64,000 nucleotides of DNA, taken from a virus. Its lineage: Duplodnaviria > Caudoviricetes. A model generated the notes under the pieces. It was given only the letters and a program-made list of their open reading frames with translations. It was not told where the DNA came from and did no database searches. Numbering within the stretch: position 1 is the first letter of the stretch; each line of letters opens with the position of its first letter. The position numbers were made by a program, and so were the translations under genes. The stretch lies in IMG/VR virus record IMGVR_UViG_3300046615_000208, positions 1-64,000 of that record; one strand, 5' to 3'. This document shows positions 1 through 64,000 of the stretch, in pieces.

Positions 1-20
1 CAGCGGTAGCAGGGGCGAAG

Positions 21-347
21 ATGTCCATACAGCGTCTGGCAACCCACGATAAGGTCGAAGTCATCCACATCATCTCTAAGTGTGGCGTGAAGACCGAAGA
101 GCGGAGCATCCACTGGCTCAACTGGAATAACCTTCTTGGTGCTACAGTGCGCCCACACAACGTACACTTCGTACGGAAGCGGCACCTAAAGGCTCCTATG
201 GCACAGGCCCTTGAGCTTGACATCTTCATTGATGACCGCGAGGACGTCATTGACTCTATGCAGGGCGTCGTCAAGCATCCGATTCTCTTTGAATCATGGG
301 AACAAACGAACGCAGAACTGGAAAGGATTTTTAGTGGGAAAGCATAA
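21..347 (+). CDS. HAD-superfamily-like protein, probably 5'-truncated by the window edge
   Basis: C-terminal IFIDDR resembles HAD motif IV; frame is open upstream to the window start. Confidence 0.5.
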   Translation: MSIQRLATHDKVEVIHIISKCGVKTEERSIHWLNWNNLLGATVRPHNVHFVRKRHLKAPMAQALELDIFIDDREDVIDSMQGVVKHPILFESWEQTNAELERIFSGKA

Positions 348-1674
348 GGTAGTCGTCGGACTCGGATTCGGTGACGAGGGCAAGGGTACGATTGTTGACT
401 ACCTGACCGCTACAGAGGAAGTAGACTTTGTTCTGCGTTTCTCTGGTGGACCACAGGCAGCACACAACGTTGTCACGACTGACGGTCGTCACCACACGTT
501 CTCTCAGTTTGGTTCCGGGTCTTTCAATGATATCCCGACCATCCTGACAAAGTACATGATGATCAACCCGGTGTACATGGGTAATGAATCTGATGCACTG
601 TCCGAAAAACTGGGCTACGACGCCATGAACATGATGACCATCTCGGAGAACTGCCTGCTGATTACTCCGTGGGCAGTTGCCTACAACCAGCTTGAAGAGC
701 TTCGGCGCGGGGCTGATGCCCATGGTTCTTGTGGGCAGGGTGTCGGAATCACACAGAAGTTTGCTCTGGATTACCCTGACCTTGCTCTCCGCGCTAGCGA
801 CATGCTGCTTGATCGGGACTCCTTTACCGCAAAGGCAGCACTGGTACAGGAGCTTCTGAAGGCTGAATATGGCAAACCGGGCAAGGAGTTCTTCATGAAA
901 ATGGATGGAAACGTTCGGACGGACCTTGTTCGTACTCCGGGAAACGTCCATGCCATGTTTGAGTTCTTCATGAAGGACTATATGCCAATCATCGTCTCTG
1001 ACGAGGAAATCCTGAACTTGGTTCGGGAGTTCAACTGCGTCTGGGAAGGCTCACAAGGCGTTCTGCTGGACGAATGGAAGGGTTTCCACCCATATACCAC
1101 GTGGAGTACCACAACGTCTCAGAACGCCCTACAGCTTCTCTCAGAGGCAGGTGTTCCGAGGGAGGATGTGGAGGTTGTCGGTGTTACCCGTACATACCAC
1201 ACCCGTCACGGTGCTGGACCCTTCCCGACAGAGGACCCCAAGCTGCTTACGGAGTTCCCAGAGGCCCATAACGCCACTGGAGTATTCCAAGGCGCATGGC
1301 GAGTTGGTGCTTTGGACCTTTCTCTGCTATACTATTCTATAGCGGCAGACGGAGAGATTGATTCTCTGGCTGTTACTCATGCTGATGTGGAGAAGGTGTA
1401 TGTCTCTGACAACAACTACGTCCACATCAAGGATCGAATGGGTGGGCTGGATGAGCAGGAAGAGATCACTAAGTATCTTTCCAGTCTTCCTCTGCCTTAC
1501 CGCTGGGAGATGGCGAACTTTGGCCCTCTCCTGCAACTCATCGTGCGTGAGACCAAGACTCCGATCTCGATTCTTTCGTTCGGTCCTCGGGCTGATCAGA
1601 AGATTCCCGGTTCTGTGGGATTGAACTGGTATCTCACAGAAGTTGACACTCCTACTGAGAGTATGGTAGAATAG
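334..1674 (+). CDS. purA: Adenylosuccinate synthetase (PurA)-like protein, divergent
   Basis: GLGFGDEGKG, SGGPQAAHNV, HGSCGQGVG, WEGSQGVLLD..GFHPYTT, TRHGAGPFPTE motifs; GTG at 334 after GAAAGGA. Confidence 0.85.
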   Translation: MGKHKVVVGLGFGDEGKGTIVDYLTATEEVDFVLRFSGGPQAAHNVVTTDGRHHTFSQFGSGSFNDIPTILTKYMMINPVYMGNESDALSEKLGYDAMNMMTISENCLLITPWAVAYNQLEELRRGADAHGSCGQGVGITQKFALDYPDLALRASDMLLDRDSFTAKAALVQELLKAEYGKPGKEFFMKMDGNVRTDLVRTPGNVHAMFEFFMKDYMPIIVSDEEILNLVREFNCVWEGSQGVLLDEWKGFHPYTTWSTTTSQNALQLLSEAGVPREDVEVVGVTRTYHTRHGAGPFPTEDPKLLTEFPEAHNATGVFQGAWRVGALDLSLLYYSIAADGEIDSLAVTHADVEKVYVSDNNYVHIKDRMGGLDEQEEITKYLSSLPLPYRWEMANFGPLLQLIVRETKTPISILSFGPRADQKIPGSVGLNWYLTEVDTPTESMVE

Positions 1675-1702
1675 ATATACAACGGCAGGGAAACCTGCTT
1701 AT

Positions 1703-1774
1703 ACATCCTTCGTCTAATGGCTAAGACTAGAGCTTCCAAACCTCTCGATGTGGGTTCGATTCCTACAGGGTGTG
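1703..1774 (+). tRNA. tRNA-Trp(CCA)
   Basis: ACATCCT/AGGGTGT acceptor, loop TTCCAAA, T-loop TTCGATT. Confidence 0.9.
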
Positions 1775-1821
1775 CGAGTTTGACTTAAATGTCAAGCTGT
1801 GATACAATTAAGTATCACTTT

Positions 1822-1895
1822 CAGGGTATGGGAAAGTCTGGCAATCCGTCTGATTTGGAATCAGAAGACCGCAGGTTCAAATCCTGCTATCCTGA
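1822..1895 (+). tRNA. tRNA-Pro(TGG)
   Basis: CAGGGTA/TATCCTG; TCTGA-TTTGGAA-TCAGA. Confidence 0.92.
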
Positions 1896-2004
1896 CGTTA
1901 GGTACCTGTGAGGTTCGCCCTCTATGGTCGGTGGACTGGGTCCACGGTAAAGCCTATACGCCTAGCAGTACCTCCGTGAGTGATGGAGGCTAATATCACT
2001 CAAT

Positions 2005-2080
2005 CGGGGTGTGGGCCAGCTTGGTTAGGTCGCTCGTCTTGGACACGAGAGTATCGCAGGTTCGAATCCTGTCATCCCGA
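2005..2080 (+). tRNA. tRNA-Pro(TGG), second copy
   Basis: CGGGGTG/CATCCCG; CTCGT-CTTGGAC-ACGAG. Confidence 0.92.
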
Positions 2081-2158
2081 CTCATAATTGAATATCATGT
2101 TGTTGAATTTCGTAAAGGGAAGCTGTCTCTTATACAGGAAAACAACGAAGGAAACAAC

Positions 2159-2461
2159 ATGAATAACAATGATGAACTGCAAACACTTCGCGAGCGTTGG
2201 ATCGATCTCCCAGAAATGGGCTATTGGGACTACGAATGGGATGAATTTGCAAGCTTTTACGATCCGGTTACACGGATGTTCTACTGGCTAGAAGGCTCAG
2301 GCTGTTCTTGCAACTACCTTTGGGATGATGTAAGATCAGTAGGCGATCTTAGTGTCGGTCGAAAAGAGGAACTTTTGAGTGCAGCAGCTTCATTCTCGGA
2401 TGGACGCTACGACTCAGAATTCCAAGCGCTTCGTGACGCTGTGAGTAAAATCCAGTTGTAA
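2159..2461 (+). CDS. Hypothetical phage protein (GSGCSC motif)
   Basis: ATG after GAAGGA; the longer ORF start overlaps a tRNA. Confidence 0.75.
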   Translation: MNNNDELQTLRERWIDLPEMGYWDYEWDEFASFYDPVTRMFYWLEGSGCSCNYLWDDVRSVGDLSVGRKEELLSAAASFSDGRYDSEFQALRDAVSKIQL

Positions 2462-2488
2462 CGGGCAATCCGGGGAAACCCGGTCAAT

Positions 2489-2562
2489 GGGCGTGTGATG
2501 TTCAATGGCTAACATTTCTGGCTTCCACCCAGACTATGCAGGTTCGAATCCTGTCACGCTCA
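2489..2562 (+). tRNA. tRNA-Gly(TCC)
   Basis: GGGCGTG/CACGCTC; TCTGG-CTTCCAC-CCAGA. Confidence 0.92.
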
Positions 2563-2573
2563 CGCAGTACAAT

Positions 2574-2645
2574 GCTTCTGTCGTATAATGGCAATTACCT
2601 CTCCTTTGTAACGAGAAGATGGGCGTTCGATTCGTCTCAGAAGCT
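2574..2645 (+). tRNA. tRNA-Thr(TGT)
   Basis: GCTTCTG/CAGAAGC; loop TTTGTAA, C31-C39 mismatch. Confidence 0.88.
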
Positions 2646-2658
2646 CGCAGTAAATAGT

Positions 2659-2731
2659 GCTTTCTTAGCTCAGTTGGTAGAGCGGCTGTCTTGTAAACAG
2701 CAGGTCGTCAGTTCGATTCTGACAGGAAGCC
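2659..2731 (+). tRNA. tRNA-Thr(TGT), second copy
   Basis: GCTTTCT/AGGAAGC; GCTGT-CTTGTAA-ACAGC. Confidence 0.93.
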
Positions 2732-2748
2732 CGTAATAACTAAATAAT

Positions 2749-2822
2749 GGTCCTGTAGCTTAGACGGCAAAAGCGTCGGCTTGAAACCCCGAAGACCACC
2801 GGTTCGAGTCCGGTCGGGACCA
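2749..2822 (+). tRNA. tRNA-Phe(GAA)
   Basis: GGTCCTG/CGGGACC; loop TTGAAAC. Confidence 0.9.
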
Positions 2823-2881
2823 CGATTGGACGGCTCAGCAGGTAAAACTGCCCCTGAGGGGAAGCTCGAACCGCCCAGCAT

Positions 2882-2952
2882 TGTCCCATGGTGTAATGGC
2901 AGCATAGGAGCCTTTGAAGCTTTTGGCCTAGGTTCGAGTCCTAGTGGGACAG
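2882..2952 (+). tRNA. tRNA-Gln(TTG)
   Basis: TGTCCCA/TGGGACA; loop CTTTGAA. Confidence 0.92.
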
Positions 2953-3014
2953 CGTAAAGTATGATACAATTGATTAGTCCGACCGTAGAATTGCCGATAG
3001 TTTGGAGAAAAACC

Positions 3015-3197
3015 ATGGCAGAAAACGAAAAGTACCCCAAGAAGGAACCGATCCGCGAGAAGATCATTGGCTCTGTTGATGGAGACAAGGTCAATCAGGG
3101 ACAGCACTACCCTGAAAACTCGACCCCTGTCACCACCGATCCAATCGAGGGTGCAAACTACGCAGATGGCGAACCACGCAAGGTTGAAAAGAAGTAA
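3015..3197 (+). CDS. Hypothetical hydrophilic protein
   Basis: GGAG SD before ATG 3015; followed by a terminator. Confidence 0.65.
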   Translation: MAENEKYPKKEPIREKIIGSVDGDKVNQGQHYPENSTPVTTDPIEGANYADGEPRKVEKK

Positions 3198-3212
3198 TTC
3201 TTTCCAATAGAT

Positions 3213-3243
3213 AGGCGGGGCGAGTCATCGTCCCGCCTTTTCT
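3213..3243 (+). terminator. Intrinsic terminator
   Basis: AGGCGGGGCGA-GTCA-TCGTCCCGCCT then T-run. Confidence 0.7.
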
Positions 3244-3267
3244 ATAGGTATTGACAATAGAATATGA

Positions 3268-3339
3268 TCTGGTATGATGTAATTGGCAGCATGAGACACT
3301 CTGAATGTCTTCGTTTAGGTTCGAGTCCTGATACCAGAA
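3268..3339 (+). tRNA. tRNA-Gln(CTG)
   Basis: TCTGGTA/TACCAGA; AGACA-CTCTGAA-TGTCT. Confidence 0.92.
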
Positions 3340-3341
3340 CT

Positions 3342-3490
3342 GTGTAATTCCGGACGAGGCCTAATTAACCTCAGACGGCGCTGGAATAGCCGAACTCGCG
3401 ATTCGGTCCAGAGGTTGTAATAGTGTATTGGTGAGCACCGGCCCCGCGAAGGGGCCAAGGTAGGGTTCGATTCCCGTTACAAGATTACAT
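3342..3490 (+). ncRNA. Structured RNA containing an anticodon-less tRNA-like domain (3415-3482)
   Basis: Outer GTGTAAT/ATTACAT stem; inner TTGTAA/TTACAA, D-arm, GGCCCC-GCGAA-GGGGCC arm, GGG-TTCGATT-CCC. Confidence 0.55.
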
Positions 3491-3494
3491 TTAA

Positions 3495-3566
3495 TGGCAT
3501 ATGGTGCAATGGTAAGCACGTGATCCTGATAAGATCAAGATTCGAGTTCGATTCTCGGTATGCCTA
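3495..3566 (+). tRNA. tRNA-Ile(GAT)
   Basis: GGCATA/TATGCC; TGATC-CTGATAA-GATCA. Confidence 0.9.
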
Positions 3567-3596
3567 CGGAAATATCAAACGACGAAAGGAAAAGTA

Positions 3597-3767
3597 ATGG
3601 ATGCTCTTGGAATTGTATTGGCAATATTGGTTGGTCTCGCAGTTTTGATAGGCATCGCATTCTTTGGTTTCGTTGTGTGGTTTATTTACAAAGTCTTCCG
3701 GCAGGTCTTCAATGGCCATAAGGAATTCGATAAGCGTTGGAATGAAGGTCCCTTCAACCGACGATAG
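3597..3767 (+). CDS. Small membrane protein (56 aa)
   Basis: AAGGA SD; MDALGIVLAILVGLAVLIGIAFFGFVVWFIYK hydrophobic helix; below the ORF-track cutoff. Confidence 0.7.
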   Translation: MDALGIVLAILVGLAVLIGIAFFGFVVWFIYKVFRQVFNGHKEFDKRWNEGPFNRR

Positions 3768-3777
3768 TCGAAGTTAT

Positions 3778-3853
3778 GCCCCGTTGGTCTAGTCAGGTTT
3801 AGGATTACTGGTTTTCACCCAGTCGGTCATCGGTTCAAATCCGATACGGGGTA
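3778..3853 (+). tRNA. tRNA-Glu(TTC)
   Basis: GCCCCGT/ACGGGGT; ACTGG-TTTTCAC-CCAGT. Confidence 0.92.
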
Positions 3854-3867
3854 CGCAATATTACCAT

Positions 3868-3938
3868 GTCCCTATAGTATATTGGAAGTACGCCTGATTC
3901 TCAGTCAGGTAGGGCGGGATCGTTACCCGCTAGGGATA
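3868..3938 (+). tRNA. tRNA-Glu(CTC), atypical T-loop ATCGTTA
   Basis: GTCCCTA/TAGGGAT; CCTGA-TTCTCAG-TCAGG. Confidence 0.85.
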
Positions 3939-3996
3939 CGAGGCATCTATGCCGGTAGTACAGGTCGCGGCTGCACCTAGTCTACGAAAATAGTAT

Positions 3997-4084
3997 GGAG
4001 TCGAGGCGACTGGAAGCAAGTAGTCTTGAAAACTATCGTGGGTACCTAGTACGGCCCTAGCAGGTTCGAATCCTGTCGGCTCCG
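3997..4084 (+). tRNA. tRNA-Ser(TGA)
   Basis: GGAGTCG/CGGCTCC; loop CTTGAAA; long variable arm. Confidence 0.88.
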
Positions 4085-4153
4085 CTCGTTGGGCAGATCG
4101 CATCTGTCTAGGATGGTAACCTGTTCCGGATGCATACGGACAAACAGCCCCAA

Positions 4154-4225
4154 GCCTGCTTAACTCAGTGGCAGAGTAGCTGCATGACTCGCAGCCGGTC
4201 AGAGGTTCGAATCCTCTAGCAGGCA
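4154..4225 (+). tRNA. tRNA-Val(GAC), unusual anticodon loop ATGACTC
   Basis: GCCTGCT/AGCAGGC; GCTGC-ATGACTC-GCAGC. Confidence 0.85.
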
Positions 4226-4351
4226 CTCGATGGTACCGGGCCAACGATTCGATAAGTATCTAAAACCAAAACGGCTCCTGAAACGGAGAGAAACTACCCC
4301 AGTAACCGAGGAATAACGGCCAGATACCTGTAACTCTCGAAGTGCTGAGAT

Positions 4352-4440
4352 GGAAGCGATCCGAATGGTTAGGGATCATCTTGGAAAGGTGACGCGGGTA
4401 CCTAGTACGGCCCAAGTGGGTTCGATTCCCACCGCTTCCG
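4352..4440 (+). tRNA. tRNA-Ser(GGA)
   Basis: GGAAGCG/CGCTTCC; loop TTGGAAA; long variable arm. Confidence 0.88.
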
Positions 4441-4519
4441 CAATTAGGCCGGTACCTCTTGGTACCGGCCTTTGCTGTATAATGGATAGTTGATATTCAT
4501 CATACTAGAGGAACCCCAC

Positions 4520-5236
4520 ATGAACAACGAAGATCGCGTACTAGACTGGGCACCCCGCCACGATCCACGATCACTAGCCTTCCCTGTTGCCGCTGTAATC
4601 GCGGAGAGGCCCCGTAGGAGGAACAAACTATGGAAGGTCGGGGAAATACTAGACCAAGGCCGTGAAGGGGCCTGTGTGGGCTTTGGATGGACTGCTGAGG
4701 CACTTGCAACACCTGTGGCTGTGGACCTCAACCGCTTGGCTGTAGACGTACCACGTCTGCCTACACAGTACGCTTTGAATTTGTACAAGCGTGCACAGAA
4801 GATTGACGAGTTCGAGGGAGAAGACTACGGCACCTCTGTAAACGCTGGAGCTAAAATCTCGCGAGAGAATGGCATCGTGAAAGAGTACCGCTGGGCGTTC
4901 GGTATCGATGATGTTGTGGACGCAATCCTGACCAAGGGTCCGGTTGTTCTCGGTATTGAGTGGCGTGACGGTATGTACCGGGCACCGAATGGTGTTGTCT
5001 CTGCGACTGGTAAGGTTGTGGGAGGCCACTGCCTACTAGCCGTAGGCTATGTGGTAAAATCGGAGAAGCTCGGTGGAGAAGACGGCATCATCCTTCAAAA
5101 CTCGTGGGGCAAGTCGTGGGGCATCAATGGACTCGCACAAATCCGAGTCTCCCAGCTTTCTGACCTGCTCGATAATAACGGAGAAGCAGCAATCGCCACA
5201 AGACGTAGCTATGGTCGCACACTCCCCAAGAAATAA
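4520..5236 (+). CDS. Papain-like (C1 family) cysteine protease
   Basis: DQGREGACVGF (Q, C), GGHC (H) and QNSWGKSWG (N) catalytic motifs. Confidence 0.88.
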   Translation: MNNEDRVLDWAPRHDPRSLAFPVAAVIAERPRRRNKLWKVGEILDQGREGACVGFGWTAEALATPVAVDLNRLAVDVPRLPTQYALNLYKRAQKIDEFEGEDYGTSVNAGAKISRENGIVKEYRWAFGIDDVVDAILTKGPVVLGIEWRDGMYRAPNGVVSATGKVVGGHCLLAVGYVVKSEKLGGEDGIILQNSWGKSWGINGLAQIRVSQLSDLLDNNGEAAIATRRSYGRTLPKK

Positions 5237-5274
5237 TGGTACAATAGATAAGTAGAAAACCCTACGGAGGAATT

Positions 5275-5550
5275 ATGTCAAAAGAGAACCCAGCAGATTA
5301 CGGCTCTCCGAAAACCGAACTACCCCTGAAGAACCTCGCTGATCAGCCCCTGAAAAAGGATGTGAAAGCTGGCAAGGTTCTCACAGCCGACTCCGAAACC
5401 AAGCTCTCCACCGAAACTCCCGACCCGAATGTAACTTCTGTTGGCGGCACCGCTGACACTGTCACCTCGGGCACTGTGACTGGGGATGCTAACACCACCC
5501 GCAGCACTACACGTACTTCGCGAAGCACATCAACGACTGACGGAACCTAA
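5275..5550 (+). CDS. Hypothetical Thr/Ser-rich protein
   Basis: GGAGGA SD; upstream TGGTACAAT extended -10. Confidence 0.7.
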   Translation: MSKENPADYGSPKTELPLKNLADQPLKKDVKAGKVLTADSETKLSTETPDPNVTSVGGTADTVTSGTVTGDANTTRSTTRTSRSTSTTDGT

Positions 5551-5571
5551 CTCGAAGAAGTTCCCTTAGGC

Positions 5572-5609
5572 CGTGATGTAGCCCCGAGTCACGTAAAACA
5601 AATCGGGGC
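5572..5609 (+). ncRNA. H-type RNA pseudoknot in a 3' UTR
   Basis: CGTGA/TCACG stem interlocked with GCCCCGA/TCGGGGC, A-rich linker TAAAACAAA. Confidence 0.55.
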
Positions 5610-5657
5610 GCTTTGCGTTTGACAGACCTACCAGACTCTGGTAGAATAGTTACATAT

Positions 5658-5725
5658 GGACGGGGCGCTGGGCGCAAGCATCCTTTACACGGAAGCTCCG
5701 GAGGGTTCGATACCCTCTCCGTCTA
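5658..5725 (+). tRNA. tRNA-Val(TAC), minimal D-arm
   Basis: GGACGGG/TCCGTCT; GCGC-TGG-GCGC D-arm; loop TTTACAC; GAGGG-TTCGATA-CCCTC. Confidence 0.72.
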
Positions 5726-5802
5726 CGTATGGTTACTGAATCCATCTGACCGCTCTTTGGTAGAACCCCTAGAGTCCACAGTAGTCAGGCTAAAATCAGT
5801 AT

Positions 5803-5876
5803 GCACCCTTATCCCAATTGGCAGAGGACTACGGCTTAGACCCGTAGCGTTGAGAGTTCGAGTCTCTCAGGGTGCA
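5803..5876 (+). tRNA. tRNA-Leu(TAG), short variable loop
   Basis: GCACCCT/AGGGTGC; CTACGG-CTTAGAC-CCGTAG. Confidence 0.88.
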
Positions 5877-5878
5877 CG

Positions 5879-5933
5879 GTGGCCAGTTAACGGGCCGCAA
5901 GGAAGGATGTGGGTTCGATTCCCTGCTGGCTGC
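5879..5933 (+). ncRNA. Mini tRNA-like element (acceptor stem plus T-arm, GCAA tetraloop)
   Basis: GTGGCCAG/CTGGCTGC; GGG-TTCGATT-CCC; CC-GCAA-GG. Confidence 0.4.
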
Positions 5934-5949
5934 AAACATCTTTCCGCCT

Positions 5950-6023
5950 GCTTCCTTACCCCAATTGGCAGAGGGGCTGGCCTCAAAAGTCAGTAGTTGA
6001 GAGTTCGAGTCTCTCAGGAAGCA
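5950..6023 (+). tRNA. tRNA-Leu(CAA), short variable loop
   Basis: GCTTCCT/AGGAAGC; GCTGGC-CTCAAAA-GTCAGT. Confidence 0.88.
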
Positions 6024-6028
6024 CGTAG

Positions 6029-6058
6029 TTGACATTCAACCAGAGTCGTAGTACACTG
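6029..6058 (+). promoter_or_regulatory. sigmaA-type promoter driving a leaderless mRNA
   Basis: TTGACA-N18-TACACT, ATG 5 nt downstream. Confidence 0.6.
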
Positions 6059-6063
6059 GGGGG

Positions 6064-6483
6064 ATGGAAACGACATTTGATGATGTAAAACGAGAAGCAG
6101 TTCTGTCCGGTGGACAGACAATCCACGCCTTTCACAAGAGCGGTCAGTGTTTCGGGGAATTTTGCCCAGTACACGATCCGTCAGATCATAAGCTTCGGGG
6201 GTATGATCTGCACTACAACTTCATGGCTGGGAGCTTCTTCCGCGATGTAGACGGTGAAATGGTGGTCGATCCTGATGATTACGTCCTCAATACCGCAGGG
6301 AAAGTGATTGTTTTCAATCTCATTTCTTGCAACCATTGTGGTGATCTGGTAGCATCCACACACAGGCACGATTTCCGTAGCTGTTCCTGTGGGAAGGTTG
6401 CCGCAGATGGTGGAAGTGCATACTTACGCAGACTGGGATCGGCGGGAGACTTCAAGGAACTGTCGGTTATTGCGTATAAGTAA
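6064..6483 (+). CDS. Zinc-ribbon protein
   Basis: CNHCGD..STHRHDFRSCSCGKVAADGG motif common in phage proteins. Confidence 0.75.
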   Translation: METTFDDVKREAVLSGGQTIHAFHKSGQCFGEFCPVHDPSDHKLRGYDLHYNFMAGSFFRDVDGEMVVDPDDYVLNTAGKVIVFNLISCNHCGDLVASTHRHDFRSCSCGKVAADGGSAYLRRLGSAGDFKELSVIAYK

Positions 6484-6490
6484 GTAATTT

Positions 6491-6563
6491 GCGCGGTGGT
6501 CCGAACGGTTGACGGAAAGACTCTTATAAGGTCTCTGAATGGGTTCAACTCCCATACTGCGTA
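6491..6563 (+). tRNA. tRNA-Ile(TAT)
   Basis: GCGCGGT/ACTGCGT; AGACT-CTTATAA-GGTCT; ATGGG-TTCAACT-CCCAT. Confidence 0.8.
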
Positions 6564-6564
6564 C

Positions 6565-6636
6565 GCCCTCGTAGGCTAGAGGATAAACCGGAGCGCTACG
6601 AACGCTCAGTCACAGGTTCGATTCCTGTCGAGGGCA
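6565..6636 (+). tRNA. tRNA-Arg(ACG)
   Basis: GCCCTCG/CGAGGGC; GAGCG-CTACGAA-CGCTC. Confidence 0.92.
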
Positions 6637-6796
6637 CTTGACCATCTAGTAAATAGATGGTAGAATAGATGTAACACGACGGCAATTCACTTCCGGATGG
6701 AAGGGGTTGCAGGATGCCCTGTTCGCCCGAGCAGTAGGACCGTTCTCTTGGCTGAGGTAACCGGCAGGCCACCGGGGAAGTAAGCAATCGGGCAAT

Positions 6797-6868
6797 GCCT
6801 CTATAGCTCAACGGAAGAGCAACGGTCTTCGAAACCGTTTGTTGGGAGTTCGAATCTCTCTAGGGGCG
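6797..6868 (+). tRNA. tRNA-Arg(TCG)
   Basis: GCCTCTA/TAGGGGC; ACGGT-CTTCGAA-ACCGT. Confidence 0.92.
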
Positions 6869-7003
6869 CTTTGGGTGGAGTGGTCCACGCAAACCCCGAT
6901 GCAGGGTCAGGCATCCGTATTTTTACTGGGTTTCACGTGACTAACCTAGAGGTTGGCGGCTAACCAGAAAGCCACGGTGACGCGTACCAGCGCTAGCCCG
7001 TAC

Positions 7004-7074
7004 TCCGAGTTGGTATATTGGTATTACATCTGCTTGCCAAGCAGAAAAGACGAGTTCGATTCTCGTACTCGGGA
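7004..7074 (+). tRNA. tRNA-Gly(GCC)
   Basis: TCCGAGT/ACTCGGG; TCTGC-TTGCCAA-GCAGA. Confidence 0.88.
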
Positions 7075-7096
7075 CAGAGCGCTTCATAGGTTTAGC

Positions 7097-7330
7097 GCCG
7101 CCAGACACGCCTCCTGCGCGGCGTGAAGCACGTTCTGGCTAATCTACAACCCAACAGCAGGCGGGGAATGTAGTGCAACCGGCAGTAAAGGGTGATCCAC
7201 ATACAGGCGCGAGCCGTGGCATCCTCTGGGAAGCGGAATAGACCAGTGTGAGTAGATTGGAAAGAGGGATAGGTTCCTCCTACGGCAACTCCTAGCCCTG
7301 TCCATCGGGGTCTCACGTAAGTACATGGAC
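7097..7330 (+). ncRNA. Candidate structured ncRNA between tRNAs
   Basis: GCCAGA/TCTGGC and CACGCC/GGCGTG stems; long-range CTAATCTAC/GTAGATTGG; no + strand ORF. Confidence 0.4.
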
Positions 7331-7333
7331 AAT

Positions 7334-7416
7334 GGAGCCGATCCGAATGGTCAGGAGCCTGTTTGCTAAACAGGTACGGTGTAACAGCCCAGTGAGTTCA
7401 ATTCTCACCGGCTCCG
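7334..7416 (+). tRNA. tRNA-Ser(GCT)
   Basis: GGAGCCG/CGGCTCC; CCTGT-TTGCTAA-ACAGG. Confidence 0.9.
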
Positions 7417-7427
7417 CGTAGTACAAT

Positions 7428-7501
7428 GGCCCTGTATCCCAACTGGCAGAGGACGTAGGTTGAGAGCTTACGCGTTGGAGGTTCGAATCCTCTCAGGGTC
7501 A
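7428..7501 (+). tRNA. tRNA-Leu(GAG), short variable loop
   Basis: GGCCCTG/CAGGGTC; CGTAGG-TTGAGAG-CTTACG. Confidence 0.87.
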
Positions 7502-7553
7502 CGTTTGACAGAGATTTTTCTCTGTGATACAATGTAGGTAACGAAAGGTAGTT

Positions 7554-7790
7554 ATGGAATTTGTAACAGTTACACCTAAATACACGGTTCACCGGGCAGT
7601 ACAGATTACCAACGAGAACATCGTTGAGATTGCGGAATCTGTCAATGGTACCGTAGAAGAAGGTGTTCTGAAATTCACCATCTCTAACCACGATCTCTAC
7701 GGACTCGCTGGTGACTGGTTGGTGTTCTTCGGCACAGATGTTCACATCTATACCGATAAGTACTACCAGAGGAATTACGATCTGGCTTGA
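7554..7790 (+). CDS. Hypothetical protein
   Basis: TTGACA..TACAAT promoter and GAAAGG SD. Confidence 0.7.
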   Translation: MEFVTVTPKYTVHRAVQITNENIVEIAESVNGTVEEGVLKFTISNHDLYGLAGDWLVFFGTDVHIYTDKYYQRNYDLA

Positions 7791-7822
7791 TTTAATGAAA
7801 TGACTGTGGTATACTTAATAGT

Positions 7823-8299
7823 ATGACTAAAGTTAAGTATACCAAAGAGCTTCTACAAGAAACTGTAGATGCAAGCACGTCTATGCGTGGTGTACTGGCA
7901 CTTCTAGGTTTAAAACTGGCAGGCGGGTCCTTTACGCACGTGAAGAAGCGCATTGATGGGTATGGTATATCTACCGGACACTTCACTGGGCAAGGGCATA
8001 TGAAGGGTAAACCAGCCCAAAGAAGAAAAACCTGCGAAGAGATTTTTATAGTATTACCCGAAGGTTCTAATAGACCTAAAGCTATACAACTGCGTAGAGC
8101 GCTCCTAGAAGTAGGAGTAAAAGAGGAATGTGTTGAATGTGGGCAAGGCCCACTCTGGAACGGTAAGAAACTCCAGTTGCATGTTGACCACGTCAACGGA
8201 AACTGGTACAATAATCTTAGAGAAAATTTGAGATTTCTTTGTCCTAACTGCCATACACAGCAGGAAGAGACTAACAGGCCTCATAAGAACTCTAAATAA
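7823..8299 (+). CDS. HNH homing endonuclease
   Basis: CVEC..LHVDHVNGNWYNN..ENLRFLCPNCH; AT-richer than flanks. Confidence 0.9.
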   Translation: MTKVKYTKELLQETVDASTSMRGVLALLGLKLAGGSFTHVKKRIDGYGISTGHFTGQGHMKGKPAQRRKTCEEIFIVLPEGSNRPKAIQLRRALLEVGVKEECVECGQGPLWNGKKLQLHVDHVNGNWYNNLRENLRFLCPNCHTQQEETNRPHKNSK

Positions 8300-8300
8300 T

Positions 8301-8384
8301 GGGTGTGTGGCGGAACGGCGAGACGCGCTGCGCTTAGAACGCAGTACATAAGAACCACTGTGGGTTCAAATCCCACCATGCCCA
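8301..8384 (+). tRNA. tRNA-Leu(TAG), longer variable region
   Basis: GGGTGTG/CATGCCC; CTGCG-CTTAGAA-CGCAG. Confidence 0.9.
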
Positions 8385-8488
8385 CGAATGTTCGTTATTG
8401 ACATTGTGTCCGCATATCTGATAATATGTGGGTAGCACGAAGCGAGGAATTATCAGTACCCTCACAAAATAACATGTGTTTGTGATTA

Positions 8489-8558
8489 TCTCTTGGACTA
8501 ATTGGAAACTCGGGTACCGCGAGCGTATCAGACACAGGTTCGATTCCTGCGGGGAGAA
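8489..8558 (+). ncRNA. tRNA-like element without a canonical anticodon loop
   Basis: TCTCTT/GGGAGA; GGTAC-CGCGAGC-GTATC; CAGG-TTCGATT-CCTG. Confidence 0.45.
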
Positions 8559-8571
8559 AACAAGCACGAAT

Positions 8572-8644
8572 GCCTCTATAGTATAACGGCAATTACTGCT
8601 CGTTCTTAGCGAGTTAGATCGGGGTTCGAATCCTCGTGGGGGCA
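8572..8644 (+). tRNA. tRNA-Lys(CTT)
   Basis: GCCTCTA/TGGGGGC; GCTCG-TTCTTAG-CGAGT. Confidence 0.9.
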
Positions 8645-8814
8645 CGCTTCTGGATGGCACCAGAAACCCCTTCCTCGGGGTTATAATGAGGCGTGCGAGT
8701 TAGTGTACGTAAACTTGACTAACAGGGTTCGGTCGGAGAACGCTTATGGGACTTACCGACGATTTGCAGCTTAGATTAAAGCTCCGGTGATGGACGCCAA
8801 TCCTAGCCCGTAAT

Positions 8815-8886
8815 GCCTCTATCGTATAACGGTAATTACTGGGTACTCTTAATACTCAAATCGGGGTTCGATTCCCTGTGGGGGCA
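8815..8886 (+). tRNA. tRNA-Lys(CTT), second copy
   Basis: GGGTA-CTCTTAA-TACTC. Confidence 0.9.
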
Positions 8887-8892
8887 CGCAAT

Positions 8893-8997
8893 GCGGAATG
8901 GTCGAAGGGCCGGTAAAATTCTATAGTCACAGTCTCGTCCATAGGCTCCTTGCAGGATGATATCGCCGTCGCAAAGGCTGTAGAGCACCATTCCGCT
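8893..8997 (+). ncRNA. Candidate structured RNA
   Basis: GCGGAATGGT/ACCATTCCGC outer stem; TTCTATAGTC/GGCTGTAGAG inner stem. Confidence 0.45.
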
Positions 8998-9050
8998 AAA
9001 CTAGCAGGACTTACCTCTTATATGGTACCTTTGACGTATGAGCCTGCTTT

Positions 9051-9122
9051 GCCCTTATGGTCCAATGGATACGACACTGGTCTTCTAAGCCAAGGATGGG
9101 AGTTCGATTCTCTCTAGGGGCG
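9051..9122 (+). tRNA. tRNA-Arg(TCT)
   Basis: GCCCTTA/TAGGGGC; loop CTTCTAA. Confidence 0.9.
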
Positions 9123-9214
9123 CGATTCAGGCTGGAGTTTACTCCAGATTATCTCTCCATAGCATCCTGCTCTGCGATTGGACCAGTTATGCCGTACTGG
9201 ACAAAAACGGCTTC

Positions 9215-9287
9215 GCCTCTATGGTCTAAACGGCAATGACTCGCGTCTTTTACACGTGAAATTCCAGTTCGAATCTGGGTGGGGGCA
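9215..9287 (+). tRNA. tRNA-Lys(TTT)
   Basis: CGCGT-CTTTTAC-ACGTG. Confidence 0.9.
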
Positions 9288-9291
9288 CAAT

Positions 9292-9320
9292 TTGACACTC
9301 TCGCGAAGAGATGTTAAACT
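9292..9320 (+). promoter_or_regulatory. sigmaA-type promoter of the 9358 gene and downstream RNA
   Basis: TTGACA-N17-TAAACT with TG extension. Confidence 0.7.
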
Positions 9321-9357
9321 AGATACAACAAAGACAAACGACGAAAGGTAAATTATC

Positions 9358-10089
9358 ATGACTAAGCTTAATCAGATTGTTGCAGTGGAAAAGGGCGAAA
9401 AGGCTCGCGCACTCACCGAGGAAACCGTACTCCACCGCGAAGTCCAGAAGACCCCTCTTCTCGCCGGTATCTCCCGTACCTACAAGCCCAAGGACGACGA
9501 TGGCGACCAGCTTCCCGCTGAGTCTACCCGCGTTCAGGTCAACGCCGAGGACATCCTCGAAAAGCTGGGCAAGACCCTGACCAATCTCTTCGACATCACC
9601 CTCACCAAGGAAGTTGCCAACACCAAGGCGACCGCAGATGTAGTTGTTGATGGCAAGACCCTCATCAAGGGCGCTCCGGTCACCTACCTGCTCTTCCTTG
9701 AGAAGCAGCTTATCAACCTCCGTACCTTCGTCGCCAAGCTCCCGATCCTCGATCCGGCTGAGAACTGGACCAAGGACCCGAACACTGGTGCTTGGGCAAC
9801 CGATCCCACCCAGACCGTCAAGACCAAGAAGGTTCCGAAGAACTGGGTCAAGGCTGAAGCTACCGACCGCCACCCGGCACAGGTCGAAATCTTCCACGAG
9901 GATGTCATTCAGGGAACATGGACCACAGTCAAGTTCTCCGGTGCCCTTCCCCAGACCCGAGTCGCGGAACTCACCGAGCGTGTCGATGCTCTGATCAAGG
10001 CAGTTAAGTTTGCCCGAGAAGAAGCCAACAACGCCGACGTTGATGACACCAAGGCAGCTAAGGCTGTCTTCGACTACCTACTCAAGTAG
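9358..10089 (+). CDS. Conserved protein of unknown function (243 aa), linked to the downstream tRNA-like RNA
   Basis: Strongly biased, highly-expressed-type codon use; motifs KLNQIVAVEKG, RTYKPKDDDGDQLPAE, PVTYLLFLEKQL, HPAQVE, KFSGA, VKFAREEAN. Confidence 0.9.
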   Translation: MTKLNQIVAVEKGEKARALTEETVLHREVQKTPLLAGISRTYKPKDDDGDQLPAESTRVQVNAEDILEKLGKTLTNLFDITLTKEVANTKATADVVVDGKTLIKGAPVTYLLFLEKQLINLRTFVAKLPILDPAENWTKDPNTGAWATDPTQTVKTKKVPKNWVKAEATDRHPAQVEIFHEDVIQGTWTTVKFSGALPQTRVAELTERVDALIKAVKFAREEANNADVDDTKAAKAVFDYLLK

Positions 10090-10109
10090 TCCCCTAGATT
10101 CCTACGTGA

Positions 10110-10490
10110 GCGCGTAGGTGCACGAAAGTGCTAGACTGAAGTTGATTCCTCAGACTAAAAAGTATTCTCAGCCCCAGTGGAGGTTCGAATCCTCCCCCTG
10201 CCACCAATTCATGGCAGGGTAGTCCAAATGGTAGAGACAGCCCCGGATACGTATTAGACTCAAGTTATCGCTCAAGTCTTAGTACCGTACCACCCTTGTG
10301 GGTCAACCACTACACTAACTATTTATGAGATAAGGGTTCGATCCCCTTTCCGCCCTCTGAGTCCTCGACTCTATGTAACACCCAAGGGCGGATGGCTTAA
10401 TGGCATAGCGCATAAACTTCAAACTGAAGTGTAGTTTAAACGTATCACAGGGGAATGATGGAAACAATCATGCAAATATGATCAAACATT
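10110..10490 (+). ncRNA. Double circularly permuted tRNA-like (Y-RNA/YrlA-like) ncRNA
   Basis: Two T-arm -> loop-closed acceptor stem -> D-arm modules (10179-10238, 10332-10409), each on a long closing stem. Confidence 0.75.
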
Positions 10491-10492
10491 TG

Positions 10493-10529
10493 GACCCCCT
10501 AGAGTCGGATATGCTCTAGGGGGTCGTTT
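10493..10529 (+). terminator. Intrinsic terminator
   Basis: GACCCCCTAGAG/CTCTAGGGGGTC then GTTT. Confidence 0.75.
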
Positions 10530-10572
10530 CCATTTCCGGGGTATAATGGTTTGTCACCTATTAGGAGAAACC

Positions 10573-10848
10573 ATGCTCAAATCCCTTTGGTCCTCGGTCC
10601 AAAATGACCCTGTATTCATGAGAAAAGTGAACGGATGGGCCGCAATAATCTGGTTCGTAGCCGCATTCCCCATCTGTATTTTCCTTTCCACTTCCGTCCC
10701 TTTCCTAGTTTTCATCTCTGTCTATGCTGTTGTTACAGGACACTGGTCCTCGTGGCAGGCTGCAAGGGTTGAGGTCAGGCAGGAGGAAGAAGCGGATAAA
10801 GCCGAGAAAAAAGGTAAGACAGAATTTGGAGATACGTCTTACCTGTGA
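10573..10848 (+). CDS. Small two-TM membrane protein (possible holin)
   Basis: AGGAG SD; two hydrophobic segments and a charged tail; near the endolysin. Confidence 0.6.
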   Translation: MLKSLWSSVQNDPVFMRKVNGWAAIIWFVAAFPICIFLSTSVPFLVFISVYAVVTGHWSSWQAARVEVRQEEEADKAEKKGKTEFGDTSYL

Positions 10849-10859
10849 TAGACTTGTAT

Positions 10860-10985
10860 AAGTAAGCACAGCGGACAAGGCTATGGAGCGTGATCCGGGA
10901 AACGGTAGCAGGAGACTTCGGTCGTTTAGACTACGCCGCAACCGGAAACAAAGCTGTGGGATGCGCGTGGCTGACCAGCTTACTT
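10860..10985 (+). ncRNA. Candidate structured RNA
   Basis: AAGTAAGC/GCTTACTT closing stem, CACAGC/GCTGTG, GAC-TTCG-GTC. Confidence 0.4.
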
Positions 10986-11009
10986 CACACATCTACACTA
11001 TAGGAACCA

Positions 11010-11432
11010 ATGATTCAAAATCCAGTATACGTAAAAACAAACCCTGACTACATCTACGTCGGGGAAGTCGCGGACTGGACTGACGGGGACACAGTCAAGG
11101 TCGATATTTGGATTTTCCTAGACCTAGGATTCCAAGACTATCAGCACAACCTCAAGAAACACAGCTTCAGGCTCACAGGCATTGACACTCCAGAAAAGGG
11201 AAAACCGGGATACAAAGAAGCAACAGCCTTCAACGAAGAAAATTTCCCTGTCGGAACCGAGATCAGGGTCAAGACCTACAAGATGTCTACAGGATACACC
11301 TCCGGTGAGAAGTACGGAAGATACCTTGCGGACATCTACTCGACGGATATGGACTTCAATCTCAACGAAGCTCTCGTGGCTTCCGGACTGGCCGTTCATT
11401 ACGATGGGGGCAAGAAGTTGACAACTGCCTAG
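11010..11432 (+). CDS. Thermonuclease (SNase-like)
   Basis: DGDT, RLTGIDTPE, KYGRYLA, NEALVASGLA motifs. Confidence 0.9.
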   Translation: MIQNPVYVKTNPDYIYVGEVADWTDGDTVKVDIWIFLDLGFQDYQHNLKKHSFRLTGIDTPEKGKPGYKEATAFNEENFPVGTEIRVKTYKMSTGYTSGEKYGRYLADIYSTDMDFNLNEALVASGLAVHYDGGKKLTTA

Positions 11433-11444
11433 AGCAGTGCTAGC

Positions 11445-11496
11445 CGTTTTCGATGGTAAAATAGAGGGTAACCTCTCTAGACTACCATCGGAGGCG
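11445..11496 (+). promoter_or_regulatory. SD-sequestering hairpin with an internal extended -10 before the endolysin
   Basis: CGTTTTCGATGGTA pairs with TACCATCGGAGGCG; TGGTAAAAT starts within the 5' arm. Confidence 0.65.
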
Positions 11497-11500
11497 ACTC

Positions 11501-13417
11501 ATGTCGCTAATTGCTCCCGTAACCGCACGTGTGTCCCAAGTGTTTGGGGCAAACCCAAGTTCAATTCAGCCTAACGGCCACACCGGTAAAGACTATGCCA
11601 TCCCGATCAACACGCCTGTCATGGCTGCTGGTGCGGGAACTGTTGTGTGGGCTGACTGGGCCACCAAACTCTCCGCGTCTAACAAGTGGTGGATCGCCCC
11701 GGCCTACGCCGGTATCTGCGTCGTCATCGACCACGGAGACGGCTTCCTGACCCTTTACGCCCACCTGAACAGCACTCCGCTGAACATCGGAAACAGGGTC
11801 ACTCAGGGGCAGCAGATCGGCCTCTCAGGCACCACAGGACTCTCTACCGGCCCTCACCTCCACTTCGAGGTGCTGGGCTGGCCGCTACAGCCTTACAACG
11901 GCTTCTACGGGCGTCTGAACCCGGACAAGTACCTGACGACTATCGTTCCGGCAGCGTCTCTCGCCGCCAACCAGCGTAAGGCTGGGGCCGACAACGTGAA
12001 CATGCGTTCCGAACCCAAGTCCAGCGCCAAGGTTCTCCGTGTCATCAATGGGAACACCGTTGAGACATTCACCGGATGGATCGACGGAGAGACTGTCAAG
12101 GGTATCAACATCTGGTACAAAGACGCTCAGGGTTATGCTTGGTCTGGTGGATTCACGTCCCAGTCCACTACGGGCCTGACTAATCTCAACCCGAAGCCTC
12201 CTGTGGTTGTCAATCCGGCTCAGCGTACTGCTGGCACCGATAATGTGAACATGCGCTCCGAGCCGAAGACTTCTGCCCCGGTTATCCGTGTCATCTCCGG
12301 GAAGACCAACGAGGTCTTCACCGGCTACGTGATCGGTGAACCGGTCAAGGGGATCAACGTCTGGTACAAGGATGCTCAAGGCTATGCGTGGGCCGGTGGC
12401 TTCACCTCTCAGGCGACCACAGGTCTGAATAACCTTACGCCAGCACCAGCACCAGCACCAGCACCAGCGCCTAAGCCGGTACCAGTGCCGCCAGTAGTAG
12501 TGCCTGCCCCAACTCCGGAACAGCCGAAGACTGTCGAGAGAACAGTTGTAGACGTAGGTGTACGCGTACGTACTCTACCATACCTGACTGCACCAGTCAA
12601 GGAAGTCCTACCGGCCAACACCAAGGTGACTGTAAAGTCCTTCGTGAACTCCGATAAGGCACTTGACACTTATGTATGGTACGCTTTGGACAACGGATAC
12701 GCTCACGCCTCCGGATTTACTGACCAGACTACATCCGGACTCACTGAGTCTGCTAAGCCTGCTGCACCAGTGGACCCAGAGCCTGAGCTAGGGTACTCCT
12801 TCACTCCGGACTTTGACTTTGTCGAGTACCGACCTGCACATACCGATAACATGGGTGACGGGAACTTCCCGGCCAACCCTGCTATGATTGTACTGCACCA
12901 GATGGACGCGAAGGAGAAGCACCCTTCCCTCGATGGCGTGATCAGCTTCTTCCAGACACCCCGCCCGAATGCACCTACATCGGCTCACTTCGGTGTCTCA
13001 GGTAAGCGAATCGTTCAGTTTGTCTCCCTAAAGGACCGTGCGTTCCACGCTAAGGAAGTTGGCAACAATTACATCGGCATTGAGGTTGACCCACAGGAAG
13101 ACCCGGATACCGTTGAGTCCGTGAAGAAGCTCATTAGGGCTTTGAACGCCAAGTATGGTAAAGTATTCCAGTACATCAAGCACCAGAACGTTCCGGGCAA
13201 CTCCACCTCGTGTGGTAACGATATCCACCTAGAGAAGTACATCGTGGATGCACCTACACCGCAGCCACCTGTGATCGTTGTTCCTCCGATTGTGGACCCA
13301 GAGCCAGAACCGACACCTACCCCGGAGCCTGCTCCAGAGAAGGATGAAGAGTTCGAAGCTCTCGTTGACGATCTCCTAGTTTCCTTGAAGAAGGTTCTTG
13401 TTCATCTGAACAAGTAA
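11501..13417 (+). CDS. Endolysin: M23 peptidase, three SH3-like repeats, amidase_2 domain
   Basis: HTGKD, YAHL, STGPHLHFE; repeated NMRSEPK..WYK..GYAW; IVLH..SAHF..AFHA..IGIE..H..C. Confidence 0.9.
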   Translation: MSLIAPVTARVSQVFGANPSSIQPNGHTGKDYAIPINTPVMAAGAGTVVWADWATKLSASNKWWIAPAYAGICVVIDHGDGFLTLYAHLNSTPLNIGNRVTQGQQIGLSGTTGLSTGPHLHFEVLGWPLQPYNGFYGRLNPDKYLTTIVPAASLAANQRKAGADNVNMRSEPKSSAKVLRVINGNTVETFTGWIDGETVKGINIWYKDAQGYAWSGGFTSQSTTGLTNLNPKPPVVVNPAQRTAGTDNVNMRSEPKTSAPVIRVISGKTNEVFTGYVIGEPVKGINVWYKDAQGYAWAGGFTSQATTGLNNLTPAPAPAPAPAPKPVPVPPVVVPAPTPEQPKTVERTVVDVGVRVRTLPYLTAPVKEVLPANTKVTVKSFVNSDKALDTYVWYALDNGYAHASGFTDQTTSGLTESAKPAAPVDPEPELGYSFTPDFDFVEYRPAHTDNMGDGNFPANPAMIVLHQMDAKEKHPSLDGVISFFQTPRPNAPTSAHFGVSGKRIVQFVSLKDRAFHAKEVGNNYIGIEVDPQEDPDTVESVKKLIRALNAKYGKVFQYIKHQNVPGNSTSCGNDIHLEKYIVDAPTPQPPVIVVPPIVDPEPEPTPTPEPAPEKDEEFEALVDDLLVSLKKVLVHLNK

Positions 13418-13555
13418 AACACTTGCTTCACCGCAGAAGGCTGAGACTTGACTCTCGGCCTTCTGTCGTTATATAATTGTTACTTGTCCATGCCGCAACC
13501 CTACAAGAAAGAAGAAGGCAGCCTAACAGCATTCGAAAACTATCAAAACGGACCT

Positions 13556-14221
13556 ATGAATACTAAAAATAAACTCACTGCCCTTGTAACTTCTATCCTG
13601 CTTTTGGTCGGCTTCGCAGGACCCACACAAGCCGCCCCAGAGAAACACGAACCATCAGCGATTACCCGCACCGCCGAGATGGTGTCTGCACCCGCAGTTT
13701 CTCTTCGCTACGTCAAAGTAGCCGTCCAAACTACCCACACTACCCCTCTTGCCCCAAAGCCGGAACCGGTGTACACGCCAGTAGCGCTTCAGAGCGTCCC
13801 TACGGCCCCTGTACAGCCCCAGCAGACACAGAGTGGGCCAACTACCCAGACAGTGGCTGCAAGGGCCGCTACGACCGCTGTAGCGCCTCCTGCGCCTGTG
13901 GCCCCTTATGGTTCCGGTAGTGGTGCAGCCCTTCTGGCCTCTGCACGATCTCAGATCGGCCAGATTCAGGACTGCACAGCGATGGTTGAACGTGCCCTAG
14001 GTTCCATCGGAATTGTTACCGGTGACCTTGCTCCAGCGCAGTTCTTCCAATTCGGTACTGTTGTCGCAACTCCTGCTCCCGGTGATATCCTCATTTCGGC
14101 GGGTCACGTTGGAATCTACGCCGGAAATGGCATGATGGTCTCCGGTGGATTCAACAACATGCACACCGTTGAACACCCTGTCAGCTACGTCGGCGCTTTC
14201 ACTGCCGTACGTGTTGCATAA
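13556..14221 (+). CDS. Secreted NlpC/P60 peptidoglycan endopeptidase
   Basis: Signal peptide, Pro/Ala linker, QDCTAMV..PGD..GHVGIYAGNG. Confidence 0.85.
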   Translation: MNTKNKLTALVTSILLLVGFAGPTQAAPEKHEPSAITRTAEMVSAPAVSLRYVKVAVQTTHTTPLAPKPEPVYTPVALQSVPTAPVQPQQTQSGPTTQTVAARAATTAVAPPAPVAPYGSGSGAALLASARSQIGQIQDCTAMVERALGSIGIVTGDLAPAQFFQFGTVVATPAPGDILISAGHVGIYAGNGMMVSGGFNNMHTVEHPVSYVGAFTAVRVA

Positions 14222-14272
14222 CTTCTAACATCGTGTTAGAATAGAGTGTCGGCCTTCGGGCCGATACTTCTC

Positions 14273-14344
14273 CCCTCTGGCTCTGGGAAAGCGCAGATTG
14301 CTCATAACGATCTTGGCTGGTTGGTTCGATTCCAACCTGAGGGA
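14273..14344 (+). tRNA. tRNA-Met/Ile2(CAT), atypical
   Basis: AGATTG-CTCATAA-CGATCT; GTTGG-TTCGATT-CCAAC; short D-arm. Confidence 0.72.
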
Positions 14345-14396
14345 CATGGACAATAGAATGATAAAGTACAATGAGGAACTCACATCGTGGGACACC

Positions 14397-14546
14397 ATGA
14401 CTGACGAGGAATTCCTGTCTGCGGCTGAGGGCTGGCTCGCTAAAGCTGGCCTAGCCGCTGAACAAGGGCATAACCTTGTCTTTGTGGGTCGTGGCGGCAT
14501 CAGTCGTCTCCTAGCCATTGCTCGAAATAGCGAGGCACTACGGTGA
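14397..14546 (+). CDS. Hypothetical protein
   Basis: Stop overlaps the next GTG start; start uncertain. Confidence 0.5.
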   Translation: MTDEEFLSAAEGWLAKAGLAAEQGHNLVFVGRGGISRLLAIARNSEALR

Positions 14547-15016
14547 CGGTTAACCAACCCATCAACGAGTTTCAGGGAGACTATCGCTTCCTGTCCAACT
14601 TCTACGTAGGTAATCCCCTCCGTGTCCACGGTATGACGTTTCAGACCTCTGAACACCTGTATCAGGCCCTGAAGACCACTGACCCTTCCGAGGTAAGGGC
14701 CGTCATCTCCTGTCAAACACCCGGAGAATCAAAACGTTTGGGTGCGACCTTGACATTGCGTCCGGACTGGGATAGTGTCAAGGACAGAGCGATGGAAATA
14801 TGTGTTGCCCACAAGTTTGCGGCCAATCCTGATCTTCTGGAGAAGCTTCTAGACACAGGCAGTACCTATCTTCTCGAAGGAAATACGTGGCACGATAACT
14901 ACTGGGGCGGCTGTCAATGCGACAATTGCACCTTCGTTGACTGGCACAACAAACTAGGCTACACTCTAATGAGATACAGGGATACAATGTCACGCTGGAT
15001 GAAAATCGACATTTAG
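14543..15016 (+). CDS. NADAR (YbiA-like) domain protein
   Basis: FLSNFY, TSEHLYQALK, KRLG..LRPDW, KF..NPDL..LL.TG, D.YWG, NKLG..LM. Confidence 0.9.
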   Translation: MTVNQPINEFQGDYRFLSNFYVGNPLRVHGMTFQTSEHLYQALKTTDPSEVRAVISCQTPGESKRLGATLTLRPDWDSVKDRAMEICVAHKFAANPDLLEKLLDTGSTYLLEGNTWHDNYWGGCQCDNCTFVDWHNKLGYTLMRYRDTMSRWMKIDI

Positions 15017-15069
15017 TAAGGTAGCTTATCTGTGATATAATAGTAACTCACCGTTGATTGGAGAATCAC

Positions 15070-15237
15070 ATGAGTACACTATTGGGTGCAGTATTTGCCG
15101 CTATTATTGGTGTCCTTCTACTTGTCTGGACCGCACACATCATTCTACACATCCTCGGATGGATTTTGATTGTAGGCGGAATCATCTGGGCGGTAAGGTT
15201 CCTTGTAGCTGGCACCAGTAATCGAACTAGATTGTAG
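15070..15237 (+). CDS. Small membrane protein (55 aa)
   Basis: GGAG SD; two hydrophobic helices. Confidence 0.65.
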   Translation: MSTLLGAVFAAIIGVLLLVWTAHIILHILGWILIVGGIIWAVRFLVAGTSNRTRL

Positions 15238-15315
15238 CTAACTAAGGTGAATAGCGGCCTCGACTCTTCGGAGTCGGGGCCGTTTCCTATCAAAGACAAT
15301 GAAAGGCGAAGGAAA

Positions 15316-16161
15316 ATGAGCATCGAAGAAATTATCATGCGGGAGGAAATGTTCTCCCCCAAACCTCTCGATTTCCCGTTCGAGGAAACGGAGGCACGCC
15401 TGAAGGCTGTTGGCATCGAAATGCCGGAATTCCGCACCTTCGATGAGGTTGACCCGACTTCATTCCTCAAGTACTCCGAGGAAGACAAGGTTTTCTACTC
15501 GGATGAGACCACTCTCGAATCTGAGAAGCCCTACGACATCTACAAGGAACTGAAGGAGAATGGGTTCGACGTGATCGTACACCAGTCTGCCCTCGATTCC
15601 GGCCAGATCGGCGGACGCGAAGGTATGTGGAGCGTCGAATCCGAACGTAAGGGTTTCCGCACGACCATGATCGGACCTGTGGACACTCGTGCACTGGACT
15701 TCGCCCACTTCTACCAATGGCTCAAGGAAGCCCGTGAGTGGATCGAAAATCAGGACGACTTCATGGCGGCATACGGCTTCCTTCAGGGTCACCCGGCTTT
15801 CTGGAAGCGCTCGCGCCCGGAAGAGTACCCCAACCAGTGGTCCACGGATGAGGGTGTATCCACCATCTGGTCCTACCCCTCATACCGTAAAGACGGCTCT
15901 ATCGTCATGATGATGGAAACCGGCTCCATGGTGTCACCTGAACGCAGCCGCCGTTACCACGACCTACGCCTCGACACCTACGAGGACACCTACGAGAAGG
16001 GCATCATCGCCACGGCCAAGAAGGTCCACAAGTTCTTCGAACTTGACGGATCGGAGCGTTCTGATGTAGACTACCAGAAGAGCGAACTTGAGATTACTCT
16101 CGACAAGCGACTAGCCGAAATGAACGAAGCTCTAGAGCTTGACAAGGCTGAGGAAGCCTGA
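15316..16161 (+). CDS. Hypothetical protein
   Basis: Long ORF with phage codon bias. Confidence 0.8.
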   Translation: MSIEEIIMREEMFSPKPLDFPFEETEARLKAVGIEMPEFRTFDEVDPTSFLKYSEEDKVFYSDETTLESEKPYDIYKELKENGFDVIVHQSALDSGQIGGREGMWSVESERKGFRTTMIGPVDTRALDFAHFYQWLKEAREWIENQDDFMAAYGFLQGHPAFWKRSRPEEYPNQWSTDEGVSTIWSYPSYRKDGSIVMMMETGSMVSPERSRRYHDLRLDTYEDTYEKGIIATAKKVHKFFELDGSERSDVDYQKSELEITLDKRLAEMNEALELDKAEEA

Positions 16162-16355
16162 TAGAATTTAAGTACTGCCTCACACTATAGGAGAGGGACT
16201 TTTCACTCCCGGTGGGTTTTGGACCCCACGCTTGGCTCCTGTGAGGACGTTGGTGGAGAAGTTAGCTCTCTAGAGCTACGCCCCTGTTGACTCCGGGTCT
16301 TCGGACCCGGAGTTGACATCACCAACAACTGTATGCTATAATAGATGAACAACAT

Positions 16356-16430
16356 TGCGGGGTAGACTGGAGTTAGGTTCCAGCACGGTCTCATAAGCCG
16401 ATGACGGTGGTTCGAATCCACCTCCTGCAA
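16356..16430 (+). tRNA. tRNA-fMet/Met(CAT)
   Basis: TGCGGGG/TCCTGCA; loop CTCATAA; initiator-like 5' sequence. Confidence 0.82.
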
Positions 16431-16526
16431 CTCCTGAATAGTCTGGCGAGAGTCGTTCTCTCGGGGACGAAAGGCTTAGGCCTGACTGGCGCTGGGGTCA
16501 CTACCGATAGTCGTCAGTATCAGTAT

Positions 16527-16597
16527 TCCCCTGTCGTTCAACGGCAGGACAACGCACTGTTAATGCGTGAATCGTGGTTCGAATCCACGCGGGGGAG
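16527..16597 (+). tRNA. tRNA-Asn(GTT)
   Basis: ACGCA-CTGTTAA-TGCGT. Confidence 0.92.
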
Positions 16598-16739
16598 CGA
16601 GTAGTGAAGCCCAAGATCGAGAGGTTTTCCCCTTTCAGGCCTATCCTGCTACAGTTAGACCAGTAGTATCGTACGTACAGAAAACTGATCTATCGTAGGT
16701 GAAAGTCCTACCTCACTGTAGGGGGACACCTACAGACCG

Positions 16740-16813
16740 ACCCTTATAGCTCAGTCTGGCAGAGCAGAAGATTGTTAATCTTTTTGTCGGAGGTTCAAAT
16801 CCTTCTAGGGGTG
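16740..16813 (+). tRNA. tRNA-Asn(GTT), second copy
   Basis: GAAGA-TTGTTAA-TCTTT. Confidence 0.9.
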
Positions 16814-16910
16814 CGAGTAGTGAAGCATCACGCGGCATGGTCGCGGGTTGCCTCTCCTACCAGCAGTCGCCAATGGCTTACTAGTAGCCTGCGGAGTTAC
16901 GATTGCAAAT

Positions 16911-16983
16911 GGGGTCACATGTTCCAAGGTGGCGAAGAACACTGGCAGTGTTCCTGTGAAGAGTTCGATTCTCTTTGGCTCCA
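16911..16983 (+). tRNA. tRNA-Ala(GGC), atypical D-arm
   Basis: GGGGTCA/TGGCTCC with G3:U70; GAACA-CTGGCAG-TGTTC. Confidence 0.8.
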
Positions 16984-17102
16984 CGCAATTCCAGTGTGAC
17001 GACACATGATCAACACGTACAACAGGGTAGTGATCCCACCACTAGGGCAGCGTCTTACCTCCCAGCTTGACTGGGTGTGTATTGCACAGAAAAAGACGGT
17101 TT

Positions 17103-17175
17103 GGGGGCACATGTTCCAAGGCTGGCGAATCTCCCTTGCACGGAGATTGGAAGGGTTCGATTCCCTTTGCTTCCA
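17103..17175 (+). tRNA. tRNA-Ala(TGC), atypical D-arm
   Basis: GGGGGCA/TGCTTCC with G3:U70; ATCTCC-CTTGCAC-GGAGAT. Confidence 0.8.
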
Positions 17176-17336
17176 CAAACGCGTAAGTCCTTGTCCTTCG
17201 GGGCGATAGCTTACCGGGTATAGGATTTGGCGAGAACTTCGGTTCCGAATGCTACGGCACCCCTATACCGGCTTTTGCAAGTATGAGCCTTATCAAGCTT
17301 GCATCCGCTTTACCCTCAGGATACAATGGAGTTGAC

Positions 17337-17453
17337 ATGGAAGAGAAAGATTTCCAGATGATTGTTGAGAAGGCTCGTTATGAGTTGAAATTGATGATCG
17401 GGAATAGCTGTATCGATCATGGCAGGCTCCTGAGTATTCTTGAGGGTAAATAG
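17337..17453 (+). CDS. Small hypothetical protein (38 aa)
   Basis: GGAG SD, short ORF. Confidence 0.4.
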   Translation: MEEKDFQMIVEKARYELKLMIGNSCIDHGRLLSILEGK

Positions 17454-17463
17454 CGGGTATAAT

Positions 17464-17788
17464 GTGGATGACCGGTTTCGACAGGTTACCTGAAATAAGA
17501 AACGCAACACGAAACGGACTACATTCGTAAAAGTGGTCAAAACAATAATCGCAAAAAACGATTTCGCACTAGCCGCGTAGGCTAGCCCGGAGACCGAAAG
17601 CCTCGCAGGTCTTCAACGGGTCATCTAGAGGCTACTACGACCCAGCCAACGTAGACGGCAGTCGGAAGAGCTAAGCTACAAAACCTCTGTGGAGTCCTAG
17701 AGCGACACAGTTGACTTAGTCTAGGAATTGTTGTAGAATGTTCTTATGGAAAGTATCTTGGACGGGGGTTCGATTCCCCCCATCTACA
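17464..17788 (+). ncRNA. ssrA: tmRNA, tag (A)AKNDFALAA
   Basis: GTGGATG/CATCTAC with G3:U70, GGTTTCGAC 5' end, GGAC-GGGGG-TTCGATT-CCCCC T-arm, tag ORF 17551-17580 after ATAATC. Confidence 0.93.
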
Positions 17789-17801
17789 CGAAAGGGAGAA
17801 T

Positions 17802-17948
17802 ATGTTGAAGAACGGTAAGTCTCAGAAAACACTTTGGAACCTTCACCACCTAGGTTGTTCCTGCTGCAACTCTAAGCAGGAGCGACGTAAGGCAAAACAT
17901 TCCGCTAAGCGGAAAGAGAAAGTTGCACTTCGTAAAGAAGTGTGGTAG
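17802..17948 (+). CDS. Small basic protein (CSCC motif)
   Basis: GGGAG SD, 48 aa. Confidence 0.55.
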   Translation: MLKNGKSQKTLWNLHHLGCSCCNSKQERRKAKHSAKRKEKVALRKEVW

Positions 17949-17962
17949 AATTAATGTATTAA

Positions 17963-18037
17963 CCTCTTATAGTGTAGTCAGGTCTAACACGCTACCCTGT
18001 CACGGTAGTAACACGGGTTCAAATCCCGTTGAGAGGA
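17963..18037 (+). tRNA. tRNA-Asp(GTC)
   Basis: CTACC-CTGTCAC-GGTAG. Confidence 0.9.
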
Positions 18038-18120
18038 CTTGCCAGTTACGATATTCGGTACCACGCCGGGTTGAGGTAGTTGGAGTTGCTGATCCTAAGT
18101 TGGTGGAGGCAGTGACACTT

Positions 18121-18194
18121 GGTGGTCGTAATCGAGCGGTCTCAGATACCTGCCTGTGAAGCAGGGTACGCGGGTTCAAGTCCCGTCGATCACC
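18121..18194 (+). tRNA. tRNA-His(GTG)
   Basis: G-1:C73; CCTGC-CTGTGAA-GCAGG. Confidence 0.9.
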
Positions 18195-18210
18195 CGCTAT
18201 AACTAAATAT

Positions 18211-18290
18211 GCCGTCATTGAGCAGCGGTCGCTCAGGAGTCTGTAAAACTCTGGCCTTCGGGTGTGTCAGTTCGAATCTGACTGGCGGTA
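18211..18290 (+). tRNA. tRNA-Tyr(GTA)
   Basis: GGAGT-CTGTAAA-ACTCT; variable arm with TTCG loop. Confidence 0.88.
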
Positions 18291-18410
18291 CTGGGACCTC
18301 TGACTGTTTCGGGCTAAACATCCCGCATGTCCCAACCATTTTATGGTTAGAATACCTAGGTGTACTACTTTGTACGCCTAGGTATTTTTGTGTAATGAAA
18401 GGAAAATGAT

Positions 18411-18710
18411 ATGAGATACGGACCAGAAGCATTCATCGACAAGCGCGGTAACCGAGTTGAAATCGGGGACCTACTTGTGGTAGGCTTCAGATCAGGCAGT
18501 TCGGCAGACATCCGTGTGGGGCGCATCGTTGCCTTCACGGATCAGGCTAGTGCTTACAGCAGTGAACGCCAGCCAATGATCGAACTCGAATGGGAAATCG
18601 AAAAGGCAGGCCGACGCAGCTACGCTCCGAAGACTTCGAAGATTTTTGCGGATAATGGGCGGTTCCTGATCCTCGAACGTGCAAAAGTTGACGATGACCA
18701 AGATAACTGA
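18411..18710 (+). CDS. Hypothetical protein (SH3/KOW-like)
   Basis: D.RG..VEIGD..V pattern. Confidence 0.7.
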   Translation: MRYGPEAFIDKRGNRVEIGDLLVVGFRSGSSADIRVGRIVAFTDQASAYSSERQPMIELEWEIEKAGRRSYAPKTSKIFADNGRFLILERAKVDDDQDN

Positions 18711-19053
18711 TATGCTTGGGCAAGAGGTGTTCGTTGGGGACCGGATCGCGTCATCATTCCGGTGCCTCTACGGGACCGCCGCTGAACTTAGAGTGGGTAC
18801 AGTCGAAGACATTGTGTTCCGACGATCCTCGCAGCGGAATGGGTCATCTGGGGCTAAGGAACTCCACCTTAGAGTCAGATGGGATGCATCCTCTCAGGAT
18901 GTAGAGACTAAACAGGGCGTAGAGAAGCTTCTCCAGAAGAGAGAAGAACGGACGGGCCAACCGCAGCCCAGACCGCCTAAGCTGGATCAAGAGTACAGGA
19001 AAAGAACCTCCGACATAATGGTGAGCCTCCAGAGGTTTGCCAAGATCGGATAA
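18694..19053 (+). CDS. Hypothetical protein, paralogue of the upstream gene
   Basis: DMLGQEVFVGD..AELRVG mirrors DKRGNRVEIGD..ADIRVG. Confidence 0.7.
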   Translation: MTKITDMLGQEVFVGDRIASSFRCLYGTAAELRVGTVEDIVFRRSSQRNGSSGAKELHLRVRWDASSQDVETKQGVEKLLQKREERTGQPQPRPPKLDQEYRKRTSDIMVSLQRFAKIG

Positions 19054-19074
19054 CGACAAAAGAAAAGGAAAAGA

Positions 19075-21186
19075 ATGAAGATTGATGTCAAGGAAGCAAC
19101 CGTAGAATCCAGTGGTTCGTTCGGCAAAAAAGTGCAGATGGGTATCTCCCAAAAGGGTGTTGCAAACCTCATGTTCCTGCTTTCCAACCTCTACAATGAC
19201 CCGGAACTTGCGACCATCCGCGAGTACACCACAAACGCTCTGGATGCTCATATCCGTGTAGGCCAGACCCGTCCGGTGGACATCTACCTTCCGACCCGCG
19301 ACAACCCTCTCTTTGTGGTCAAGGACTACGGCGTTGGTATGTCTGCCGCTGACATCGAATTTATTTACTCACAGTACGGCGAGTCTACCAAGGCGGACTC
19401 CAACGATGAGGCTGGCGCGTTCGGCCTCGGTGCCAAGGCCGCTCTGGCTATCGCTACCCAGTTCTCTCTGACCTCCATCAAGGACGGCCTGAAGACAACG
19501 GCGCTGGTCTCCAAGACTGAGACTGGTATCAACGACGTTGACATTCTCCCTTCCAAGCCTACTGATGAAGGCAACGGCACCACGATCACCATCCCGGTTC
19601 CGCACGTGACTTCCTTCCTTGAAAAGGTGTCCGAGTTCTTTAAGTACTCCGATCCGAACAAGGTCCTGATCAACGGCCACAAGCCTGACAGCGTCCTTGC
19701 AAACGCCATCAAGGTTGATGTCGGGCTTCCGGGAGTTGAGGTCCACACCGAGCAGAATACCACGTACTACCGCGATCCGAAGTTCCGTGTTATCATGGGT
19801 AACGTACCTTACGCCATGACTACTGATGAGGTTACGGACAGCATCCGGCGTACCGGTGAGAACTTCGATGTCGGCCATGTCAACATGTCACTGTACATCG
19901 TCGTCGGCATCGGTGATGTGGACCTGACCCCTTCTCGTGAAGGTCTCCGGTACACTGACAAGACCAACGCACGCATCGATTCCATCATGAAGGCGTACAT
20001 CCAGTCAGTCCGAAAGCAGGCCGTTGACGAGGTGGAGGCTGTACAGGAGCGTGCTGAAGTATTCGGCGCACTCAGCAAGTGGTCCAAGATTCTCCCCAAG
20101 AACTACCGCCAGTGGCACGGAGAAGAAGTCCCTGAGAACGTTTCCCTGCCGCCTGAGACCCCTTCTGTGCACCGGTACGGCAAGGACTCCGAACACACCA
20201 AGACAAACCGCGTAACGGCAAAGGGCGGGTATACCATTGTTTACGGAAGGGATGTAGCGGAGTACCGTAAGGTGGCCGCTTACCTCACGCCCTACCTCGA
20301 AAACGAAGGAAAATACTCAGGTAATTTCTTGTTCGTCACCAGCAAGTCGGACATCTCCGACAAGTGGATTACCGAAAATAGCGGATTCGCTCTCATTGAA
20401 GCTGACAAGGTTGTTGAGATTGGTAAGGCTAAGCGTAAGGCTGACCGGCTTGCAGCCAAGGCTAACAAGGCCCCAGTCGAGAAGTTCCCCTACCCGGTAC
20501 TTGACCTTGTCACGAAAACTGCTAAGATGGTTCCGTACAACGAAATTCCTGCTGGGACTCCGTACCTCTCGGTAAGCGACTTCAGCTATACTGTTGGCGG
20601 ATTCTTCAGCAAGTACTTCAACGGTACCGAACCCGGTTACTACTACAACCAGAAGAAGGAAGCAGAACTGGCAACGGCTCTGGCCCACTTCACTCCGGCC
20701 AAGCAGGTCATCATCTTCGGTGGTAACCGTAAGCTCTCGGCTCTGGAAGACCGAGTAAAGGGTACCTACAGCCTCGTGAATGACTTCAGCAAGGCCGTAA
20801 ACAACATCTTCAAGACCGTCCACATGGATGTCCGGAACCTTGCCTCTCTGGAAAGCACGGAACTGAACCATGTACTGGAACGGGCCAAGACGCTGAACCT
20901 CCACACCGAGATCAAGGACCGAGAGATTCGCCGCCTGATCAACCCGACCAAGAAGGCTAAGCGAACCTACGACAAGCTGAAGAACTACGAAACGATGCTT
21001 GCAAAGGTCCGTCCGGACAACAAGGGTGCAACAATGCCCCGCCAGTCGGAGAAGATCGCTGAGCTTGTCGAGAAGTATCCGCTGATCTCTGCCGTGTCTG
21101 TCTACTCGATTCGTCAGAACCACGTGGAGCACCTGATCAAGTACATGAACGCGATCCACAACGAGTCCTTGACTCCCGCAGCATAA
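19075..21186 (+). CDS. rIIA: rIIA-like protein (GHKL ATPase N-terminus)
   Basis: IREYTTNALDAH, KDYGVGMS, YGESTK, GAFGLGAK, LTPSREGLRY. Confidence 0.88.
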   Translation: MKIDVKEATVESSGSFGKKVQMGISQKGVANLMFLLSNLYNDPELATIREYTTNALDAHIRVGQTRPVDIYLPTRDNPLFVVKDYGVGMSAADIEFIYSQYGESTKADSNDEAGAFGLGAKAALAIATQFSLTSIKDGLKTTALVSKTETGINDVDILPSKPTDEGNGTTITIPVPHVTSFLEKVSEFFKYSDPNKVLINGHKPDSVLANAIKVDVGLPGVEVHTEQNTTYYRDPKFRVIMGNVPYAMTTDEVTDSIRRTGENFDVGHVNMSLYIVVGIGDVDLTPSREGLRYTDKTNARIDSIMKAYIQSVRKQAVDEVEAVQERAEVFGALSKWSKILPKNYRQWHGEEVPENVSLPPETPSVHRYGKDSEHTKTNRVTAKGGYTIVYGRDVAEYRKVAAYLTPYLENEGKYSGNFLFVTSKSDISDKWITENSGFALIEADKVVEIGKAKRKADRLAAKANKAPVEKFPYPVLDLVTKTAKMVPYNEIPAGTPYLSVSDFSYTVGGFFSKYFNGTEPGYYYNQKKEAELATALAHFTPAKQVIIFGGNRKLSALEDRVKGTYSLVNDFSKAVNNIFKTVHMDVRNLASLESTELNHVLERAKTLNLHTEIKDREIRRLINPTKKAKRTYDKLKNYETMLAKVRPDNKGATMPRQSEKIAELVEKYPLISAVSVYSIRQNHVEHLIKYMNAIHNESLTPAA

Positions 21187-21221
21187 ACTGTTATACTGGA
21201 AACTACGAAAGGATTTAATTA

Positions 21222-22334
21222 ATGACAAATTACAAACTGAGCAGTGATTCAAAGGGCGAAAGCCTCATTCTGATTTACGAAGACGGCGATCCCGTAACCG
21301 TTCCGGGTACCCATCCTCGATTCTCTGAGATTCTGGAGCTTCTGCGCTCCGGTGACGCAGAGGATGAAAAGGTCAAGGAACTGGTAAACATCATGCACGC
21401 CGCAGGTAAGAAGCTCTCAGCTATTACCGACCGTGTCTCCATTGCACCCTACGGTGTGTTTTTCGACGGCGACATCCTACGCTCCGAGCTTGCCGAGATT
21501 ATCGGTGATATGCTGGACGAAGGCCGTGGTGATGACCTCGCTGCTGTTGCCAAGTTCCTTGAGAACGCCGCAGCAAACCAGTCCATAGAAGCCATTGACG
21601 CCATGTACCGCTGGATCACCAACCGGGACATGATCCTGACCTCCGAGGGCACCTTCCTTGCCTACAAGGGTGTCAAAAAGGACGCATCCGGTAAGATTGT
21701 CTCCATCACCAGCGGCACCGCTCTGGTGGATGGTGAAGAGTTCACCGGTAACATCCCCAACCCTGTTGGCTCTGTCATCACCATGCCTCGTTCTGCGGTT
21801 ACGGCGGATACGGCAGTCGGCTGTGGTCCGGGTCTCCACGCCGGTACCTACTCCTATGCACGTAGCTTTGCTGGCTACAACGCTCCGATGCTCCTTGTGG
21901 AGATCAACCCTCGTGACGTTGTATCCGTTCCGTCCGACTCCTCCTTCCAGAAGCTTCGCGTGTCCCGCTACAAGGTCATCGAACACATCGAAGGCCGTCA
22001 GGAAAGCAACTACTACGAGTTCGAGGACACCGCGCCTGTAGAAGATGACGGTGACTTCACCGAGGAAGGTGCAGTGGACGAGCAGGAAACCGCTGGTAAC
22101 GTCATCGGCACCGCTACGGTCAACGTAGTCACCGAGGAAACCAAGGACGAGAAGCCGGAAGAGACCAGTATCGGTACTCTGACAGTCGGTACGGTCAACG
22201 GAAATTCGCCAGTCTTCGGTGATCCTTACACGCTCAAGGTGGATGGATCGATTGACGCTTCGAAACTTGAAGAGAAGGAAGAGGAAAAGCCTTCCACACT
22301 CGACAAGTTCAAGAAGTGGTGGACAGGCGAGTAA
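21222..22334 (+). CDS. rIIB: rIIB-like protein
   Basis: GTFLAYK, MPRS.V, CGPGLHAG, INPRDVVSVP.D...KLRV.RY; directly after rIIA. Confidence 0.88.
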   Translation: MTNYKLSSDSKGESLILIYEDGDPVTVPGTHPRFSEILELLRSGDAEDEKVKELVNIMHAAGKKLSAITDRVSIAPYGVFFDGDILRSELAEIIGDMLDEGRGDDLAAVAKFLENAAANQSIEAIDAMYRWITNRDMILTSEGTFLAYKGVKKDASGKIVSITSGTALVDGEEFTGNIPNPVGSVITMPRSAVTADTAVGCGPGLHAGTYSYARSFAGYNAPMLLVEINPRDVVSVPSDSSFQKLRVSRYKVIEHIEGRQESNYYEFEDTAPVEDDGDFTEEGAVDEQETAGNVIGTATVNVVTEETKDEKPEETSIGTLTVGTVNGNSPVFGDPYTLKVDGSIDASKLEEKEEEKPSTLDKFKKWWTGE

Positions 22335-22383
22335 ATCTCGTGTATAATGGAGGTACTGGTTCTTCGGGGCCAGTACCTCCTAC

Positions 22384-22456
22384 GCCCTTGTAGCTCAGCG
22401 GATAGAGCAGCAGTTTCCTAAACTGAAGATCGAAGGTTCGAATCCTTTCGAGGGCA
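22384..22456 (+). tRNA. tRNA-Arg(CCT)
   Basis: GCCCTTG/CGAGGGC; loop TTCCTAA. Confidence 0.92.
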
Positions 22457-22466
22457 CGCAAGACAA

Positions 22467-22538
22467 GCTGGGTTAGTATAATGGCAATTACGTATCCTTG
22501 GTATGGATATAATAAGGGTTCGATTCCCTTACTCAGCA
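22467..22538 (+). tRNA. tRNA-Thr(GGT)
   Basis: TATCC-TTGGTAT-GGATA. Confidence 0.9.
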
Positions 22539-22596
22539 CGATATCCGGTGATAACGTCATCAGGCGAAAGTCGTAGCGACACTGCGGATATTTTAT

Positions 22597-22670
22597 GATC
22601 ATATGGCCGAGGGGCAAGGCGCTAGTCTGCAAAACTAGTCACGCGGGTTCGAATCCCGCTATGATCTCCA
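22597..22670 (+). tRNA. tRNA-Cys(GCA), CCA encoded
   Basis: GATCATA/TATGATC, U73, CCA; CTAGT-CTGCAAA-ACTAG. Confidence 0.93.
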
Positions 22671-22710
22671 GCATTTGCTTTTCGGAAGCAAATAAGATAA
22701 ACTGAATAAC

Positions 22711-23232
22711 ATGAGAACACTATACCTTGATGTAGATGGCACCCTATCGCCCTTTTCTTCCGGTCCTCCCAGACAGAACACCGGATGGAAGGGCGATTGG
22801 CGTACTGTCAAAGTTGGCCCCTACGACATGCTTTACTCCGTTGAGCTTGTTGACCGGCTGAACGAACTTGCTAAGCTACCTGACGTGGAGATCGTGTGGG
22901 CCACGGACTGGCTCTCAGAGGCTCCAGAATTGCTTGCACCGGCCATCGGCCTACATGGGGAGAATTGGGCCGTCCTAGAGGCCTCTGCAAGCCGTATGGC
23001 GGACTCCTACCCTTGGTGGAAGATGGAAGAAATCGAAAAGCACTTTACCGACACCGAGGTAGAGGTCGCTCTCTGGGCCGATGACAACATTCGATACGCA
23101 TCCGGTATCGATGCGTGGCGGGAAAGGCTGGGTCCGAACTTCTACACCATGCACCTAGACAAACACCATGGCCTGACAAAAAAGAATATGGTGTCCATCG
23201 AGAACGCACTCACTAGGTTGACACCAGCGTAG
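22711..23232 (+). CDS. HAD-domain protein (Swiss-army-knife RNA-repair-like)
   Basis: LYLDVDGTL, WATDW, WK, WADD, HGLT motifs. Confidence 0.8.
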   Translation: MRTLYLDVDGTLSPFSSGPPRQNTGWKGDWRTVKVGPYDMLYSVELVDRLNELAKLPDVEIVWATDWLSEAPELLAPAIGLHGENWAVLEASASRMADSYPWWKMEEIEKHFTDTEVEVALWADDNIRYASGIDAWRERLGPNFYTMHLDKHHGLTKKNMVSIENALTRLTPA

Positions 23233-23258
23233 AAGCAATGGTATACTAGTATCACACT

Positions 23259-23332
23259 GCTTCCATAGCCCAAAGGCAGAGGCGGAGAACTTAAAATCCT
23301 CCACAGTCTCGGTTCGAGTCCGAGTGGAAGCA
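23259..23332 (+). tRNA. tRNA-Leu(TAA), short variable loop
   Basis: GCTTCCA/TGGAAGC; loop CTTAAAA. Confidence 0.88.
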
Positions 23333-23358
23333 CGATACTATAGCAGAAAGGTAGACAA

Positions 23359-23883
23359 GTGAAGACAGCAACATATGCATCTGTCCGTGTACAGGTGCAC
23401 AACTTGGGTGGTGAGCCTGTGGGCCACACTTGGTTGGATCGCGCTATCGTACTTGTCAGCCGTGGGGATGCAAGGATTGTAGAGGCTGATGCGTCTCGGT
23501 TAGTGCGCTCCGCGACTGGCGTTGTACTGAAGCTCCCCAAGGTCATTGAACTCCTAAGGTACATCTACGTACCGTTCATGGACCGGGAAGAGTACTTCTC
23601 CCCCAAGGGCGTCCTACGCCGAGACAACTACACCTGTGGTTACTGCGGCACTAAGAAGGGTACCATGACATGGGACCACATCCACCCGAAGTCAAAGGGT
23701 GGTCAGGACTCATGGATGAACTCCATCACAGCGTGCCAGAAATGTAACTCCATGAAGGGCAACCTCACCCTAGCAGAAGCCGAAGAGCAGCTAGGAATGA
23801 AGCTACTCTTCGAACCATCAATTCCAATGAAGCGCTACTTCAAGTCGGGGAAACGACCCGGAAGTAAGAAGCGCCGAACATAA
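23359..23883 (+). CDS. HNH endonuclease (McrA-like)
   Basis: RRDNYTCGYCG..TWDHIHPKSKGG..W.N...AC..CN..KG. Confidence 0.88.
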   Translation: MKTATYASVRVQVHNLGGEPVGHTWLDRAIVLVSRGDARIVEADASRLVRSATGVVLKLPKVIELLRYIYVPFMDREEYFSPKGVLRRDNYTCGYCGTKKGTMTWDHIHPKSKGGQDSWMNSITACQKCNSMKGNLTLAEAEEQLGMKLLFEPSIPMKRYFKSGKRPGSKKRRT

Positions 23884-23920
23884 ATGCTAAGTCCCTGTTC
23901 TAGGACAGGGACTTAGCCAT

Positions 23921-23992
23921 ACCCCTGTAGCTCAAAGGATAGAGCATGTTCCTCCGAAGATCAGGTTTGTGGTTCGATTCCACACTGGGGTA
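23921..23992 (+). tRNA. tRNA-Arg(CCG)
   Basis: ACCCCTG/CTGGGGT; loop CTCCGAA. Confidence 0.85.
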
Positions 23993-24085
23993 CTTGACAT
24001 TATAACCACCTTGATATAAGCTATTGTGTGACCCCCTTCACTATCGTGGTATGATAGAGTAAAATAATTCTATTTTGGGGGCGTA

Positions 24086-25081
24086 ATGCCAATAGAACTA
24101 CCATGGAGTGACAAAAGGGTTGCTGAATTACTAAGATGTGAAAGTGAAACTGCACAAGCGCTTTCAGAGCTTCTAGTTACTGGTGAGGCTGTAATCGGAC
24201 CTCCCGGACCTACTGGACCCACAGGACCGGCAGGACCGGCAGGCCCAAGTGGTCTGAAGGGTGACACAGGATTCACAGGCCCTACTGGTTCACAAGGCCC
24301 ACAGGGTCTAAAAGGAGATAAAGGGGACACCGGAGCCACAGGCCCTAAGGGTGATACGGGGCTGACAGGCCCTACTGGAGCAACCGGGCCACAAGGCATC
24401 AAGGGAGACACGGGGGCGACCGGAGCTACCGGCCCTCAAGGCGGAAAGGGTGATCCCGGAGCTACGGGATCGACCGGACCTGCTGGCAGTGACGGAACAT
24501 CCGTTACAATCAAGGCGACAGTTGCCAATGCTGCCGCCCTGCCTACCACAGGAAATACCAGCGGAGACGGATACATCACCGCGAACGATGGACACCTGTG
24601 GGTGTATGCTCAGGACACGTTCATCGATGTGGGTCTTGTGCGCGGTCCAGTAGGCCCCGCAGGACCGACCGGGGCTACCGGACCTGCTGGCTCTACCGGA
24701 CCTCAGGGCATCAAAGGCGATACGGGTCTAACAGGTCCAACAGGCGCGACCGGTCTGCAAGGCGTCAAAGGTGATACCGGGGACACCGGACCTCAAGGTA
24801 TAGCCGGTCCTGCTGGCCCGACAGGAGCTACAGGGTCAACCGGACCTCAGGGCATCAAAGGCGACACAGGAACAACCGGTGCCCAAGGTGTAGCTGGCCC
24901 TGCCGGTCCCACAGGTCCGACCGGACCAACTGGTGCCACTGGCCCTGCCGGTGCAGCAGGAGCTACTGGAGCCACCGGCCCTGCTGGTCCTACAGGCCCC
25001 GCAGCAGCCATAATTCTAGGCCCACAGGACCCGATTCCGGCCAACACTCCCGCAGGCACAGTAATTTTTAGGACTTCCTAA
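24086..25081 (+). CDS. Collagen-like (Gly-X-Y) protein, probable virion fibre
   Basis: Two long G-X-Y tracts separated by a small beta domain. Confidence 0.85.
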
Positions 25082-26601
25082 TGGCTGTCACACGCGTTGG
25101 GTATGTTACGCACGATAACGCTGGCGGTGGTCTGAACCGGACCATCACACCTGACGGCACCATTGCCACAGGTGACTGGATGGTACTGGTTATTGCATAC
25201 TTCACTGTACAGACTATCACACCTCCATCGGGTTGGACATTTCTCTACAACAGCGTCGCCACAGGAACCCTGAACACCGCCGTTCTCATCAAGAAGCGGG
25301 GCAGTACTGACGGATCATACACTGTCAACTTCTCATCTGGAACCGTTGTCTCCATGGCCCTGATGTGGTTTAGAGGCGCGGCAGACACTGGATGGGTTAC
25401 CGGAACTGGGCGTGCCCGTAGCACCACAGGAAGCACTCTCAACAACATTGCGGACCCTATCACCACAACCGCCGCCAACACCCTAGAACTCGTCATCTCG
25501 ACGGAGCGAACTACAGCTACCGAAACAGACATCACGTCCATGACCGGAGCGACGAAATGGTTCTATAAGGCTCAGAACGGAACCGTACTCGAAACTATCG
25601 CCATAGGCTACGCCGACCGTCCGACAGCCGGGGCAACATCGTCTGTGACCATAGCCTACCCTAACACGCAATCAAGTAACGGATGGGCTGTGCAAATCGG
25701 TATCCCTGCTATACCACAACAGATGGGTCTTCTTGGCTCTATCTGGACTGGAACAGTTGAGGCCCCGATCCATGCAACCAAGTGGAACGGAACTACGGAG
25801 TCAGCAGTATCCAGCTTTGACCTCTACACCGGAGACTACCGAATCTCCGACCTGCTGTCAACCAGTCCTTTCTACATAGCACACCGTGGCGGCGGGGATA
25901 ACTGGCCGGAACACACCTTCCGAAGTTATTCATCCGCAGTGAACTATGGAATGAAGGCTATTGAAGTTTCTACTCATATCACTTCGGATGGCGTCATTAT
26001 CTGCCACCACGACCCCAGCACCCTGAGAATGACCGGCACGGATTTGACTATTGCATCCTCCACCAAGGCTCAACTGGATGCCCTGACAAATACGGCTGCG
26101 TTTACCGACAACCCCAGCCAGAATCGAGAACCGATCCCGACACTGGTCTCAGTACTCAACGCCTACGCTGGGAACCATGTCATCTTCGTAGAGCCGAAGG
26201 CGTTGGGTAACTCGTGGCGTGTCAACACCCTACTTCCGCTACTGAACAGCTATGCCAACTCTACCCAACGAATTATCTGGAAGAGCTATATCAACGCGCC
26301 CGAGTTTGCAAACGCCAAGGCAGCAGGGTACACTACGTGGGGATACATCCTAACGGCTGATCCTGCTCACACGAATAACCTCGGCACCCTGATACCCAAC
26401 CCCAACATCGACCTAATCGGCGTCCAGACCTCCGCGTCAGACGCGTTTGTGACAGATGTTGTCAGCCGAGCCAACGCGGTCGGGAAGAAGGTCATCATGT
26501 GGGAAATTCACACGATTGCGGAACGAGATCGAGCAGTCGCGCTTGGATGCGTTGGGATGATGACTTCAAATCTGTGGGTGGTCCTCCCGAAGTTCCCGTA
26601 G
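25081..26601 (+). CDS. Beta-rich N-terminal domain plus glycerophosphodiester phosphodiesterase (GDPD)
   Basis: IAHRGG..PEHT..AIEVSTHITSDGVIICHHD..L.R. Confidence 0.85.
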   Translation: MAVTRVGYVTHDNAGGGLNRTITPDGTIATGDWMVLVIAYFTVQTITPPSGWTFLYNSVATGTLNTAVLIKKRGSTDGSYTVNFSSGTVVSMALMWFRGAADTGWVTGTGRARSTTGSTLNNIADPITTTAANTLELVISTERTTATETDITSMTGATKWFYKAQNGTVLETIAIGYADRPTAGATSSVTIAYPNTQSSNGWAVQIGIPAIPQQMGLLGSIWTGTVEAPIHATKWNGTTESAVSSFDLYTGDYRISDLLSTSPFYIAHRGGGDNWPEHTFRSYSSAVNYGMKAIEVSTHITSDGVIICHHDPSTLRMTGTDLTIASSTKAQLDALTNTAAFTDNPSQNREPIPTLVSVLNAYAGNHVIFVEPKALGNSWRVNTLLPLLNSYANSTQRIIWKSYINAPEFANAKAAGYTTWGYILTADPAHTNNLGTLIPNPNIDLIGVQTSASDAFVTDVVSRANAVGKKVIMWEIHTIAERDRAVALGCVGMMTSNLWVVLPKFP

Positions 26602-26610
26602 CCAACAATA

Positions 26611-26649
26611 AAAGAAGGCCCGTACTGGAAAGTACGGGCCTTCTTTTTT
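26611..26649. terminator. Bidirectional terminator between convergent genes
   Basis: AAAGAAGGCCCGTAC-TGGAAA-GTACGGGCCTTCTTTTTT. Confidence 0.85.
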
Positions 26650-26654
26650 ATAGT

Positions 26655-28049
26655 CTATAGAACAGTGAAGCTCTGTAGGTCCAGACCGATCTCGGAATCG
26701 ACTACGAAAGCCATAAGACCGGGATCAGAGTCTGATCCGGACTTGTTGGCCCACCAGTCGCTACCGTTGTCCAGTGTCGGAGTAGCAATCCAGTACTTCT
26801 GCTTGCCTGTCTTGCGGCTACGTCCTGAAGGCTTGAGGCCCAAGGTGTGGTAGTGCGCGGTGATAAGGATATCAGCGTCTGCGATTGGTGAGTTTCCGTG
26901 GACCTGCTTGGCCCACCAGTTCTCCATCTGTGCAAGCGTGGAGTCCTCGCCGTGTACAAGGCCGATGTCCAGCCCCTGAACGGGGACAGAAAGGCCTTTC
27001 TCCCAGTCTCCGGGGTAGAGGAAGTCCACATGCCCGAAATCGCTTGGAGCGAGCTTGTAGGCCTTCTCAATCTGCTTCAGGAGGAACAGGCCCCAGTCAT
27101 CGGACGGACGGCCTAGAATGTTCTTACCGTTTCGCCATGCTGAGTGGTTGGAAGGAACACCGCCTACAGTCACCTTGTCGTGAGTCTGGGCCAGAAGAGT
27201 GATAAACTCCTGCTCCAGTGTTCCGGCAAGATCAAGCTGCTGCATGATGCTGAGATCGTTGGTGAAGCCCTGCTGTGCAGTGTTCTCGAAGCTCTCAACA
27301 ACGTCTCCGCCGTCAAGGAAGACAGCCTCGGAACAGTTCTGTTCTGCAATATACTTGCGTAGTCGCTCTTTCTTCTCCATGACTCGTTCGACAAGTGCAG
27401 CAGAGTCTCCGCGAGAGCCTACCTTACCGGCCTGAAGATCGGAGAAAGGTACAATCAGAGTACGATTACTTGCCTTGGGGGCCTTCACCTCCATGGTGGA
27501 AATCAGAGGCTTGACATTCTTGACTTCCGCATATAGAGTTGGAAGATCGAAGGTGTTGGGGTTCTTTCGGACGAGGTCCAGCTTGTATGCTGTACGCCAC
27601 GATCCGTCATAGACCTGCCACTTGGAGAATTTAATAGTACCAATAGGCTCAAACTCGTCAAGGTCTCCGATCTCGGCTAGAATAGCAGAGAAGTCCGTGA
27701 TCTTGTCATCCTCCTGCGGAGGTGTAACAACGATACCGGTGTCTCCATCAATCTCTACCTTTGCTTCCCATCCCTTGGGAGCCTTGACAGGTGTTGGTAC
27801 ACCCAGTAGAGTAGTCGGAGTATCTGTTTCTTCGGGATTCGTCACTTGTGTCCTTGCGTGGAATCTGATGTGATTTGACAACGCATCGGATGAGATGGTA
27901 ATGTTGTGGGTATAAGCCAAGAACCGGGAAATCTCAGTGTACGGGCAACCTTTGCGGAACATCTCGTGGAGTTCGTGGATAAGGTCTGTACTGAGGTTAC
28001 ACGTTAGGCACTGACTATGATAATCGAATAGTTCGGTTGTGTCTGTCAT
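26655..28049 (-). CDS. Metallophosphoesterase (MRE11/SbcD-like) with N-terminal Zn/HTH module
   Basis: SDLQAGK, GGDVVE, PSNH, LVHG, AHYH; N-terminal CLTC..HIRFH. Confidence 0.8.
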   Translation of the reverse strand: MTDTTELFDYHSQCLTCNLSTDLIHELHEMFRKGCPYTEISRFLAYTHNITISSDALSNHIRFHARTQVTNPEETDTPTTLLGVPTPVKAPKGWEAKVEIDGDTGIVVTPPQEDDKITDFSAILAEIGDLDEFEPIGTIKFSKWQVYDGSWRTAYKLDLVRKNPNTFDLPTLYAEVKNVKPLISTMEVKAPKASNRTLIVPFSDLQAGKVGSRGDSAALVERVMEKKERLRKYIAEQNCSEAVFLDGGDVVESFENTAQQGFTNDLSIMQQLDLAGTLEQEFITLLAQTHDKVTVGGVPSNHSAWRNGKNILGRPSDDWGLFLLKQIEKAYKLAPSDFGHVDFLYPGDWEKGLSVPVQGLDIGLVHGEDSTLAQMENWWAKQVHGNSPIADADILITAHYHTLGLKPSGRSRKTGKQKYWIATPTLDNGSDWWANKSGSDSDPGLMAFVVDSEIGLDLQSFTVL

Positions 28050-28111
28050 TCTTCCATTCTACCACATTTTGGTCGTTTGCGAAAGTCGGCGCGTTCTGGT
28101 AGAATAGATGG

Positions 28112-28450
28112 ATGAGTGACAGAGATAATCATACGCCCGAACAACCACACGAAAACCCTAAGCGCGTACAGCTTACACAGACTGCGGCCAGCCTGATCAC
28201 AGGTCAGCGACAGGAAGACTACGGACCTCCGATCAAGAACTTCCAGCGCATCGCCAACCTGTGGAATGACCACATGGAGACTGACATCTTCACGCCCCGA
28301 AAAGTGGCAGAGCTTATGTTGCTTCTGAAGATGGCTAGAACCATCAACTCCCCCACAGAGGACTCGTACATCGATGCCATCGGTTATGCCGCAATCGCTG
28401 GCGAACTGGCTGGTCTCGAATACCTCGCTGAGCAGGAGCAAGACAAGTGA
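28112..28450 (+). CDS. DUF6378-like phage protein
   Basis: RQEDYG.P..NF.RIA.LW..LLKMAR..DSYIDAIGYAA. Confidence 0.8.
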   Translation: MSDRDNHTPEQPHENPKRVQLTQTAASLITGQRQEDYGPPIKNFQRIANLWNDHMETDIFTPRKVAELMLLLKMARTINSPTEDSYIDAIGYAAIAGELAGLEYLAEQEQDK

Positions 28451-28644
28451 TCGACCCTAAGAAGCAACCAATGGCAGGGGAGATCACCTTCTCCTACGAT
28501 GCTTCCATCTTTGACGGTGATCCGGATGACAAGTTTGAGCTTGCTCAGCTTGAATATCAGGAGATTGTCGATGAAGTTCTGGAGGCTATCGAACGTATTG
28601 TAGGACCGACGACTCGTTTTACCCTGAGTATCAATCCGGAGTAA
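28447..28644 (+). CDS. Hypothetical protein
   Basis: Coupled GTGA start/stop. Confidence 0.65.
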   Translation: MIDPKKQPMAGEITFSYDASIFDGDPDDKFELAQLEYQEIVDEVLEAIERIVGPTTRFTLSINPE

Positions 28645-28695
28645 CTCCGTGTCGTGATATGATTATTGTAGCAAATACTACTAGAAAGTGCTACA

Positions 28696-28977
28696 ATGAA
28701 TCAGTTTGAAACGGTGCAAGACCTTATTGCACATTTGTCGTCCCTGCCCACAGAAGTAAAGAATGGCCCCGTCCTGACCGCAAAAGGCGTGTCAGACAGT
28801 GAGGAATTTACCTCGTTGTCTGGCACGTCTTTTATGTATGTAGACAAAGAGTTCAAGTCGGGCTATACTGACGAAGTATGGGATGAAGAAGACCTACTGG
28901 ACTCCGCCGAAGACTCCGATGAAGAGAAGGAGATTCTTGCCAAGTTCAGAAAAACTTTGGTCCTCTGGTTCGAGTAA
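28696..28977 (+). CDS. Hypothetical acidic protein
   Basis: ORF, phage-like. Confidence 0.65.
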   Translation: MNQFETVQDLIAHLSSLPTEVKNGPVLTAKGVSDSEEFTSLSGTSFMYVDKEFKSGYTDEVWDEEDLLDSAEDSDEEKEILAKFRKTLVLWFE

Positions 28978-29045
28978 GTTGACACCAATGATCTGATCCT
29001 GTAGAGTGGTCCCAAGACCAAAACGACGAAAGACAAGGATCAGAC

Positions 29046-29294
29046 ATGGAAAATGAATCGAAACGCGAGAAGTTCCTCTTCTGGCTCATTAAGAACTCGA
29101 AGAAGGTATGGCTCTGGCTACCCGTAGTCATTGTCTCGTCGTTCTTGGCAGGTACTGGCATAAGCGGCCTCACCGGACTGGGGCTGACCCTCTGGGGTGC
29201 GCTCACGTTCGCCGCAGGAATCAACCTCGCACTCGAAGGCGTACTAGGTGCTGACTACGCCAAAAAAGATATGTGGAAGAAAAAGACAAAGTAA
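29046..29294 (+). CDS. Small membrane protein
   Basis: Two hydrophobic segments. Confidence 0.65.
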   Translation: MENESKREKFLFWLIKNSKKVWLWLPVVIVSSFLAGTGISGLTGLGLTLWGALTFAAGINLALEGVLGADYAKKDMWKKKTK

Positions 29295-29305
29295 AGGAAA
29301 GAAAA

Positions 29306-30424
29306 ATGACGCAACTGACTGACCTCGTAGACCTCGACAAGCTGAACGCCCTCATCGCAGACAAGCGTATCGCTGTGCAGGTCCACCCTGCCCTGCCCCT
29401 TCGCATCTACAACTACACCAACCGCGCACAGTTCGCCAATCAGTGGACCACTGAAGAGCGCGTGTGCCGTGGACTGATCGTTGACGAAAACGATAAGGTC
29501 ATCGCTCGTGGTCCGTCCAAGTTCTTCAACTACGGCCAGCCCGGAGCGCCTGAAGTTGCCCTTTCTGACAAAGTCTGGGTCTCCAAGAAGGAAGACGGCT
29601 CCCTCGGTATCGCGTACGCCTACGGTGATCATGTCGGTATCGCTACGCGTGGTTCATTTGCTTCTGAGCAGGCTGCTCGTGCATCCAGCTTGCTTACCAA
29701 TGCTGACAAGGTACGTATCCGCCACAATCTCCGAAACCGCAATCAGACCCAGATTTTCGAGATCGTTTACCCCGGTAACCGTATCGTCCTCGACTACAAG
29801 GGTCTGGAGAAAAACATCCCTCTCGGTTTCGTCAACAACGACACCGGCTTGATTGAAGGCCGTAACCTTGGTGTTCTCTACGGGGACGGTATCTCCAACC
29901 ATGAGATGACTTTCGCGGAGGCTATTGCGCTGCCGATCCCTGACGATGAAGAGGGCTATGTCCTCGACATTCGAAGCTTCGACAAGGCTGGGGAAATCCG
30001 TGGCCACATCAAGCTCAAGGGTGACCGCTACAAGGAGCTTCACGGCGCGATCTTCGGTCTCTCCGAGCGTAAGATTTGGGAGGCCCTTGGCCGTGGCGAG
30101 GACATGGGCGAGTTCGTATCTTCTCTTCCTGATGAGCTTATGCCTTGGGCACAGGGCGTTGTCAACCGGTTGAACGGTGAAATCGGTGAAAAGATCATCG
30201 GAGTAGCGGAGGCGTGGCAGAAGACGATGGCGGAGTTTGGCGAAAACCCTCACGACATCCCTCGTGGTGACGTTGCCCGATTCTGGTCCCAGAACTTCAA
30301 GGACATCACTGGTCCTCTCTTCTCCATGCTTGACTACCGGGAAGAGGCTGTATTTGAATGGGCGCACAAGCAGGTTCGACCTGAGCACAAGCTGTTCCGC
30401 GTCGAAGACGAGAACGCGAACTAA
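29306..30424 (+). CDS. RNA ligase (T4 Rnl1-like)
   Basis: CRGLI, KFFN, motif I KEDGSLG, ATRGSF, FEI, EEGYVL, IKLKG. Confidence 0.9.
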   Translation: MTQLTDLVDLDKLNALIADKRIAVQVHPALPLRIYNYTNRAQFANQWTTEERVCRGLIVDENDKVIARGPSKFFNYGQPGAPEVALSDKVWVSKKEDGSLGIAYAYGDHVGIATRGSFASEQAARASSLLTNADKVRIRHNLRNRNQTQIFEIVYPGNRIVLDYKGLEKNIPLGFVNNDTGLIEGRNLGVLYGDGISNHEMTFAEAIALPIPDDEEGYVLDIRSFDKAGEIRGHIKLKGDRYKELHGAIFGLSERKIWEALGRGEDMGEFVSSLPDELMPWAQGVVNRLNGEIGEKIIGVAEAWQKTMAEFGENPHDIPRGDVARFWSQNFKDITGPLFSMLDYREEAVFEWAHKQVRPEHKLFRVEDENAN

Positions 30425-30693
30425 TGGTTACACCACACGATATCTGGGAGTTCGGCTGGTCGCACACCTATGAAGAACGAAAAGGTTTCATCCAGAGTCT
30501 GGATGTTGAGGACCGTGCATGGGTAAGGGCGGAATTCATTCAGCTTGACAGTAAGTTTGCTGCGCTGGTACAATCCAAGACGAATGATATGTACTCCATA
30601 GACGTAGGAGATTACCCGGATCGTGTCGAAGCTATCAGGGCTTGGGCACGTGATGAAATTGAACCTGAGAAAGAAGAGGAAAAAAATGACTGA
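30424..30693 (+). CDS. Hypothetical protein
   Basis: Coupled TAATG. Confidence 0.65.
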   Translation: MVTPHDIWEFGWSHTYEERKGFIQSLDVEDRAWVRAEFIQLDSKFAALVQSKTNDMYSIDVGDYPDRVEAIRAWARDEIEPEKEEEKND

Positions 30694-31600
30694 ACAAGTA
30701 ATCACCCTGACTCGCGGAATTCCCGGGTCGGGTAAGACTACCTTTGCACGCGCATGGGTAGCTGAGGACCCCGATTGGCGGGTCCGAATCAACCGCGATG
30801 ACATCCGCAAGATGATCGCTGACAAGTTCCACGGCCTTTCGCGGCATCAGGAAGAGACTGTTACCCTTCTACAGAAGGCACAGGCTCGTGCTGCCATCGA
30901 GGCGAAGCTGTCCGTCATCATCGATGACACCAACCTTCGGGCTTCTACTGTAAAACAGTGGCTGGAGCTTGGGGCGGAACTGGGCGTTCCGGTCCAGCAC
31001 GAGGATATTCCGTTCGATCTGGAGCAAGTGGTTGTATGGGACTTTAAGCGGGAGAAGAAGGTGGGCGAGGTTGTCATCCGTGACTTCTACTCCCGTTACT
31101 TCCAGAAGGGTAAATTCCCGGCTTGGCCTACTCTGGAAGAGGGACGTGTCAAGGGGCAGGCATACGTGCCGAACCCTGACCTGCCTAAGGCTGTATGGCT
31201 CGATATCGACGGCACTGTCGCGGATATGAAGCGATGTGGCCGAGGTCCGTTCGAGTGGCACCGCGTTGGCGAGGATGACCCCATCCAGCACGTTGTCGAT
31301 GTTGTCCACGCCCTGCGGGATGCAGGCTACAAGATCGTTGTCATGTCCGGACGAGACGAAGTCTCCAAGGAAGACACTGTCCTGTGGCTGAAGAAGCATG
31401 ACATCCCGTTCGATGACATCTTCATGCGCCCTGAGGGTTCTCAGGAGAAGGACAACAAGATCAAGCATGACCTGTTCTGGGAGCATGTCGCGCCCAAGTA
31501 CGATGTCCGATTCGCTCTGGATGACCGGAACCAAGTCGTTGAGTTCACACGAGACGTACTGAAGATTCCTGTCTTCCAAGTTGCTCCGGGTAACTTCTAA
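30686..31600 (+). CDS. pseT: Polynucleotide 5'-kinase/3'-phosphatase (T4 PseT-like)
   Basis: GIPGSGKTT, NRDDIR, DIDGT, SGR, MR, DDR. Confidence 0.92.
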   Translation: MTEQVITLTRGIPGSGKTTFARAWVAEDPDWRVRINRDDIRKMIADKFHGLSRHQEETVTLLQKAQARAAIEAKLSVIIDDTNLRASTVKQWLELGAELGVPVQHEDIPFDLEQVVVWDFKREKKVGEVVIRDFYSRYFQKGKFPAWPTLEEGRVKGQAYVPNPDLPKAVWLDIDGTVADMKRCGRGPFEWHRVGEDDPIQHVVDVVHALRDAGYKIVVMSGRDEVSKEDTVLWLKKHDIPFDDIFMRPEGSQEKDNKIKHDLFWEHVAPKYDVRFALDDRNQVVEFTRDVLKIPVFQVAPGNF

Positions 31601-31759
31601 ATGGGTAAGTGGAAGCTGACCCCTGAGTGCGGCCAAACGTGGAACCCCGTTCAGCTTGCAAAATGGAGCTACGGGTGGAAGCTACGAGTGCTGGAGAACA
31701 ATGGAAGACGCGTAGGTGTGGCCCTAGGCCCCATCATGCTCTTCTGGGATTTCAGCTAG
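31601..31759 (+). CDS. Small hypothetical protein
   Basis: Abuts the PNK stop. Confidence 0.45.
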   Translation: MGKWKLTPECGQTWNPVQLAKWSYGWKLRVLENNGRRVGVALGPIMLFWDFS

Positions 31760-31853
31760 TTGACAAGGACCGGCTATGAGTGTAAGTTTAACTCATAGCC
31801 GGTTCCTTACAACTGGTGGTAAAATAGATACTACAACCAAGAAGGAGTACGTC

Positions 31854-32144
31854 ATGTCTGATACAGCAACCCTTTCCGCAAAGCCAGCACCTCCCAAGGC
31901 CGCTGAAGCTAAGAAGACAAACATCCTCAACGCTACCCATCGATGTGACCGTTGCAGTGCAGCAGCCTACGTCTTGGTGAACCTGAAGGAGTCGGACAGG
32001 CTGAAGAATGGCGGTTCGCTTCTGTTCTGCGGGCACCACTTCAACAAGTTCGAAGCCAGTCTGCTCCCGTTCTATGATGGCGATCCGATTGACGAACGCC
32101 ACAAGCTTGTGTATGATCGACACACAGGCACGGAAAATTCGTAA
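31854..32144 (+). CDS. Small actinobacterial-type Zn-finger protein
   Basis: RCDRCSAAAYV..LLFCGHH. Confidence 0.75.
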   Translation: MSDTATLSAKPAPPKAAEAKKTNILNATHRCDRCSAAAYVLVNLKESDRLKNGGSLLFCGHHFNKFEASLLPFYDGDPIDERHKLVYDRHTGTENS

Positions 32145-32164
32145 GTAACCAAGAAAGAGACGAA

Positions 32165-32887
32165 ATGACTGACGCAAAACTATATCTAGTAGGAGGTGCA
32201 GTACGAGACCACTACCGGGATGCTAAATCCAAAGACATCGATTTCGCCGTAGAGGCGGATTCCTTTGATGCCATGCGTGATTTCCTCAACGAACGAGACT
32301 TTGAAATCTTCACCGAGGCCGAGCGCTACTTCACCATCCGGGCACGTGCCCCAAAGGGTAAGTTCCAGTTCGGGAATTTCGATATGTCCAACACCACGTT
32401 CGACTTCACCCTGACCCGTAAGGAACGCGACTACACCGATGGTCGGCACCCTGACGTTGTGGAGATGGGAGACATCTACGATGACCTTTCCCGCCGTGAC
32501 TTCACCATGAACGCCATAGCCATCAACTCCAAGGGTAAGACACTCGATCCCTTCAATGGTGTGGACGACATCTATTACTCGACCATCAAATGTGTTGGTG
32601 GAACCGAACGCCTCATCGAGGATGGACTGCGGATTATCCGTGCACTTCGGTTCCGTGTCCAGCTAGGGTTTAGCTTCGATTCGGAGGTACATGATTTCAT
32701 GCTTACCCCGGAAGCCGTAGATGCCCTCAGGAAGGTCTCGCAGGACCGAGTGAGGCAGGAGTTGGCAAAAGCTCTGAAGATCGATCCTATGGCCACTCTA
32801 AGGCTTCTGACGACCTATAGCGAGATTGGTGAGCTTATCTTTGACGAGATGGGAATCTGGTTGGAGCCTACAAGTAAAAACAAGTGA
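32165..32887 (+). CDS. cca: tRNA nucleotidyltransferase (class II CCA-adding), compact
   Basis: LVGGAVRD..DIDF, DL.RRDFTMNA, DPF.G, EDGLRIIRALRF. Confidence 0.9.
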   Translation: MTDAKLYLVGGAVRDHYRDAKSKDIDFAVEADSFDAMRDFLNERDFEIFTEAERYFTIRARAPKGKFQFGNFDMSNTTFDFTLTRKERDYTDGRHPDVVEMGDIYDDLSRRDFTMNAIAINSKGKTLDPFNGVDDIYYSTIKCVGGTERLIEDGLRIIRALRFRVQLGFSFDSEVHDFMLTPEAVDALRKVSQDRVRQELAKALKIDPMATLRLLTTYSEIGELIFDEMGIWLEPTSKNK

Positions 32888-32989
32888 AGAGGGGCCTAGG
32901 AAACTAGGCCCTCTTTGCGTTTGGGTGCTTCTGTGGTAGAATAGAGTGGTAAGGCCTTCACGGTCCCTTCTAGTTTAAGTGAATAACAC

Positions 32990-34279
32990 ATGAACTTTAC
33001 CACTTACGTACTCGATACAAGCGTTCTTCTATCCGCTGGGAAAAAGGCCCTGTATTCCTTTCCGGAAAATAGGATTGTTATCCCCCTTACGGTGGTCAAG
33101 GAGCTTGAGTCCAAGCGAAATGATCCAGAACTCGGACTAGCCGCAAGGTCTGTCCTCAGGGAACTGGATGATCTCAGGAACAAGGGAGACATTAAAAAGG
33201 GAGTCCGTCTCGGAGATAACTCCGAGGTCCGAATTGAAGTCAATCACATTGACAATATCCCGGACATTCTCCGTGCGTACGCAAGTAATGATGTAAAGAT
33301 CATCACTGTTGCCAAGTATCTATCGGATCAGCCCGAAAACAGGAATGTTGTTCTGGTCTCGAAGGACCTTACTCTAAAGATAACAGCTTCCCTTGTTGAT
33401 GTCAAGACTCAGGACTTTGTCCCAATGGACCTTGAATCTGACCACATCGACAGCATCGGTACAGTTTATGTCGCAGATGACGTAATCAACGAAATCCACG
33501 CTGCGGGCACCACCCGTCTGGACCTCGACGTTCCGATCAATGCCTCGGTAATCCTGCGTTCTATGTCTGATGACAGTAAGACCGCTCTGGCTATCGCCAA
33601 GGCTAACTACGAATTCGTCAAGGTGAACTCCCAGAAGATTTTCAAGCTCGACCCTAAGGGTGCAGAGCAGGGAGTGGCAACCCACTACCTCATGGACCCT
33701 AAGATCAAGATTGTTTCTCTTGGTGGCCGTGCTGGTACCGGTAAGACCTCTCTGGCCCTTGCTGCCGGTCTTGCACAGGTGGACGCAGGCCTTTACAAGA
33801 AGGTGACCGTCTTCCGGTCCATGCACGCCGTTGGCGGCGAAGAGCTTGGCTTCCTGCCGGGAACTGCGGAAGAGAAGCTTTCTCCATGGGAAGCAGCTAT
33901 CTGGGATTCCCTAGGGTCCTTCCTAGACTCCCCTGCCCTCGAACACCACAAGCGTCAGGGTCACATCGAAGTCCTCCCGTTGACCCACATTCGCGGTCGT
34001 AACCTGAATGGCAGGTTTATGCTTCTGGATGAGGCACAGAACCTAGAGCGCTCCACCATCATGACCGCTCTAAGCCGTGCAGGAGCCGGTACCAAGGCCG
34101 TCATGTCGTGGGATGTCTCCCAGCGCGACAACTTCAGGGTTGGCCGTCACGATGGCGTTTACGAGGTCGCCAGCCGTCTCCTAGGTGAGAAGCTGTTCGC
34201 CCACGTTTCCCTCCAGAAGTCCCAGCGCTCCGACGTTGCAGAGCTTGTATCCCGCAAGCTGGACGACTACGGGGTTTAA
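32990..34279 (+). CDS. phoH: PIN-PhoH (PhoH2-like) protein
   Basis: YVLDTSVLL PIN; GRAGTGKT, LGFLPG, IRGR, DEAQN. Confidence 0.9.
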   Translation: MNFTTYVLDTSVLLSAGKKALYSFPENRIVIPLTVVKELESKRNDPELGLAARSVLRELDDLRNKGDIKKGVRLGDNSEVRIEVNHIDNIPDILRAYASNDVKIITVAKYLSDQPENRNVVLVSKDLTLKITASLVDVKTQDFVPMDLESDHIDSIGTVYVADDVINEIHAAGTTRLDLDVPINASVILRSMSDDSKTALAIAKANYEFVKVNSQKIFKLDPKGAEQGVATHYLMDPKIKIVSLGGRAGTGKTSLALAAGLAQVDAGLYKKVTVFRSMHAVGGEELGFLPGTAEEKLSPWEAAIWDSLGSFLDSPALEHHKRQGHIEVLPLTHIRGRNLNGRFMLLDEAQNLERSTIMTALSRAGAGTKAVMSWDVSQRDNFRVGRHDGVYEVASRLLGEKLFAHVSLQKSQRSDVAELVSRKLDDYGV

Positions 34280-34349
34280 TCCTATAGCCAAGGCCCCCTC
34301 TTCGGAGGGGGTTCTTGCGTTTTATGGCCGTAAGTGGTAAGCTGTAGGG

Positions 34350-35024
34350 ATGACGACTAAAGAGAAAGCACTAGAAAGGGCAGCGCTGATTGCTACCACT
34401 GGCAGTATGGCCTACGGGCTGAACCATGCCAACTCCGATCTGGACCAGATGGGAGTCTTCATTGCGCCCACCGTGGAGGTTGCTGGCCTGAACTGGAACA
34501 CACATTCCGAGTCATGGACAAACACATCCCCGGATGGAGACGACCTGACCATGCACGAGGTTGGTAAGTTCCTGCGTCTGTGCCTCGGTGGTAACCCGAC
34601 ACTGATCGAGTTGCTTTTTATGAACGAGTATAGTATACTTACAGATGATGGCAAAGAGATTGTGGCTATTCGGGATTCAATCATCTCCGAGCGAACTCTT
34701 CGTAAGTCCTACTACGGTTATGCTAAATCCCAGTTTGAGCGAATCAGACAAGACGAGGATAACTTCAAGCACAAGATGGCGCGACACACATTGCGCATCG
34801 CCAGACAGGGTACATCTCTCATTTCAACCGGTGGTTTCGATGTGAAGGTGGACAACCCCCAAGAGTACTTCGATTTGACTACGCTACCTTTTAACGAGAT
34901 GCTGGATGTCATCAGAGATGAACTAAACATTCTGGATACGTGCAAGTCGGTTATCCCTGACGAGCCAGACCGAGAAGCTGTTGCGGAAGTTCTACGAGCT
35001 ATCCGCTTCGAAAACCTCCTGTAG
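34350..35024 (+). CDS. Predicted nucleotidyltransferase (YcgL-like)
   Basis: GSMAYGL..NSDLD..GVF, GNP..IELL, YYGYA.SQ. Confidence 0.85.
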   Translation: MTTKEKALERAALIATTGSMAYGLNHANSDLDQMGVFIAPTVEVAGLNWNTHSESWTNTSPDGDDLTMHEVGKFLRLCLGGNPTLIELLFMNEYSILTDDGKEIVAIRDSIISERTLRKSYYGYAKSQFERIRQDEDNFKHKMARHTLRIARQGTSLISTGGFDVKVDNPQEYFDLTTLPFNEMLDVIRDELNILDTCKSVIPDEPDREAVAEVLRAIRFENLL

Positions 35025-35086
35025 TAACTTAAGATAGGCCCTCACTTTGTGGGGGCCTATCTGCTCCAACGAAAAAGAAAGAGACA

Positions 35087-36469
35087 ATGAACAAATTCCT
35101 AAAGCAGATTCCACGCCCGGTCAAGTCAGACGAAGAAAAGTCGTTTGATTTCGAGCAGGCAGTAAAAGATGTCACCGCACTTATTTCCCTTGTCTCAATT
35201 CCTACTGGCGGTAACCGGCTGGCACGCTCTGTGACTATGGTCTCTGCCGGTCTCACCATTGCCTCACTTGGCAGGAATGTGTACCGCTACGCCCAGAACG
35301 TAGTCCACGGTCGGGACTTCACCTTGAAGATCGAAGAGGATGATTACCTCTACGATGTGGCAGAAAAGTGGCTTATGTCATCCCTCCCGGAGGACAAGAA
35401 ACGTGCTGTATTTGTCCGCACCGTCTGGACCTCGGCCAACGACTACAGCCCCTCCAAGTTCAATTGGAAGATGACTTACGACGGTTCCATCGAACAGGAC
35501 ATCACCATCAACGGCCACACTGTCACGGTCGGTACAGAGAAGGGGGATGGCCCGGAAAAGAAGAAAGATGAGCCTTCCAAGTTCGACAAGTTCGCTACAG
35601 GTCGGACAATCATCTTCAGGTGCCCCTCAGCAGCCGCACGTGACGATGTGAGGGCCGAACTGGTGAAGGAGGGCCAACTACGCACACGCCGCTCTCCGGG
35701 CTTCTACACGAGCCGCTGGGGGTCTTTCCACCGCACCTCTTCAATCGCTCGCCGCGAGAAGGATTCTGTCATTCTCAAGGAAGGTCAGATGGACCGCGTC
35801 ATCGACCACATCCGTCAGTTCCGTCAGAACGAGGAAGAATACGACAAGTTCGGTATCCCGTTCCGAACTGGCATTATGCTCTCGGGCACTCCCGGCTCCG
35901 GTAAGACCTCAACGGCGACTGTAGTTGCCAACGAGCTTGACATGGATGTATACTACCTGTCAATCCTTGCGATGGAAGGAGACTCTGATCTGGAGACCAG
36001 CATCGGTCGTGTTCCGCCGAATGTTATGGTGGTACTGGAAGATATCGATGCTGTACGCGCCACCAAGGACCGCAGCGAAGAGCTAACAGCCGCAGACGTT
36101 CCGAATAACAACGATGTGTCTCTGTCGGCACTTCTGAACGTTCTGGATGGTATGCAGTCTCCGCGTGGTGTTGTGTTCGTTATGACCACCAACCACCCTG
36201 AGAAGCTTGACCCGGCCCTGAAGCGTCCGGGACGCGTGGACCTGCACGAACATCTGACCCATCTGGATCACCACCAGCTTACCCAGATGATCAACTACTA
36301 CTCCGGTGGCACCTATGACGGATTTATCCCGTATGTTGATCCAGAGGATGAGATCACGTCTGCCGAAGTGATGCAGGTCATTCGCAAGAACCTTCCGAAG
36401 CAGGAAGTCTACGGCTCTGAAGTTTCAAGGTACGTCTCAGACAAGCTCTTGACAAAGCTCGAATCCTAG
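35087..36469 (+). CDS. BCS1-like AAA+ ATPase
   Basis: GIPFRTG..L.GTPGSGKT, LEDID, LS.LLN.LDG, TTNHPEKLDPALKRPGRVD. Confidence 0.88.
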   Translation: MNKFLKQIPRPVKSDEEKSFDFEQAVKDVTALISLVSIPTGGNRLARSVTMVSAGLTIASLGRNVYRYAQNVVHGRDFTLKIEEDDYLYDVAEKWLMSSLPEDKKRAVFVRTVWTSANDYSPSKFNWKMTYDGSIEQDITINGHTVTVGTEKGDGPEKKKDEPSKFDKFATGRTIIFRCPSAAARDDVRAELVKEGQLRTRRSPGFYTSRWGSFHRTSSIARREKDSVILKEGQMDRVIDHIRQFRQNEEEYDKFGIPFRTGIMLSGTPGSGKTSTATVVANELDMDVYYLSILAMEGDSDLETSIGRVPPNVMVVLEDIDAVRATKDRSEELTAADVPNNNDVSLSALLNVLDGMQSPRGVVFVMTTNHPEKLDPALKRPGRVDLHEHLTHLDHHQLTQMINYYSGGTYDGFIPYVDPEDEITSAEVMQVIRKNLPKQEVYGSEVSRYVSDKLLTKLES

Positions 36470-36519
36470 GATACAATGCTGCCGCTTTACTTTTTGCTCT
36501 AACTCGTGTAGAATAGAGA

Positions 36520-36816
36520 GTGTACTACCCACTAGACTTAGGAAATACACTCGTGATTAATATTGTAGTAAACTACGCGTATCAGACATTGGGAGCGGCA
36601 GCATTGCCCGAAGACCAGAAATGGGGCTTTGGAAAGATGCACATGGCCGCAGAACGTTGGCCCGAAACCGCCGAAGAGCTAAAGGAAGTCGCTCGTACTA
36701 TCGGCCTAGAAGGCAAATATGAGGCCGTCGCGATCCAGAACATTCGGTCGGTAGACAAGCTGATCGATGATGGTGACATTGTCATCGAGGGGACTATCGT
36801 TGACGATGCAGAGTAA
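36520..36816 (+). CDS. Hypothetical protein
   Basis: ORF upstream of WhiB; start uncertain. Confidence 0.6.
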   Translation: MYYPLDLGNTLVINIVVNYAYQTLGAAALPEDQKWGFGKMHMAAERWPETAEELKEVARTIGLEGKYEAVAIQNIRSVDKLIDDGDIVIEGTIVDDAE

Positions 36817-37201
36817 TTGGGCGGAGGACGCCTCCTGCCAGAATACCACGGTGGACTTCTACTCACAAGACACAACTGAAAAGAAACTGGCAAAGGCGAT
36901 CTGCGCCGAATGCCCTGTTAGACAAATCTGCCTCCAGACAGCCCTTGACAACAAGGAACGCTTCGGCATCTGGGGAGGGGCAGATGAAATTGAACTCCGC
37001 AAGGACATGGCTATCAACGCCAAAGGTGAGTCCCACGTATCAACACAAGGCAAGATTCGTTGCCCGTATTGTGGGCCGCTCTCGACCAAATACCTGAAAG
37101 TTGTTGCCCGACATCGTACACGTACTGATATCGAGTGCACCAACTGTGGTACCCATTGGACAGCACGAAAGCTGATCAACAAGCGGGGCACCAACTGGTA
37201 A
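36806..37201 (+). CDS. whiB: WhiB-family regulator with a C-terminal Zn ribbon
   Basis: C..AKAIC.ECPV...C, FGIWGG; extra CPYC..CTNC. Confidence 0.88.
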   Translation: MQSNWAEDASCQNTTVDFYSQDTTEKKLAKAICAECPVRQICLQTALDNKERFGIWGGADEIELRKDMAINAKGESHVSTQGKIRCPYCGPLSTKYLKVVARHRTRTDIECTNCGTHWTARKLINKRGTNW

Positions 37202-37271
37202 ATGGACTCAGACCTTTCCTTGTGGTAGAATTCTATACACAAAACAATGAAAACGCAAGGGAAGAAGTTAC

Positions 37272-39380
37272 ATGTCCAAATGGGATGAGCAGTTTGCCCC
37301 GGTTCTAGCACAGGGCCGGGAAGTACGAGAGGGGCAGAGAACCCTCGGCAACGCGATCATCGATGTGGTGGAAAAGGGCGGCAACCTAATTGCCGAAGCA
37401 TCAACAGGCACCGGTAAGTCATTCGCGACTCTGGTGCCTGTGATCGTTGCAGTCCAAAAGGCAAAAAAGAAGAAAGAAGACTACCGTGGTGTTGTCTCTA
37501 CGGAGACCCTAACACTTCAGGACCAGATTTTCAAGAAGGACTTGCCGTTCCTCGCAACCTTGTATCCGGACTTCACCTATGGTAAGCTCATGGGTAGAAG
37601 CAATTATCTCTGCTTCGAGGTCGCAAAAGACAACGCAATCGGTGTCAAGGAACTCGATGCACTGGTAACCTTGCTTGAGACCCGTCAAGCCAACCTTGGC
37701 GATGGCGAAAAGTCTGACGTTGAACGTGTCATCGGGCGTAAACTGGAGAAGGAAGAGTGGAGCAAGCTAGCTGGCTCTTCTACTTTCTGTGGCGAGAACA
37801 AGTGCCTCCCTGATGTCTGCTATGGTGCCAAGGCACGTAAGACTGCCAAAGAGGTCGATATCCTCGTAGTCAACCATGCTGTGCTTGCAACGGACCTCGA
37901 AATCCGCTCCAACGCACTCCCGGAGTCCGGGGCGGAAGATGGTCTCGTGGGTACCTTCGAGACTCTGATTGTTGATGAGGCCCACGAGCTTGCCCCTGTC
38001 CTTGTTGAGCAGGGCACTAAGGAAGTCTCCCTATGGGAACTCTCCGCCATGGGCGGGACCATCATTGCCGGTATTGAGCATGCCCAGCTTGTCCTCGCCA
38101 ATGCCTCTATCGGACGCATTGCTTCTGAAGCTGTGGATGATATTGTAGATGCGTTCAACTCCATCCAGAAGTTCTATCAGCTTCTTGCTGAGAAGTCTGG
38201 AGAGCAGTGGACCAACTACAGCACGGCGGTGTGCATCAAGAACCTCATGATGGGCCAGCCAGCGTACATAATCCACGCCATGGATGTCTATGAGCAGCAG
38301 GTCCCGCAACTCCTTCAGAACGCCCTAGAGACGCTGGAGAAGGTGCAGAAGTACCTCACCAAGGGTGTAGCTGTAGCCTTCGAGGAAAAACTCAAGAAGC
38401 GTGTCAAGATTTCCAAAGCGCTCCGCACTGCGGGAGAGCTTGCCGGTAACGTCCGTATCCTCCAGTCTGCCATGCAGACCAAGGACGGGATCATCTCCGA
38501 GTACGGAATCTATGGTGTCACTGTCCGTGGCTGGGAGAAAAAGAAGGACAACTCCAAGGGCATGACCATGAGGATGAAGCCCATGGATGTGTCTGGACGT
38601 GCACAATACCTCTTCCACAACAAGACCAACATCCTTGTCTCGGCAACCCTCACAGACCTTACAGACGGTACATTCAAGTACGTCAAGACCGCCACAGGGT
38701 TCCCATCCGGTGCCAAGGAACTCCGAGTCACAACCCCGTTCGACCTTGCCACCCAGCAGATGTTCTACATGACTCCTGCCACAGGGACAAAGGTCGGGCA
38801 CCTCCGTGGCGCACAGTTTGACTTCGATGAACTCGTTGACCTCATTATGGCTGCACGTGGCCGGTCCCTTGTCCTGTTTACCTCTCGCGAGGAACTGGAT
38901 TGGGCCTCTGAGGCTGTCAAGGTTCTGCATGCTCAGGGTGTGTTCCCATACAACATCCTAGTACAGGAACGTGACGCTGACAAGGCAGAACTGATGGATA
39001 AGTTCAAGTCAGACACGCACTCGGTATTGTTTGCTACCAAGAGTTTCTTTGTGGGCATCGACGTTCCCGGTGAAGCGCTGTCCGCTGTGTGGATTTGCAA
39101 GTGGCCTAACCCACAGTACAATGCCGAATGCAAGCAGCAGGTCATCTACTGGGGCGGTCGGGGGTTCAAGAAATGGTACGAACGTGAGTCTTTGACAACA
39201 TTCCAACAGGGTGCTGGACGATTGATCCGGTCATCTGGTTGCAGAGGCGTCGTAGGTGTGCTAGACTTTAGAGTCTCCGACGCAAAGCAGAGCGTCTACA
39301 AGTCTGCTCTAACTGGCGTACAGGCCATCGGCTCACCAGTGACAATCAAAATTGATGATGTCAAGACCTTCTTGGCATAA
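37272..39380 (+). CDS. DinG/YoaA-like Fe-S helicase
   Basis: EASTGTGKS, GRSNYLC, VNHA, DEAH, SAT, LFTS, GIDVPG, QGAGRLIR. Confidence 0.9.
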   Translation: MSKWDEQFAPVLAQGREVREGQRTLGNAIIDVVEKGGNLIAEASTGTGKSFATLVPVIVAVQKAKKKKEDYRGVVSTETLTLQDQIFKKDLPFLATLYPDFTYGKLMGRSNYLCFEVAKDNAIGVKELDALVTLLETRQANLGDGEKSDVERVIGRKLEKEEWSKLAGSSTFCGENKCLPDVCYGAKARKTAKEVDILVVNHAVLATDLEIRSNALPESGAEDGLVGTFETLIVDEAHELAPVLVEQGTKEVSLWELSAMGGTIIAGIEHAQLVLANASIGRIASEAVDDIVDAFNSIQKFYQLLAEKSGEQWTNYSTAVCIKNLMMGQPAYIIHAMDVYEQQVPQLLQNALETLEKVQKYLTKGVAVAFEEKLKKRVKISKALRTAGELAGNVRILQSAMQTKDGIISEYGIYGVTVRGWEKKKDNSKGMTMRMKPMDVSGRAQYLFHNKTNILVSATLTDLTDGTFKYVKTATGFPSGAKELRVTTPFDLATQQMFYMTPATGTKVGHLRGAQFDFDELVDLIMAARGRSLVLFTSREELDWASEAVKVLHAQGVFPYNILVQERDADKAELMDKFKSDTHSVLFATKSFFVGIDVPGEALSAVWICKWPNPQYNAECKQQVIYWGGRGFKKWYERESLTTFQQGAGRLIRSSGCRGVVGVLDFRVSDAKQSVYKSALTGVQAIGSPVTIKIDDVKTFLA

Positions 39381-39394
39381 GGAAAAGGAAAACA

Positions 39395-40558
39395 ATGAAA
39401 CTATCTGATTACGCTGGGGAGGTAAGAATCTCTTCCAATGATGCAAAAACCTTTGTCCAGTCATGGTTCAAGGCGGACGACAAGATTTGCATCTCGGGTC
39501 TCCGATCCGAACGTAGCGGCTCCATGGATGCAGTGTCCCAGTCTATGACGGCTAGGGAGTTTGTGTCAACGACCGATGACCAGTCCCTAGAGGATACCGT
39601 CTTCGGTGAAGATGGCAGCATGTGGAATATCTACATCTCTGTCTGCCCGATCAAGGAAGACGTGACCCTGAAGCAGCGCGGAACAAAGTCCAATGTGGAC
39701 TACGTTCCCGGTGTGTGGGCTGATCTCGATGTGAAGGAGGGCGGGTTCTCTTCCCAGAAGGAAATCCTCCAGTGGCTCAACGAGCTTGAACTTCTGCCCA
39801 CGGTTATCTGTTCCTCCGGGTCCAGCGGTGTGCACGCCTACTGGAAGCTACGTTGGGACGAAAAGGGTAACGAAGCGCTGGTCGATAGCTGGTGGTCCTA
39901 CCTTGACGAAATGGCTGGCGAGCGTAAGATTGACAAGCTCATTGACATTACCCGTATCCTCCGACTTCCCGGAACCATCCGGTTCCCTAAGAAGGAAGAG
40001 ACTTCCGGTAAACTGGGTTCTGTCTCCATCATCTCGATCTACCCTGACCGCCGCTACTCTGTGTCACAGATACAGGAAGTATCCGCCGAAGCTATGGCCC
40101 GTAAGGCAACCGAACGAAAGCGGACAATCCAGAAGATTGCAGAACGCCGTGCACAGGTAGACGAGATGGCACGTGGACTTATCGATGTCAACACCCACTG
40201 GGGATACCTTCAGGCCATTGCACACGTCGAGGACTATGTCAATGAGAACTGGCAGTGGGCGCATATTCTGGAGCCGCACGGATGGAAGTACCGCAGGACA
40301 CTCTCTGACGGGTCCAAGGAATGGGCACGTCCGGGCCAGAGTGACCGCTCTGCCGTCGTAGATTACGAAGGTAGCCCGGTTATGTCACTTCTGTCTATGA
40401 GTGAGTCTACGGGCCTTGCAGACCTCAAGGACGCAGGCGTTCCCCTCACCAAGTACACCGTGGCCCTGCGTCTGATGTTCGCTGATGACGAAGCGGCTAT
40501 GACCCAGTACGTTGTCGAAGAGCAGAAAGCTTTGGCGACCGAAGAAGCCCTGCGTTAA
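39395..40558 (+). CDS. RepB'-like AEP primase
   Basis: WADLD, SG..G.HAYW, RILRLPGT. Confidence 0.8.
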   Translation: MKLSDYAGEVRISSNDAKTFVQSWFKADDKICISGLRSERSGSMDAVSQSMTAREFVSTTDDQSLEDTVFGEDGSMWNIYISVCPIKEDVTLKQRGTKSNVDYVPGVWADLDVKEGGFSSQKEILQWLNELELLPTVICSSGSSGVHAYWKLRWDEKGNEALVDSWWSYLDEMAGERKIDKLIDITRILRLPGTIRFPKKEETSGKLGSVSIISIYPDRRYSVSQIQEVSAEAMARKATERKRTIQKIAERRAQVDEMARGLIDVNTHWGYLQAIAHVEDYVNENWQWAHILEPHGWKYRRTLSDGSKEWARPGQSDRSAVVDYEGSPVMSLLSMSESTGLADLKDAGVPLTKYTVALRLMFADDEAAMTQYVVEEQKALATEEALR

Positions 40559-40591
40559 AGTAACCATACACACAACCAAGAAAAGGCAATA

Positions 40592-40705
40592 ATGAAGAAA
40601 ATTTACGACACAATCTTCCTCGCTGGCGTACACATCCACATCCTTCTTGACCGAGTTCTCGTGGCCATCGAACACAGGTTTGGGGGTAAGAATGGCAAGA
40701 GGTAA
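40592..40705 (+). CDS. Small hypothetical protein
   Basis: AAGG SD; overlaps the next start. Confidence 0.4.
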   Translation: MKKIYDTIFLAGVHIHILLDRVLVAIEHRFGGKNGKR

Positions 40706-41087
40706 GATCGATAGCAACTGGATATCCAATAACTACCTGTCTTCAACCAACCCTATTACCAGTTTCAGGGGGAGTCTCTACGACAACACAATATACCCTG
40801 CCGTCGATACGTACGCTGATAATGCCGGAATTGACGACCTCACCGGCAGGGAGATGCTGGAGGTTATCCAGAAGGGTGTCTATAAGACTCTGGTGGTCCG
40901 TAGGGACGACGCTAAGGCTCTCTGGGAGGAAGAGGATGATGACGCTTCCTACGGCGAGTACAAGGCCCTGAAGGACGCTGTAGAGCTTCTGGATGCCTTC
41001 TTGAAGCAAGCACCCAACGCCCGATACTCGGGACTGAAGCGTAGGGATGATTACAACCGATATGACGGCTACGGACGACTGTACTAA
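40692..41087 (+). CDS. Hypothetical protein
   Basis: ORF. Confidence 0.65.
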   Translation: MARGKIDSNWISNNYLSSTNPITSFRGSLYDNTIYPAVDTYADNAGIDDLTGREMLEVIQKGVYKTLVVRRDDAKALWEEEDDDASYGEYKALKDAVELLDAFLKQAPNARYSGLKRRDDYNRYDGYGRLY

Positions 41088-41090
41088 CCT

Positions 41091-41384
41091 ATGGCGACCA
41101 AAAGAGGGACATCAAACTCCAACAGCAGAGGTAGCTCCTATTCCCGGAGAGTCCGCAAGCAGTGGCTTCTGGACAGCTTCGGAGACGGCGAAATCGCACT
41201 TTGTTCATTCGACTGCGGTACAGAACTCACATTTGACACAATCACAGTAGACCGCTACCCGCTCTCGGGTATTGACGGTGGAACGTACAAGCGTGACAAC
41301 ATCCGTCCTGCCTGCGGACCCTGTAATTCTGCTGACGGAGCCGCCATCGGTACTGCACGCAAGCAGGCTAGATTGGCTTCTTAG
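41091..41384 (+). CDS. HNH-like protein
   Basis: C..C..TVDR.P...GGTY..DNIRPAC..CN. Confidence 0.75.
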   Translation: MATKRGTSNSNSRGSSYSRRVRKQWLLDSFGDGEIALCSFDCGTELTFDTITVDRYPLSGIDGGTYKRDNIRPACGPCNSADGAAIGTARKQARLAS

Positions 41385-41445
41385 CCCAAGTTGTGATATC
41401 ATTGTTGTAGAAACACCCAACCACTAAAAGAAATACCAAGGTAAT

Positions 41446-41823
41446 ATGGAAAACAAAAAGAGAATTGATCCGGACTACGTACCAGACGAAAAGAAGGTAT
41501 GGAGGCCCGTCTCACTGACCCCTTGCGATGCCCCTCCGGGTAAGCCTGCTGGTCTATACTTCATGGGAATCGAAGAGCTTCAGGGCGCTTGGGTCGGTGA
41601 AGGTGATGATAAGTACTGGGAGGAAGCCGAGTGTGGTACCATCGAGTTCGAGATTCCTACCCCGGATGATCTGAAGCGCGAGTACCCCGGTATCGGTGAT
41701 TTTGTAACAAAGCGTGTCGAAGTTCTTCGTGCACGTCGCTATGTCATCAAGAGATTTGAACCTAACGGCAAGGTAAAGAACGCATTCGACGGTGCCTACA
41801 GTGGCCCTCGTAAGTGGTCCTAA
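41446..41823 (+). CDS. Hypothetical protein
   Basis: ORF with SD. Confidence 0.7.
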   Translation: MENKKRIDPDYVPDEKKVWRPVSLTPCDAPPGKPAGLYFMGIEELQGAWVGEGDDKYWEEAECGTIEFEIPTPDDLKREYPGIGDFVTKRVEVLRARRYVIKRFEPNGKVKNAFDGAYSGPRKWS

Positions 41824-41890
41824 CCTCTCCCTAAACCCAAATGACGAATGACAAAGAAAAATTACAGATCACTATGATAAAAGGTAAAGA

Positions 41891-43579
41891 ATGGGCGAGA
41901 CTCAAATCCTCAACACGCTCTACAAGGAGCTACGTCTAGACAACTGGTGGAAAGACCTACTAGGCCAACCGGCATCCTATGAAGACTTCGATATCTACAA
42001 GGCAATGGAATCCATTCCGCGTACAGAAGCTTCTGCTGCTGCTGCAATTAGTAAGAAACTGGAAAACTACCTATCGTTCGTAGAACTAACGGGTAGATGG
42101 TACATCTGGGATGCCCGTATCCACACACCGTGTGACGGTGAAGGGATCGCGGTCAAAATCGTCAAACTCTTCTACCAGACACTACGTGACGCCTTGGCTT
42201 TTGTCAAGGACTTCATTACGCGTCAGGCACAGGCCGCACGTGTGGCCGGTGGCGACAAGACAGAAGAGAAAGCTGCTGCTATCATGGCAACATACGAAAA
42301 GGGCGAGTTCTCCAAACACCGCAACTTCCGTGACCGTATCGCAACCGATGCCGGAATCTCTGCCGTAGTCCGCATGCTTCGCACTGAGTGTGACGTACCC
42401 AGCGACTACTTCGAGAACGATCAGCGTTGGTTTGTCATGCGTAACTATGTTCTGGACCTTGATGACCTCCGCAAGTCCACCAAGGACAACTTGGTGTTCA
42501 CCTTGCTGGCGCACTCTCCGGAGAGGCCTGTCACCAAGTACTTCGATGCTGAGTACGTCCACGATGCCAACCTGCACCACTGGGACGGCTTCTTGGAACG
42601 CTCAATCCCTAACAGGGCGATGCGCCGGTACTTGCAAAAAGTTACTGGTGCTGCTATGATGGGGACATCGAAACTGAGAACCATTCCTAACCTGTACGGA
42701 CCTCCGGGTTCGGGCAAGTCAGTATTCATCAATACGATGTTCAAGCTGGGTAAGGAAGGTGCTGGATACGCTTGTATGCCTGACTCTAAGGCCATCATCA
42801 AGGTCTCCGGGCAGAACTTCGAGCAGGATGCCATGCGTAGCCGTAGGTTCATTGGCATCTCCGAACCAAGCCACAGCGAGCACATCGATGATGACTTCCT
42901 GAAGAAGTTCACTGGTGACGTGTGGGTTGAGACCCGTACGCTGAATGTGAAGTCCTCAGGCTGGGTTCCGCAGGGTGTAGTATTTGTTGCGTCCAATAAG
43001 CCGCTGCGAATTAACACCCGCGATAAAGCGATTGTCAATCGTGTACAGTTGATCGAATTCCCCATCGAGTTTCAAGCAGAGATGCCCGGAATGTATGTCC
43101 CGGAAGAGCGTCGTATGATTCTGGACCTCGAAGATTTGATCCTTGCAGACCGCAGTCGAATCCTGTCTTGGATTATCCAAGGTATGATTGATTTCGTGCT
43201 GGACGGCCAAAAGCTGTCTCCGCCCGAAGATGTTGTTGCTAAGCGAAATGAAATTGTCACGGACGCATCCACTGCCCTTCGCTGGGTGGATGAGTACGTA
43301 GATGAAGGATACATCCAACTCAACTTTGACGAGGACATGGACCTGAAGCACTGCATCCCTGTGTCAGACGCCTACAGCGCTTACACACTTTGGGCTGCGC
43401 TTGCTGGCGAGCGTAAGCCGCTGAGTAGGAAATTCTTTACTCAGGACATTGAAAACAAGTTCCAAGAGAAGCAAAAGGATGAAGATGGTGTGTGGAGGCT
43501 CACAGGTTTCGTGATGACCGCCAAATACCTGACCCGTTCCGCAGCAGCCCAGTCTCCACAGGCAGTTGCTCGGTTCTAG
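41891..43579 (+). CDS. D5-like SF3 helicase (primase-helicase partner)
   Basis: GRWYIWD, GPPGSGKS, ISE, KFTG, SNKP, NRV..IEF. Confidence 0.88.
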   Translation: MGETQILNTLYKELRLDNWWKDLLGQPASYEDFDIYKAMESIPRTEASAAAAISKKLENYLSFVELTGRWYIWDARIHTPCDGEGIAVKIVKLFYQTLRDALAFVKDFITRQAQAARVAGGDKTEEKAAAIMATYEKGEFSKHRNFRDRIATDAGISAVVRMLRTECDVPSDYFENDQRWFVMRNYVLDLDDLRKSTKDNLVFTLLAHSPERPVTKYFDAEYVHDANLHHWDGFLERSIPNRAMRRYLQKVTGAAMMGTSKLRTIPNLYGPPGSGKSVFINTMFKLGKEGAGYACMPDSKAIIKVSGQNFEQDAMRSRRFIGISEPSHSEHIDDDFLKKFTGDVWVETRTLNVKSSGWVPQGVVFVASNKPLRINTRDKAIVNRVQLIEFPIEFQAEMPGMYVPEERRMILDLEDLILADRSRILSWIIQGMIDFVLDGQKLSPPEDVVAKRNEIVTDASTALRWVDEYVDEGYIQLNFDEDMDLKHCIPVSDAYSAYTLWAALAGERKPLSRKFFTQDIENKFQEKQKDEDGVWRLTGFVMTAKYLTRSAAAQSPQAVARF

Positions 43580-43619
43580 TCATTTTGCTTAACCACCCCC
43601 AAAATGATAGGATATAACC

Positions 43620-43979
43620 ATGAACATCACAGAGAGCGATTCAAACATCGACATTGAAGAAGTCCGCGAAATTGTCACCAATGATTTCAAAGGTGACAAA
43701 ATCGAAAGGCTTCTGTACGAAGCAGGCCTAGATACTGAACATAAGGTTGGCGAAGAAGGAACTACGGTTTTGGAAATCACAGCAGAAAATGTTACAGTCA
43801 TCATGTCAGAAACATGGGAGGCCGATGGTGAGTGGTATATTGATCCCGCAACTGTAATTCTGGACGTACTCGTGAACAGGAACTTCGTCAACACCTCGTT
43901 CCCGGATCGAAAAGAAATCCCCTCGGAGAACGAACTGGTAGCGTACATCACTAACATCTTCGAGGAAGAACTTAACTAG
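43620..43979 (+). CDS. Hypothetical acidic protein
   Basis: ORF with AGGA SD. Confidence 0.65.
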   Translation: MNITESDSNIDIEEVREIVTNDFKGDKIERLLYEAGLDTEHKVGEEGTTVLEITAENVTVIMSETWEADGEWYIDPATVILDVLVNRNFVNTSFPDRKEIPSENELVAYITNIFEEELN

Positions 43980-44055
43980 GAGTTGACAGGGCTTATCTAC
44001 CCCTGTAAGCTGTAGATACAAAGCAAGACAAACCCAAACAGAAAAGGAAAATGAA

Positions 44056-44454
44056 ATGGCAACTGCAACCAAGTCTGAGACAAAAGTGACTGCGCCTGCT
44101 CCGGGTCTCACCCCGGAAGAGATCGAAGCGGCTGAGGCGGAACAGGTCTTCCCGATCTCCCGCGAAGGCCTGATCGCCCAGCGTCGGTACCACCGTCTCG
44201 CGAACAAGATCAAGGAACTGAAGGCGGAACAGGATGAGGCACAGGCCTTCCTCGAAGCTGAATGCGCCTCCAAGGGTGCCAAGAAGCTCACCTACAAGGG
44301 TGTCGTGGCTGTGGAGATCGTCGGTACCACCAAGACCACCAACGACTACAAGGGTCTGTGGGCCAAGTTCCCGGCAATCCAGCAGGTCTTCGTGTCTGAG
44401 TTCCAGACCAAGGACACCGACGCTACCCGCTTCGATGCAAAGAAGCCCGTCTAA
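44056..44454 (+). CDS. Hypothetical protein
   Basis: Strong codon bias; promoter upstream. Confidence 0.75.
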   Translation: MATATKSETKVTAPAPGLTPEEIEAAEAEQVFPISREGLIAQRRYHRLANKIKELKAEQDEAQAFLEAECASKGAKKLTYKGVVAVEIVGTTKTTNDYKGLWAKFPAIQQVFVSEFQTKDTDATRFDAKKPV

Positions 44455-44783
44455 TGAGCGAAATCCAGACAGTAGCGGTTCGGCTCTCAGAAGATGTACG
44501 CGGCAAGACGGCTAGGGCAAGTTCCGTCAGGCACTACGATGAAAATCTGGCCAAGGTCTTCCCGTACTTCATCGTAGGCGATCCGGGACTGATCGGAGAA
44601 TTCTCTGACACCCTCAGTGATGGGTACACCCACGATGGGTATGGCCCATTCTGGCCCAGCTTCGCTTCCGTCAATGATGGTAGGGGAGATGGGAAGGTTC
44701 TGTGGATTTCCGAGGCAGGCCTTGGTTGTCTGCTTACGAAACACCAGAATGATTACATTTTTGACGTACAGGAAAGGCAATAG
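44454..44783 (+). CDS. Hypothetical protein
   Basis: Coupled TAATG. Confidence 0.6.
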   Translation: MSEIQTVAVRLSEDVRGKTARASSVRHYDENLAKVFPYFIVGDPGLIGEFSDTLSDGYTHDGYGPFWPSFASVNDGRGDGKVLWISEAGLGCLLTKHQNDYIFDVQERQ

Positions 44784-44784
44784 T

Positions 44785-44937
44785 ATGGCAAAGACAAATG
44801 CACAGGTGGCACTCGAAGCTGCCGCTGAAATTGCTAAAGCAGGGGCGCAGTCGGGAAGCGGAGGAATTGGATGGCTTAGTACTAACGATGTACTAAGAAC
44901 CGCAGATGCTTTCTACAACTGGCTTGAAAGAAAGTAA
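44785..44937 (+). CDS. Small hypothetical protein
   Basis: AAGG SD; VL.TA..FY.WL motif. Confidence 0.6.
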   Translation: MAKTNAQVALEAAAEIAKAGAQSGSGGIGWLSTNDVLRTADAFYNWLERK

Positions 44938-45095
44938 TAGCTTGTGATATAATAATCACATATGCAGAACGGCGGGAAACGTTCTGTCGCTGGTTGAGAT
45001 GAGGCTCCCGGCTGGTGAGTATCCCCGATGCCCCATTCCGGGGATACTCACCCTCTAGTTTCACCAATGAAAACAACAAGAAAGAGAAAATATAC

Positions 45096-45335
45096 ATGGA
45101 TAGCGTAGAAGACGACCTTCACTTCAACCGTATCGGACTGCCGGATGCTGATGCAACCAACTGGCGGACTCGTGCAGAGTATTTCATCGGTGAAGAGGAA
45201 GTCGAGTACAAGGGTTTCCGGGTCGAAGAGGGCAAGTTCCCCATCGTCACCATCACGGCCAAGGACAAGGAAACACTGGATCGAGTCTTCGATATGGTGA
45301 TCGCCTACTCTGACTCGCTGGAACCCGCTGCATGA
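45096..45335 (+). CDS. Hypothetical protein
   Basis: ORF. Confidence 0.6.
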   Translation: MDSVEDDLHFNRIGLPDADATNWRTRAEYFIGEEEVEYKGFRVEEGKFPIVTITAKDKETLDRVFDMVIAYSDSLEPAA

Positions 45336-45535
45336 CAGAAGACGAAGCCCCCAAGGAATTGGGAGATGGTGAGTGGGAAAATGTGTACACCGCCACTGAA
45401 GTCTCTAAACCATGGGAACCCGTTACCCCTAGAGAGGGGAGCAGGCTCTTCATCCAGATCGCGCAGGGTAAGCTTGCTGAATACCTCTACGAGGATGGCC
45501 GCTACAATCTGGTAGGTGAAGACCCCAATGACTGA
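45332..45535 (+). CDS. Hypothetical protein
   Basis: ATGA overlap. Confidence 0.6.
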   Translation: MTEDEAPKELGDGEWENVYTATEVSKPWEPVTPREGSRLFIQIAQGKLAEYLYEDGRYNLVGEDPND

Positions 45536-45707
45536 ATTCGAGAATGTACTGGAAGTTCTTCGATACAACGCCCGATGTCACCGGGTTTCGGTACTGATGG
45601 GAACCAAGGGAGCCTTCGGGGCAACGTACGAGGAAGCCGTGAAGTCTCAAGTACAGCTTGACGAGTACGAGAAAGCTATCGAGATTCTGGAAAACTACAA
45701 GGCATAA
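45528..45707 (+). CDS. Hypothetical protein
   Basis: Overlapping start. Confidence 0.55.
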   Translation: MTEFENVLEVLRYNARCHRVSVLMGTKGAFGATYEEAVKSQVQLDEYEKAIEILENYKA

Positions 45708-45708
45708 G

Positions 45709-45748
45709 AAAAGACCCCCTAGTCTAATTACAGACTGGGGGGTCCTTT
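45709..45748. terminator. Bidirectional terminator
   Basis: AAAAGACCCCCTAGTCT/AGACTGGGGGTCCTTTT. Confidence 0.75.
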
Positions 45749-45751
45749 TCG

Positions 45752-47215
45752 TTATCCGAATCTGGAGCTTCTGCTGCCAAAACCACCGGCTCTTTGGACC
45801 GGACGCTTGGAGGACACACGACCGGCTCCGCGCCCCTGTGGGAGCCTCAAATCTGCCGGTGAGGTAATCTTGCTCCTGTATGCCCTGAGGCCGGGAGGCG
45901 GGTCAATAAGGGCCGCTATGACCCCCCAAACCATGGCATCCATGCGGTCAGGTGAGGACTTGGTGTTCTCCGGGTCGAAGAACATCATTTGGTCGGTCAA
46001 ATCCGGCATCTCGTCCACGAGCTTGACTCGCTTCTGCTGCATGGCAACGATGACCGGTTCGGCCCTCTTGTGCTTACCATGGTGCGCGTTGACCAAGAAC
46101 ACCTTCAGGTTCGGGTCCTTGGCATTGATGACAGACTGTAGAAGCTGTCGGCCTTGGTTGCCTTCAACCACGATGAACTTGGTTCGATGCTCCTTGGCTG
46201 CGTTTACCACGCGGTCCACCCAGATGTCAACCGATCCCTTGATGGAATAGTCTTCAAGGATGTACGCGGTTCTGTCTCTAGGACGCTGCTCGCCAGTTAC
46301 ACCCACAGCAACAATACCACATTCGTCGGCAGGACGCTCGGCCACAGACGGATCGACTGCAATAAATCGTAGTGGAAGGTGAGGAACTTCCTTGGCACTG
46401 ACCTGTGCATCGTTGATCATGGCTTCGGTGAAGAACAGACCTTCCGCTTCCAGAAGCATTTCCCCGAATAGCTCTTGCTTTGCGAGGTCCGATCCCTCAT
46501 ACTGGGAAGTGATGTCATCGAGGTATGCAGCAGACAGGGATGAGTTGTCATAGGTCGAACCCTTGACAATCTTGATACGCCTTGCTGGGTCCTCAGAGTC
46601 CTTGATGAGGTCTTTCATCAGCTTGGTACGTTTAGGCGTAGTGGTACCGAAGATTTGCGGGTTCTTACCTTCACGAACGGCGAACAGGAGGTTGGCCCAT
46701 GCCGTGGTGCCAGCGTCATCCACTGTAGCCTTCAGAGCCGCTAGCTCGTCTGCCCAACCGTAGTGCGCGGACGGACCACGAAGCTGGTCAGGTTTTTCCG
46801 AGGATGTGCACAGGGCGTAGGAGCCACCCGGCCATTCCAGTCTACGCTTGGATGGGATGTATTCGGGCTTGTTATTTGGTGGGGAACACTCTAGAATAGC
46901 CTTGACCATAACGTCTCGAACGTCAGCGCTGGTTCGGCCAAGCAGTAGGATTTCGATGGGCTTACCGGCAAGGTCAGCCTGTTCCACCTTGGAGCGGACC
47001 CATTCGGCTCCTGCTCTTGATTTACCCCAACCACGCCCAGCGAGTGCAAGGAAGATACGCCAAGAGCCGTCTTCAGGGGGACGCTGTTCCGGCCTGCCCC
47101 AGATCGCCCAGTCATAGGCTAGTGCTTGGGCCTGCTCTTCGGTATAGCCGCCCCAGATTTCTTCTTGCTCTTCGAGAGAAAGCTCTGCGATCTCTTCCGC
47201 TATGGATTTTGACAT
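45752..47215 (-). CDS. Terminase large subunit-like protein
   Basis: AGRGWGKSR, LRG..W.DE, TTTP, AVDP, VEGNQG, K..RAEP, SPDRMDA.VW. Confidence 0.88.
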   Translation of the reverse strand: MSKSIAEEIAELSLEEQEEIWGGYTEEQAQALAYDWAIWGRPEQRPPEDGSWRIFLALAGRGWGKSRAGAEWVRSKVEQADLAGKPIEILLLGRTSADVRDVMVKAILECSPPNNKPEYIPSKRRLEWPGGSYALCTSSEKPDQLRGPSAHYGWADELAALKATVDDAGTTAWANLLFAVREGKNPQIFGTTTPKRTKLMKDLIKDSEDPARRIKIVKGSTYDNSSLSAAYLDDITSQYEGSDLAKQELFGEMLLEAEGLFFTEAMINDAQVSAKEVPHLPLRFIAVDPSVAERPADECGIVAVGVTGEQRPRDRTAYILEDYSIKGSVDIWVDRVVNAAKEHRTKFIVVEGNQGRQLLQSVINAKDPNLKVFLVNAHHGKHKRAEPVIVAMQQKRVKLVDEMPDLTDQMMFFDPENTKSSPDRMDAMVWGVIAALIDPPPGLRAYRSKITSPADLRLPQGRGAGRVSSKRPVQRAGGFGSRSSRFG

Positions 47216-47230
47216 TGGTCTGCCTTAGTG

Positions 47231-47485
47231 CTAGAGTTGGGATGACTCTTCCACCGGAGAGACAATGAGGTATGTGGCACCCACAGGAAGGTCCTTAAGT
47301 GCTGCTGTATACTGGTCTGCCAGATCGACCGGAGTGTTGTCCGGAAGTGTGTTGGTCAGCCGGTACTGGTAGCCTGTATTCGGTGGGAAATACTCCGATG
47401 CAACATCTCTGGAGATATGGTCGGCGGTATCGTCGTCGGGAGTCTCGTTTAGTAGCAGGATAGCCCCGCTGAATTTAGTAGTCAT
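47231..47485 (-). CDS. Hypothetical protein upstream of the terminase-like gene
   Basis: ORF on the same strand. Confidence 0.55.
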   Translation of the reverse strand: MTTKFSGAILLLNETPDDDTADHISRDVASEYFPPNTGYQYRLTNTLPDNTPVDLADQYTAALKDLPVGATYLIVSPVEESSQL

Positions 47486-47573
47486 ATCATCAATTATACC
47501 GTATGTCAAGGTACAAAATGTGTTGACATTGTATCTGTTTACTAGTAAACTGGCATTTCAAAAGGAAAGGAAC

Positions 47574-47789
47574 ATGATGAAAATCTATAAAGCACTCTTG
47601 AAGGTCAAGCAAGCCGCTGACCCACTGCGCACTACCCGAGGAATCACGAAAGAAAATCGGGATGAAGCAGTCCAACATCTTGAAACTCTGATGTCCTCGG
47701 TCAAACTCGCCCTTGATGCGGGGGCAACCCGCTATGACATGGTCTGCTCCGTTGCAGGCATGGTCCCCGAGTACCTGAAGGAGGCTTAG
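47574..47789 (+). CDS. Hypothetical protein
   Basis: TTGACA..TAAACT promoter and AAGGA SD. Confidence 0.65.
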   Translation: MMKIYKALLKVKQAADPLRTTRGITKENRDEAVQHLETLMSSVKLALDAGATRYDMVCSVAGMVPEYLKEA

Positions 47790-48214
47790 TGGAGAGCTTC
47801 ATCGAGACCCTAAAGTTCTGGAAGTGGCCCATCTATGGGATGCTTGGAATCACAAGCCTGATTCCTGTGTTCGTCGTGTCGGTTGCAGCACACTCCGCAT
47901 GGATGTGTCTCCCGATCTTTGGGGTTCCTGCTCTGGGCCTCCTGATCGGACTCGGAATCTACAACAACTGTGCAGAACTCTACCTTCTCTCGAAGAAATC
48001 AGGGCCACATTCTGGGGTCAACTACAAGCGCGTACTCCGCCAACTGGAGCGTAGACGTAAAGTCGCAGTACGTAAGATGTGGTCGATGAAGAATTACTCT
48101 TATGATGGCTCAGCCTACTACTCGGATATCATCAAAATCGAGAAGGAGATCGCAGAGCATAAGGGTATCGACTATGTAAGGCCGGAATATCTTCCGTCCA
48201 GTCGGTACTCCTGA
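47789..48214 (+). CDS. Membrane protein
   Basis: Two TM-like segments. Confidence 0.65.
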   Translation: MESFIETLKFWKWPIYGMLGITSLIPVFVVSVAAHSAWMCLPIFGVPALGLLIGLGIYNNCAELYLLSKKSGPHSGVNYKRVLRQLERRRKVAVRKMWSMKNYSYDGSAYYSDIIKIEKEIAEHKGIDYVRPEYLPSSRYS

Positions 48215-48296
48215 GTTGACACTGCCCACTGATGCGTGTAGAGTCAGTGGTGTCGGAAGGGAACCGGCACCACTGACTTTTTGAAAGGACTTGAAT

Positions 48297-48974
48297 ATGC
48301 GACTCGAAGACGCACGAAAGATTTTCCGCGAAGAGATGAACCTGCACGGACTGGAGGCTTGGAAGCTGGAGGTGGTCAATCTGAAGACCACCGCTGGATG
48401 GTGCCAGACCCGTATGTGGAATGAGAACCCGCGACGTAGCTGGGGGACCATTGCATTGTCCGTCCCCTTCATGGAAGTCTTCGATGAAAAGGAGGTCCGC
48501 GAGACTGCCCGCCACGAAGTGGCTCACGCCCTGAACAACCCCAAGAATGACGCACACGGTGCAGAGTGGCGTAAAATCGCCCGAAGCATCGGCTCCACTG
48601 GGAAGCGTTGCGTCTCTATTGATGCACCCAAGGTTCAGTCCCGCTACACCGGTACCTGCCCTCAGGGCCACCAGTACGCACGTCACCGGGAGACGTGGAA
48701 CATGAAAATCCAGTCGCACTACTGCCCCGGTTGCTGGAAGCAGTACAAAGACAAGCAGCGTGCCTACATCACTTGGTTTGACAACCACACCCGCCGCACG
48801 CTAAACTCGACTACACCGGCCATGCCGAAGACGCTGGACACGTCGGTTCCAGTACGTATTGCCGCACAGAAGGTCTCAACGCCTGTGCGAAGGACTGTTC
48901 CGGTTCCTGCCAAGGAACTGTCATGGAAAGAGAAATTCGACCGGGGAATGGCCTCGTTCGGTGATGACTGGTAA
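48297..48974 (+). CDS. SprT-like metalloprotease
   Basis: TTAGWC, HEVAH, HG.EW, C..C. Confidence 0.85.
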   Translation: MRLEDARKIFREEMNLHGLEAWKLEVVNLKTTAGWCQTRMWNENPRRSWGTIALSVPFMEVFDEKEVRETARHEVAHALNNPKNDAHGAEWRKIARSIGSTGKRCVSIDAPKVQSRYTGTCPQGHQYARHRETWNMKIQSHYCPGCWKQYKDKQRAYITWFDNHTRRTLNSTTPAMPKTLDTSVPVRIAAQKVSTPVRRTVPVPAKELSWKEKFDRGMASFGDDW

Positions 48975-49004
48975 GAAAGATCACAAACAAGTAAAGGAGA
49001 ACAT

Positions 49005-49799
49005 ATGGTGAAGACAGCAGAAGAGCTAGAGGCCAAAGTAACCGAACTCAAGCAGATCGGATCGCCCAGCGCCCTCTCTAAGGCCCGAGAACTGGAATGG
49101 GCACTGGGACATGAGGTAGAGGCTGATGAGGACGCAGACCGCATCACAGACGCTCTCTTGGGCAGTGTGAAGACACAGGAGCCTGACCTGATTGAGCAGG
49201 TCCCGGAGTTTGCCCGGACCCACAATCTCTACACCTTCTCCAAGCAGAAGGAAGCCACAGACAAGTTCAAGGACCTGACGTGGCCCGGACATGGTGCTTC
49301 CAAGGAAGAGCTTGATGAGTACTTTAAGATGCAACAGGAGAGGGAAAAGACAGAGCAGGAACGCACCCTCGGTAAGTCCTTCAAGTGGGAGAAGCTTCTG
49401 GGAACGGAACTTCTTAAGTCCACGCAGAAGCTCCTGAAGAAGAACAAGTCTGAAGACACCTACGACGAGGGTTTCTACACCAAGATTCCGGATGAGGCCG
49501 CAGGCATTTCGGATGCTGAACTGATCGCTTCGCTGAACCCTACCGGCAAGCACCGCCCCCTTCTGGACATCGATTTTCCAGCGGCTGTGATCCCTTCCTC
49601 CACGGAAGGCCATTGCCACCTGTACATCGACAAGGAACTGGAGTGGAAGGAATACAAGAAGCTCTTGAATGTTCTGGCTGACCTCGGCATCATTGAACAT
49701 GGATATCGTGGAGCCTCCTTGGCTCGTGGATATTCGGCACTAAGACTTCCTTGGATCAAGAAAGACGAAGAGGACAAGGTCGTAACTCAAAAATTCTAG
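49005..49799 (+). CDS. Hypothetical protein
   Basis: HRPLLDID..PSST.GH.HLYID..LRLP tail. Confidence 0.75.
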   Translation: MVKTAEELEAKVTELKQIGSPSALSKARELEWALGHEVEADEDADRITDALLGSVKTQEPDLIEQVPEFARTHNLYTFSKQKEATDKFKDLTWPGHGASKEELDEYFKMQQEREKTEQERTLGKSFKWEKLLGTELLKSTQKLLKKNKSEDTYDEGFYTKIPDEAAGISDAELIASLNPTGKHRPLLDIDFPAAVIPSSTEGHCHLYIDKELEWKEYKKLLNVLADLGIIEHGYRGASLARGYSALRLPWIKKDEEDKVVTQKF

Positions 49800-49810
49800 A
49801 AAGGAACATA

Positions 49811-50536
49811 ATGTGGACTAAGGTCCTGAACTGGGTCAAGACCTTATTTATTGGACAGCCGCCAAAGCCGCCCATTGAATATATACCTGAATATAAGACT
49901 CCGGAAGTGTGGCCGTACGATTCTCCGAGACCACCTAACGAGGTCATCCATAAACTGAATATGGGGCTGGAAACAGTCAACGACCACATCATGTACCGTT
50001 CTCAGGATACCGGAAGGTTTGCTGGACAGATTCAGTGGGAGGGCGAAGTATGGCTTGTCAAGCACTTGACCTACTGGCTCGCCGGTGGTACACTGTTAGA
50101 AGGCCACAAGTTCGAGACGATCCGGGCCACCTGTGATTGGCAGAAATGTTGCCGACCAGATCACCTGAAGCCTAAATACGCTCCTTCGAAGAAGGTAGAG
50201 GAAAAGCCTAAGCCAAAGCAGCGCAAGCCTAAGCTCGATGTGAATATGGTGGCTGGACCTCCGGAGTACAAAACCAAACCGCAGGCGATCCGTCCGCACT
50301 CCAAGACGGAAGACGATCTACTGGGTGGAGACCGGACAAAATGCGTAAGTTCCAAGGTCTACTTCCCGGATGAGCCTGAAGCCAAAGAGGTTGCTGCTGA
50401 GTGGAACAGACGTTTCCGAACACCCGGAGGCCGTAAACTTTACGGATACACCTGTGACTGGTGTGCTGGTGGTCACCTGACCAAACAGAACCCGGAAACA
50501 CGCCCGAAGTACAAACACAAAGGCTCTTGGAGCTAG
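49811..50536 (+). CDS. Degenerate HNH domain plus C-terminal Zn-finger protein
   Basis: TCD..CCRPDHL; Y.C.WC.G.HLT. Confidence 0.65.
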   Translation: MWTKVLNWVKTLFIGQPPKPPIEYIPEYKTPEVWPYDSPRPPNEVIHKLNMGLETVNDHIMYRSQDTGRFAGQIQWEGEVWLVKHLTYWLAGGTLLEGHKFETIRATCDWQKCCRPDHLKPKYAPSKKVEEKPKPKQRKPKLDVNMVAGPPEYKTKPQAIRPHSKTEDDLLGGDRTKCVSSKVYFPDEPEAKEVAAEWNRRFRTPGGRKLYGYTCDWCAGGHLTKQNPETRPKYKHKGSWS

Positions 50537-50552
50537 ATTGAAAGGAAAATGA

Positions 50553-51077
50553 ATGACAACGATTATCGCAAAAGAGCATAATGGAGAGGTCATCATTGGA
50601 TTCGATTCACTCGTATCCGGTGGGGAGTCCTTCGAAATGGAACAGGACAAGGTCTTTGTCAACAATGGGGTAATCTACGGCGTTGCCGGGAGACTGTTGC
50701 TCTCCACTGAAATCAAGCACGCCCATATGCCTTCGCCCCCAACTGAGGTCTCGGATACAGATGGTTGGGTCTCAAGCACCCTGTCTCCGAAGATTCGGCA
50801 CATCCTCAACACTGTCAACCCACGTCGTGGTCAGGACGAATTCGGCATGCAGATTCTGGTTGTCGCGAACAACAGAATCTATGAGATCGGCTGTGACACC
50901 GCGTGGTACCGCAAAGTGGACGGAGTCTATGCAATCGGCTCCGGGAGTCCTTATGCCTCTGGTGCCCTGTCTCATGGTGCGACCATCAAGGACGCATTGG
51001 CAATTGCGGCAGAACGCGACTCGCACACTGGCGGACGGCTCACGGTCACCACTGCACGCAAACTGCTGAGCAAGTAA
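50553..51077 (+). CDS. Ntn-hydrolase (HslV/proteasome beta-like) peptidase
   Basis: N-terminal (M)TTI, DS, K, G.AG, AIGSGS.YA.GAL, D..TGG. Confidence 0.8.
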   Translation: MTTIIAKEHNGEVIIGFDSLVSGGESFEMEQDKVFVNNGVIYGVAGRLLLSTEIKHAHMPSPPTEVSDTDGWVSSTLSPKIRHILNTVNPRRGQDEFGMQILVVANNRIYEIGCDTAWYRKVDGVYAIGSGSPYASGALSHGATIKDALAIAAERDSHTGGRLTVTTARKLLSK

Positions 51078-51295
51078 TGCAGAGCCTGCTCAAACGCCTC
51101 AGGAAGGCCTCTGACGACCTCTACATCTTCCGCAAGACCCGCAGTGACATCCGTAGCGCGGAAGCCCGTCTATCGGCCATACACTCCGCGTGGAACGATG
51201 CTGGGCCTGTGCCCGACTACCATGAGCATATGAAGAACAAACTGCGCCGCGACTGGCCCACCCTTGCAGGTGCTTTGGACGAAGCTACCAAGTAG
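51077..51295 (+). CDS. Hypothetical protein
   Basis: Coupled TAATG. Confidence 0.6.
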   Translation: MQSLLKRLRKASDDLYIFRKTRSDIRSAEARLSAIHSAWNDAGPVPDYHEHMKNKLRRDWPTLAGALDEATK

Positions 51296-51378
51296 TTTGA
51301 CGGAGCCACCCAAGTAGTGGTAGTATCGAGGGACCGAAAGCAAGCTGGGGAAAGAAAAAGAAAGGTCTGAATAACTTA

Positions 51379-51600
51379 ATGGAAGATGCGATTGGAATTG
51401 ATGATTTCATTCTGGAGTGCTGGTCTATTGATGATTCTGGTTGGAAGTTCACGCTTTTCTCCGACCTTTGGTGGGAAATCAAAGCTGAGTCTGAGGACCT
51501 TGGTGAATTCAGGGCACACTCGTTGTACCACGATGATGTCGAAGTAACTCTGGCTAGGATGCTGGATCAAATCCGTAAGACCGCAGACGCGGTTCTCTAA
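51379..51600 (+). CDS. Hypothetical protein
   Basis: ORF. Confidence 0.55.
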   Translation: MEDAIGIDDFILECWSIDDSGWKFTLFSDLWWEIKAESEDLGEFRAHSLYHDDVEVTLARMLDQIRKTADAVL

Positions 51601-51615
51601 CAAAGAAAGAACACT

Positions 51616-51768
51616 ATGACTAGTATTACTGACAAGATTCTCAAGCAGCTTGAAGAGTACAAGCTGAAGTCCATCATCAACACCAAGACCAAGAAGGAAC
51701 GCTTCGCCAAGGCCCGCAAGGCTGGCTATAGCGTCGAGTTCGCGGTCATCTTCGCTACCCAGAAGTAG
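51616..51768 (+). CDS. Small basic protein
   Basis: 50 aa, biased codons. Confidence 0.55.
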   Translation: MTSITDKILKQLEEYKLKSIINTKTKKERFAKARKAGYSVEFAVIFATQK

Positions 51769-51779
51769 CCGACAAAAGG

Positions 51780-51821
51780 AAGGACCCAGTACTTGACAGG
51801 TGCTGGGTCCTTCTGTATGCT
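51780..51821 (+). promoter_or_regulatory. Hairpin with TTGACA in its loop; leaderless promoter
   Basis: AAGGACCCAGTAC/GTGCTGGGTCCTT; TTGACA-N17-TATGCT-N6-ATG. Confidence 0.7.
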
Positions 51822-51827
51822 GTAGGT

Positions 51828-52253
51828 ATGAACAACGACGACTTTGATCCGATCACGGAGAGCCTACTCGCCTTACTGCCGTACAACTCGGAGATCATCT
51901 TCCCGGACGGGAAAACGTACCGTAAGGAGTTCTCTGCCGAAGACCTCGAATGGACGGAACTGGACGGAAGATGGAGGGACTCCCCTCGGAAAGCAAGTGC
52001 TAGGCTGACTGCTGAGTACTCCGAAGCGCAAATCTGGGCTGGAGACCACAAAAATACCAACCACAAGTACGTCACTGGAGACCGGCTCGACCATATCGAA
52101 GCTGAAGCGAAGAGGCTGGTGGGACAGTCCCAGCAGTCTTTTAGCACAGCACGGACACAGGATGATCTTCTCAATGCAAAGATGCAGGCCGTACGTGCAC
52201 AAGGAATGAATGAAGCACTCCGGATGGTCCGGGGATACCACGAAGGGATTTAG
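51828..52253 (+). CDS. Hypothetical protein
   Basis: Leaderless start. Confidence 0.65.
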   Translation: MNNDDFDPITESLLALLPYNSEIIFPDGKTYRKEFSAEDLEWTELDGRWRDSPRKASARLTAEYSEAQIWAGDHKNTNHKYVTGDRLDHIEAEAKRLVGQSQQSFSTARTQDDLLNAKMQAVRAQGMNEALRMVRGYHEGI

Positions 52254-52255
52254 CA

Positions 52256-52705
52256 ATGACATCACACTATGAAACTAAAGACACTTGGGGCGCTAAGATC
52301 AGCCTCGAACATAACAACAGCCGCTCTGGTGCTTCTGGTCACAATGTGCTGGTCACGGCTGAAGCAACGTTCCGGGATGACATTGTCTATGCCAGCGTGA
52401 AGGGCGAGAAGACAATTCGGGAGTTCCTCTACAACTTCGCCGTTATCGGTGGTATTATCAAAGAAGGTGAAACCCTCTCCATTGATGAACCATCCGACAG
52501 AGATGTACCTAACGATGGTACGTACAAGCTCACTGGAGCATCGGAGTCTCGCCAGATCGCAATCGTTCAGGGTGGCCGGGTTATGGTTCCACAGCCAGAG
52601 GATGGCACCATCATCGACTACACGGATGTCTACCTGTCCAAGTACTCGCAATGGGAACTGACCCCTCTGGAGAAGGCAGAGCGGAGCGTCCGGACCAATG
52701 CCTAA
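52256..52705 (+). CDS. Hypothetical protein
   Basis: Tightly packed ORF. Confidence 0.65.
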   Translation: MTSHYETKDTWGAKISLEHNNSRSGASGHNVLVTAEATFRDDIVYASVKGEKTIREFLYNFAVIGGIIKEGETLSIDEPSDRDVPNDGTYKLTGASESRQIAIVQGGRVMVPQPEDGTIIDYTDVYLSKYSQWELTPLEKAERSVRTNA

Positions 52706-53078
52706 CTGGCCTACACCCCTTGACCTACAGGAGCGCTATGACCACGCTGAGAAGATGCTCAGCGCCGCGTCACAGGTCCATGATTCCGTGGCGGTCCAGT
52801 TTTACGCCGGTCAGCTTTCTGTGTTAGGCTTGTTCGTAGAAGATGATGTACTGATCCCGGAAAAGGAGATAGCCGTCTACTCGCCCAACTCTAGGGTCCA
52901 TGACACCATGAAGGTGATCAACACAGGTAACCCGGAGGAAGATATCGAATACGCGAACAAATTCGCAGATTCGTACAAAGAACAGGCCCGAGAGGGTGGC
53001 ATTCATGCTGACAAAGATGCTACAGTGGTATATCGATATGTCACGGAGTGGCAGAAGCTAGAGGAAAGGAACAAGTAA
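52698..53078 (+). CDS. Hypothetical protein
   Basis: Tightly packed ORF. Confidence 0.65.
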   Translation: MPNWPTPLDLQERYDHAEKMLSAASQVHDSVAVQFYAGQLSVLGLFVEDDVLIPEKEIAVYSPNSRVHDTMKVINTGNPEEDIEYANKFADSYKEQAREGGIHADKDATVVYRYVTEWQKLEERNK

Positions 53079-53552
53079 ATGGAGATTGCACTCGCAATTT
53101 TCCTCGGTACCGTATTTAGTATCGGAGGTCTCGGGACACTGATCTACGTGAAGGCAAAGGACGACTGGAACGCGCTCTTCAGCCGTGCCGCACAGATCGG
53201 TAGAGCCAACCTTGGCACCAAGTCTTCCCGGTTGGGGCTGGAGTTTCAGAAAAAGCCGGTAAGCAATGAACTGGCTGTACGGGACTGGCAGGCGGAATAT
53301 GAGGGCCGTAAGGAACTGGCACTGGTCAACAAGGAATTCCATGTCATCGTCCGTTCGTGGAACGAAATCAACGACAATTACTACGATGGTATCGAAGAGC
53401 GTTGGTTCTGGGAGTGCGCCTGTGGCGAAAAGCAGCACCGCAAGAACAGGGAAGCTGGCCGCAACTCTGCACGTCGCCACCTTGAACTGATGGGTGGTCG
53501 CAACGAAGAGGGCGTACGGGACGAAGGCTGGCTCCGGGGGAAAGGATTCTAA
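53079..53552 (+). CDS. Membrane-anchored protein with Zn-finger-like WECACG..H
   Basis: N-terminal TM. Confidence 0.65.
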   Translation: MEIALAIFLGTVFSIGGLGTLIYVKAKDDWNALFSRAAQIGRANLGTKSSRLGLEFQKKPVSNELAVRDWQAEYEGRKELALVNKEFHVIVRSWNEINDNYYDGIEERWFWECACGEKQHRKNREAGRNSARRHLELMGGRNEEGVRDEGWLRGKGF

Positions 53553-53764
53553 TGCCAGATGAAAAGGAAACCATTGAGGCCAGTAAAATCACTGTCGGGG
53601 ATTTGAAGGCGGCAGATATAGAGGCAGGTCACATTGCCATCGGGATCATCAACATGGAGACCGGTAAGCAGGGCGTAAGACACCTGTACAGTGATCGGTA
53701 CCGCGAGCGCTGGCCTCAGGATCAGTACCCGGAGAAGTACGAAGAGGATGGTCCTGTTGAGTAA
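53552..53764 (+). CDS. Hypothetical protein
   Basis: Coupled start. Confidence 0.55.
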   Translation: MPDEKETIEASKITVGDLKAADIEAGHIAIGIINMETGKQGVRHLYSDRYRERWPQDQYPEKYEEDGPVE

Positions 53765-54083
53765 ACATCGCAGGGAGGGTGCAAATCTTACTTGCACCCT
53801 CCAAGGCCATACTTGGGTAAAGAACGGCTGGACAGGCCGGTCCTACCCGTACTGGGAGACTGACGCATTTAAAACCGGTGAGGAATACCCTCTCCACCTT
53901 GACGAGGTCCGACAGTGGTACTGCAAACGTAGCTGCGGGTCGCACCGCTACACGTTCGAGAACTGGGACCACGAGTTGTCCCGCGAAGAAAAGGCCCTGC
54001 TTAGAATTAGGGATCGCGCCACAGTAGCTGCTATGATGTGGTTACTAGACGGAGAGGATGAAGATGAACCAGAACAATCTTGA
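53748..54083 (+). CDS. Hypothetical protein (C..GH.W..C..C)
   Basis: ORF. Confidence 0.55.
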   Translation: MVLLSKHRREGANLTCTLQGHTWVKNGWTGRSYPYWETDAFKTGEEYPLHLDEVRQWYCKRSCGSHRYTFENWDHELSREEKALLRIRDRATVAAMMWLLDGEDEDEPEQS

Positions 54084-54399
54084 CGTGCTGAAGGCACGCG
54101 TGAAGGCCGCTGAAGGGCACGGAGTGCCTACACTGGTGGTGGCGACAGTGGAGCTTCGTGAAGCCCTAGACCGGCTGGAGAAGCTGGAGGAACTGGTGAA
54201 GGAGGTTACCTTCAAGGTCGGGGATGTGGTCCGCGAGGTGGGAGATGACGAGCCGACCGGTGAGATCATCCAGATCAAGGAAGGCCGGGACGAGAAGGCG
54301 TACGTCGTGAATCTGTACAGCCCGCCGCCAACGGCTGGGTTCACGTCCATCACCTACTACGCGGACGAGATCGAACTGATTGAGAGGCCGAGCAAGTGA
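54064..54399 (+). CDS. Hypothetical protein with FKVGD.V (SH3/KOW-like) domain
   Basis: ORF. Confidence 0.65.
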   Translation: MNQNNLDVLKARVKAAEGHGVPTLVVATVELREALDRLEKLEELVKEVTFKVGDVVREVGDDEPTGEIIQIKEGRDEKAYVVNLYSPPPTAGFTSITYYADEIELIERPSK

Positions 54400-54448
54400 A
54401 AACCCGTACTGTATTGACAAATTGATGCGTAACGACTAAACTGTAGGT

Positions 54449-54694
54449 ATGACTGAAGTAATCCACAGATACATCGGGACGGTATCCAAAACCAAGGCAA
54501 CGGATTTGACAGAAGCCTCCATCGTATGGTTTGATGGTGAGTACCGGAGCCTCGCAGCTATTGCCTATGAAGGCAACAAGGTTCGTCTCCGTTTCAACTG
54601 GCTCTCCCAAGAATGGGATCGAAGTTTGACAACGAAGGAAACGGTACGTACGCTGGGTACGTACCGAGTTACAGGAATCAAAGAAGGGGAGTAA
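54449..54694 (+). CDS. Hypothetical protein
   Basis: Leaderless-type start. Confidence 0.6.
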   Translation: MTEVIHRYIGTVSKTKATDLTEASIVWFDGEYRSLAAIAYEGNKVRLRFNWLSQEWDRSLTTKETVRTLGTYRVTGIKEGE

Positions 54695-55075
54695 ATGATC
54701 GTTTACAGTGTCGGAGAAAAGATCAAGATCAAGGAAACCACCTCTGCCCTCGGGGTAAAGCTGGAGAAGGGTATGAAGGGGATCGTCGTGTACACACTCC
54801 CCGAACGGGTTGAAGCCGTGTTCGAAGGGCTAGGTCTGGTGTCGGTGGGCCATGACCTCATCAAGAAAAAGGTGCGCAAGACCGAACGCCTTGTTAAGGC
54901 CAAGAACCTCAAGCTCAGCGACGAGGTGCATATCCCCGGATCAGGTGAGTATAACAAAATCGGAAACATTTACCGTAACAACTACGACTCCGACGAGACT
55001 ACCATCACGGTCGAGACTGTAGAATACGACAGCAAGGACTACGGCTACAACGATCTGGTGGAGGTACGTCGATGA
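54695..55075 (+). CDS. Hypothetical SH3/KOW-like protein
   Basis: YSVGEKIKI. Confidence 0.65.
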   Translation: MIVYSVGEKIKIKETTSALGVKLEKGMKGIVVYTLPERVEAVFEGLGLVSVGHDLIKKKVRKTERLVKAKNLKLSDEVHIPGSGEYNKIGNIYRNNYDSDETTITVETVEYDSKDYGYNDLVEVRR

Positions 55076-55275
55076 GCTACCTGCTTCTCGGAATCGCAGT
55101 CGCTGCGGCCTTCACAGCACTGGTCCACCTTATCCTCGCAATCCGCGCTGTAGCTTTTGGCGGTGGCTTTGACGGATTTGGGGCACAGTTCTACTACACG
55201 GGTGTCATCGCGGTCAGCGTCGTCCTTGCCATTTGGCTTGGACCGCTCGCCCTCGCAGGGATTGGACTCCTGTGA
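55072..55275 (+). CDS. Small membrane protein
   Basis: Two TM segments. Confidence 0.6.
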   Translation: MSYLLLGIAVAAAFTALVHLILAIRAVAFGGGFDGFGAQFYYTGVIAVSVVLAIWLGPLALAGIGLL

Positions 55276-55466
55276 TGAGCCGCACAGCAAAGCACCGCTA
55301 CTCCCAGAAGGAAGAGGACCTCATCTGGAAGCTCTACACAGCGGAAGAAAAAGAACAACACAACAAATTTGTCATGGGCTATGGGGAGTTCACGGCGAAC
55401 ACACAATTCATCGATTCTCTGCGGAGTACGGTGATGACACGAAAGGGACAAGATGACACAGTTTGA
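55275..55466 (+). CDS. Hypothetical protein
   Basis: Coupled TGATG. Confidence 0.55.
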   Translation: MSRTAKHRYSQKEEDLIWKLYTAEEKEQHNKFVMGYGEFTANTQFIDSLRSTVMTRKGQDDTV

Positions 55467-55869
55467 AAAGTTTGAAGTAGGGGACCTCGTATTTGCCAAT
55501 GAGGACCACCCGTATCTGGATGTGGACGGCGAAAGCCCCGGTATTGTGACCGAGGTCATGGAGGACTCCTTCGGCGTGCAGGTCGAGGTTGGCGTGGAGT
55601 TCTATCCGGACAACAATGAAGTCCGGTTCACCCCGCAGGAGTTGACCATTGTCGGTCGCGATGGTGAGCTTGCCACCTTCGAGGACATCAAGGAAGGTGA
55701 CCGGATCATGATGATCAGTCCTGATGACGAGTTGGTCAAGGTTGTGGTGGAGGATATCTACCATAAGGGTGGGATTGCTGACATCTACGGGGTATACTCG
55801 GAGAACACTGATGAATCCGTCACCTTCGCGCTTCCCGCTGATACTGATGTCTTCAAGGTATCTGCTTGA
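55453..55869 (+). CDS. Hypothetical SH3/KOW-like protein
   Basis: FEVGDLV, IKEGDRI. Confidence 0.65.
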   Translation: MTQFEKFEVGDLVFANEDHPYLDVDGESPGIVTEVMEDSFGVQVEVGVEFYPDNNEVRFTPQELTIVGRDGELATFEDIKEGDRIMMISPDDELVKVVVEDIYHKGGIADIYGVYSENTDESVTFALPADTDVFKVSA

Positions 55870-56081
55870 ATATGAACATCACGCATACTGCTGTTGCTAC
55901 GGGTAACACCCGTCTTACTGCGGGGGACCTAGCAAGCTTTGCAAAAGGCATCCCCGCAGAATCCACCGTGCGAATTGATACGCACAACCCTGTTGACCAG
56001 CGGGACAACCACCGCTGGACTATCGAAGCCGAATGGGACGAAGTTGCCCAGAAGAATTGGACGAGGCCACAAACACGATGA
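55866..56081 (+). CDS. Hypothetical protein
   Basis: ORF. Confidence 0.55.
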   Translation: MNMNITHTAVATGNTRLTAGDLASFAKGIPAESTVRIDTHNPVDQRDNHRWTIEAEWDEVAQKNWTRPQTR

Positions 56082-56311
56082 ACGACAATAATGTAACGGA
56101 TATGCTGAAGGAAGCCCTCTTGAAGTCGCATGACCAAGGTTATGCCAAGGGCAGGGTGGACGCTATAAAGGCACTGTCCGTCTCCCTGCATTTCGTCTAC
56201 GATCTTGGTATCCTTACTGAGGAAGAGAAGAAGGGGTACAAGATTACCCTTGACACCGTAGACGCGACACTGAGGATTCTCGAACAGAACAATGAGGAAA
56301 ACGGTTTCTAG
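56078..56311 (+). CDS. Hypothetical protein
   Basis: ATGA overlap. Confidence 0.55.
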   Translation: MNDNNVTDMLKEALLKSHDQGYAKGRVDAIKALSVSLHFVYDLGILTEEEKKGYKITLDTVDATLRILEQNNEENGF

Positions 56312-56607
56312 TGGAAAATGAAGATGAACTGTTCGCCAGATGGGAGCAGGAAATGGCAGCCATGCCCTGCGAATCTGACGCACATGATTCTTCGCCAGCA
56401 CATGCGGGGCCGGGTGAATGGTATATATCGTTTGCCTGCCCCCGCTGTAAAAAAGTGAGCACCATCCTACTGGTATGTGACCGGTACAACAGTTTCCTGC
56501 CGTCTATGATGATCATAGCTGGTGCGTCTGTGGTAGAATGTGGTAAGTGTAGCCAGCAATTTTTATATCGGGAGACCATAATTGTCTCCGAGAGAAGGCA
56601 AGTGTGA
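56311..56607 (+). CDS. Zn-finger hypothetical protein
   Basis: CPRC..CGKC. Confidence 0.6.
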   Translation: MENEDELFARWEQEMAAMPCESDAHDSSPAHAGPGEWYISFACPRCKKVSTILLVCDRYNSFLPSMMIIAGASVVECGKCSQQFLYRETIIVSERRQV

Positions 56608-56852
56608 CCGACCTATTGGCCCTGCTTCTGGGAGTACTCTTCCTTGTCTTCTGGGTTTGCGTAATGATCTATTGGAATTCGCTGACTAGAGCCTATGACT
56701 TAGGGGAGGAAGACTACTCGCGGCGAAAGAATCGGCTGGTGGAGTATAACGGTCTTGCGCGTATCGCCTACACCCGGGGCCGAAGATGTGCAGCCTGTAC
56801 AGGTAACGCAAAACTGAAGAACAGACTTAAAGGCCGTAGGTTGACAATTTAA
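56604..56852 (+). CDS. Membrane-anchored hypothetical protein
   Basis: N-terminal TM. Confidence 0.5.
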   Translation: MTDLLALLLGVLFLVFWVCVMIYWNSLTRAYDLGEEDYSRRKNRLVEYNGLARIAYTRGRRCAACTGNAKLKNRLKGRRLTI

Positions 56853-56909
56853 GTGTAAGGGGCTAGACTATTCGTAGTTTAGCCCCTTACCTGTGAAAGG
56901 ACAAAATAA

Positions 56910-57275
56910 ATGAGTAAACTCAAAACAGCAAAAGCCATCCGGAAATCCTTCACCATAGCTGGTGCGATCCTCAAATGGGTCGGTATCACTGCCCTCCTTG
57001 TGGGTATTGGTTTAGGTCTATGGGCTTGGGCCAATGCACACTTCCTCAGCTTCGCTGTTGTCATCGGGATTGTCGTCACGTTCTCCATGATCGGCGGTAT
57101 CTTCGAGGCGTGGGACTGGAGCGAGAAAACAATTGAAAAAGCTGAAGAGGAAGAGCGCGAAGCACAGGAACGTGGTCGCGCTGAGAAGAGGCGGGAAGAG
57201 ATGCCTTCCCCTAAACCTATTCGCACTCCTGACTTCGACTTCGACTCCACTGACCCGTACGGGCACTACCGGTAA
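56910..57275 (+). CDS. Membrane protein
   Basis: AAGGA SD; two TM. Confidence 0.65.
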   Translation: MSKLKTAKAIRKSFTIAGAILKWVGITALLVGIGLGLWAWANAHFLSFAVVIGIVVTFSMIGGIFEAWDWSEKTIEKAEEEEREAQERGRAEKRREEMPSPKPIRTPDFDFDSTDPYGHYR

Positions 57276-57312
57276 TTTTGACAAACCCCGAACTAGCTGA
57301 TAGGTTATACAC

Positions 57313-57579
57313 ATGAAACTTGAACACGTGCTGGAGGTCGAGCAGACCATCCATGAAATCGAAGAACGATCCAACCGCAACCGTCTCGGAATGCTGGTGA
57401 CACAGGAGGTTGCCGACTACCGCGCACATGGTGCTAAGAAGGACGTAGAGACCCTTCTGGCGGTCGTAAACGCGGTGATGGACAAGCTGGCGGATTCCGG
57501 TGATTCCGTCCGCTCAGAAGACATTCTGGCGGTCATCCACGAGGCAATGGAAGAATCTAAGGAGGTTGCGAATGTCTAG
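57313..57579 (+). CDS. Hypothetical protein
   Basis: Leaderless-type promoter. Confidence 0.6.
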   Translation: MKLEHVLEVEQTIHEIEERSNRNRLGMLVTQEVADYRAHGAKKDVETLLAVVNAVMDKLADSGDSVRSEDILAVIHEAMEESKEVANV

Positions 57580-57970
57580 GTTCAAGAACCAAGAACGCGT
57601 TCAGGTCATTGCTAATCCTTCTGGCTACCACCTCAAGTACGGTACGGTAGTCGAGACAGACACTGCCTCGGTTCGGGTGCGTGTTGACGGAGAAGGCAGG
57701 GGGATGAGGTTCTGGGATACAGAGCTTGTGCCTGCCCCGCATGCTCCTGCACCGGAAAAGGAACTCACCCAGACCCAGAAGTACATCCGGGAACTGGATG
57801 AGGACACCAAGCTACTGTTCGATGCTGCTGGCCTCTACCCGCAGGGTACAAGCGTCCAGAAGGACCTGCAAGCCTTCGCAAGCCATCAGGCAAAGATCGT
57901 CTACAACCTGAAGCTCGTACTGAGTCAGGACGGCGTAACGCTCTGGGAGGCTGAAGATGGCGGTAAGTGA
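57572..57970 (+). CDS. Hypothetical SH3/KOW-like protein
   Basis: GGAGG SD; FKNQERVQV..GTVV. Confidence 0.65.
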   Translation: MSRFKNQERVQVIANPSGYHLKYGTVVETDTASVRVRVDGEGRGMRFWDTELVPAPHAPAPEKELTQTQKYIRELDEDTKLLFDAAGLYPQGTSVQKDLQAFASHQAKIVYNLKLVLSQDGVTLWEAEDGGK

Positions 57971-58160
57971 GGATTGGTCGCCCGGAAACACTGGCAATCT
58001 TGAGGATGATCTGATAGAGTTGATCATGTTCGGCTGCTCTGACGGGTACGTGACGGATGAGAATATTGAAGCATGTAGAGAAGAACCCGGTACCTATGGG
58101 TACGCGGCAGACTTGGTAATTAATTACCTCCGAGAGAAGGGAGTTGTTTTAGATGGGTAG
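57957..58160 (+). CDS. Hypothetical protein
   Basis: ORF. Confidence 0.5.
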   Translation: MAVSEDWSPGNTGNLEDDLIELIMFGCSDGYVTDENIEACREEPGTYGYAADLVINYLREKGVVLDG

Positions 58161-58452
58161 CAAGGTTTGGCCTGAAGCACGAAATGGATACGGTGAAGAC
58201 ATCGTAGCGGTTCGTAAGGCAGAGCGTACCGTAAAGGTGTTCCGCGTAATCCTGACCGTACTGGTTTCGGTGGCGGTGGTGGCAGGGGCGATGTTCATCC
58301 CGCCGGTAGTACTGATGTGGATCGGCGGTGTGATCCTCGGTGTGGGCGGAAGCTACCTGCTGGGAGGCGCAATCGGTCTGGGTCTCTACGCACGCAAGGA
58401 AGCTGTCAAGACCCTGCAACGGGCAAAACAGCGCGGAGTCTCCGCGAGTTGA
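58153..58452 (+). CDS. Membrane protein
   Basis: Two TM. Confidence 0.6.
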   Translation: MGSKVWPEARNGYGEDIVAVRKAERTVKVFRVILTVLVSVAVVAGAMFIPPVVLMWIGGVILGVGGSYLLGGAIGLGLYARKEAVKTLQRAKQRGVSAS

Positions 58453-58511
58453 CATACTGGGCCACCCAGTGTTAAGGTAAGTATATGTCCTAGAGGAAGA
58501 GAAGAAAGCAA

Positions 58512-58775
58512 ATGGAGGCGTACATGTCCGACGAGATCAACAAGGCCCACACGGTCTACATGAAGAGCCAGTGGACTGACCCGGAACCGGACACCTTCCG
58601 GATGTCTGTGGAGGCCGCAAACCCTCACGGACCCAAGTTCGTGGTCATGAGCGGCTGTGCCACATGGCTGTCGCTGAAGCAGGCCCGAGAAGTCTACGAG
58701 ACTCTGGGCCGGTACATCGCGTTTATGGAACGCAGAGACAAACGTCGAAGCAGGGCCGAGAACGCCGGTGGCTGA
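58512..58775 (+). CDS. Hypothetical protein
   Basis: ORF. Confidence 0.6.
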   Translation: MEAYMSDEINKAHTVYMKSQWTDPEPDTFRMSVEAANPHGPKFVVMSGCATWLSLKQAREVYETLGRYIAFMERRDKRRSRAENAGG

Positions 58776-59157
58776 CTGGATGGATGAGATGCGTAAGTGG
58801 ACCAAGGACTACTACAGGACGCAGGAGAGAGTGAACATAACCCAGTTGCTGTTCGGCAACGAGAAGGGCTGGACATGGCCTGACATGTGGGTACCCTACT
58901 TCGGCGGTGACCCTGTCAAGGAAGTGGTAGGGAATCCCAACTGGAAGAACAACGTGGTCAAGGAACCCTACACCCTGCACTTTATCTCTACCGGAAAATG
59001 GATCACCTACCAGAAGTTCGGAACCCGCTGGATGGCATCCTTCGATCCGGGTGGAAACGTTCCGACTGAAGTTGACATCAGGACTGCGGTGCAGTATGCT
59101 GAAGACAGACACAAAGACGATGTAGCAACAATGAAAAAGAAATGGAAATATCTATGA
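58768..59157 (+). CDS. Hypothetical Trp-rich protein
   Basis: ORF. Confidence 0.6.
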   Translation: MADWMDEMRKWTKDYYRTQERVNITQLLFGNEKGWTWPDMWVPYFGGDPVKEVVGNPNWKNNVVKEPYTLHFISTGKWITYQKFGTRWMASFDPGGNVPTEVDIRTAVQYAEDRHKDDVATMKKKWKYL

Positions 59158-59423
59158 ACGTACAGGAACGTATCGCCATTGCCCTCTTCGAGGACTGGAA
59201 GACCTCTGACCGGGAACTCACACTGACGTGGGAGACCGCAGGGGCAACGCTCCAGCGCGTCTTCCTCCGGAAGGCTGAGGTGGCTCTGGAGGCCCTGTCC
59301 CTGCCGCTGGAGCACATGGTGAGCTTCTTGCACACTGCCGATGCTTTGGACATCGCAACGGAGGACTACCCCCTCTCGTGGCACTTGGAGAACTACCTCA
59401 CTGACCGTGGTCTGACAGCCTGA
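59154..59423 (+). CDS. Hypothetical protein
   Basis: ATGA overlap. Confidence 0.6.
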   Translation: MNVQERIAIALFEDWKTSDRELTLTWETAGATLQRVFLRKAEVALEALSLPLEHMVSFLHTADALDIATEDYPLSWHLENYLTDRGLTA

Positions 59424-59495
59424 CTTGCATCTGGCGGTAAGCACTGCTAGACTGATTACAACGAACATGAACAAGAACAAAGAAAGGCACTAAAA

Positions 59496-60419
59496 ATGAC
59501 TTTTGCAAAGGGAACCAAGGTACGCTACAGGGCAACCATCTCTCCGCTCGAAGGACTTAACGGGCTTGAGGGGATCGTCAGTGAATCTCGCCCCTACGAC
59601 ACGACGATGATCAAGGTCACCAAGGGTTCGGACAGTGGCGACAATGACCACATCATCGGCAAGGTGGAGGGCTTCAGCACGTCTGCCTTGGTTGAGGTGG
59701 TTGATGAACCGAAGGAATTCAAGGTGGGAGACCGGGTGAAGGTCAATGATCCGGACGGTCTCAGCCATCATGGACTCATTGGGGTCATCACGGAAGTCGG
59801 CTCTGTGTACGGCGGGGGCACCGTCAAGGCGGATGTCGATGAGTCCTGTGAGGCTTTCCAGACGCTCCGGAGGTGGAACCGCGAGCTTGACGGTAAGGAC
59901 TTTTTCCTGAAGGCCTCCACACTCGAACTCGTTGAGGAAGAGAAGCTGAAAGAAGGCGGGGCGATCAGCTACGAGCAGGTCGAACGCGGCCAGCGTATCC
60001 GGGTCTCCTACGAGAGCAAGGGTGTTGTCCACAGCCGCGAGGGCATCGTGGGCAAGGTCGCCAAGTACAAGAACGCCTACGGAACCAAGCTCAAGGACAA
60101 CTGGACCATTAACGTACAGGACGATGAGGCCGAGCGCTACGGCGGCAAGGGCCAGCGTCTGAACTGGGGCAGCGAGAAGAATAAGGAAACGATTGTTCTT
60201 CTGGAGGCGGCTCCTGAGGTTGACGCAGTGCTGGAACGTCTGCTAGAGTCCAAGGGTGGTACAGTGGTTCGGGCATTCGCCCACCGGTTCTTGGTCCGTG
60301 ATGCCTTCTCTGACACGTGGCGTGACTACTCCAGCGGGAAGTCCTATTCGTCCGAGACCCTGCGTCGTGAAGCTGGCGACAAGATCGCATTCTTTGTAGA
60401 AGACATGGAAGGAAACTAA
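59496..60419 (+). CDS. Multi-SH3/KOW-like repeat protein
   Basis: FAKGTKV, FKVGDRV, VERGQRI modules. Confidence 0.75.
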   Translation: MTFAKGTKVRYRATISPLEGLNGLEGIVSESRPYDTTMIKVTKGSDSGDNDHIIGKVEGFSTSALVEVVDEPKEFKVGDRVKVNDPDGLSHHGLIGVITEVGSVYGGGTVKADVDESCEAFQTLRRWNRELDGKDFFLKASTLELVEEEKLKEGGAISYEQVERGQRIRVSYESKGVVHSREGIVGKVAKYKNAYGTKLKDNWTINVQDDEAERYGGKGQRLNWGSEKNKETIVLLEAAPEVDAVLERLLESKGGTVVRAFAHRFLVRDAFSDTWRDYSSGKSYSSETLRREAGDKIAFFVEDMEGN

Positions 60420-61444
60420 TGACGGTTCGTAAGAACAGTATCGTGGTCCGTAAGAACTCTGAGGGTTGGTCCACCAACTTCCGGGTTGAGGCTGTGGACG
60501 GGCGTACAGCCAAATTGCGAAGCTTGGACAGCTACCTACTCTCGGAAGAGGATGTGGATGATCTTGCGGTACGCTACCATGTGGATACCTTCGATCCGGG
60601 CGACACCGTCCGTATCCTTCGGGAATACGCTGACCGGTACAATGAAGCCGATGGTGAGAACGAACTGACGGTGGTACTTCAGAAGTCGAGTAGCACCCCT
60701 GTCACTACGGTGGAGAACAACATCGGGCACCAGTTCAATATCCTCAACGAACGTCTCTACCTTGTACGTCCCGCCAAGGCGTTCAAGGCGGGGGACAGGG
60801 TTGTGGTGGACCTCGACCTTGTGACGAAGTACGACAACGATGGTATCTCTGATTACTGGACTAATGTCGGCGTCCTTGTCCTGACTGAGGACAGCGGCAG
60901 TCGTGCGGTCAAAACCACCAGCCACGTCCGGTACGAGAAACAAGATGGCATGACTAACAACGTCCCTACGCGCTGGCTGAAGCTCTATGAAGAGCCTGCC
61001 AAGCGTGTAGTTGGTTCGGCTATCCGGTCAGGGGATGTTAAGGTTGGTGACACCATTCGAGCGACATATACCCACATGGGCATGAATGTTAGCTCGGAGG
61101 GAATGGTGAGCCGACTCCAACAACTCGGCAATGATGAGCAAGCCCTCTTTGCTGTCGGTGGCGCAAGGTTCCCACTACAGATTTTGGACACCGTCTACAC
61201 TCTGCTGGAGGAAGCTCCTGAACCTGTGGACGAGAACCTTCAGCGTCTTCTGGATGCTGAGATCGGGGACATCGCCCACAGCACCTACGCTGATGAGTAC
61301 TGGAAGAAGGTTGGGGACGACGCATGGCAGAAGCTTCATGAGGGCTTCGGCTGGACTCGTACGGCAGAGCAGGTGTTCGGCTCGTTCTACAAGCTGAAGT
61401 ATGGGGAACTGTTCATCTACAGGAAGGTAAACGATGCTGACTAA
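60419..61444 (+). CDS. Multi-SH3/KOW-like repeat protein, paralogue
   Basis: FDPGDTV, FKAGDRV, VKVGDTI; shared LLE.APE.VD..L.RLL linker. Confidence 0.75.
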   Translation: MTVRKNSIVVRKNSEGWSTNFRVEAVDGRTAKLRSLDSYLLSEEDVDDLAVRYHVDTFDPGDTVRILREYADRYNEADGENELTVVLQKSSSTPVTTVENNIGHQFNILNERLYLVRPAKAFKAGDRVVVDLDLVTKYDNDGISDYWTNVGVLVLTEDSGSRAVKTTSHVRYEKQDGMTNNVPTRWLKLYEEPAKRVVGSAIRSGDVKVGDTIRATYTHMGMNVSSEGMVSRLQQLGNDEQALFAVGGARFPLQILDTVYTLLEEAPEPVDENLQRLLDAEIGDIAHSTYADEYWKKVGDDAWQKLHEGFGWTRTAEQVFGSFYKLKYGELFIYRKVNDAD

Positions 61445-61580
61445 GGAAGAGTTTCTGGCCCTGCTACCGGGAGAGGAATTCCTCTCTGAGGGCCTACGGG
61501 CCTTCAAGATGGCCGATGATGCGTTCGCCTTCTTGGAGGGCGGCAGAGGCATCGTCTGGGGCCAGCCAGCAGGTATCTAA
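61434..61580 (+). CDS. Small hypothetical protein
   Basis: AAGG SD. Confidence 0.45.
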   Translation: MLTKEEFLALLPGEEFLSEGLRAFKMADDAFAFLEGGRGIVWGQPAGI

Positions 61581-61633
61581 AAAGGAAGGGACTCGGGGTT
61601 GATACTCCGGGTCCTTTCTGGTATGCTGAAGCC

Positions 61634-62017
61634 ATGACAAAGAACGAAGTAAACAACAAGAGACGTGTACAGCAGTTGCGTGCCGGTGGCTCGGAGGACT
61701 TGAAAGAGTTCTACACCCACTACAGAGACACGTGCTACGGCAGTGGGTCCGTCTCCCTTACATGGGCGAGAGAGGCCTCAGAACTGATCCTGACCCTTCT
61801 GGAAGAGCGGGAGTCATTCAAGGACAGGGCGCGGTCCTCGGGGCCTAAGATCGTCCTGAGACTGATGAAGAACGGACATATCTGGGACTACACCAAGCAC
61901 GTCGAGGACGTAACCGCGTGGTCCCGAAAGATTCTGGCGGAAGAGCCGGATGCAAGAATTGAAGTAGAGTACGCCTCTGAAGAGGAAATGTACCAATGGA
62001 AAACGGGAGGATTGTAG
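61634..62017 (+). CDS. Hypothetical protein
   Basis: Leaderless promoter TTGATA-N17-TATGCT. Confidence 0.65.
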   Translation: MTKNEVNNKRRVQQLRAGGSEDLKEFYTHYRDTCYGSGSVSLTWAREASELILTLLEERESFKDRARSSGPKIVLRLMKNGHIWDYTKHVEDVTAWSRKILAEEPDARIEVEYASEEEMYQWKTGGL

Positions 62018-62018
62018 A

Positions 62019-62279
62019 ATGTCAGTATTTATCCCTTTTTATGTCGCGGGGGTTGTTATTCCTATGGTGTTCGCCTTCTTCGTCTATCTGGGTGAGGGGC
62101 GTGAAGCAACCCGCACAGGGGCGCGTATTATCCTGCTTGCTCCCATCTGGCCGTTACTGATTCCGGTGGCCCTTACGCGGGGCGTCAAGTGGCTCTGGAA
62201 GACGGCAGACTGGCGGGGCGTAGAAGAGGAAGAGGCGACCCTTCGGGCGCAACGATTTGGGCGTGCACGTGGTTGGTAA
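62019..62279 (+). CDS. Membrane protein
   Basis: Two TM, LAPIWP. Confidence 0.6.
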   Translation: MSVFIPFYVAGVVIPMVFAFFVYLGEGREATRTGARIILLAPIWPLLIPVALTRGVKWLWKTADWRGVEEEEATLRAQRFGRARGW

Positions 62280-62297
62280 CTATCGGAAAGGAAAACA

Positions 62298-62591
62298 GTG
62301 GGGTTTGGTCTGAAGCCGAACAAGAATCGGATTCGGTTTGAAGATGTTCAGGAGGGAGACCGCCTGAGGGTCCGCTACACAGAGGGAGACCGCTGGGAGG
62401 ATCAAGACATGTGGAAGCCTCCGGGGGCCGCTGTAGGCCGTAGCATTGGCGTCCTACGCACCATTGTGTCTGAAGCCAAGATGCGTCCGCTGGAGAACGT
62501 CTGGCTGTCTTCAGACGGGCGCACAGTGGTACACAAGGACTGGGCAGAGTTGGAGATCATTCGGCTTGACAAGATGCACGAGAGGGGTTAG
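62298..62591 (+). CDS. Hypothetical protein
   Basis: AAGGA SD. Confidence 0.6.
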   Translation: MGFGLKPNKNRIRFEDVQEGDRLRVRYTEGDRWEDQDMWKPPGAAVGRSIGVLRTIVSEAKMRPLENVWLSSDGRTVVHKDWAELEIIRLDKMHERG

Positions 62592-62600
62592 GCTTCAGGT

Positions 62601-62966
62601 ATGACAAAGAAACGAGACCCCCGAGTGGTAGCTGTCGCGGAGAAGCTGGTGGAGGTTCAGCCCTACGGGAAGGACTTCCGCAAGACCGAACCCAGCGTTG
62701 CTGACTACCACGCTGCCCTGATCGCTGTCCGGACACTGGACGAAATGGGCGAGTACGAGTACAACATCGAAACCTTGGACCTCGTAACTGGGCATACACA
62801 CATGTGGCGTGAGCGGTGGGAGCATGACACCGAATGGCTCCAGCGGAAGCTCGATGAGAGACACGCGTACGACCGGAAGCTACTCAACATTCCCGGTGGT
62901 GGACCGGTGGAGTACACGCATAGGCTGGTCAAACGCCGGAAGGCAGGAAGGATCGAAGATGTCTAA
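62601..62966 (+). CDS. Hypothetical protein
   Basis: Leaderless promoter TTGACA-N17-TAGGCT. Confidence 0.65.
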   Translation: MTKKRDPRVVAVAEKLVEVQPYGKDFRKTEPSVADYHAALIAVRTLDEMGEYEYNIETLDLVTGHTHMWRERWEHDTEWLQRKLDERHAYDRKLLNIPGGGPVEYTHRLVKRRKAGRIEDV

Positions 62967-63339
62967 GTTCGAGGTAGGACAAGAGGTAATCTTCAGCCAT
63001 GGGGACCTGAAGGATGTGAAGGGCGTGGTACTTAACCCTCACTTTCAAATCAGTCAGTCAGACTGGCCCGAGGTTGTGGTACAGTACGGTGACAACCATC
63101 GCTTCTTCGTGGACATGGACAAGGTCCGTCCTGCTGAGGACCCGTACGAGTACGGTGCCACGTGGGCATCTCCCTTTGCGGATGAACCGTACTTCCCGTA
63201 CTTCGAGATTTTCGAGAACGAGTGGGGCACCCTTGAAGAAGCTAAGCAGTCTGCCCAAGAGGCTGAGAGTGTGGGCAACACTGACATCAAAATCATGCGC
63301 CGCCTGAAGGCTGGGGAACCGGAGGACTACAATGTCTAA
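62959..63339 (+). CDS. Hypothetical SH3/KOW-like protein
   Basis: FEVGQEV. Confidence 0.65.
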   Translation: MSKFEVGQEVIFSHGDLKDVKGVVLNPHFQISQSDWPEVVVQYGDNHRFFVDMDKVRPAEDPYEYGATWASPFADEPYFPYFEIFENEWGTLEEAKQSAQEAESVGNTDIKIMRRLKAGEPEDYNV

Positions 63340-63607
63340 GTTCATCAAAGGACACCGAAGCATCACGCAGACGTACACGGTGGTGGACGGGCCGGTGGTC
63401 GAAACAGAGCCGGGACACCTGACGCAGGGCAAGTTCAAGGTGGACTATCTGGCCGTCTCGTGGATGGACGGCGAGGTGCAGTCAGTGTATCTCAAGGGAC
63501 AGGGGCTGAAGGCAGACGGAAGTCTCGGGAAGTACGCACGCTCGCGCAGGCTCGTCGGGTCACATATCCCGGACTGGGTTGAAGAGCTACTGGACATTAC
63601 CCTGTAA
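63332..63607 (+). CDS. Hypothetical protein
   Basis: GGAGG SD. Confidence 0.6.
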   Translation: MSKFIKGHRSITQTYTVVDGPVVETEPGHLTQGKFKVDYLAVSWMDGEVQSVYLKGQGLKADGSLGKYARSRRLVGSHIPDWVEELLDITL

Positions 63608-63653
63608 CTCTGGTAGTCTTTAGCTAACAGGTCAACGACAACGGAAGGAAACC

Positions 63654-63830
63654 ATGAGCAACGCACGAAAGAATTCCACGTCAGTCTCTCTGACTGAGGA
63701 TGAACTGGTGAAGCTGGACGCACTGTACCGGGTTGCTTGGGGCAGTTCCTACAATCCGGACCGGACCCAGAAGAAGCTTGCGAAGGCGTTGGCCCGGATC
63801 GAGAGCCAGCGGGAGGACTCTGGTGAGTAA
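63654..63830 (+). CDS. Small hypothetical protein
   Basis: GAAGGA SD, 58 aa. Confidence 0.5.
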   Translation: MSNARKNSTSVSLTEDELVKLDALYRVAWGSSYNPDRTQKKLAKALARIESQREDSGE

Positions 63831-64000
63831 GAAAGCAAGGGACCACCGCGCACGCGCACGCAGGGACGAGCGGTATCTGACCGGACGGGCCAAGCCGGAT
63901 GACATGGACATCCACCTGTACGGCTGGAACCGTGCGAGGGTACGCAACCTGCGCAAGTGGGAGAGACAGGAGGGTCAGCTATTGTTCCAGAACAAGATGA

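What the first reader, a model, noticed from the sequence alone, without database searches (positions are those of the whole stretch)
9292..10529. Unknown conserved protein co-transcribed with a double, circularly permuted tRNA-like RNA (candidate Ro60-independent Y-RNA-like RNP system)
Seen: one transcription unit of promoter (9292-9320), a 243-aa gene, ~400 nt without a long ORF, and a terminator (10493). The non-coding part holds two modules in the permuted order T-arm -> acceptor stem closed by a loop -> D-arm. Module 1 is GGAGG-TTCGAAT-CCTCC (10179-95), CCCTGCCA/TGGCAGGG (10196-10219) and TA-GTC-CAAATGGTAGA-GAC. Module 2 is AAGGG-TTCGATC-CCCTT (10332-48), TCCGCCCT/AGGGCGGA (10349-10392) and TG-GCT-TAATGGCAT-AGC. 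In place of an anticodon loop each module continues into a long interrupted helix (GTGCTAGACT/AGTCTTAGTAC; TTTATG/CATAAA plus ACTACACT/AGTGTAGT). Established: this permuted topology is that of bacterial YrlA Y RNAs, which bind Ro60/TROVE proteins. No TROVE gene is in the window and the adjacent protein shows no Ro60 resemblance I can see. Inference: protein and RNA form a ribonucleoprotein displaying two tRNA elbows, for example as a decoy for tRNA-targeting defence toxins or a scaffold for RNA enzymes.
Basis: partly seen in the sequence, partly recalled or inferred. Interest (0 to 1): 0.95.

Follow-up and report, generated by a model that had tools for sequence, protein, structure and literature searches.

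The report
Two-headed tRNA-mimic RNA beside DUF7873
A phage gene for an unstudied protein (DUF7873) is followed by a folded RNA of about 445 bases with two back-to-front tRNA look-alikes, one copying leucine tRNA; the same gene-RNA pair recurs in many bacteria and phages, often without Ro60 (the usual partner of such RNAs), so it is probably an undescribed RNA-protein system.

Summary
Window 9358-10089 encodes a full-length DUF7873 protein. It is followed by a structured RNA of about 445 nt (10090-10533) with two circularly permuted tRNA-like heads that lack an anticodon arm. Compensatory base changes support the T arms, the 7-bp acceptor stems, the module-2 D arm and both module-2 stalk helices.

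- **Linkage:** The gene-RNA pair is present in 80/80 bacterial loci and in 75/75 Streptomycetaceae genomes with an intact gene. It is also present in all five sampled phages of Proteobacteria and cyanobacteria, at about 30% protein identity.
- **Ro60:** No TROVE gene was found in this phage, in two related phages, or in three host-type genomes. It is also missing from 28 of 76 DUF7873-positive Streptomycetaceae, so it is not an obligate partner. Genuine Rsr-YrlA loci exist separately.
- **New here:**
  - Head 1 copies tRNA-Leu in its D arm, variable loop and A73, and tracks the host's tRNA-Leu type.
  - The "terminator" is a conserved RNA element.
  - Head 1 is dispensable in some lineages.
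- **Protein:** The predicted fold matches nothing known.

That protein and RNA form a particle is still inferred. I found no paper or Rfam family for it. This scan has reported the same unit before on other genomes.

The parts
9292..9320 (+). sigma-70-like promoter (TTGACA, 17 nt, TG-TAAACT) upstream of the unit
   Evidence: 10/12 matches with an extended -10 TG. This is a consensus match only; transcription was not shown.
9358..10089 (+). DUF7873 protein gene (243 aa)
   Evidence: PF25283, E 1.7e-105, positions 1-242 of 244; 5925 homologues and 2339 clusters at 50% identity, all about 245 aa. AlphaFold2 pLDDT 87.9.
10101..10118 (+). 5' hairpin just after the stop codon, with a conserved loop (UGAGCR)
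   Evidence: the stem covaries (UA/CG/GC) and the loop is conserved among phage relatives.
10120..10131 (+). small hairpin GCAC-GAAA-GUGC, variable in length among relatives
10132..10161 (+). repeated words (UAGACUGAAG, UCAGACUAA) with a short hairpin CUGAA/UUCAG; relatives have tandem hexamers here
   Evidence: L060 has AAGCUG four times and L007 has AAGGUC four times. Their role is unexplained.
10179..10238 (+). module 1: permuted tRNA-Leu-like head (T arm 10179-10195; acceptor 10196-10202/10213-10219; loop ACCAAUUCAU 10203-10212; U8-A9; D arm 10222-10238)
   Evidence: covariation; A after the acceptor in 36/37; ACCA in 16/37. (tRNA-Leu likeness). (YrlA 20.2 bits; tmRNA_permuted 19.2 bits).
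10255..10286 (+). conserved words flanking the nearly invariant loop UUAUCGCUC
   Evidence: Pairing of the flanks is not consistent among relatives.
10293..10453 (+). module-2 domain, the universal core: outer helix 10293-10301/10445-10453; conserved strands GGUCAACC and UUAAACGU; stalk 10309-10316/10428-10435; 10322-10327/10411-10416; T arm 10332-10348; acceptor 10349-10355/10386-10392 with an inserted hairpin 10359-10371; D arm 10395-10409
   Evidence: 95% paired; 29/31 pairs compensatory; model R1. R1 scores 92.6 bits here.
10458..10533 (+). 3' domain: enclosing helix 10458-10465/10526-10533 around a 13-bp hairpin 10493-10525 with conserved loop CGGAUAU
   Evidence: hairpin with loop NGGMUAY in 75/95 loci, and the stems covary. 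In Talia1610 no U run follows it.

Best explanation
The DUF7873 gene and the roughly 445-nt RNA after it form one conserved functional unit. It is most likely a ribonucleoprotein of the Y-RNA kind that does not need Ro60.

The RNA is a single multi-helix body with two circularly permuted tRNA-like heads (T arm, closed 7-bp acceptor stem, D arm). It also has a 5' hairpin, runs of repeated short words, and a 3' hairpin with a conserved loop. Head 2 with its two-helix stalk and the 3' domain form the universal core, and this core is the likeliest protein-binding platform (inferred).

Head 1 is an accessory tRNA-Leu mimic. It has the 3-bp D stem and 11-nt D loop of tRNA-Leu, U8-A14, a 5-nt NCAGU variable loop and an A73-like base, often followed by encoded CCA. 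LeuRS reads the acceptor end and the elbow, not the anticodon. The 7-bp-stem YrlA of M. smegmatis is cut by RNase P and receives CCA in vivo. Head 1 is therefore predicted to be handled by RNase P, a CCA-adding enzyme and LeuRS or other tRNA-Leu-binding factors (inferred, not shown).

Shown: the anatomy, the covariation, the linkage, no TROVE gene detected in several carriers, and the tRNA-Leu likeness. Inferred: co-transcription, protein-RNA binding, processing and any charging.
For: - Linkage in bacteria: modules lie downstream of the gene in 78/80 bacterial loci. In the two exceptions the RNA lies 2.5 kb downstream.
- Linkage in Streptomycetaceae: of 121 genomes, 75/75 with an intact gene have a full-length R1 match of at least 75 bits, within a few hundred nt downstream where coordinates were listed. 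The exceptions are one decayed locus and one RNA remnant.
- Linkage in viral contigs and MAGs.
- Linkage in distant phages: Klebsiella, Vibrio, Rhizobium, Ralstonia and Pseudanabaena phages at about 30% protein identity all keep it.
- Covariation.
- No TROVE gene found: the own genome, Talia1610, GodonK and three bacterial genomes, and 28/76 DUF7873-positive Streptomycetaceae.
- tRNA-Leu mimicry, this phage: the best four D-arm matches among its 42 tRNAs are its four short tRNA-Leu genes.
- tRNA-Leu mimicry, Klebsiella phage: the head-1 D arm is 19/19 nt identical to E. coli tRNA-Leu(CAG).
- tRNA-Leu mimicry, actinobacteria: in 25 Mb of genome the head-1 D-arm pattern occurs six times, three in head 1 and three in short tRNA-Leu genes.
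- tRNA-Leu mimicry, variable loop: NCAGU here against ACAGC in S. coelicolor type I tRNA-Leu.
- Precedent for processing: PMC4201824.
- The phage encodes a CCA-adding-type nucleotidyltransferase at 32180-32584.
Against: - No direct evidence exists that the RNA accumulates or binds DUF7873.
- The protein is near neutral (pI about 6-7). Its predicted fold matches no known RNA-binding fold.
- Loss of head 1 in 14 Streptomyces loci leaves the protein 90-99% identical to its nearest relatives with a head, and no position tracks the loss. Head 1 is therefore not what constrains the protein.
- In several proteobacterial phages the acceptor loops are themselves hairpins, which argues against universal cleavage.
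- TROVE is positively associated with DUF7873 in Streptomycetaceae (48/28/17/28, odds ratio 2.8) and is adjacent in one genome.
- The conserved strand AUCGAC at the base of the module-2 stalk faintly resembles the Ro60 motif GNCGAAN0-1G.
Confidence: 0.6

Rival explanations
1. It is an ordinary Y RNA of YrlA type whose real partner is a Ro60/Rsr encoded elsewhere (by the host, in the phage's case). DUF7873 is merely a neighbour.
For: - The permuted tRNA-like core is shared with YrlA.
- TROVE occurs in 65/121 Streptomycetaceae and is positively associated with DUF7873.
- Rsr-YrlA lies 1.7 kb upstream of DUF7873 in one genome.
- A strand that weakly resembles the Ro60 motif is conserved.
Against: - Three bacterial genomes that carry the unit have no TROVE match, two of them complete chromosomes. 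So do 28/76 DUF7873-positive Streptomycetaceae.
- TROVE-positive genomes keep a separate, typical single-headed YrlA beside Rsr.
- Linkage of the RNA to DUF7873 is essentially absolute across phyla and phages, whereas adjacency to TROVE was seen once.
Confidence: 0.12
2. The RNA is only a cis-acting 3' untranslated element of the DUF7873 mRNA (a stabiliser, processing site or terminator), not a partner of the protein.
For: - It starts right after the stop codon.
- It shares the strand and apparently the promoter of the gene.
- It ends in a strong hairpin.
Against: - In two Nocardia genomes a 2.5-kb insertion separates gene and RNA, yet the RNA is intact at 124 bits.
- An RNA remnant survives without the gene in one Streptomyces.
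- About 445 nt with conserved loops, two tRNA-like heads that keep tRNA-Leu identity features, and covariation in at least seven helices is far more than a stabiliser needs.
Confidence: 0.1
3. It is a phage counter-defence decoy that soaks up tRNA-targeting toxins.
For: - In phages the unit sits inside or next to tRNA gene arrays.
- Heads without anticodons could titrate enzymes that read the elbow or the acceptor end.
Against: - The same unit is a single-copy chromosomal feature in 76/121 Streptomycetaceae, with ordinary neighbours (LytTR regulator, 6-phosphogluconate dehydrogenase, MmyB-like regulators).
- No PADLOC match.
- Protein identity of about 60% between phage and Streptomyces copies points to a shared housekeeping-type constraint.
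Confidence: 0.08
4. The modules are decayed or chance tRNA fragments, for example the junction of two tandem tRNA genes, with no function of their own.
For: Junctions of tandem identical tRNA genes score 47-50 bits with my model. Such junctions therefore mimic the topology and may be its evolutionary origin.
Against: - Acceptor strands here are 3-30 nt apart and pair with each other.
- Compensatory changes keep every helix.
- The non-tRNA parts are conserved across phyla.
- ARAGORN and the Rfam tRNA model call no tRNA here.
Confidence: 0.02

Closest known systems
YrlA-type bacterial and mycobacteriophage Y RNAs with Ro60/Rsr (Rfam RF02553; Chen et al. 2014, PMC4201824)
   Same: - Circularly permuted tRNA-like domain without an anticodon arm (T arm, acceptor-like stem closed by a loop, D arm).
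- Basal stem formed by the flanks.
- Encoded next to a protein gene, and present in phages.
- M. smegmatis YrlA also has a 7-bp acceptor stem and is cut by RNase P and CCA-added.
- The core of my model cross-detects genuine Streptomyces YrlA.
   Different: - About 445 nt against 80-130 nt, and two heads instead of one.
- Head 1 carries tRNA-Leu features.
- Extra conserved 5' and 3' domains and repeated words.
- Follows DUF7873, not next to TROVE. No TROVE gene was found in this phage or in many other carriers.
- Far below the Rfam gathering score (20.2 against 69).
tmRNA with SmpB, especially two-piece (permuted) tmRNA (Rfam RF04321)
   Same: - tRNA-like domain without an anticodon arm, in the order T arm, acceptor 3' strand, CCA, spacer, acceptor 5' strand.
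- A dedicated small protein gene lies directly upstream, as smpB often lies upstream of ssrA (own knowledge).
- Weak hit to tmRNA_permuted at 19.2 bits.
   Different: - No G3:U70 alanine identity: U70-G3 in 2/37 sequences.
- I saw no conserved tag reading frame.
- The D arm is intact.
- The phage has a normal tmRNA at 17464-17791.
- DUF7873 shows no likeness to SmpB.
Type I (short variable loop) tRNA-Leu of Actinobacteria and their phages (PMC6614811)
   Same: - Head 1 shares the GCC/GGC 3-bp D stem with an 11-nt loop CAAnnGGYAGA.
- It also shares U8-A14, an ACAGY-type 5-nt variable loop, a canonical T loop and A73.
   Different: - No anticodon arm.
- The strands are permuted and the acceptor stem is closed by a loop.
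- It is embedded in a large RNA and is not called as a tRNA.

Membership tests
YrlA / bacterial Y RNA (RF02553) | Permuted tRNA-like domain: T arm, acceptor-like stem closed by a loop, D arm | tested here: met
   Both modules have it, with covariation.
YrlA / bacterial Y RNA (RF02553) | Reaches the Rfam gathering score (69 bits) | tested here: not met
   20.2 bits, E 0.1, for module 1 only. Caveat: genuine Streptomyces YrlA beside TROVE also reach only 38-41 bits.
YrlA / bacterial Y RNA (RF02553) | Encoded next to a Ro60/TROVE gene | tested here: not met
   No TROVE match in the own genome, two related phages or three bacterial carriers. Adjacency was seen in 1 of 48 co-occurring Streptomycetaceae genomes.
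YrlA / bacterial Y RNA (RF02553) | 80-130 nt with one tRNA-like domain and a Ro60-binding basal stem carrying GNCGAAN0-1G | tested here: inconclusive
   Size and number of heads differ (about 445 nt, two heads). A conserved AUCGAC / GUCAAC strand at the base of the module-2 stalk resembles the motif only loosely.
YrlA / bacterial Y RNA (RF02553) | Bound by Ro60 in vivo | not testable with these tools
   Needs immunoprecipitation.
tmRNA (one- or two-piece) | Rfam model score; G3:U70 alanine identity; tag reading frame | tested here: not met
   tmRNA_permuted scores 19.2 bits against 47. U70-G3 occurs in 2/37 sequences. A bona fide tmRNA lies at 17464-17791. The tag frame was looked for by eye only.
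Canonical tRNA | Cloverleaf with an anticodon arm, called by ARAGORN or Rfam RF00005 | tested here: not met
   only a 13.7-bit partial T-arm hit.
DUF7873 (Pfam PF25283) | Full-length match above the curated cut-off | tested here: met
   352.6 bits against a cut-off of 27, positions 1-242 of 244.
tRNA-Leu mimic (head 1) | tRNA-Leu-type D arm, U8-A14, 5-nt ACAGY variable loop, A73 | tested here: met
   identity elements taken from PMC6614811.
tRNA-Leu mimic (head 1) | Recognised or charged by LeuRS after the acceptor loop is opened | not testable with these tools
   Needs RNase P cleavage and leucylation assays.

The most novel reading that the evidence does not exclude
Head 1 is opened by RNase P and 3' processing, receives CCA and is charged with leucine. 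The RNA then carries an aminoacyl group without being able to decode. DUF7873 is its dedicated handler, either as a stand-in for the missing anticodon arm (as SmpB is for tmRNA) or as an enzyme that uses the aminoacyl-RNA. This would be a new aminoacyl-RNA-dependent system shared by bacteria and their phages.
Probability: 0.15. Interest if true: 0.95.

Novelty: new variant of a known kind. Interest (0 to 1): 0.8.

Why it matters
If protein and RNA do work together, this is a second protein partner class for Y-RNA-like tRNA mimics. It would define a large new structured RNA family, about 445 nt and conserved from Actinobacteria to phages of Proteobacteria and cyanobacteria.

Its leucine-tRNA-like head tracks the host's tRNA-Leu type. 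This gives a concrete, testable handle (RNase P, CCA-adding enzyme, LeuRS) on the open question of what the tRNA-like domains of bacterial Y RNAs are for.

It would also correct phage annotations. Spurious small ORFs, and probably a 'suppressor tRNA', have been called inside this RNA.

Tried and rejected
- **Protein fold and family:** Foldseek against PDB and BFVD, VIA-align against 48,161 chains, a profile search of PDB sequences, the ESM Atlas, PHROGs, NCBIfam and PADLOC gave no informative relative. The best was 3kdq, an unknown C. diphtheriae protein (Z 7.8, rmsd 8.1). A single-sequence AlphaFold2 run was useless (pLDDT 43).
- **Genome context tool:** I read cellular neighbours from ORFs and Pfam instead.
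- **Kissing-loop idea:** I considered pairing between the 5' hairpin loop (GAGCG) and the UUAUCGCUC loop. It co-changes in one phage clade (GAGCA/UGCUC) but fails in GodonK and in Streptomyces L043/L068. Not adopted.
- **3' hairpin loop pairing:** pairing of this loop with the head-1 D arm (GGCUAC/GUAGCC) fits one Streptomyces clade only. Not adopted.
- **Repeated words as a helix:** pairing is inconsistent among relatives.
- **Extra 'full-length' R1 matches at 47-50 bits:** these turned out to be junctions of tandem tRNA genes.
- **Tag-like reading frame:** a quick look between the heads found no conserved stop or frame.
- **Protein changes that track loss of head 1:** none found.
- **RtcB:** absent from the phage.
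- **Literature:** five searches on DUF7873, YrlA and tRNA mimics found no description of this unit.
Full report
**What is in the window.** The window is the first 64 kb of a 171.7-kb virus record, 99% complete by CheckV. It carries 42 tRNA genes and a tmRNA. Directly after tRNA-Lys (9215-9288) lie three features in order:
- a promoter-like site at 9292-9320 (10/12 matches plus TG);
- a 243-aa ORF at 9358-10089;
- about 450 nt without a long ORF, ending in a 13-bp hairpin at 10493-10525.

The ORF is a full-length member of Pfam DUF7873 (E 1.7e-105). It has no PHROG, NCBIfam or PADLOC match. The non-coding stretch folds better than all shuffles (z = -4.55).

**The gene-RNA pair is conserved very widely.**
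- DUF7873 has 5925 homologues in one database and 2339 clusters at 50% identity in another. All are about 245 aa, with no fusions seen.
- Arthrobacter phages Talia1610, Racecar and Mimi and Gordonia phages GodonK and Phendrix keep both modules after the gene, again among tRNA genes.
- So do nine IMG/VR contigs and five MAG contigs.
- Of 80 loci from isolate and MAG genomes, 78 have at least one module within 700 nt downstream. These come from Streptomyces, Nocardia, Kitasatospora, Micromonospora, Actinomadura, Actinoplanes, Catenulispora, Embleya, and one MAG each of Blastocatellia and Ktedonobacteraceae.
- In the two exceptions (Nocardia) the intact RNA lies 2.5 kb downstream, after an insertion (124 bits).
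- In an even sample of 121 Streptomycetaceae genomes, 76 have DUF7873. All 75 with an intact gene have a full-length match of at least 75 bits to my module-2 model. Where coordinates were listed, the match begins within a few hundred nt downstream on the same strand.
- The remaining cases are a decayed gene fragment with a weak RNA (G043) and an RNA remnant without the gene (G044).
- DUF7873 also occurs at about 30% identity in 75 sequenced phages, including Vibrio, Rhizobium, Klebsiella/Serratia jumbo phages, Ralstonia phiRSL1 and cyanophages. All five that I sampled have permuted modules after the gene.
- Cellular neighbours are ordinary and not conserved.

**RNA structure.**
- Module-2 domain: I aligned 40 diverse sequences with MAFFT (window 10282-10462). 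RNAalifold independently predicted an outer helix, a 9-bp stalk, the T arm, the 7-bp acceptor stem and the D arm.
- On that alignment 95.0% of cells pair, against 70.2% after shuffling and 41-46% with slid partners. Compensatory changes occur in 29 of 31 pairs, and 305 cells are changed on both sides against 83 expected.
- Module 1: in 37 sequences the T arm is 99.5% paired and the acceptor stem 99.6% paired, with compensatory changes in 7/7 acceptor pairs. The D stem is invariant GCC/GGC except in this window, which has a compensated U-A.
- Other conserved parts are the 5' hairpin with loop UGAGCR, the loop UUAUCGCUC, and the strands AUCGACC and UUAAACGU.
- The 3' hairpin has loop NGGMUAY in 75/95 loci. 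A covarying helix encloses it (window 10458-10465/10526-10533). The 'terminator' is therefore part of the RNA, which spans about 10090-10533.
- The runs of words such as AGACUGAAG become perfect tandem hexamers in some relatives: AAGCUG four times in L060 and AAGGUC four times in L007. They are not consistently paired, and I cannot explain them.

**Relation to Ro60 and YrlA.**
- The Rfam YrlA model aligns end to end with module 1, but at 20.2 bits against a gathering score of 69.
- No TROVE gene was found in the phage, in Talia1610 and GodonK, or in a Streptomyces, a Nocardia and a Micromonospora genome that carry the unit.
- In the 121 Streptomycetaceae, TROVE is present in 65. My cross-tally gives: both 48, DUF7873 only 28, TROVE only 17, neither 28. 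Ro60 is therefore not required. There is a positive association (odds ratio 2.8), which may reflect genome size or relatedness.
- The tRNA-like core of my model also hits short elements about 1 kb upstream of TROVE genes. These are genuine single-headed YrlA (Rfam 38-41 bits). The two RNA types coexist at separate loci.
- In one genome they are neighbours: YrlA, Rsr, then DUF7873 1.7 kb further on.

**Head 1 imitates tRNA-Leu.**
- Its D arm has a 3-bp stem and an 11-nt loop CAAnnGGYAGA.
- Among the 42 tRNAs of this phage, the four best matches to it are the four short tRNA-Leu genes.
- In the Klebsiella phage FBKp24 the corresponding 19 nt are identical to positions 8-26 of E. coli tRNA-Leu(CAG).
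- In three actinobacterial genomes (25 Mb) the pattern GCCCAA-N1-5-GGNAGAGGC occurs six times: three in head 1 and three in short tRNA-Leu genes.
- The five bases before the T stem are NCAGU. The variable loop of S. coelicolor type I tRNA-Leu(CAA) is ACAGC (PMC6614811).
- The base after the acceptor 3' strand is A in 36/37 sequences, and ACCA is encoded in 16/37.
- The paper read lists the acceptor end, U8-A14 and elbow tertiary contacts as bacterial tRNA-Leu identity elements, and no anticodon base.
- M. smegmatis YrlA has a 7-bp acceptor stem. It is cleaved by RNase P in vitro, and is cleaved and CCA-added in vivo (PMC4201824).
- The phage also encodes a CCA-adding-type nucleotidyltransferase at 32180-32584.
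- From this I infer, but have not shown, that head 1 is a substrate or ligand of tRNA-Leu-handling enzymes.
- Head 1 is not universal. In 14 Streptomyces loci, and apparently in the Rhizobium phage, its place is taken by a plain hairpin. This happens without any tracking change in the protein.
- Head 2 has a 4-bp, freely covarying D stem and a G or U after the acceptor. It looks like YrlA rather than any one tRNA.

**The protein.** With a 58-sequence alignment, AlphaFold2 gives a confident model (pLDDT 87.9, pTM 0.62). It has long helices and beta hairpins. No search found a convincing structural or sequence relative. The protein is near neutral and highly charged, with many invariant polar residues, for example H172-P-A-Q, E181-D182 and R220-E221. 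Whether it binds RNA or is an enzyme is open.

**Verdict.**
- The best reading is a conserved DUF7873-RNA unit of the Y-RNA kind that works without Ro60, with a tRNA-Leu-mimicking accessory head.
- Binding, processing and function remain inferred.
- I found no Rfam family at E <= 0.01 and no paper for it (11, 25, 37, 85, 86).
- Earlier follow-ups of this scan reached the same core reading on other genomes.
- As far as their summaries show, what I add is:
  - the tRNA-Leu mimicry and its tracking of the host;
  - the conserved 3' domain;
  - the linkage in proteobacterial and cyanobacterial phages;
  - the separated Nocardia loci;
  - the TROVE cross-tally, with one adjacency.

Noticed in passing
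window 1703-23993: There are 42 tRNA genes in arrays, plus a tmRNA (17464-17791, tag AKNDFALAA). Four tRNA-Leu genes are short (75 nt, type I: 5803, 5950, 7428, 23259) and one is long (8301-8385).
   Followed up: partly
window 32180-32584: A phage-encoded nucleotidyltransferase of the CCA-adding / poly(A) polymerase family (PF01743, 82.7 bits), in an open frame of 256 aa.
   Followed up: no
window 6064-6483, 7823-8299, 11010-11432, 11501-13417: Two ORFs lie between tRNA genes: a DUF7695 protein and an HNH endonuclease. Downstream of the RNA are an SNase-like endonuclease and a 638-aa endolysin (M23 peptidase, SH3, amidase_2).
   Followed up: no
L108 3518-3597 (Klebsiella phage vB_KpM_FBKp24); L002 3918-4046 (Gordonia phage GodonK gp151): Deposited annotations call a 'tRNA-Sup-TTA' and a small reverse-strand ORF inside the homologous RNA. 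The tRNA call overlaps head 2 and both calls are probably spurious.
   Followed up: partly
L101 3008-3163, L103 3007-3162: Junctions of tandem identical tRNA genes score 47-50 bits end to end with the permuted-module model. Tandem tRNA duplication is a plausible origin of the permuted heads.
   Followed up: partly
L106 (Streptomycetaceae genome G068): YrlA 1951-2061, TROVE ORF ending at 3734, DUF7873 5451-6185: This is the only case seen where an Rsr-YrlA locus sits next to the DUF7873 unit (1.7 kb apart, same strand).
   Followed up: partly
L102 2556-2704 (- strand) (Streptomycetaceae genome G044); G043:C62:58725-59041: Two decayed loci. One is an RNA remnant (module-2 domain plus 3' hairpin) without the gene. 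The other is a DUF7873 fragment with a weak RNA match.
   Followed up: yes
window 10132-10161 and 10255-10286; L060, L007: Repeated words (AGACUNAAG) flank the heads and become tandem hexamers in relatives. The whole set changes in concert in L007 (AAGGUC type). Unexplained; they may be repeated binding sites.
   Followed up: partly

What the first reader, a model, noticed from the sequence alone, without database searches (positions are those of the whole stretch)
10196..10219. Permuted module 1 hides an encoded A73-CCA in its acceptor loop
Seen: the 3' acceptor strand CCCTGCC is followed by A-CCA (10203-10206), 6 nt of linker and then the 5' strand GGCAGGG. In contrast only 1 of the 43 real tRNAs here encodes CCA. 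Established: permuted two-piece tmRNA genes are matured by excising exactly such a loop (RNase P cut plus 3' trimming). Inference: the RNA may be processed into a multi-piece RNA with a chargeable CCA end but no anticodon.
Basis: partly seen in the sequence, partly recalled or inferred. Interest (0 to 1): 0.75.

Follow-up and report, generated by a model that had tools for sequence, protein, structure and literature searches.

The report
Encoded CCA in phage tRNA-mimic RNA
The flagged ACCA lies in the loop capping the acceptor-like stem of a back-to-front tRNA-Leu look-alike, and CCA recurs there in relatives far more often than chance, which suggests but does not prove that the loop is cut open to give a tRNA-type CCA end.

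Summary
CCCTGCC (10196-10202), A-CCA (10203-10206), ATTCAT and GGCAGGG (10213-19) form a loop-capped 7-bp acceptor-like stem between a T-arm and a D-arm. Only one of 42 real tRNA genes here encodes CCA.

This is module 1 of two circularly permuted tRNA-like domains in a ~440-nt ORF-free RNA (10091-10530). The RNA follows a DUF7873 gene. In 158 loci found through that protein alone (78 viral, 80 bacterial species), 154 carry such modules.

CCA sits at positions 74-76 in 77 of 274 capping loops, against 0-6 at neighbouring offsets. C74 is present in 90% and a pyrimidine at 75 in 87%. An eighth 73:-1 pair is avoided.

The architecture is that of YrlA Y RNAs. However, the Ro60 gene, the Ro60-binding motif and the Rfam gathering score are all missing, so it is not a YrlA member. 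It is also not a tmRNA or a permuted tRNA gene. Module 1 copies the phage's tRNA-Leu arms.

Best reading (~0.5): RNase P opens the loop and the 3' side is matured to CCA, as shown experimentally for Mycobacterium smegmatis YrlA. Charging is speculative.

This scan has met the same DUF7873-RNA pair before, in many other genomes. I found no paper or Rfam family for it.

The parts
9292..9320 (+). Promoter-like site (TTGACA-17-TAAACT, with TG) upstream of the DUF7873 gene. It is the inferred start of the transcription unit.
   Evidence: It is a consensus match only. No promoter-like site lies between the ORF and the RNA.
9358..10089 (+). DUF7873 protein gene (243 aa), the constant upstream neighbour of the RNA.
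   Evidence: Pfam PF25283, 352.6 bits. 5925 homologues. The AF2 model has pLDDT 88.9 and no convincing structural match.
10091..10530 (+). The whole ORF-free structured RNA carrying two permuted tRNA-like modules.
   Evidence: No ORF of 40 aa or more on the + strand. Fold z = -5.8. Conserved in 20 aligned loci. 72% identical to Arthrobacter phage Racecar, in a gap that is unannotated there.
10101..10118 (+). Hairpin H1, CCTACG-TGAGCG-CGTAGG. The loop GAGCG (10108-10112) probably pairs with CGCTC at 10269-10273.
   Evidence: The stem covaries with Racecar. The loop and its partner covary as GAGCG/CGCTC versus GAGCA/TGCTC, consistent in 14 of 16 readable loci.
10162..10167 (+). 5' strand (GTATTC) of the helix that closes module 1. 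It pairs with GGATAC at 10245-10250 and stands where a tRNA has its anticodon stem.
   Evidence: Minimum-free-energy fold. A closing helix of 3-6 bp is present in all 24 aligned homologues, in a shifting register (read by eye).
10179..10195 (+). Module 1 T-arm, with a 5-bp stem and the loop TTCGAAT.
   Evidence: Three of the 5 pairs covary across 24 sequences. It is nearly identical to the T-arm of the phage's tRNA-Leu(gag).
10196..10202 (+). Module 1 3' acceptor strand, CCCTGCC.
   Evidence: All 7 pairs with 10213-10219 show changes on both sides across 24 sequences.
10203..10206 (+). Encoded discriminator A73 plus CCA. This is the finding.
   Evidence: NCCA occurs at this offset in 77 of 274 homologous loops, against 0-6 at neighbouring offsets.
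10207..10212 (+). Linker ATTCAT. It ends in C(-3) A(-2) U(-1), matching the family pattern C-R-N before G+1.
   Evidence: Across the family, -3 is C in 84%, -2 is a purine in 86%, and -1 is T in 53%.
10213..10219 (+). Module 1 5' acceptor strand, GGCAGGG. The predicted RNase P cut lies 5' of G10213.
   Evidence: The cut site is inferred from tRNA geometry and from M. smegmatis YrlA (PMC4201824).
10220..10239 (+). Module 1 U8-A9 and a D-arm of tRNA-Leu type, with a 3-bp stem (GTC/GAC) and an 11-nt loop containing GG.
   Evidence: The stem covaries. The D-arm signature belongs to short tRNA-Leu genes in this window and in 12 of 12 other viral loci checked.
10269..10274 (+). CGCTCA, within the conserved TTATCGCTC block after module 1. 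It is the candidate partner of the H1 loop.
   Evidence: alignment. The covariation was read by eye.
10332..10412 (+). Module 2: T-arm 10332-10348; 3' strand TCCGCCC 10349-10355; a 30-nt capping loop with its own hairpin 10356-10385 (U73, no CCA); 5' strand GGGCGGA 10386-10392; then the D-arm.
   Evidence: The T-stem and acceptor stem covary with Racecar. In other loci module 2 carries TCCA, for example L014, L016, L055, L064, L125, L136, L139 and L151.
10493..10525 (+). Terminal hairpin, terminator-like, with the conserved loop CGGATATG.
   Evidence: The loop sequence is kept while the stem covaries in the homologues.
32180..32584 (+). Phage ORF with a PolyA_pol (CCA-adding enzyme family) head domain. 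It could complete or repair a CCA end.
   Evidence: PF01743, 82.7 bits. Its activity is inferred from the family only.

Best explanation
Positions 10196-10219 are the loop-capped, 7-bp acceptor-like stem of the first of two circularly permuted tRNA-like domains. Each domain runs T-arm, acceptor stem, D-arm, and is closed by a helix where a tRNA has its anticodon stem.

Both domains lie in a ~440-nt non-coding RNA (10091-10530). That RNA is probably co-transcribed with the upstream DUF7873 gene.

The RNA-protein pair is a conserved, undescribed cassette. It occurs in phages of Actinobacteria, Proteobacteria and Cyanobacteria, and in actinomycete chromosomes. It is built like a YrlA Y RNA but does not depend on Ro60.

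Module 1 copies the D-arm, T-arm and A73 of the phage's own short tRNA-Leu genes.

The most likely mechanism for the flagged loop has three steps:
1. Host RNase P recognises the 12-bp acceptor/T stack, the elbow, U-1/G+1 and A73-C74-C75, and cuts 5' of G10213.
2. The six-base 3' overhang is trimmed back to the encoded ACCA at 10206. In relatives that encode only N73-C74, the end is rebuilt by a CCA-adding enzyme; this phage encodes one.
3. The RNA stays together through its helices as a nicked, multi-piece particle with a tRNA-type acceptor end.

Shown here: the architecture, covariation, linkage to DUF7873, absence of Ro60, the loop signature and the likeness to tRNA-Leu. Inferred: transcription, cleavage and trimming. 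Aminoacylation is speculative.
For: Sequence and fold.

Covariation: 13 of 15 pairs, including all 7 acceptor pairs, change on both sides in 24 sequences. The 17 loci first found through the protein alone all carry the module. Every acceptor stem my scan detected there has 7 of 7 pairs. Fryberger's module 1 was read by eye, also 7 of 7 with one G-U.

Linkage: modules lie directly 3' of DUF7873 in 75 of 78 viral loci and 79 of 80 bacterial loci that were anchored on the protein only. They are also present in Klebsiella, Vibrio, Rhizobium and Pseudanabaena phages and in Streptomyces and Micromonospora chromosomes.

Loop signature:
- CCA at positions 74-76 in 77 of 274 loops, against 0, 3 and 6 at neighbouring offsets.
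- C74 in 90%, Y75 in 87%, and U the commonest base at -1 (53%).
- Loop length ranges from 6 to about 157 nt.

An eighth 73:-1 pair is avoided: 68 observed against 125 expected.

N73-C74-Y75 fits the established RCC/GGU pairing of bacterial RNase P RNA with its substrate. This comes from my own knowledge (Kirsebom and Svard 1994). The RCCA dependence is also stated in the abstract of PMC12710915.

Precedent: M. smegmatis YrlA has a 7-bp stem. It is cut by RNase P in vivo and by M1 RNA in vitro, and it then gains CA (PMC4201824; 10.1101/312249).

The phage has a CCA-adding-type ORF.

Contrast: Ro60-linked phage modules are capped by the tetraloops CTCG or CCCG and lack this signature.

tRNA-Leu likeness.
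Against: - No transcript-end, cleavage or charging data exist for any member.
- CCA is absent from 72% of loops. Its presence is scattered on the DUF7873 tree, with about 8 changes, not different from shuffled labels. That tree is poorly resolved.
- The modal loop is only 7 nt, and both ends are conserved (N-C-Y-N-C-R-N). C(-3) and R(-2) are unexplained. This looks as much like a read-out loop as like a disposable spacer.
- In this window A73 can pair with U-1, giving an 8-bp stem in the minimum-free-energy fold. That could shift or weaken an RNase P cut.
- Module 2 here has no CCA, and its capping loop carries a hairpin of its own.
- Most YrlA RNAs are thought to keep the loop closed (10.1101/312249).
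Confidence: 0.5

Rival explanations
1. The RNA is the same DUF7873-linked tRNA mimic, but the capping loop stays closed in vivo. The N-C-Y-N...C-R-N loop would then be a recognition surface. It could be read by DUF7873. It could hold RNase P or another tRNA-end-binding factor without being cut, acting as a decoy. Or it could contact CCA-binding sites. On this reading the CCA is partly a relic of descent from a tRNA-Leu gene.
For: - The modal loop length is 7 nt, and both ends are conserved, including C(-3) and R(-2), which RNase P rules do not explain.
- CCA is missing in 72% of loops and is scattered on the tree.
- S. Typhimurium YrlA and most other YrlAs are described as closed-loop tRNA mimics (10.1101/312249).
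- The window's loop can add an A73:U-1 pair.
Against: - Insertions of up to about 157 nt are tolerated inside the loop, while N73-C74-Y75 and the last three bases are kept. That is the behaviour of a trailer/leader pair rather than a compact loop.
- The stem is held at exactly 7 bp, with 73:-1 pairing avoided.
- A relic would not be kept at 28% across phyla when the real tRNA genes of this phage encode CCA in 1 of 42.
- The 7-bp M. smegmatis YrlA is cleaved (PMC4201824).
Confidence: 0.35
2. It is a classical Ro60-bound YrlA/YrlB-type Y RNA pair that uses the host's Ro60 (Rsr).
For: - YrlA (RF02553) is the only Rfam family that matches over its full length: 20.2 bits here, and 25-38 bits in relatives.
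- The permuted order T-arm, acceptor stem, D-arm is the same.
- Tandem YrlA/YrlB units are known (PMC4201824).
Against: - All scores fall below the gathering threshold of 69 bits. Junctions between tandem tRNA genes in the same window score 14-19 bits.
- No TROVE domain was found in the phage, in six related phage genomes, or in 3 of 4 bacterial genomes that carry the cassette. The fourth (G027) has a partial TROVE match on another contig.
- The GNCGAAN0-1G motif is absent here. It appears in 5 of 30 phage/viral elements and in both bacterial loci checked, at scattered positions; shuffled sequence gives about 0.1-0.5 hits per element.
- Ro60-encoding contigs lack DUF7873, and the reverse also holds.
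Confidence: 0.04
3. It is a two-piece (circularly permuted) tmRNA, or a permuted tRNA gene that matures into a decoding tRNA.
For: The gene order is the same as in permuted tmRNA genes: 3' acceptor strand, CCA, loop, then 5' strand. In the Klebsiella phage, module 2 gives a partial beta_tmRNA hit of 24.8 bits against a gathering score of 84.
Against: - ARAGORN, which detects permuted tmRNAs, calls nothing in the element here or in six other loci.
- There is no conserved tag frame.
- The 3:70 pair is C-G, not G-U.
- A standard tmRNA already exists at 17464-17789.
- There is no anticodon loop, and the closing helix runs on into flanking RNA.
- The bulge-helix-bulge splicing route is not known in bacteria (10.1101/312249).
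Confidence: 0.02
4. It is a decayed tandem tRNA duplication (pseudogene junction) with no function, and the CCA is a chance survivor.
For: The YrlA model also hits junctions of tandem identical tRNAs in this window, for example Thr-Thr at 2618-2683. Module 1 resembles tRNA-Leu.
Against: - There are compensatory changes in every acceptor pair.
- The element is conserved from Klebsiella and Vibrio phages to Streptomyces chromosomes.
- The position after DUF7873 is fixed.
- No flanking tRNA halves are present.
Confidence: 0.01

Closest known systems
YrlA Y RNA, especially Mycobacterium smegmatis YrlA/YrlB (Rfam RF02553; Chen et al. 2014, PMC4201824; Wang et al. 2018, bioRxiv 10.1101/312249)
   Same: - A circularly permuted tRNA mimic: T-arm, loop-capped acceptor stem and D-arm, closed by a helix in place of the anticodon arm.
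- Tandem units made from one precursor.
- The M. smegmatis form has a 7-bp stem, is opened by RNase P and receives CA to give a CCA end. That is the process proposed here.
   Different: - There is no Ro60/TROVE gene nearby or, in nearly all genomes checked, anywhere in the genome.
- There is no GNCGAAN0-1G Ro60-binding motif.
- The Rfam score is 20 bits against a threshold of 69.
- The constant protein neighbour is DUF7873.
- The RNA is larger (~440 nt), with extra hairpins, a probable loop-loop pairing and ACTNAA-type repeats.
- The capping loop carries an N73-C74-Y75 signature, whereas Ro60-linked phage versions are capped by tetraloops.
Two-piece (permuted) tmRNA of alpha-/beta-proteobacteria and cyanobacteria
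   Same: The gene encodes the 3' acceptor strand and CCA upstream of the 5' strand. The intervening loop is excised, leaving a base-paired multi-piece RNA with a chargeable end.
   Different: There is no tag reading frame, no pseudoknot set, no G3:U70 alanine identity and no SmpB link. ARAGORN and the Rfam tmRNA models do not call it. The phage already has a one-piece tmRNA.
Circularly permuted tRNA genes (Cyanidioschyzon merolae type; PMC3978253)
   Same: The 3' half precedes the 5' half, and the acceptor stem is initially a closed loop that RNase P and RNase Z open.
   Different: Those genes mature through a circular intermediate into a normal decoding tRNA with an anticodon loop, using a eukaryal/archaeal splicing endonuclease. 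Here there is no anticodon loop, and the closing helix continues into the rest of the RNA.
b7a-tRNA, the band-7-associated tRNA-like RNA predicted by Burroughs and Aravind 2016 (as cited in 10.1101/312249)
   Same: It is a tRNA-like non-coding RNA predicted to work with a protein partner other than Ro60.
   Different: That RNA is described as resembling an authentic tRNA and as linked to Band-7 and RtcB. This phage has neither Band-7 nor RtcB. I could not read the original paper.

Membership tests
YrlA / bacterial Y RNA (RF02553) | Permuted tRNA-like domain: T-arm, loop-capped acceptor-like stem and D-arm, closed by a helix. | tested here: met
   The YrlA model aligns over its full length (1-114) at 10151-10264.
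YrlA / bacterial Y RNA (RF02553) | Covariance-model score at or above Rfam's gathering threshold (69 bits). | tested here: not met
   20.2 bits here, and 24.8-37.6 bits in relatives. Tandem tRNA junctions in the window score 14-19 bits.
YrlA / bacterial Y RNA (RF02553) | Encoded within about 4 kb of a Ro60/TROVE gene on the same strand (criterion of Chen et al. 2014). | tested here: not met
   No PF05731 match in the 171.7-kb phage record (99% complete). None in Racecar, GodonK, NiceHouse, KpLz-2_45, D505 or Pam2, nor in 3 of 4 host-type bacterial genomes that carry the cassette.
YrlA / bacterial Y RNA (RF02553) | GNCGAAN0-1G Ro60-binding motif near the 5' end. | tested here: not met
   Absent from the window element. 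Found in 5 of 30 phage/viral elements and in both bacterial loci checked, at inconsistent positions; shuffled sequence gives about 0.1-0.5 hits per element.
YrlA / bacterial Y RNA (RF02553) | Physical binding to Ro60/Rsr. | not testable with these tools
   This needs immunoprecipitation.
Two-piece (permuted) tmRNA | Permuted tRNA-like domain with CCA, an excised loop, then the 5' acceptor strand. | tested here: met
   This is architecture only.
Two-piece (permuted) tmRNA | Tag-peptide reading frame with a resume codon, and detection by a tmRNA finder or tmRNA models. | tested here: not met
   ARAGORN calls no tmRNA in the element here or in 6 related loci. No Rfam tmRNA hit at E <= 10 in the window.
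Two-piece (permuted) tmRNA | G3:U70 alanine identity pair. | tested here: not met
   The 3:70 pair is C10215-G10200. In the family it is C-G or G-C in 21 of 24 sequences.
Circularly permuted tRNA gene | Termini that can be joined to restore an anticodon stem-loop (bulge-helix-bulge motif). | tested here: not met
   The closing helix (10162-67 / 10245-50) continues into conserved flanking RNA, with no 7-nt anticodon loop. ARAGORN calls nothing.
Bacterial RNase P substrate (pre-tRNA-like) | A 7-bp acceptor stem stacked on a 5-bp T-stem, a T-loop/D-loop elbow, G+1, U-1 and N73-C74-C75. | tested here: met
   All are present in the window. Family-wide: 7 bp with 73:-1 pairing avoided; C74 in 90%, Y75 in 87%, and U the commonest base at -1 (53%).
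Bacterial RNase P substrate (pre-tRNA-like) | Actual cleavage at the -1/+1 bond. | not testable with these tools
   This needs an in vitro assay or in vivo end mapping. The precedent exists only for M. smegmatis YrlA.
DUF7873-linked double tRNA-mimic RNA (undescribed; met repeatedly in this scan) | Lies directly 3' of a DUF7873 gene on the same strand, with permuted tRNA-like modules about 150 nt apart. | tested here: met
   In protein-anchored loci, 75 of 78 viral and 79 of 80 bacterial loci carry modules.

The most novel reading that the evidence does not exclude
After RNase P opens the loop, module 1 becomes a functional tRNA-Leu-type acceptor. It would have A73-CCA and the tRNA-Leu D-arm and elbow, and LeuRS does not read the anticodon. 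The nicked RNA, bound by DUF7873, would therefore be leucylated. It would act as an anticodon-less aminoacyl carrier, for example on the ribosome or as an amino-acid donor, in phages and actinomycetes. That would be a third kind of charged tRNA mimic, beside tmRNA and the viral tRNA-like structures.
Probability: 0.15. Interest if true: 0.9.

Novelty: new variant of a known kind. Interest (0 to 1): 0.65.

Why it matters
If the loop is opened, this is a widespread RNA-protein particle that displays one or two genuine tRNA acceptor ends without anticodons. It often sits inside phage tRNA arrays.

That would extend the single M. smegmatis YrlA observation into a general, Ro60-independent class. 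It would also open testable questions:
- Is it charged, with LeuRS as the obvious candidate?
- Does it engage EF-Tu, the ribosome or aminoacyl-tRNA-using enzymes?
- What does DUF7873 do?

Even if the loop stays closed, the N-C-Y...C-R-N signature defines a conserved recognition element on an undescribed tRNA mimic. Phages of three host phyla carry it, so it is a candidate player in translation takeover or in conflicts over tRNA.

Tried and rejected
- **Rfam.** I scanned the window element, a Streptomyces copy and a Klebsiella-phage copy at permissive E-values. Only sub-threshold YrlA hits appeared, plus one partial beta_tmRNA hit.
- **Exact-pattern search.** A search for the conserved TTATCGCTC block in viral contigs found nothing because the pattern was too strict.
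- **D-arm/T-arm pattern search.** It returned mostly ordinary tandem tRNA junctions, because the D-arm is that of short tRNA-Leu genes. I used it only after filtering for complementary acceptor strands.
- **DUF7873 function.** There is no PHROG and no PDB sequence hit. Foldseek against PDB and BFVD gave nothing below E = 1e-3. The best VIA-align hit was Z = 8.1 to 3kdq, a protein of unknown function, with rmsd 7.5. The ESM Atlas gave only unnamed clusters at 0.80. The single-sequence AF2 model was useless (pLDDT 43).
- **CCA on the DUF7873 tree.** The tree is star-like (15 of 25 forks open), so it can neither show deep conservation nor count gains reliably.
- **Band-7/RtcB link (b7a-tRNA idea).** Neither family is in the phage.
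- **Burroughs and Aravind 2016.** The paper could not be read; it is not held.
- **Literature.** Searches for DUF7873 and for permuted tRNA-like phage RNAs found no description.

Full report
**1. The observation**

- T-arm GGAGG-TTCGAAT-CCTCC at 10179-10195.
- CCCTGCC at 10196-10202.
- A at 10203 and CCA at 10204-10206.
- ATTCAT at 10207-10212.
- GGCAGGG at 10213-10219, giving seven Watson-Crick pairs.
- TA, then a D-arm GTC-CAAATGGTAGA-GAC up to 10238.

ARAGORN finds 42 tRNAs and one tmRNA in the window and nothing at this place. Only tRNA-Cys (22597-22670) encodes CCA. 41 of the 42 tRNA genes do encode C74, mostly followed by G.

Folded alone, 10155-10255 takes the permuted cloverleaf as its minimum-free-energy structure (z = -2.5). 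The whole 442-nt element has z = -5.8.

**2. What it belongs to**

The stretch from 10091 to about 10530 has no + strand ORF of 40 aa or more. It lies between a 243-aa ORF (9358-10089) and a terminator-like hairpin (10493-10525). The only promoter-like site on that side lies upstream of the ORF.

The stretch holds a second permuted module:
- T-arm at 10332-10348.
- TCCGCCC paired with GGGCGGA.
- A 30-nt capping loop.

The upstream ORF is Pfam DUF7873 (352.6 bits). It has 5925 homologues.

Arthrobacter phages Racecar, Mimi and Talia1610 carry a 72% identical element in an unannotated gap after their DUF7873 gene. Both acceptor stems, both T-stems and the 5' hairpins show compensatory changes.

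Loci anchored on the protein alone showed the same tandem modules in many hosts:
- Rhodococcus and Gordonia phages.
- A Klebsiella jumbo phage, a Vibrio phage, a Rhizobium phage and a Pseudanabaena phage.
- Streptomyces and Micromonospora chromosomes, where the surrounding genes are ordinary chromosomal genes.

In a larger sample anchored on the protein only, 75 of 78 viral loci and 79 of 80 bacterial species' loci have at least one module just downstream. Most have two.

In an alignment of 24 module 1 copies, 13 of 15 pairs, including all seven acceptor pairs, change on both sides. The rows from my own detector were selected for pairing, so the 100% pairing figure is partly by construction. 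The variety of pair types is not.

**3. The CCA**

I collected 274 capping loops from the protein-anchored sample.
- CCA occupies positions 74-76 in 77 loops (28%). At the neighbouring offsets it occurs 0, 3 and 6 times.
- C74 is present in 90%.
- Position 75 is C or T in 87%.
- N73 is mostly A in module 1 and mostly T in module 2.

The 3' end of the loop is also constrained:
- C at -3 in 84%.
- A purine at -2 in 86%.
- T at -1 in 53%.

The modal loop length is 7 nt (for example ACCACGT), but insertions up to about 157 nt occur between the two conserved ends.

An eighth pair between N73 and N-1 is avoided: 68 observed against 125 expected. The stem is therefore held at the tRNA length.

On a DUF7873 tree the presence of CCA is scattered. 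The tree is poorly resolved. So CCA is a facultative feature, as it is in true tRNA genes, and not a fixed one.

NCCA occurs in phages of Actinobacteria (ACCA), Klebsiella (ACCA), Vibrio (GCCA) and Rhizobium (GCCA), and in Micromonospora (ACCA and TCCA). In all these cases the rest of the loop cannot be aligned.

**4. Comparison with known families**

*YrlA.* The only Rfam family that aligns over its full length is YrlA. It scores 20.2 bits here and 25-38 bits in relatives, against a gathering score of 69. Tandem tRNA junctions in the same window score 14-19 bits.

Three features that define YrlA in Chen et al. 2014 were tested, and all three fail.
- *Neighbouring Ro60 gene.* No TROVE domain was found in this phage, in six related phages, or in three of four bacterial genomes that carry the cassette.
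- *GNCGAAN0-1G motif.* It is absent here. In relatives it turns up only sporadically and at inconsistent positions.
- *Rfam gathering score.* As above, every score falls below the 69-bit threshold.

Four viral contigs gave the reverse picture. Their permuted module is capped by a CTCG or CCCG tetraloop. All four encode Ro60 right next to the module, and none has DUF7873. A contig with NCY-type loops has DUF7873 and no Ro60. One of the Ro60 contigs (L036) also has two further modules with ACT and TCT loops, so the split is not absolute.

*tmRNA and permuted tRNA genes.* The element is not a permuted tmRNA.
- ARAGORN calls none here or in six other loci.
- There is no tag frame.
- The 3:70 pair is C-G.
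- A one-piece tmRNA lies at 17464-17789.

It is not a permuted tRNA gene either, because there is no anticodon loop to restore.

**5. Module 1 mimics tRNA-Leu**

Its D-arm has a 3-bp stem and the loop CAAATGGTAGA. Its T-arm and variable region best match the phage's own short tRNA-Leu genes. The top match is tRNA-Leu(gag) at 7428, scoring 23 against 16 for the next best.

The family consensus D-arm, TAGCCCAA..GGYAGAGGC, fell inside a 75-78-nt tRNA-Leu gene in 12 of 12 other viral loci checked.

The Klebsiella-phage and cyanophage copies carry TGGCGGAATTGGTAGACGC instead. That resembles the D-arm of the window's long-arm tRNA-Leu at 8301.

From my own knowledge, not tested here: LeuRS uses A73 and D-arm/elbow features and does not read the anticodon.

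**6. Mechanism**

Several features together make up the bacterial RNase P substrate signature:
- The 12-bp acceptor/T stack.
- The elbow.
- G+1 and U-1.
- An unpaired N73.
- C74-Y75. Both C and U can pair with the G of the GGU in RNase P RNA loop L15; this is established knowledge, and one search gives an abstract stating the RCCA dependence.

M. smegmatis YrlA is the one YrlA with a 7-bp stem. It is cut at exactly this place in vivo and by M1 RNA in vitro, and it then gains CA.

The phage encodes a CCA-adding-family protein at 32180-32584.

My best reading, at about 0.5, is therefore as follows. The loop is opened 5' of G10213, and the 3' side is trimmed to ACCA at 10206. This gives a nicked RNA with a tRNA-type end.

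The main rival, at about 0.35, is that the short loop, conserved at both ends, stays closed and is itself the thing that is read. C(-3) and R(-2) remain unexplained by either reading.

Aminoacylation is possible in principle, with Leu for module 1, but nothing here tests it.

**7. The protein partner**

With a 50-sequence alignment, AlphaFold gives a confident model (pLDDT 88.9). No convincing structural relative was found in the PDB or BFVD. DUF7873's role is unknown. RNA binding is inferred from gene linkage only.

**8. Status**

Earlier notes of this scan describe the same DUF7873-RNA pair in many other genomes and reach the same nearest relative, YrlA. My tests agree with them.

- The loop statistics.
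- The avoidance of 73:-1 pairing.
- The tRNA-Leu identity of module 1.
- The contrast between Ro60-linked and DUF7873-linked loops.

I found no paper and no Rfam family that describes the RNA.

Noticed in passing
window 5803-5877, 5950-6024, 7428-7502, 23259-23333: Four tRNA-Leu genes (anticodons tag, caa, gag, taa) are only 75 nt long. They lack the long variable arm that bacterial tRNA-Leu normally has. A fifth (8301-8385, tag) is the usual long type. The same short tRNA-Leu type recurs in 12 other viral contigs.
   Followed up: partly
window, 3' ends of all 42 tRNA genes: 41 of 42 tRNA genes encode N73-C74 but not CCA. Position 75 is G in 26, T in 10, A in 5 and C in 1. A conserved C74-G75 trailer may be a processing signal. 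The mimic modules instead have a pyrimidine at 75.
   Followed up: partly
window 10108-10112 with 10269-10273: There is a probable loop-to-loop pairing between the first hairpin's loop (GAGCG) and CGCTC in the conserved block after module 1. Relatives switch together to GAGCA/TGCTC. Fourteen of 16 readable loci are consistent, and two have A-C.
   Followed up: partly
window 10133-10160, 10254-10280, 10415-10430: Words of the type AGACTNAAG / ACTCAA are repeated along the single-stranded parts of the RNA. Distant relatives (Rhizobium, Vibrio, L055, L035) carry runs of AAACTCAA-like hexamers. These may be iterated protein-binding sites.
   Followed up: no
window 10493-10525: The terminal, terminator-like hairpin keeps the loop sequence CGGATATG across phages, while its stem covaries. 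The loop therefore seems to matter beyond termination.
   Followed up: no
loci L036, L040, L060, L085 (viral contigs): These are classical Ro60-linked phage tRNA mimics. The permuted module is capped by a CTCG or CCCG tetraloop and sits a few hundred bases upstream of a TROVE gene. None of the four has DUF7873. L036 has three modules in a row, the last two with ACT and TCT loops.
   Followed up: partly
loci L020 3530-3625 and L021 3360-3430 (Gordonia phages Keelan, Fryberger): An extra small tRNA-like element sits between DUF7873 and the two modules. It has GCAACGG...CCGTTGC acceptor strands in normal order and a T-arm. ARAGORN was not run on these two loci, and the records annotate no tRNA there.
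   Followed up: no
window 17464-17789: A standard one-piece tmRNA with the tag AKNDFALAA lies within the second tRNA block.
   Followed up: no
locus L019 3874-4746 (Rhodococcus phage NiceHouse): A Band-7-like membrane protein gene lies just after the RNA and one tRNA. Band-7 proteins were linked in print to another predicted tRNA-like RNA. There is no Band-7 or RtcB in the window's own genome.
   Followed up: partly

What the first reader, a model, noticed from the sequence alone, without database searches (positions are those of the whole stretch)
10132..10431. Repeated AGACTNAAGT words on the stalks of the tRNA-like RNA
Seen: AGACTGAAGTT (10133), AGACTAAAAAGT (10152), AGACTCAAGTT (10256), GCTCAAGT (10270) and AAACTGAAGT (10421) lie in or beside the internal loops flanking both modules. 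Inference: iterated recognition sites for an oligomer of the upstream protein, or processing sites analogous to repeat RNA antitoxins.
Basis: partly seen in the sequence, partly recalled or inferred. Interest (0 to 1): 0.7.

Follow-up and report, generated by a model that had tools for sequence, protein, structure and literature searches.

The report
Hexamer tracks in tRNA-mimic RNA
The repeated AGACT-type words are real: they are units of a conserved six-base repeat that lines the open loops of an undescribed RNA with two tRNA look-alikes. That RNA always sits behind an unknown-function gene (DUF7873) in many phages and bacteria, and the repeats are most likely docking sites for a protein, though no binding has been shown.

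Summary
Observation confirmed and sharpened. Four of the five words are units of a six-base repeat, consensus B-A-R-r-Y-U, with A2 and U6 85-99% conserved. The units occupy fixed slots: H1-H4 (10132-10156), C1, C2, C4 (10255-10279) and T0-T1 (10413-10425).

In this window alone the enrichment is modest (11 vs 6.2±2.2). In relatives it is strong: z 17.5 in 38 viral RNAs and z 25 in 51 bacterial RNAs, with spacings of only 6, 12/13 and 18/19.

The units do not pair with each other: 45-63% of cells are canonical, against 91-100% in the true helices.

The fourth word (GCTCAAGT) is different. Its GCUCA is one strand of a covarying long-range helix between a 5' box (UGAGCG, 10107-10112) and CGCUCA (10269-10274). 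That helix closes the loop that the units line.

The RNA and DUF7873 co-occur: 8 of 8 gene-bearing genomes against 0 of 133 in one bacterial order. There is no Ro60 gene. There are no tandem long repeats and no ToxN-like protein, so the ToxI analogy fails.

Best reading (about 0.45): iterated single-stranded docking sites for a protein, probably DUF7873. Binding is not shown.

This scan had already noted the same hexamer track on other DNA. I found the system in no paper or RNA library that I could search.

The parts
9292..9320 (+). Sigma-70-like promoter, TTGACA-17-TAAACT with TG extension, in front of the gene-plus-RNA unit
   Evidence: Consensus scan, 10 of 12 matches. The same arrangement stands in L001 and L015. 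A consensus match only.
9358..10089 (+). DUF7873 protein gene (243 aa), single copy in the 171.7-kb phage genome
   Evidence: Pfam PF25283, E 1.7e-105. One copy in the genome. 2339 clusters at 50% identity. AF2 model pLDDT 95.6 with no clear fold match.
10095..10100 (+). Possible extra unit H0 (UAGAUU) just after the stop codon
   Evidence: NAR(A/U)UU followed by CC recurs at this place in relatives. Not tested statistically.
10101..10118 (+). Hairpin Pa (CCUACG/CGUAGG). Its loop, UGAGCG at 10107-10112, is the 5' box.
   Evidence: Fold. The box is conserved as GAGCR in relatives.
10107..10112 (+). 5' box UGAGCG, which pairs with CGCUCA at 10269-10274 (long-range helix box:C3)
   Evidence: At least 14 distinct compensatory box/C3 combinations. 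Fixed-position test 233 vs 202±4.8. Own against foreign C3, Wilcoxon p 8e-11. RNAalifold predicts the helix on its own, with both-side changes at all 5 pairs. The inverted repeat is also seen in the window itself (I11).
10120..10131 (+). Hairpin Pb (GCAC-GAAA-GUGC)
   Evidence: Fold. Present in the window's clade and absent in relatives where the box abuts H1.
10132..10162 (+). 5' hexamer track: H1 UAGACU 10132-37, H2 GAAGUU 10138-43, H3 GAUUCCU 10144-50 (7 nt), H4 CAGACU 10151-56, degenerate H5 10157-62.
   Evidence: Slot-wise conservation: A2 92-100%, U6 88-100%. No covarying partner.
10179..10239 (+). Permuted tRNA-like module 1: T-arm 10179-95, acceptor 3' strand 10196-202, ACCA plus loop 10203-12, acceptor 5' strand 10213-19, D-arm 10222-39
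   Evidence: Covariation in all helices, 96-100% paired. Weak YrlA match of 20 bits.
10255..10284 (+). Central track: C1 UAGACU 10255-60, C2 CAAGUU 10261-66, C3 AUCGCU 10267-72 (helix strand, not a unit), C4 AAGUCU 10274-79, C5 UAGUA 10280-84.
   Evidence: units; C3 helix.
10302..10308 (+). Conserved box GUCAACC (AAUCGACC in most relatives); partner unknown
   Evidence: Near-invariant columns in A2.
10309..10316 (+). 5' strand of helix P-tail (ACUACACU), pairing with 10428-10435
   Evidence: RNAalifold and pair counts: 78-92% paired, both-side changes at all 9 pairs.
10332..10411 (+). Permuted tRNA-like module 2: T-arm 10332-48, acceptor 3' strand 10349-55, 30-nt loop, acceptor 5' strand 10386-92, D-arm 10395-409
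   Evidence: Covariation.
10413..10431 (+). Tail track: T0 UAAACUU 10413-19, T1 CAAACU 10420-25, T2 GAAGUG 10426-31 (its AGU starts the P-tail 3' strand at 10428-35).
   Evidence: T1 slot: U6 96%, R3 100%, A2 75%. Helix.
10435..10442 (+). Near-invariant 3' box UUUAAACG (CUUAAACG in relatives)
   Evidence: Invariant columns in A2. Function unknown.
10493..10525 (+). Terminator-like hairpin (12-13 bp) with the conserved loop CGGAUAUG
   Evidence: The same loop sequence stands in relatives. Whether it ends this transcript is not shown.

Best explanation
The words are units of a six-base repeat, B-A-R-r-Y-U, in which A at position 2 and U at position 6 are nearly invariant. The units are kept single-stranded. 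About ten of them line the loops of a roughly 320-350-nt non-coding RNA that is encoded directly behind the DUF7873 gene and probably transcribed with it.

Four units (H1-H4) and two units (C1-C2) form the two sides of a large loop. That loop is closed on one side by the stalk of tRNA-like module 1 and on the other by a long-range helix (5' box with C3). Two more units follow that helix, and two to three lie in the loop between helix P-tail and module 2.

I propose that each unit is one docking site for a protomer or domain of a protein that reads A2 and U6. The most likely reader is DUF7873. The protein would then be laid out in six-base register along the loops and would hold the two anticodon-less tRNA bodies in a fixed geometry.

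Shown: the units, their periodicity, their slot-wise conservation, the lack of pairing between them, the closing helices, and the gene-RNA linkage.

Inferred: that a protein reads them, that the protein is DUF7873, and any stoichiometry.
For: (1) Slot-wise conservation of the pattern, not of the exact sequence, across 75 unique RNAs from phages and bacteria: A2 85-96%, U6 88-99%, R3 and Y5 conserved as classes.

(2) Family-wide enrichment with strict 6-nt phasing: 281 vs 121±9 and 302 vs 95±8; distances 6, 12/13 and 18/19.

(3) The units are not helix strands. A column-pair scan finds only the known helices. A hypothetical track-to-track duplex has 63% paired cells, against 91-100% in the true helices, and its middle positions are unpaired in 16-20 of 24 rows. 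With 75 rows it has 45-55% canonical cells and z no higher than 2.5. Thermodynamic pairing is spread over many alternative partners.

(4) The units keep their A/U-rich pattern in RNAs of 59-64% G+C.

(5) The loop geometry is fixed by covarying helices.

(6) Tight gene-RNA linkage. The track-plus-module unit lies just downstream on the same strand in 78 of 91 DUF7873 loci. In 141 genomes of one bacterial order, all 8 with the gene have the RNA next to it (5 with a strong match, 3 with a module match only), and none of the 133 without the gene has a strong match.

(7) Units within one RNA resemble each other at the variable positions more than expected: 0.410 vs 0.381±0.005 after G+C-matched shuffling. 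This fits one co-evolving reader.

(8) In a divergent bacterial subfamily, and by eye in a Vibrio phage, module 1 is missing or replaced by a short hairpin while the hexamer words stay. In the bacterial subfamily the box:C3 helix stays too. So the tracks are a core part of the RNA.
Against: No binding, footprint or structure exists. DUF7873 has no recognisable RNA-binding fold, and its pI is about 6 (family median 6.05), which is unlike a typical RNA-coating protein.

The pattern A-R-N-Y-U is its own reverse-complement class. That would also suit base pairing or a reader of double-stranded DNA, and my covariation test has little power at R3:Y5 because G-U pairs count as canonical.

In this window alone the enrichment is only about p 0.03.

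The sequences are related, so the shuffle statistics overstate independence.

Confidence: 0.45

Rival explanations
1. RNA-only architecture. The units are repeated tertiary-structure elements, for example a stack of U-turn-like Y-U-N-A-R turns or receptors for the T-loop/D-loop elbows. They fold the loops into a compact scaffold without any protein reading them.
For: Y-U-N-A-R contains the U-N-R pattern of U-turns (established knowledge of anticodon loops and T-loops). The units sit in loops closed by conserved helices. Conserved boxes with no found partner (AAUCGACC, CUUAAACG) point to further tertiary contacts. DUF7873 shows no RNA-binding signature.
Against: No covariation or fixed partner for any unit position. 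Ten near-identical short motifs are unusual for RNA-only folds, which normally use distinct contacts. The within-RNA homogenisation of units fits a common external reader better.
Confidence: 0.2
2. tRNA-related mimicry. Each unit imitates either the core of a Leu/Phe-type anticodon loop (Y32-U33-N-A-R-R37) or a Leu/Phe codon followed by a purine (Y-U-N then A, as in a T-box specifier). The RNA would then engage tRNAs, or enzymes and toxins that act on tRNA anticodon loops, as decoy or sponge, alongside its two anticodon-less tRNA bodies.
For: The phage's own five tRNA-Leu genes have the loops CU-UAG-AC, CU-CAA-AA, UU-GAG-AG, CU-UAG-AA and CU-UAA-AA, which is the unit consensus read from Y5. 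The triplet Y5-U6-N1 is always a Leu or Phe codon and is followed by the invariant A2 (sequence). The locus lies inside a 42-tRNA array.
Against: The resemblance follows almost automatically from the pattern Y-U-N-A-R. The units are not presented in 7-nt hairpin loops. The system is also chromosomal in at least 582 bacterial species, where a decoy against anti-phage nucleases is less obvious. There is no test here.
Confidence: 0.12
3. Processing sites. The units are cleavage sites for an endoribonuclease (the upstream protein as in type III toxin-antitoxin pairs, or a host enzyme such as RNase E) that cuts the RNA into module-sized pieces.
For: The units are single-stranded and A/U-rich, as endonuclease sites often are. 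The modules have 7-bp acceptor stems, which made M. smegmatis YrlA an RNase P substrate (PMC4201824, read). So some processing of this RNA is plausible.
Against: No tandem 30-40-nt repeat array. The RNA is downstream of the protein gene. DUF7873 matches no ToxN/AbiE-type, PADLOC or nuclease family. Ten phased sites within 25-nt tracks would shred the RNA rather than release defined pieces.
Confidence: 0.08
4. Imperfect duplex stalk. The 5' track pairs antiparallel with the central track (H1:C4, H2:C3, H3:C2, H4:C1), using the self-complementary A-R-N-Y-U words.
For: In the window, H1 AGACU and C4 AGUCU are perfectly complementary, and H4 and C1 pair 6 of 7 (sequence). The ensemble gives some probability to these pairings.
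Against: Only 63% of cells are paired, against 91-100% in the true helices. The central positions are unpaired in 16-20 of 24 rows, and the counts do not exceed shuffles. C3 is taken by the box helix. A duplex with a mismatch at every third position would be unstable.
Confidence: 0.04
5. DNA-level sites (iterated protein-binding sites or -10-like elements on the DNA), or chance.
For: A-R-N-Y-T is a palindromic class. A2 and T6 are also the two key positions of a -10 hexamer, and the gene's own -10 (TAAACT, 9315-9320) fits the pattern.
Against: The slots are fixed relative to RNA helices of one strand, in phages and bacteria with very different G+C content. Position 1 is rarely the T that a -10 element needs. 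Chance is excluded.
Confidence: 0.03

Closest known systems
YrlA-class bacterial and phage Y RNAs with Ro60/Rsr (Rfam RF02553; Chen et al. 2014, PMC4201824)
   Same: An anticodon-less tRNA mimic in the order T-arm, loop-capped acceptor stem, D-arm, carried on a stalk and encoded next to its presumed protein partner. The 7-bp acceptor stems resemble those of the RNase P-cleaved M. smegmatis YrlA.
   Different: No Ro60/TROVE gene in the 99%-complete phage genome. The Rfam score is 20 bits against a gathering score of 69. There are two modules in one RNA. No GNCGAAN0-1G motif. The hexamer tracks and the box:C3 helix have no counterpart described for YrlA in that paper. The neighbouring gene is DUF7873.
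TRAP with its (G/U)AG triplet repeats in trp leader RNAs; HutP with its UAG repeats (from my own knowledge)
   Same: Short single-stranded motifs repeated with a 5-7-nt period, each read by one subunit of an oligomeric protein. This is the mechanism I propose by analogy.
   Different: No TRAP gene (PF02081) in the genome. DUF7873 is 243 aa with an unrelated predicted fold. The unit here is A-R-N-Y-U with two fixed bases four apart. The tracks sit in closed loops of a stable ncRNA, not in an mRNA leader.
CsrB/RsmZ sponge RNAs with CsrA/RsmE (from my own knowledge)
   Same: A non-coding RNA that carries many copies of one short protein-binding motif.
   Different: CsrA sites are GGA in hairpin loops without strict phasing. 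Here the units are phased and unpaired, and the RNA also has tRNA-like modules. No sponge function is shown.
   Same: A protein gene next to a repeat-bearing RNA.
   Different: ToxI is a tandem array of 36-nt units placed upstream of the toxin gene and cut by it. Here there is no tandem array, the gene order is opposite, and there is no ToxN-like or defence-family match.
Two-piece (permuted) tmRNA
   Same: Permuted order of the tRNA-like domain, with an encoded ACCA after the 3' acceptor strand in module 1.
   Different: The acceptor stem starts G1-C72, G2-C71, C3-G70, so it lacks the G3-U70 alanine identity pair (sequence). A standard tmRNA is present at 17464-17791. The frame Y-U-N/A-R-N is open by construction but is broken by the 7-nt H3 and the extra C before C4.

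Membership tests
YrlA / bacterial Y RNA (RF02553) | Reaches the Rfam gathering score | tested here: not met
   20.2 bits against 69, E 0.16, for 10151-10264 only. Nothing else at this locus in the gathering-threshold scan.
YrlA / bacterial Y RNA (RF02553) | Encoded next to a Ro60/Rsr (TROVE) gene | tested here: not met
   No PF05731 match in the 171,752-base, 99%-complete phage record; the controls rang. The neighbour is DUF7873.
YrlA / bacterial Y RNA (RF02553) | tRNA-like domain in the order T-arm, capped acceptor stem, D-arm | tested here: met
   Both modules, with covariation in every helix.
YrlA / bacterial Y RNA (RF02553) | Conserved GNCGAAN0-1G motif (PMC4201824) | tested here: not met
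   No match to G-N-CGAA-N0-1-G in 10090-10450.
YrlA / bacterial Y RNA (RF02553) | Ro60-binding helix formed by the 5' and 3' ends | not tested
   Without a Ro60 gene I did not search for its binding-site consensus. The RNA ends are not mapped.
Type III toxin-antitoxin (ToxIN-like) | Tandem direct repeats of about 34-40 nt in the RNA | tested here: not met
   Tandem Repeats Finder gives 0 rows at minimum score 30 for 9200-10700. The only direct repeat is a 12-mer, twice, 123 nt apart.
Type III toxin-antitoxin (ToxIN-like) | RNA gene upstream of the toxin gene | tested here: not met
   The RNA (from about 10095) follows the gene (9358-10089) in the window and in 78 of 91 loci.
Type III toxin-antitoxin (ToxIN-like) | Protein of a ToxN/AbiQ-type endoribonuclease family | tested here: not met
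   Pfam gives only DUF7873. PADLOC and NCBIfam give nothing.
TRAP-type repeat reader | TRAP (MtrB, PF02081) protein present | tested here: not met
   No match in the phage genome; the control rang in B. subtilis. The host genome is not available.
TRAP-type repeat reader | Nine or more short motifs with a 5-6-nt period in single-stranded RNA | tested here: met
   About ten units with 6-nt phasing, unpaired. This is a likeness in working principle only.
Cas7/RAMP backbone proteins (6-nt periodic RNA binding) | RAMP/RRM-like fold of the protein | tested here: inconclusive
   Several Cas7 chains appeared at E 0.1-0.35 with the poor first model. With the pLDDT-95.6 model only one was left, at E 0.36, and none was in the wide search.
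tmRNA (two-piece) | G3-U70 alanine identity pair and a tag reading frame | tested here: not met
   Module 1 has C3-G70. ARAGORN and Rfam call tmRNA only at 17464-17791.

The most novel reading that the evidence does not exclude
DUF7873 assembles in six-base register on the hexamer tracks and, together with the box:C3 and P-tail helices, builds a Ro60-independent ribonucleoprotein particle. The particle displays two anticodon-less tRNA bodies, and perhaps anticodon-loop-like units, to capture or divert tRNA-handling factors. This would be a widespread RNP class in actinobacteria, other phyla and many phages, and I found it in no paper or RNA library that I could search.
Probability: 0.3. Interest if true: 0.85.

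Novelty: new variant of a known kind. Interest (0 to 1): 0.68.

Why it matters
A gene-plus-RNA pair found in at least 582 bacterial species and many unrelated phages has no assigned function. It is absent from Rfam 15 and from the papers I could search. The hexamer tracks are its most conserved single-stranded feature, and they persist even where one tRNA-like module is lost. They are therefore the natural handle for experiments: mutating A2 and U6 gives a clean test of protein binding. The new box:C3 helix fixes the loop geometry for structural work. If a protein does coat the tracks in six-base register, this would be a new way of building a tRNA-mimic particle. It would also bear on why large phages place it inside their tRNA arrays.

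Tried and rejected
(1) Cas7-like reader. The first, poor model (pLDDT 74.6) gave about nine weak Cas7-family rows. This was tempting because Cas7 binds RNA every 6 nt. With the pLDDT-95.6 model they vanished, so I dropped the lead.

(2) Self-association of DUF7873. A three-copy complex prediction gave no verdict (median 0.36, mark 0.42). It counts neither way.

(3) Expression. RNA-library contigs hold a roughly 94%-identical relative. One 659-nt contig bridges the 3' half of the gene and the RNA (9727-10355). Contigs from an RNA library can be DNA and show no ends, so this is no evidence of transcription or processing.

(4) Track-to-track duplex: rejected.

(5) My first guesses that C2 pairs with the tail, and that H2 pairs with T0 (I9), are specific to the window and are not kept in relatives.

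(6) Hexamers on the gene's ribosome-binding site, a lead from earlier notes. In this window the only upstream unit (TAAACT, 9315-9320) is the -10 of a promoter-like site. Tandem units before the Shine-Dalgarno sequence do occur in other lineages (L029, L031, L041, L072).

(7) Coding or tmRNA reading: rejected.

(8) Protein leads that gave nothing: PHROGs, PADLOC, NCBIfam, the PDB sequence profile and the ESM Atlas.

I make no claim from it.

(10) No partner was found for the AAUCGACC and CUUAAACG boxes.

Full report
**Setting.** The window is the first 64 kb of a 171,752-base, 99%-complete phage record. It carries 42 tRNA genes and a tmRNA. Its nearest named relatives are Arthrobacter phages Talia1610, Racecar and Mimi, at about 68% nucleotide identity over this locus. 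Directly after tRNA-Lys there is a promoter-like site, TTGACA-17-TAAACT at 9292-9320. Then comes a 243-aa gene at 9358-10089 that is a full-length DUF7873 (PF25283, E 1.7e-105). After it lies an ORF-free stretch up to a terminator-like hairpin at 10493-10525. That stretch holds two circularly permuted, anticodon-less tRNA-like modules in the order T-arm, 3' acceptor strand, loop, 5' acceptor strand, D-arm. Rfam gives only a 20-bit sub-threshold YrlA match, and the genome has no Ro60/TROVE gene.

**The observation.** Exact AGACTNAAGT occurs only twice in 64 kb, and both copies are inside this RNA. The class A-R-N-Y-T occurs 11 times against 6.2±2.2 expected, with spacings of 6, 13, 6, 13, 6 and 12. 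By itself that is a modest signal.

**Relatives.** I fetched DUF7873 loci from named phages, from viral contigs and from bacterial genomes. In the bacterial collection at least 582 species matched, mostly Kitasatospora, Nocardia, Streptomyces, Micromonospora and Actinomadura. The double module follows the gene in most of these loci, including cyanophage Pam2, Klebsiella jumbo phages and Ralstonia phage phiRSL1.

- A 24-sequence alignment (A2) shows that the words are units of a hexamer, N-A-R-N-Y-U, at fixed columns.
- There are four units before module 1 (H1-H4), units C1, C2 and C4 after it, and T1 after module 2. A2 and U6 are 92-100% conserved in the H and C slots (T1: A2 75%, U6 96%), and R3 and Y5 are kept as classes.
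- A covariance model of the 5' track, module 1 and the central track (R1) found the full unit in 78 of 91 sources. In its 75 unique rows the consensus is B-A-R-r-Y-U.
- In the track segments the class is enriched 281 vs 121±9 in 38 viral RNAs and 302 vs 95±8 in 51 bacterial RNAs. Inter-unit distances are almost only 6, 12/13 and 18/19.
- The sequences are related, so these z-scores are upper bounds. Still, the pattern holds from 38% to 64% G+C.

**Paired or not?** A-R-N-Y-U is its own reverse-complement class, so I tested pairing explicitly.

- RNAalifold leaves the tracks unpaired while recovering both T-arms, both acceptor stems, both D-arms and a long-range helix P-tail (10309-16 with 10428-35). 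All of these have compensatory changes.
- A scan of all column pairs finds no further covarying stack.
- Hexamer-to-hexamer pairing does not exceed shuffles.
- The formal count for a track-to-track duplex gives 63% paired cells, against 91-100% in most true helices and 78% in the weaker half of P-tail. The central positions are unpaired in 16-20 of 24 rows.
- Boltzmann ensembles spread the pairing over many alternative partners.

The units are therefore conserved as sequence, not as helix strands.

**A new helix.** In the window, CGCUCA (10269-10274) is complementary to UGAGCG (10107-10112), the loop of hairpin Pa (I11). Across relatives the two boxes change together. Examples are GAGCG/CGCUC, GAGCA/UGCUC, GAGUA/UACUC, GGACA/UGUCC, UUGCA/UGCAA, GGACG/CGUCC, UAGCA/UGCUA, CAACA/UGUUG and UGGAA/UUCCA, with at least 14 fully paired combinations in all.

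- A fixed-position test gives 233 vs 202±4.8.
- An own-versus-foreign test gives p 8e-11.
- RNAalifold, run on 18 divergent sequences, predicts the helix independently, with both-side changes at all five pairs.
- In most divergent relatives the 5' box abuts H1. In the window's clade it sits in the Pa loop, with hairpin Pb in between.

Consequence: H1-H4 and C1-C2 are the two sides of one large loop, closed by box:C3 and by the stalk of module 1. C4-C5 follow the helix. T0-T2 lie in the loop between P-tail and module 2.

**Link to the protein.**

- The gene and the RNA unit are each single-copy in this phage.
- In 141 genomes sampled from one bacterial order, 8 have DUF7873. Five of these have a strong R1 match 45-70 nt downstream on the same strand. 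The other three, a divergent subfamily, have a module match 170-190 nt downstream. None of the 133 genomes without the gene has a strong match (Fisher p 1e-7 to 3e-13).
- In that divergent subfamily module 1 is replaced by a short hairpin, yet the tracks and a compensated box:C3 pair (GGCGC/GCGCC) remain. A Vibrio phage version looks similar: the hexamer words are there, but only one module was found.
- Units within one RNA are more alike at their variable positions than units drawn from different RNAs. The value is 0.410 vs 0.381±0.005 with G+C-matched shuffles, as expected if one co-evolving reader sees them all.

**The protein itself.** With a 91-sequence alignment, AlphaFold2 gives pLDDT 95.6. 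The model has four long helices plus a sheet with a long beta-hairpin. Neither Foldseek nor the wide structural search gives a convincing relative; the best is an unknown-function C. diphtheriae protein, 3kdq, at Z 7.9 and probability 0.82. No PHROG, PADLOC, NCBIfam or PDB sequence match exists. The pI is about 6. So nothing in the protein itself says 'RNA binder'. The case rests on linkage.

**Interpretation.**

- Most likely (about 0.45): the units are iterated single-stranded docking sites read at A2 and U6 by a protein, probably DUF7873. The protein would be arranged in six-base register around the loops and would fix the two tRNA bodies. This works like TRAP or HutP on their triplet repeats, but it is not a member of those families.
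- Rival, RNA-only tertiary repeats: about 0.2.
- Rival, mimicry of Leu/Phe anticodon loops or of codon-plus-purine specifiers: about 0.12. The phage's own tRNA-Leu loops do read Y-U-N-A-R-A.
- Rival, nuclease sites: about 0.08.
- Rival, duplex stalk: about 0.04.
- Rival, DNA-level sites or chance: about 0.03.
- The ToxI analogy fails on repeat type, gene order and protein family.

**Novelty.** No paper in the searchable library mentions DUF7873. Rfam 15 has no family for the RNA. The closest described system is YrlA with Ro60 (PMC4201824), and this locus fails four of its five defining features as listed there. Earlier agents of this scan had already noted the same hexamer track on other genomes. 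I re-derived it independently. I add the box:C3 helix, the loop topology, the order-wide co-occurrence test, and the finding that in this window the upstream 'unit' is a promoter -10 rather than a site on the ribosome-binding site.

Noticed in passing
window 10493-10525; also L001 about 4180-4215, L002 about 4110-4140, and L015, L017, L036 downstream regions: The terminator-like hairpin after the RNA has a loop, CGGAUAUG, that is conserved in sequence across several otherwise divergent phages, while the stem varies. This suggests a recognised element rather than a plain terminator.
   Followed up: no
window 9330-9350; L018 and L001 upstream regions: Between the promoter-like site and the Shine-Dalgarno sequence of the DUF7873 gene, the window's clade has two to three tandem RAACGAC heptamers (for example CAAAGAC-AAACGAC in the window and AACGAC-GAACGAC-AAACGAC in L018). 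This repeat differs from A-R-N-Y-U.
   Followed up: no
window 10132-10157 vs 10255-10280: The 5' and central tracks are direct repeats of each other (TAGACTGAAGTT / TAGACTCAAGTT, then a 7-nt spacer, then a unit). The RNA may therefore have arisen by duplication of a track-plus-module unit.
   Followed up: partly
window 10302-10308 and 10435-10442: Two near-invariant boxes (AAUCGACC-like and CUUAAACG) have no identified pairing partner.
   Followed up: partly
window 10203-10206: Module 1 encodes A-CCA right after its 3' acceptor strand. About half of the aligned relatives do too, and the rest have ACU. With 7-bp acceptor stems both modules could be RNase P substrates, as M. smegmatis YrlA is.
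   Followed up: no
L167 1370-1560 (divergent bacterial DUF7873 subfamily); L080 (Vibrio phage D505): Some lineages lack module 1 (it is replaced by a short hairpin or was not found) but keep the hexamer words and module 2. In L167 the box:C3 helix is kept too.
   Followed up: partly
window 9315-9320: The -10 hexamer of the gene's promoter-like site (TAAACT) has the same fixed A2 and T6 as the RNA units. This is probably coincidence, but it is the same pair of positions that sigma factors read on single-stranded DNA.
   Followed up: no
window 11010-11432 and 11501-13417: Downstream genes: a staphylococcal-nuclease-like protein (PF00565), and a 638-aa endolysin with M23 peptidase, SH3 and amidase_2 domains.
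   Followed up: no
G042:C9:34376-34674: In one bacterial genome the RNA unit scores strongly (98 bits), but only a 35-residue C-terminal DUF7873 match with an in-frame TAG lies beside it. This may be a decaying gene next to an intact RNA.
   Followed up: no
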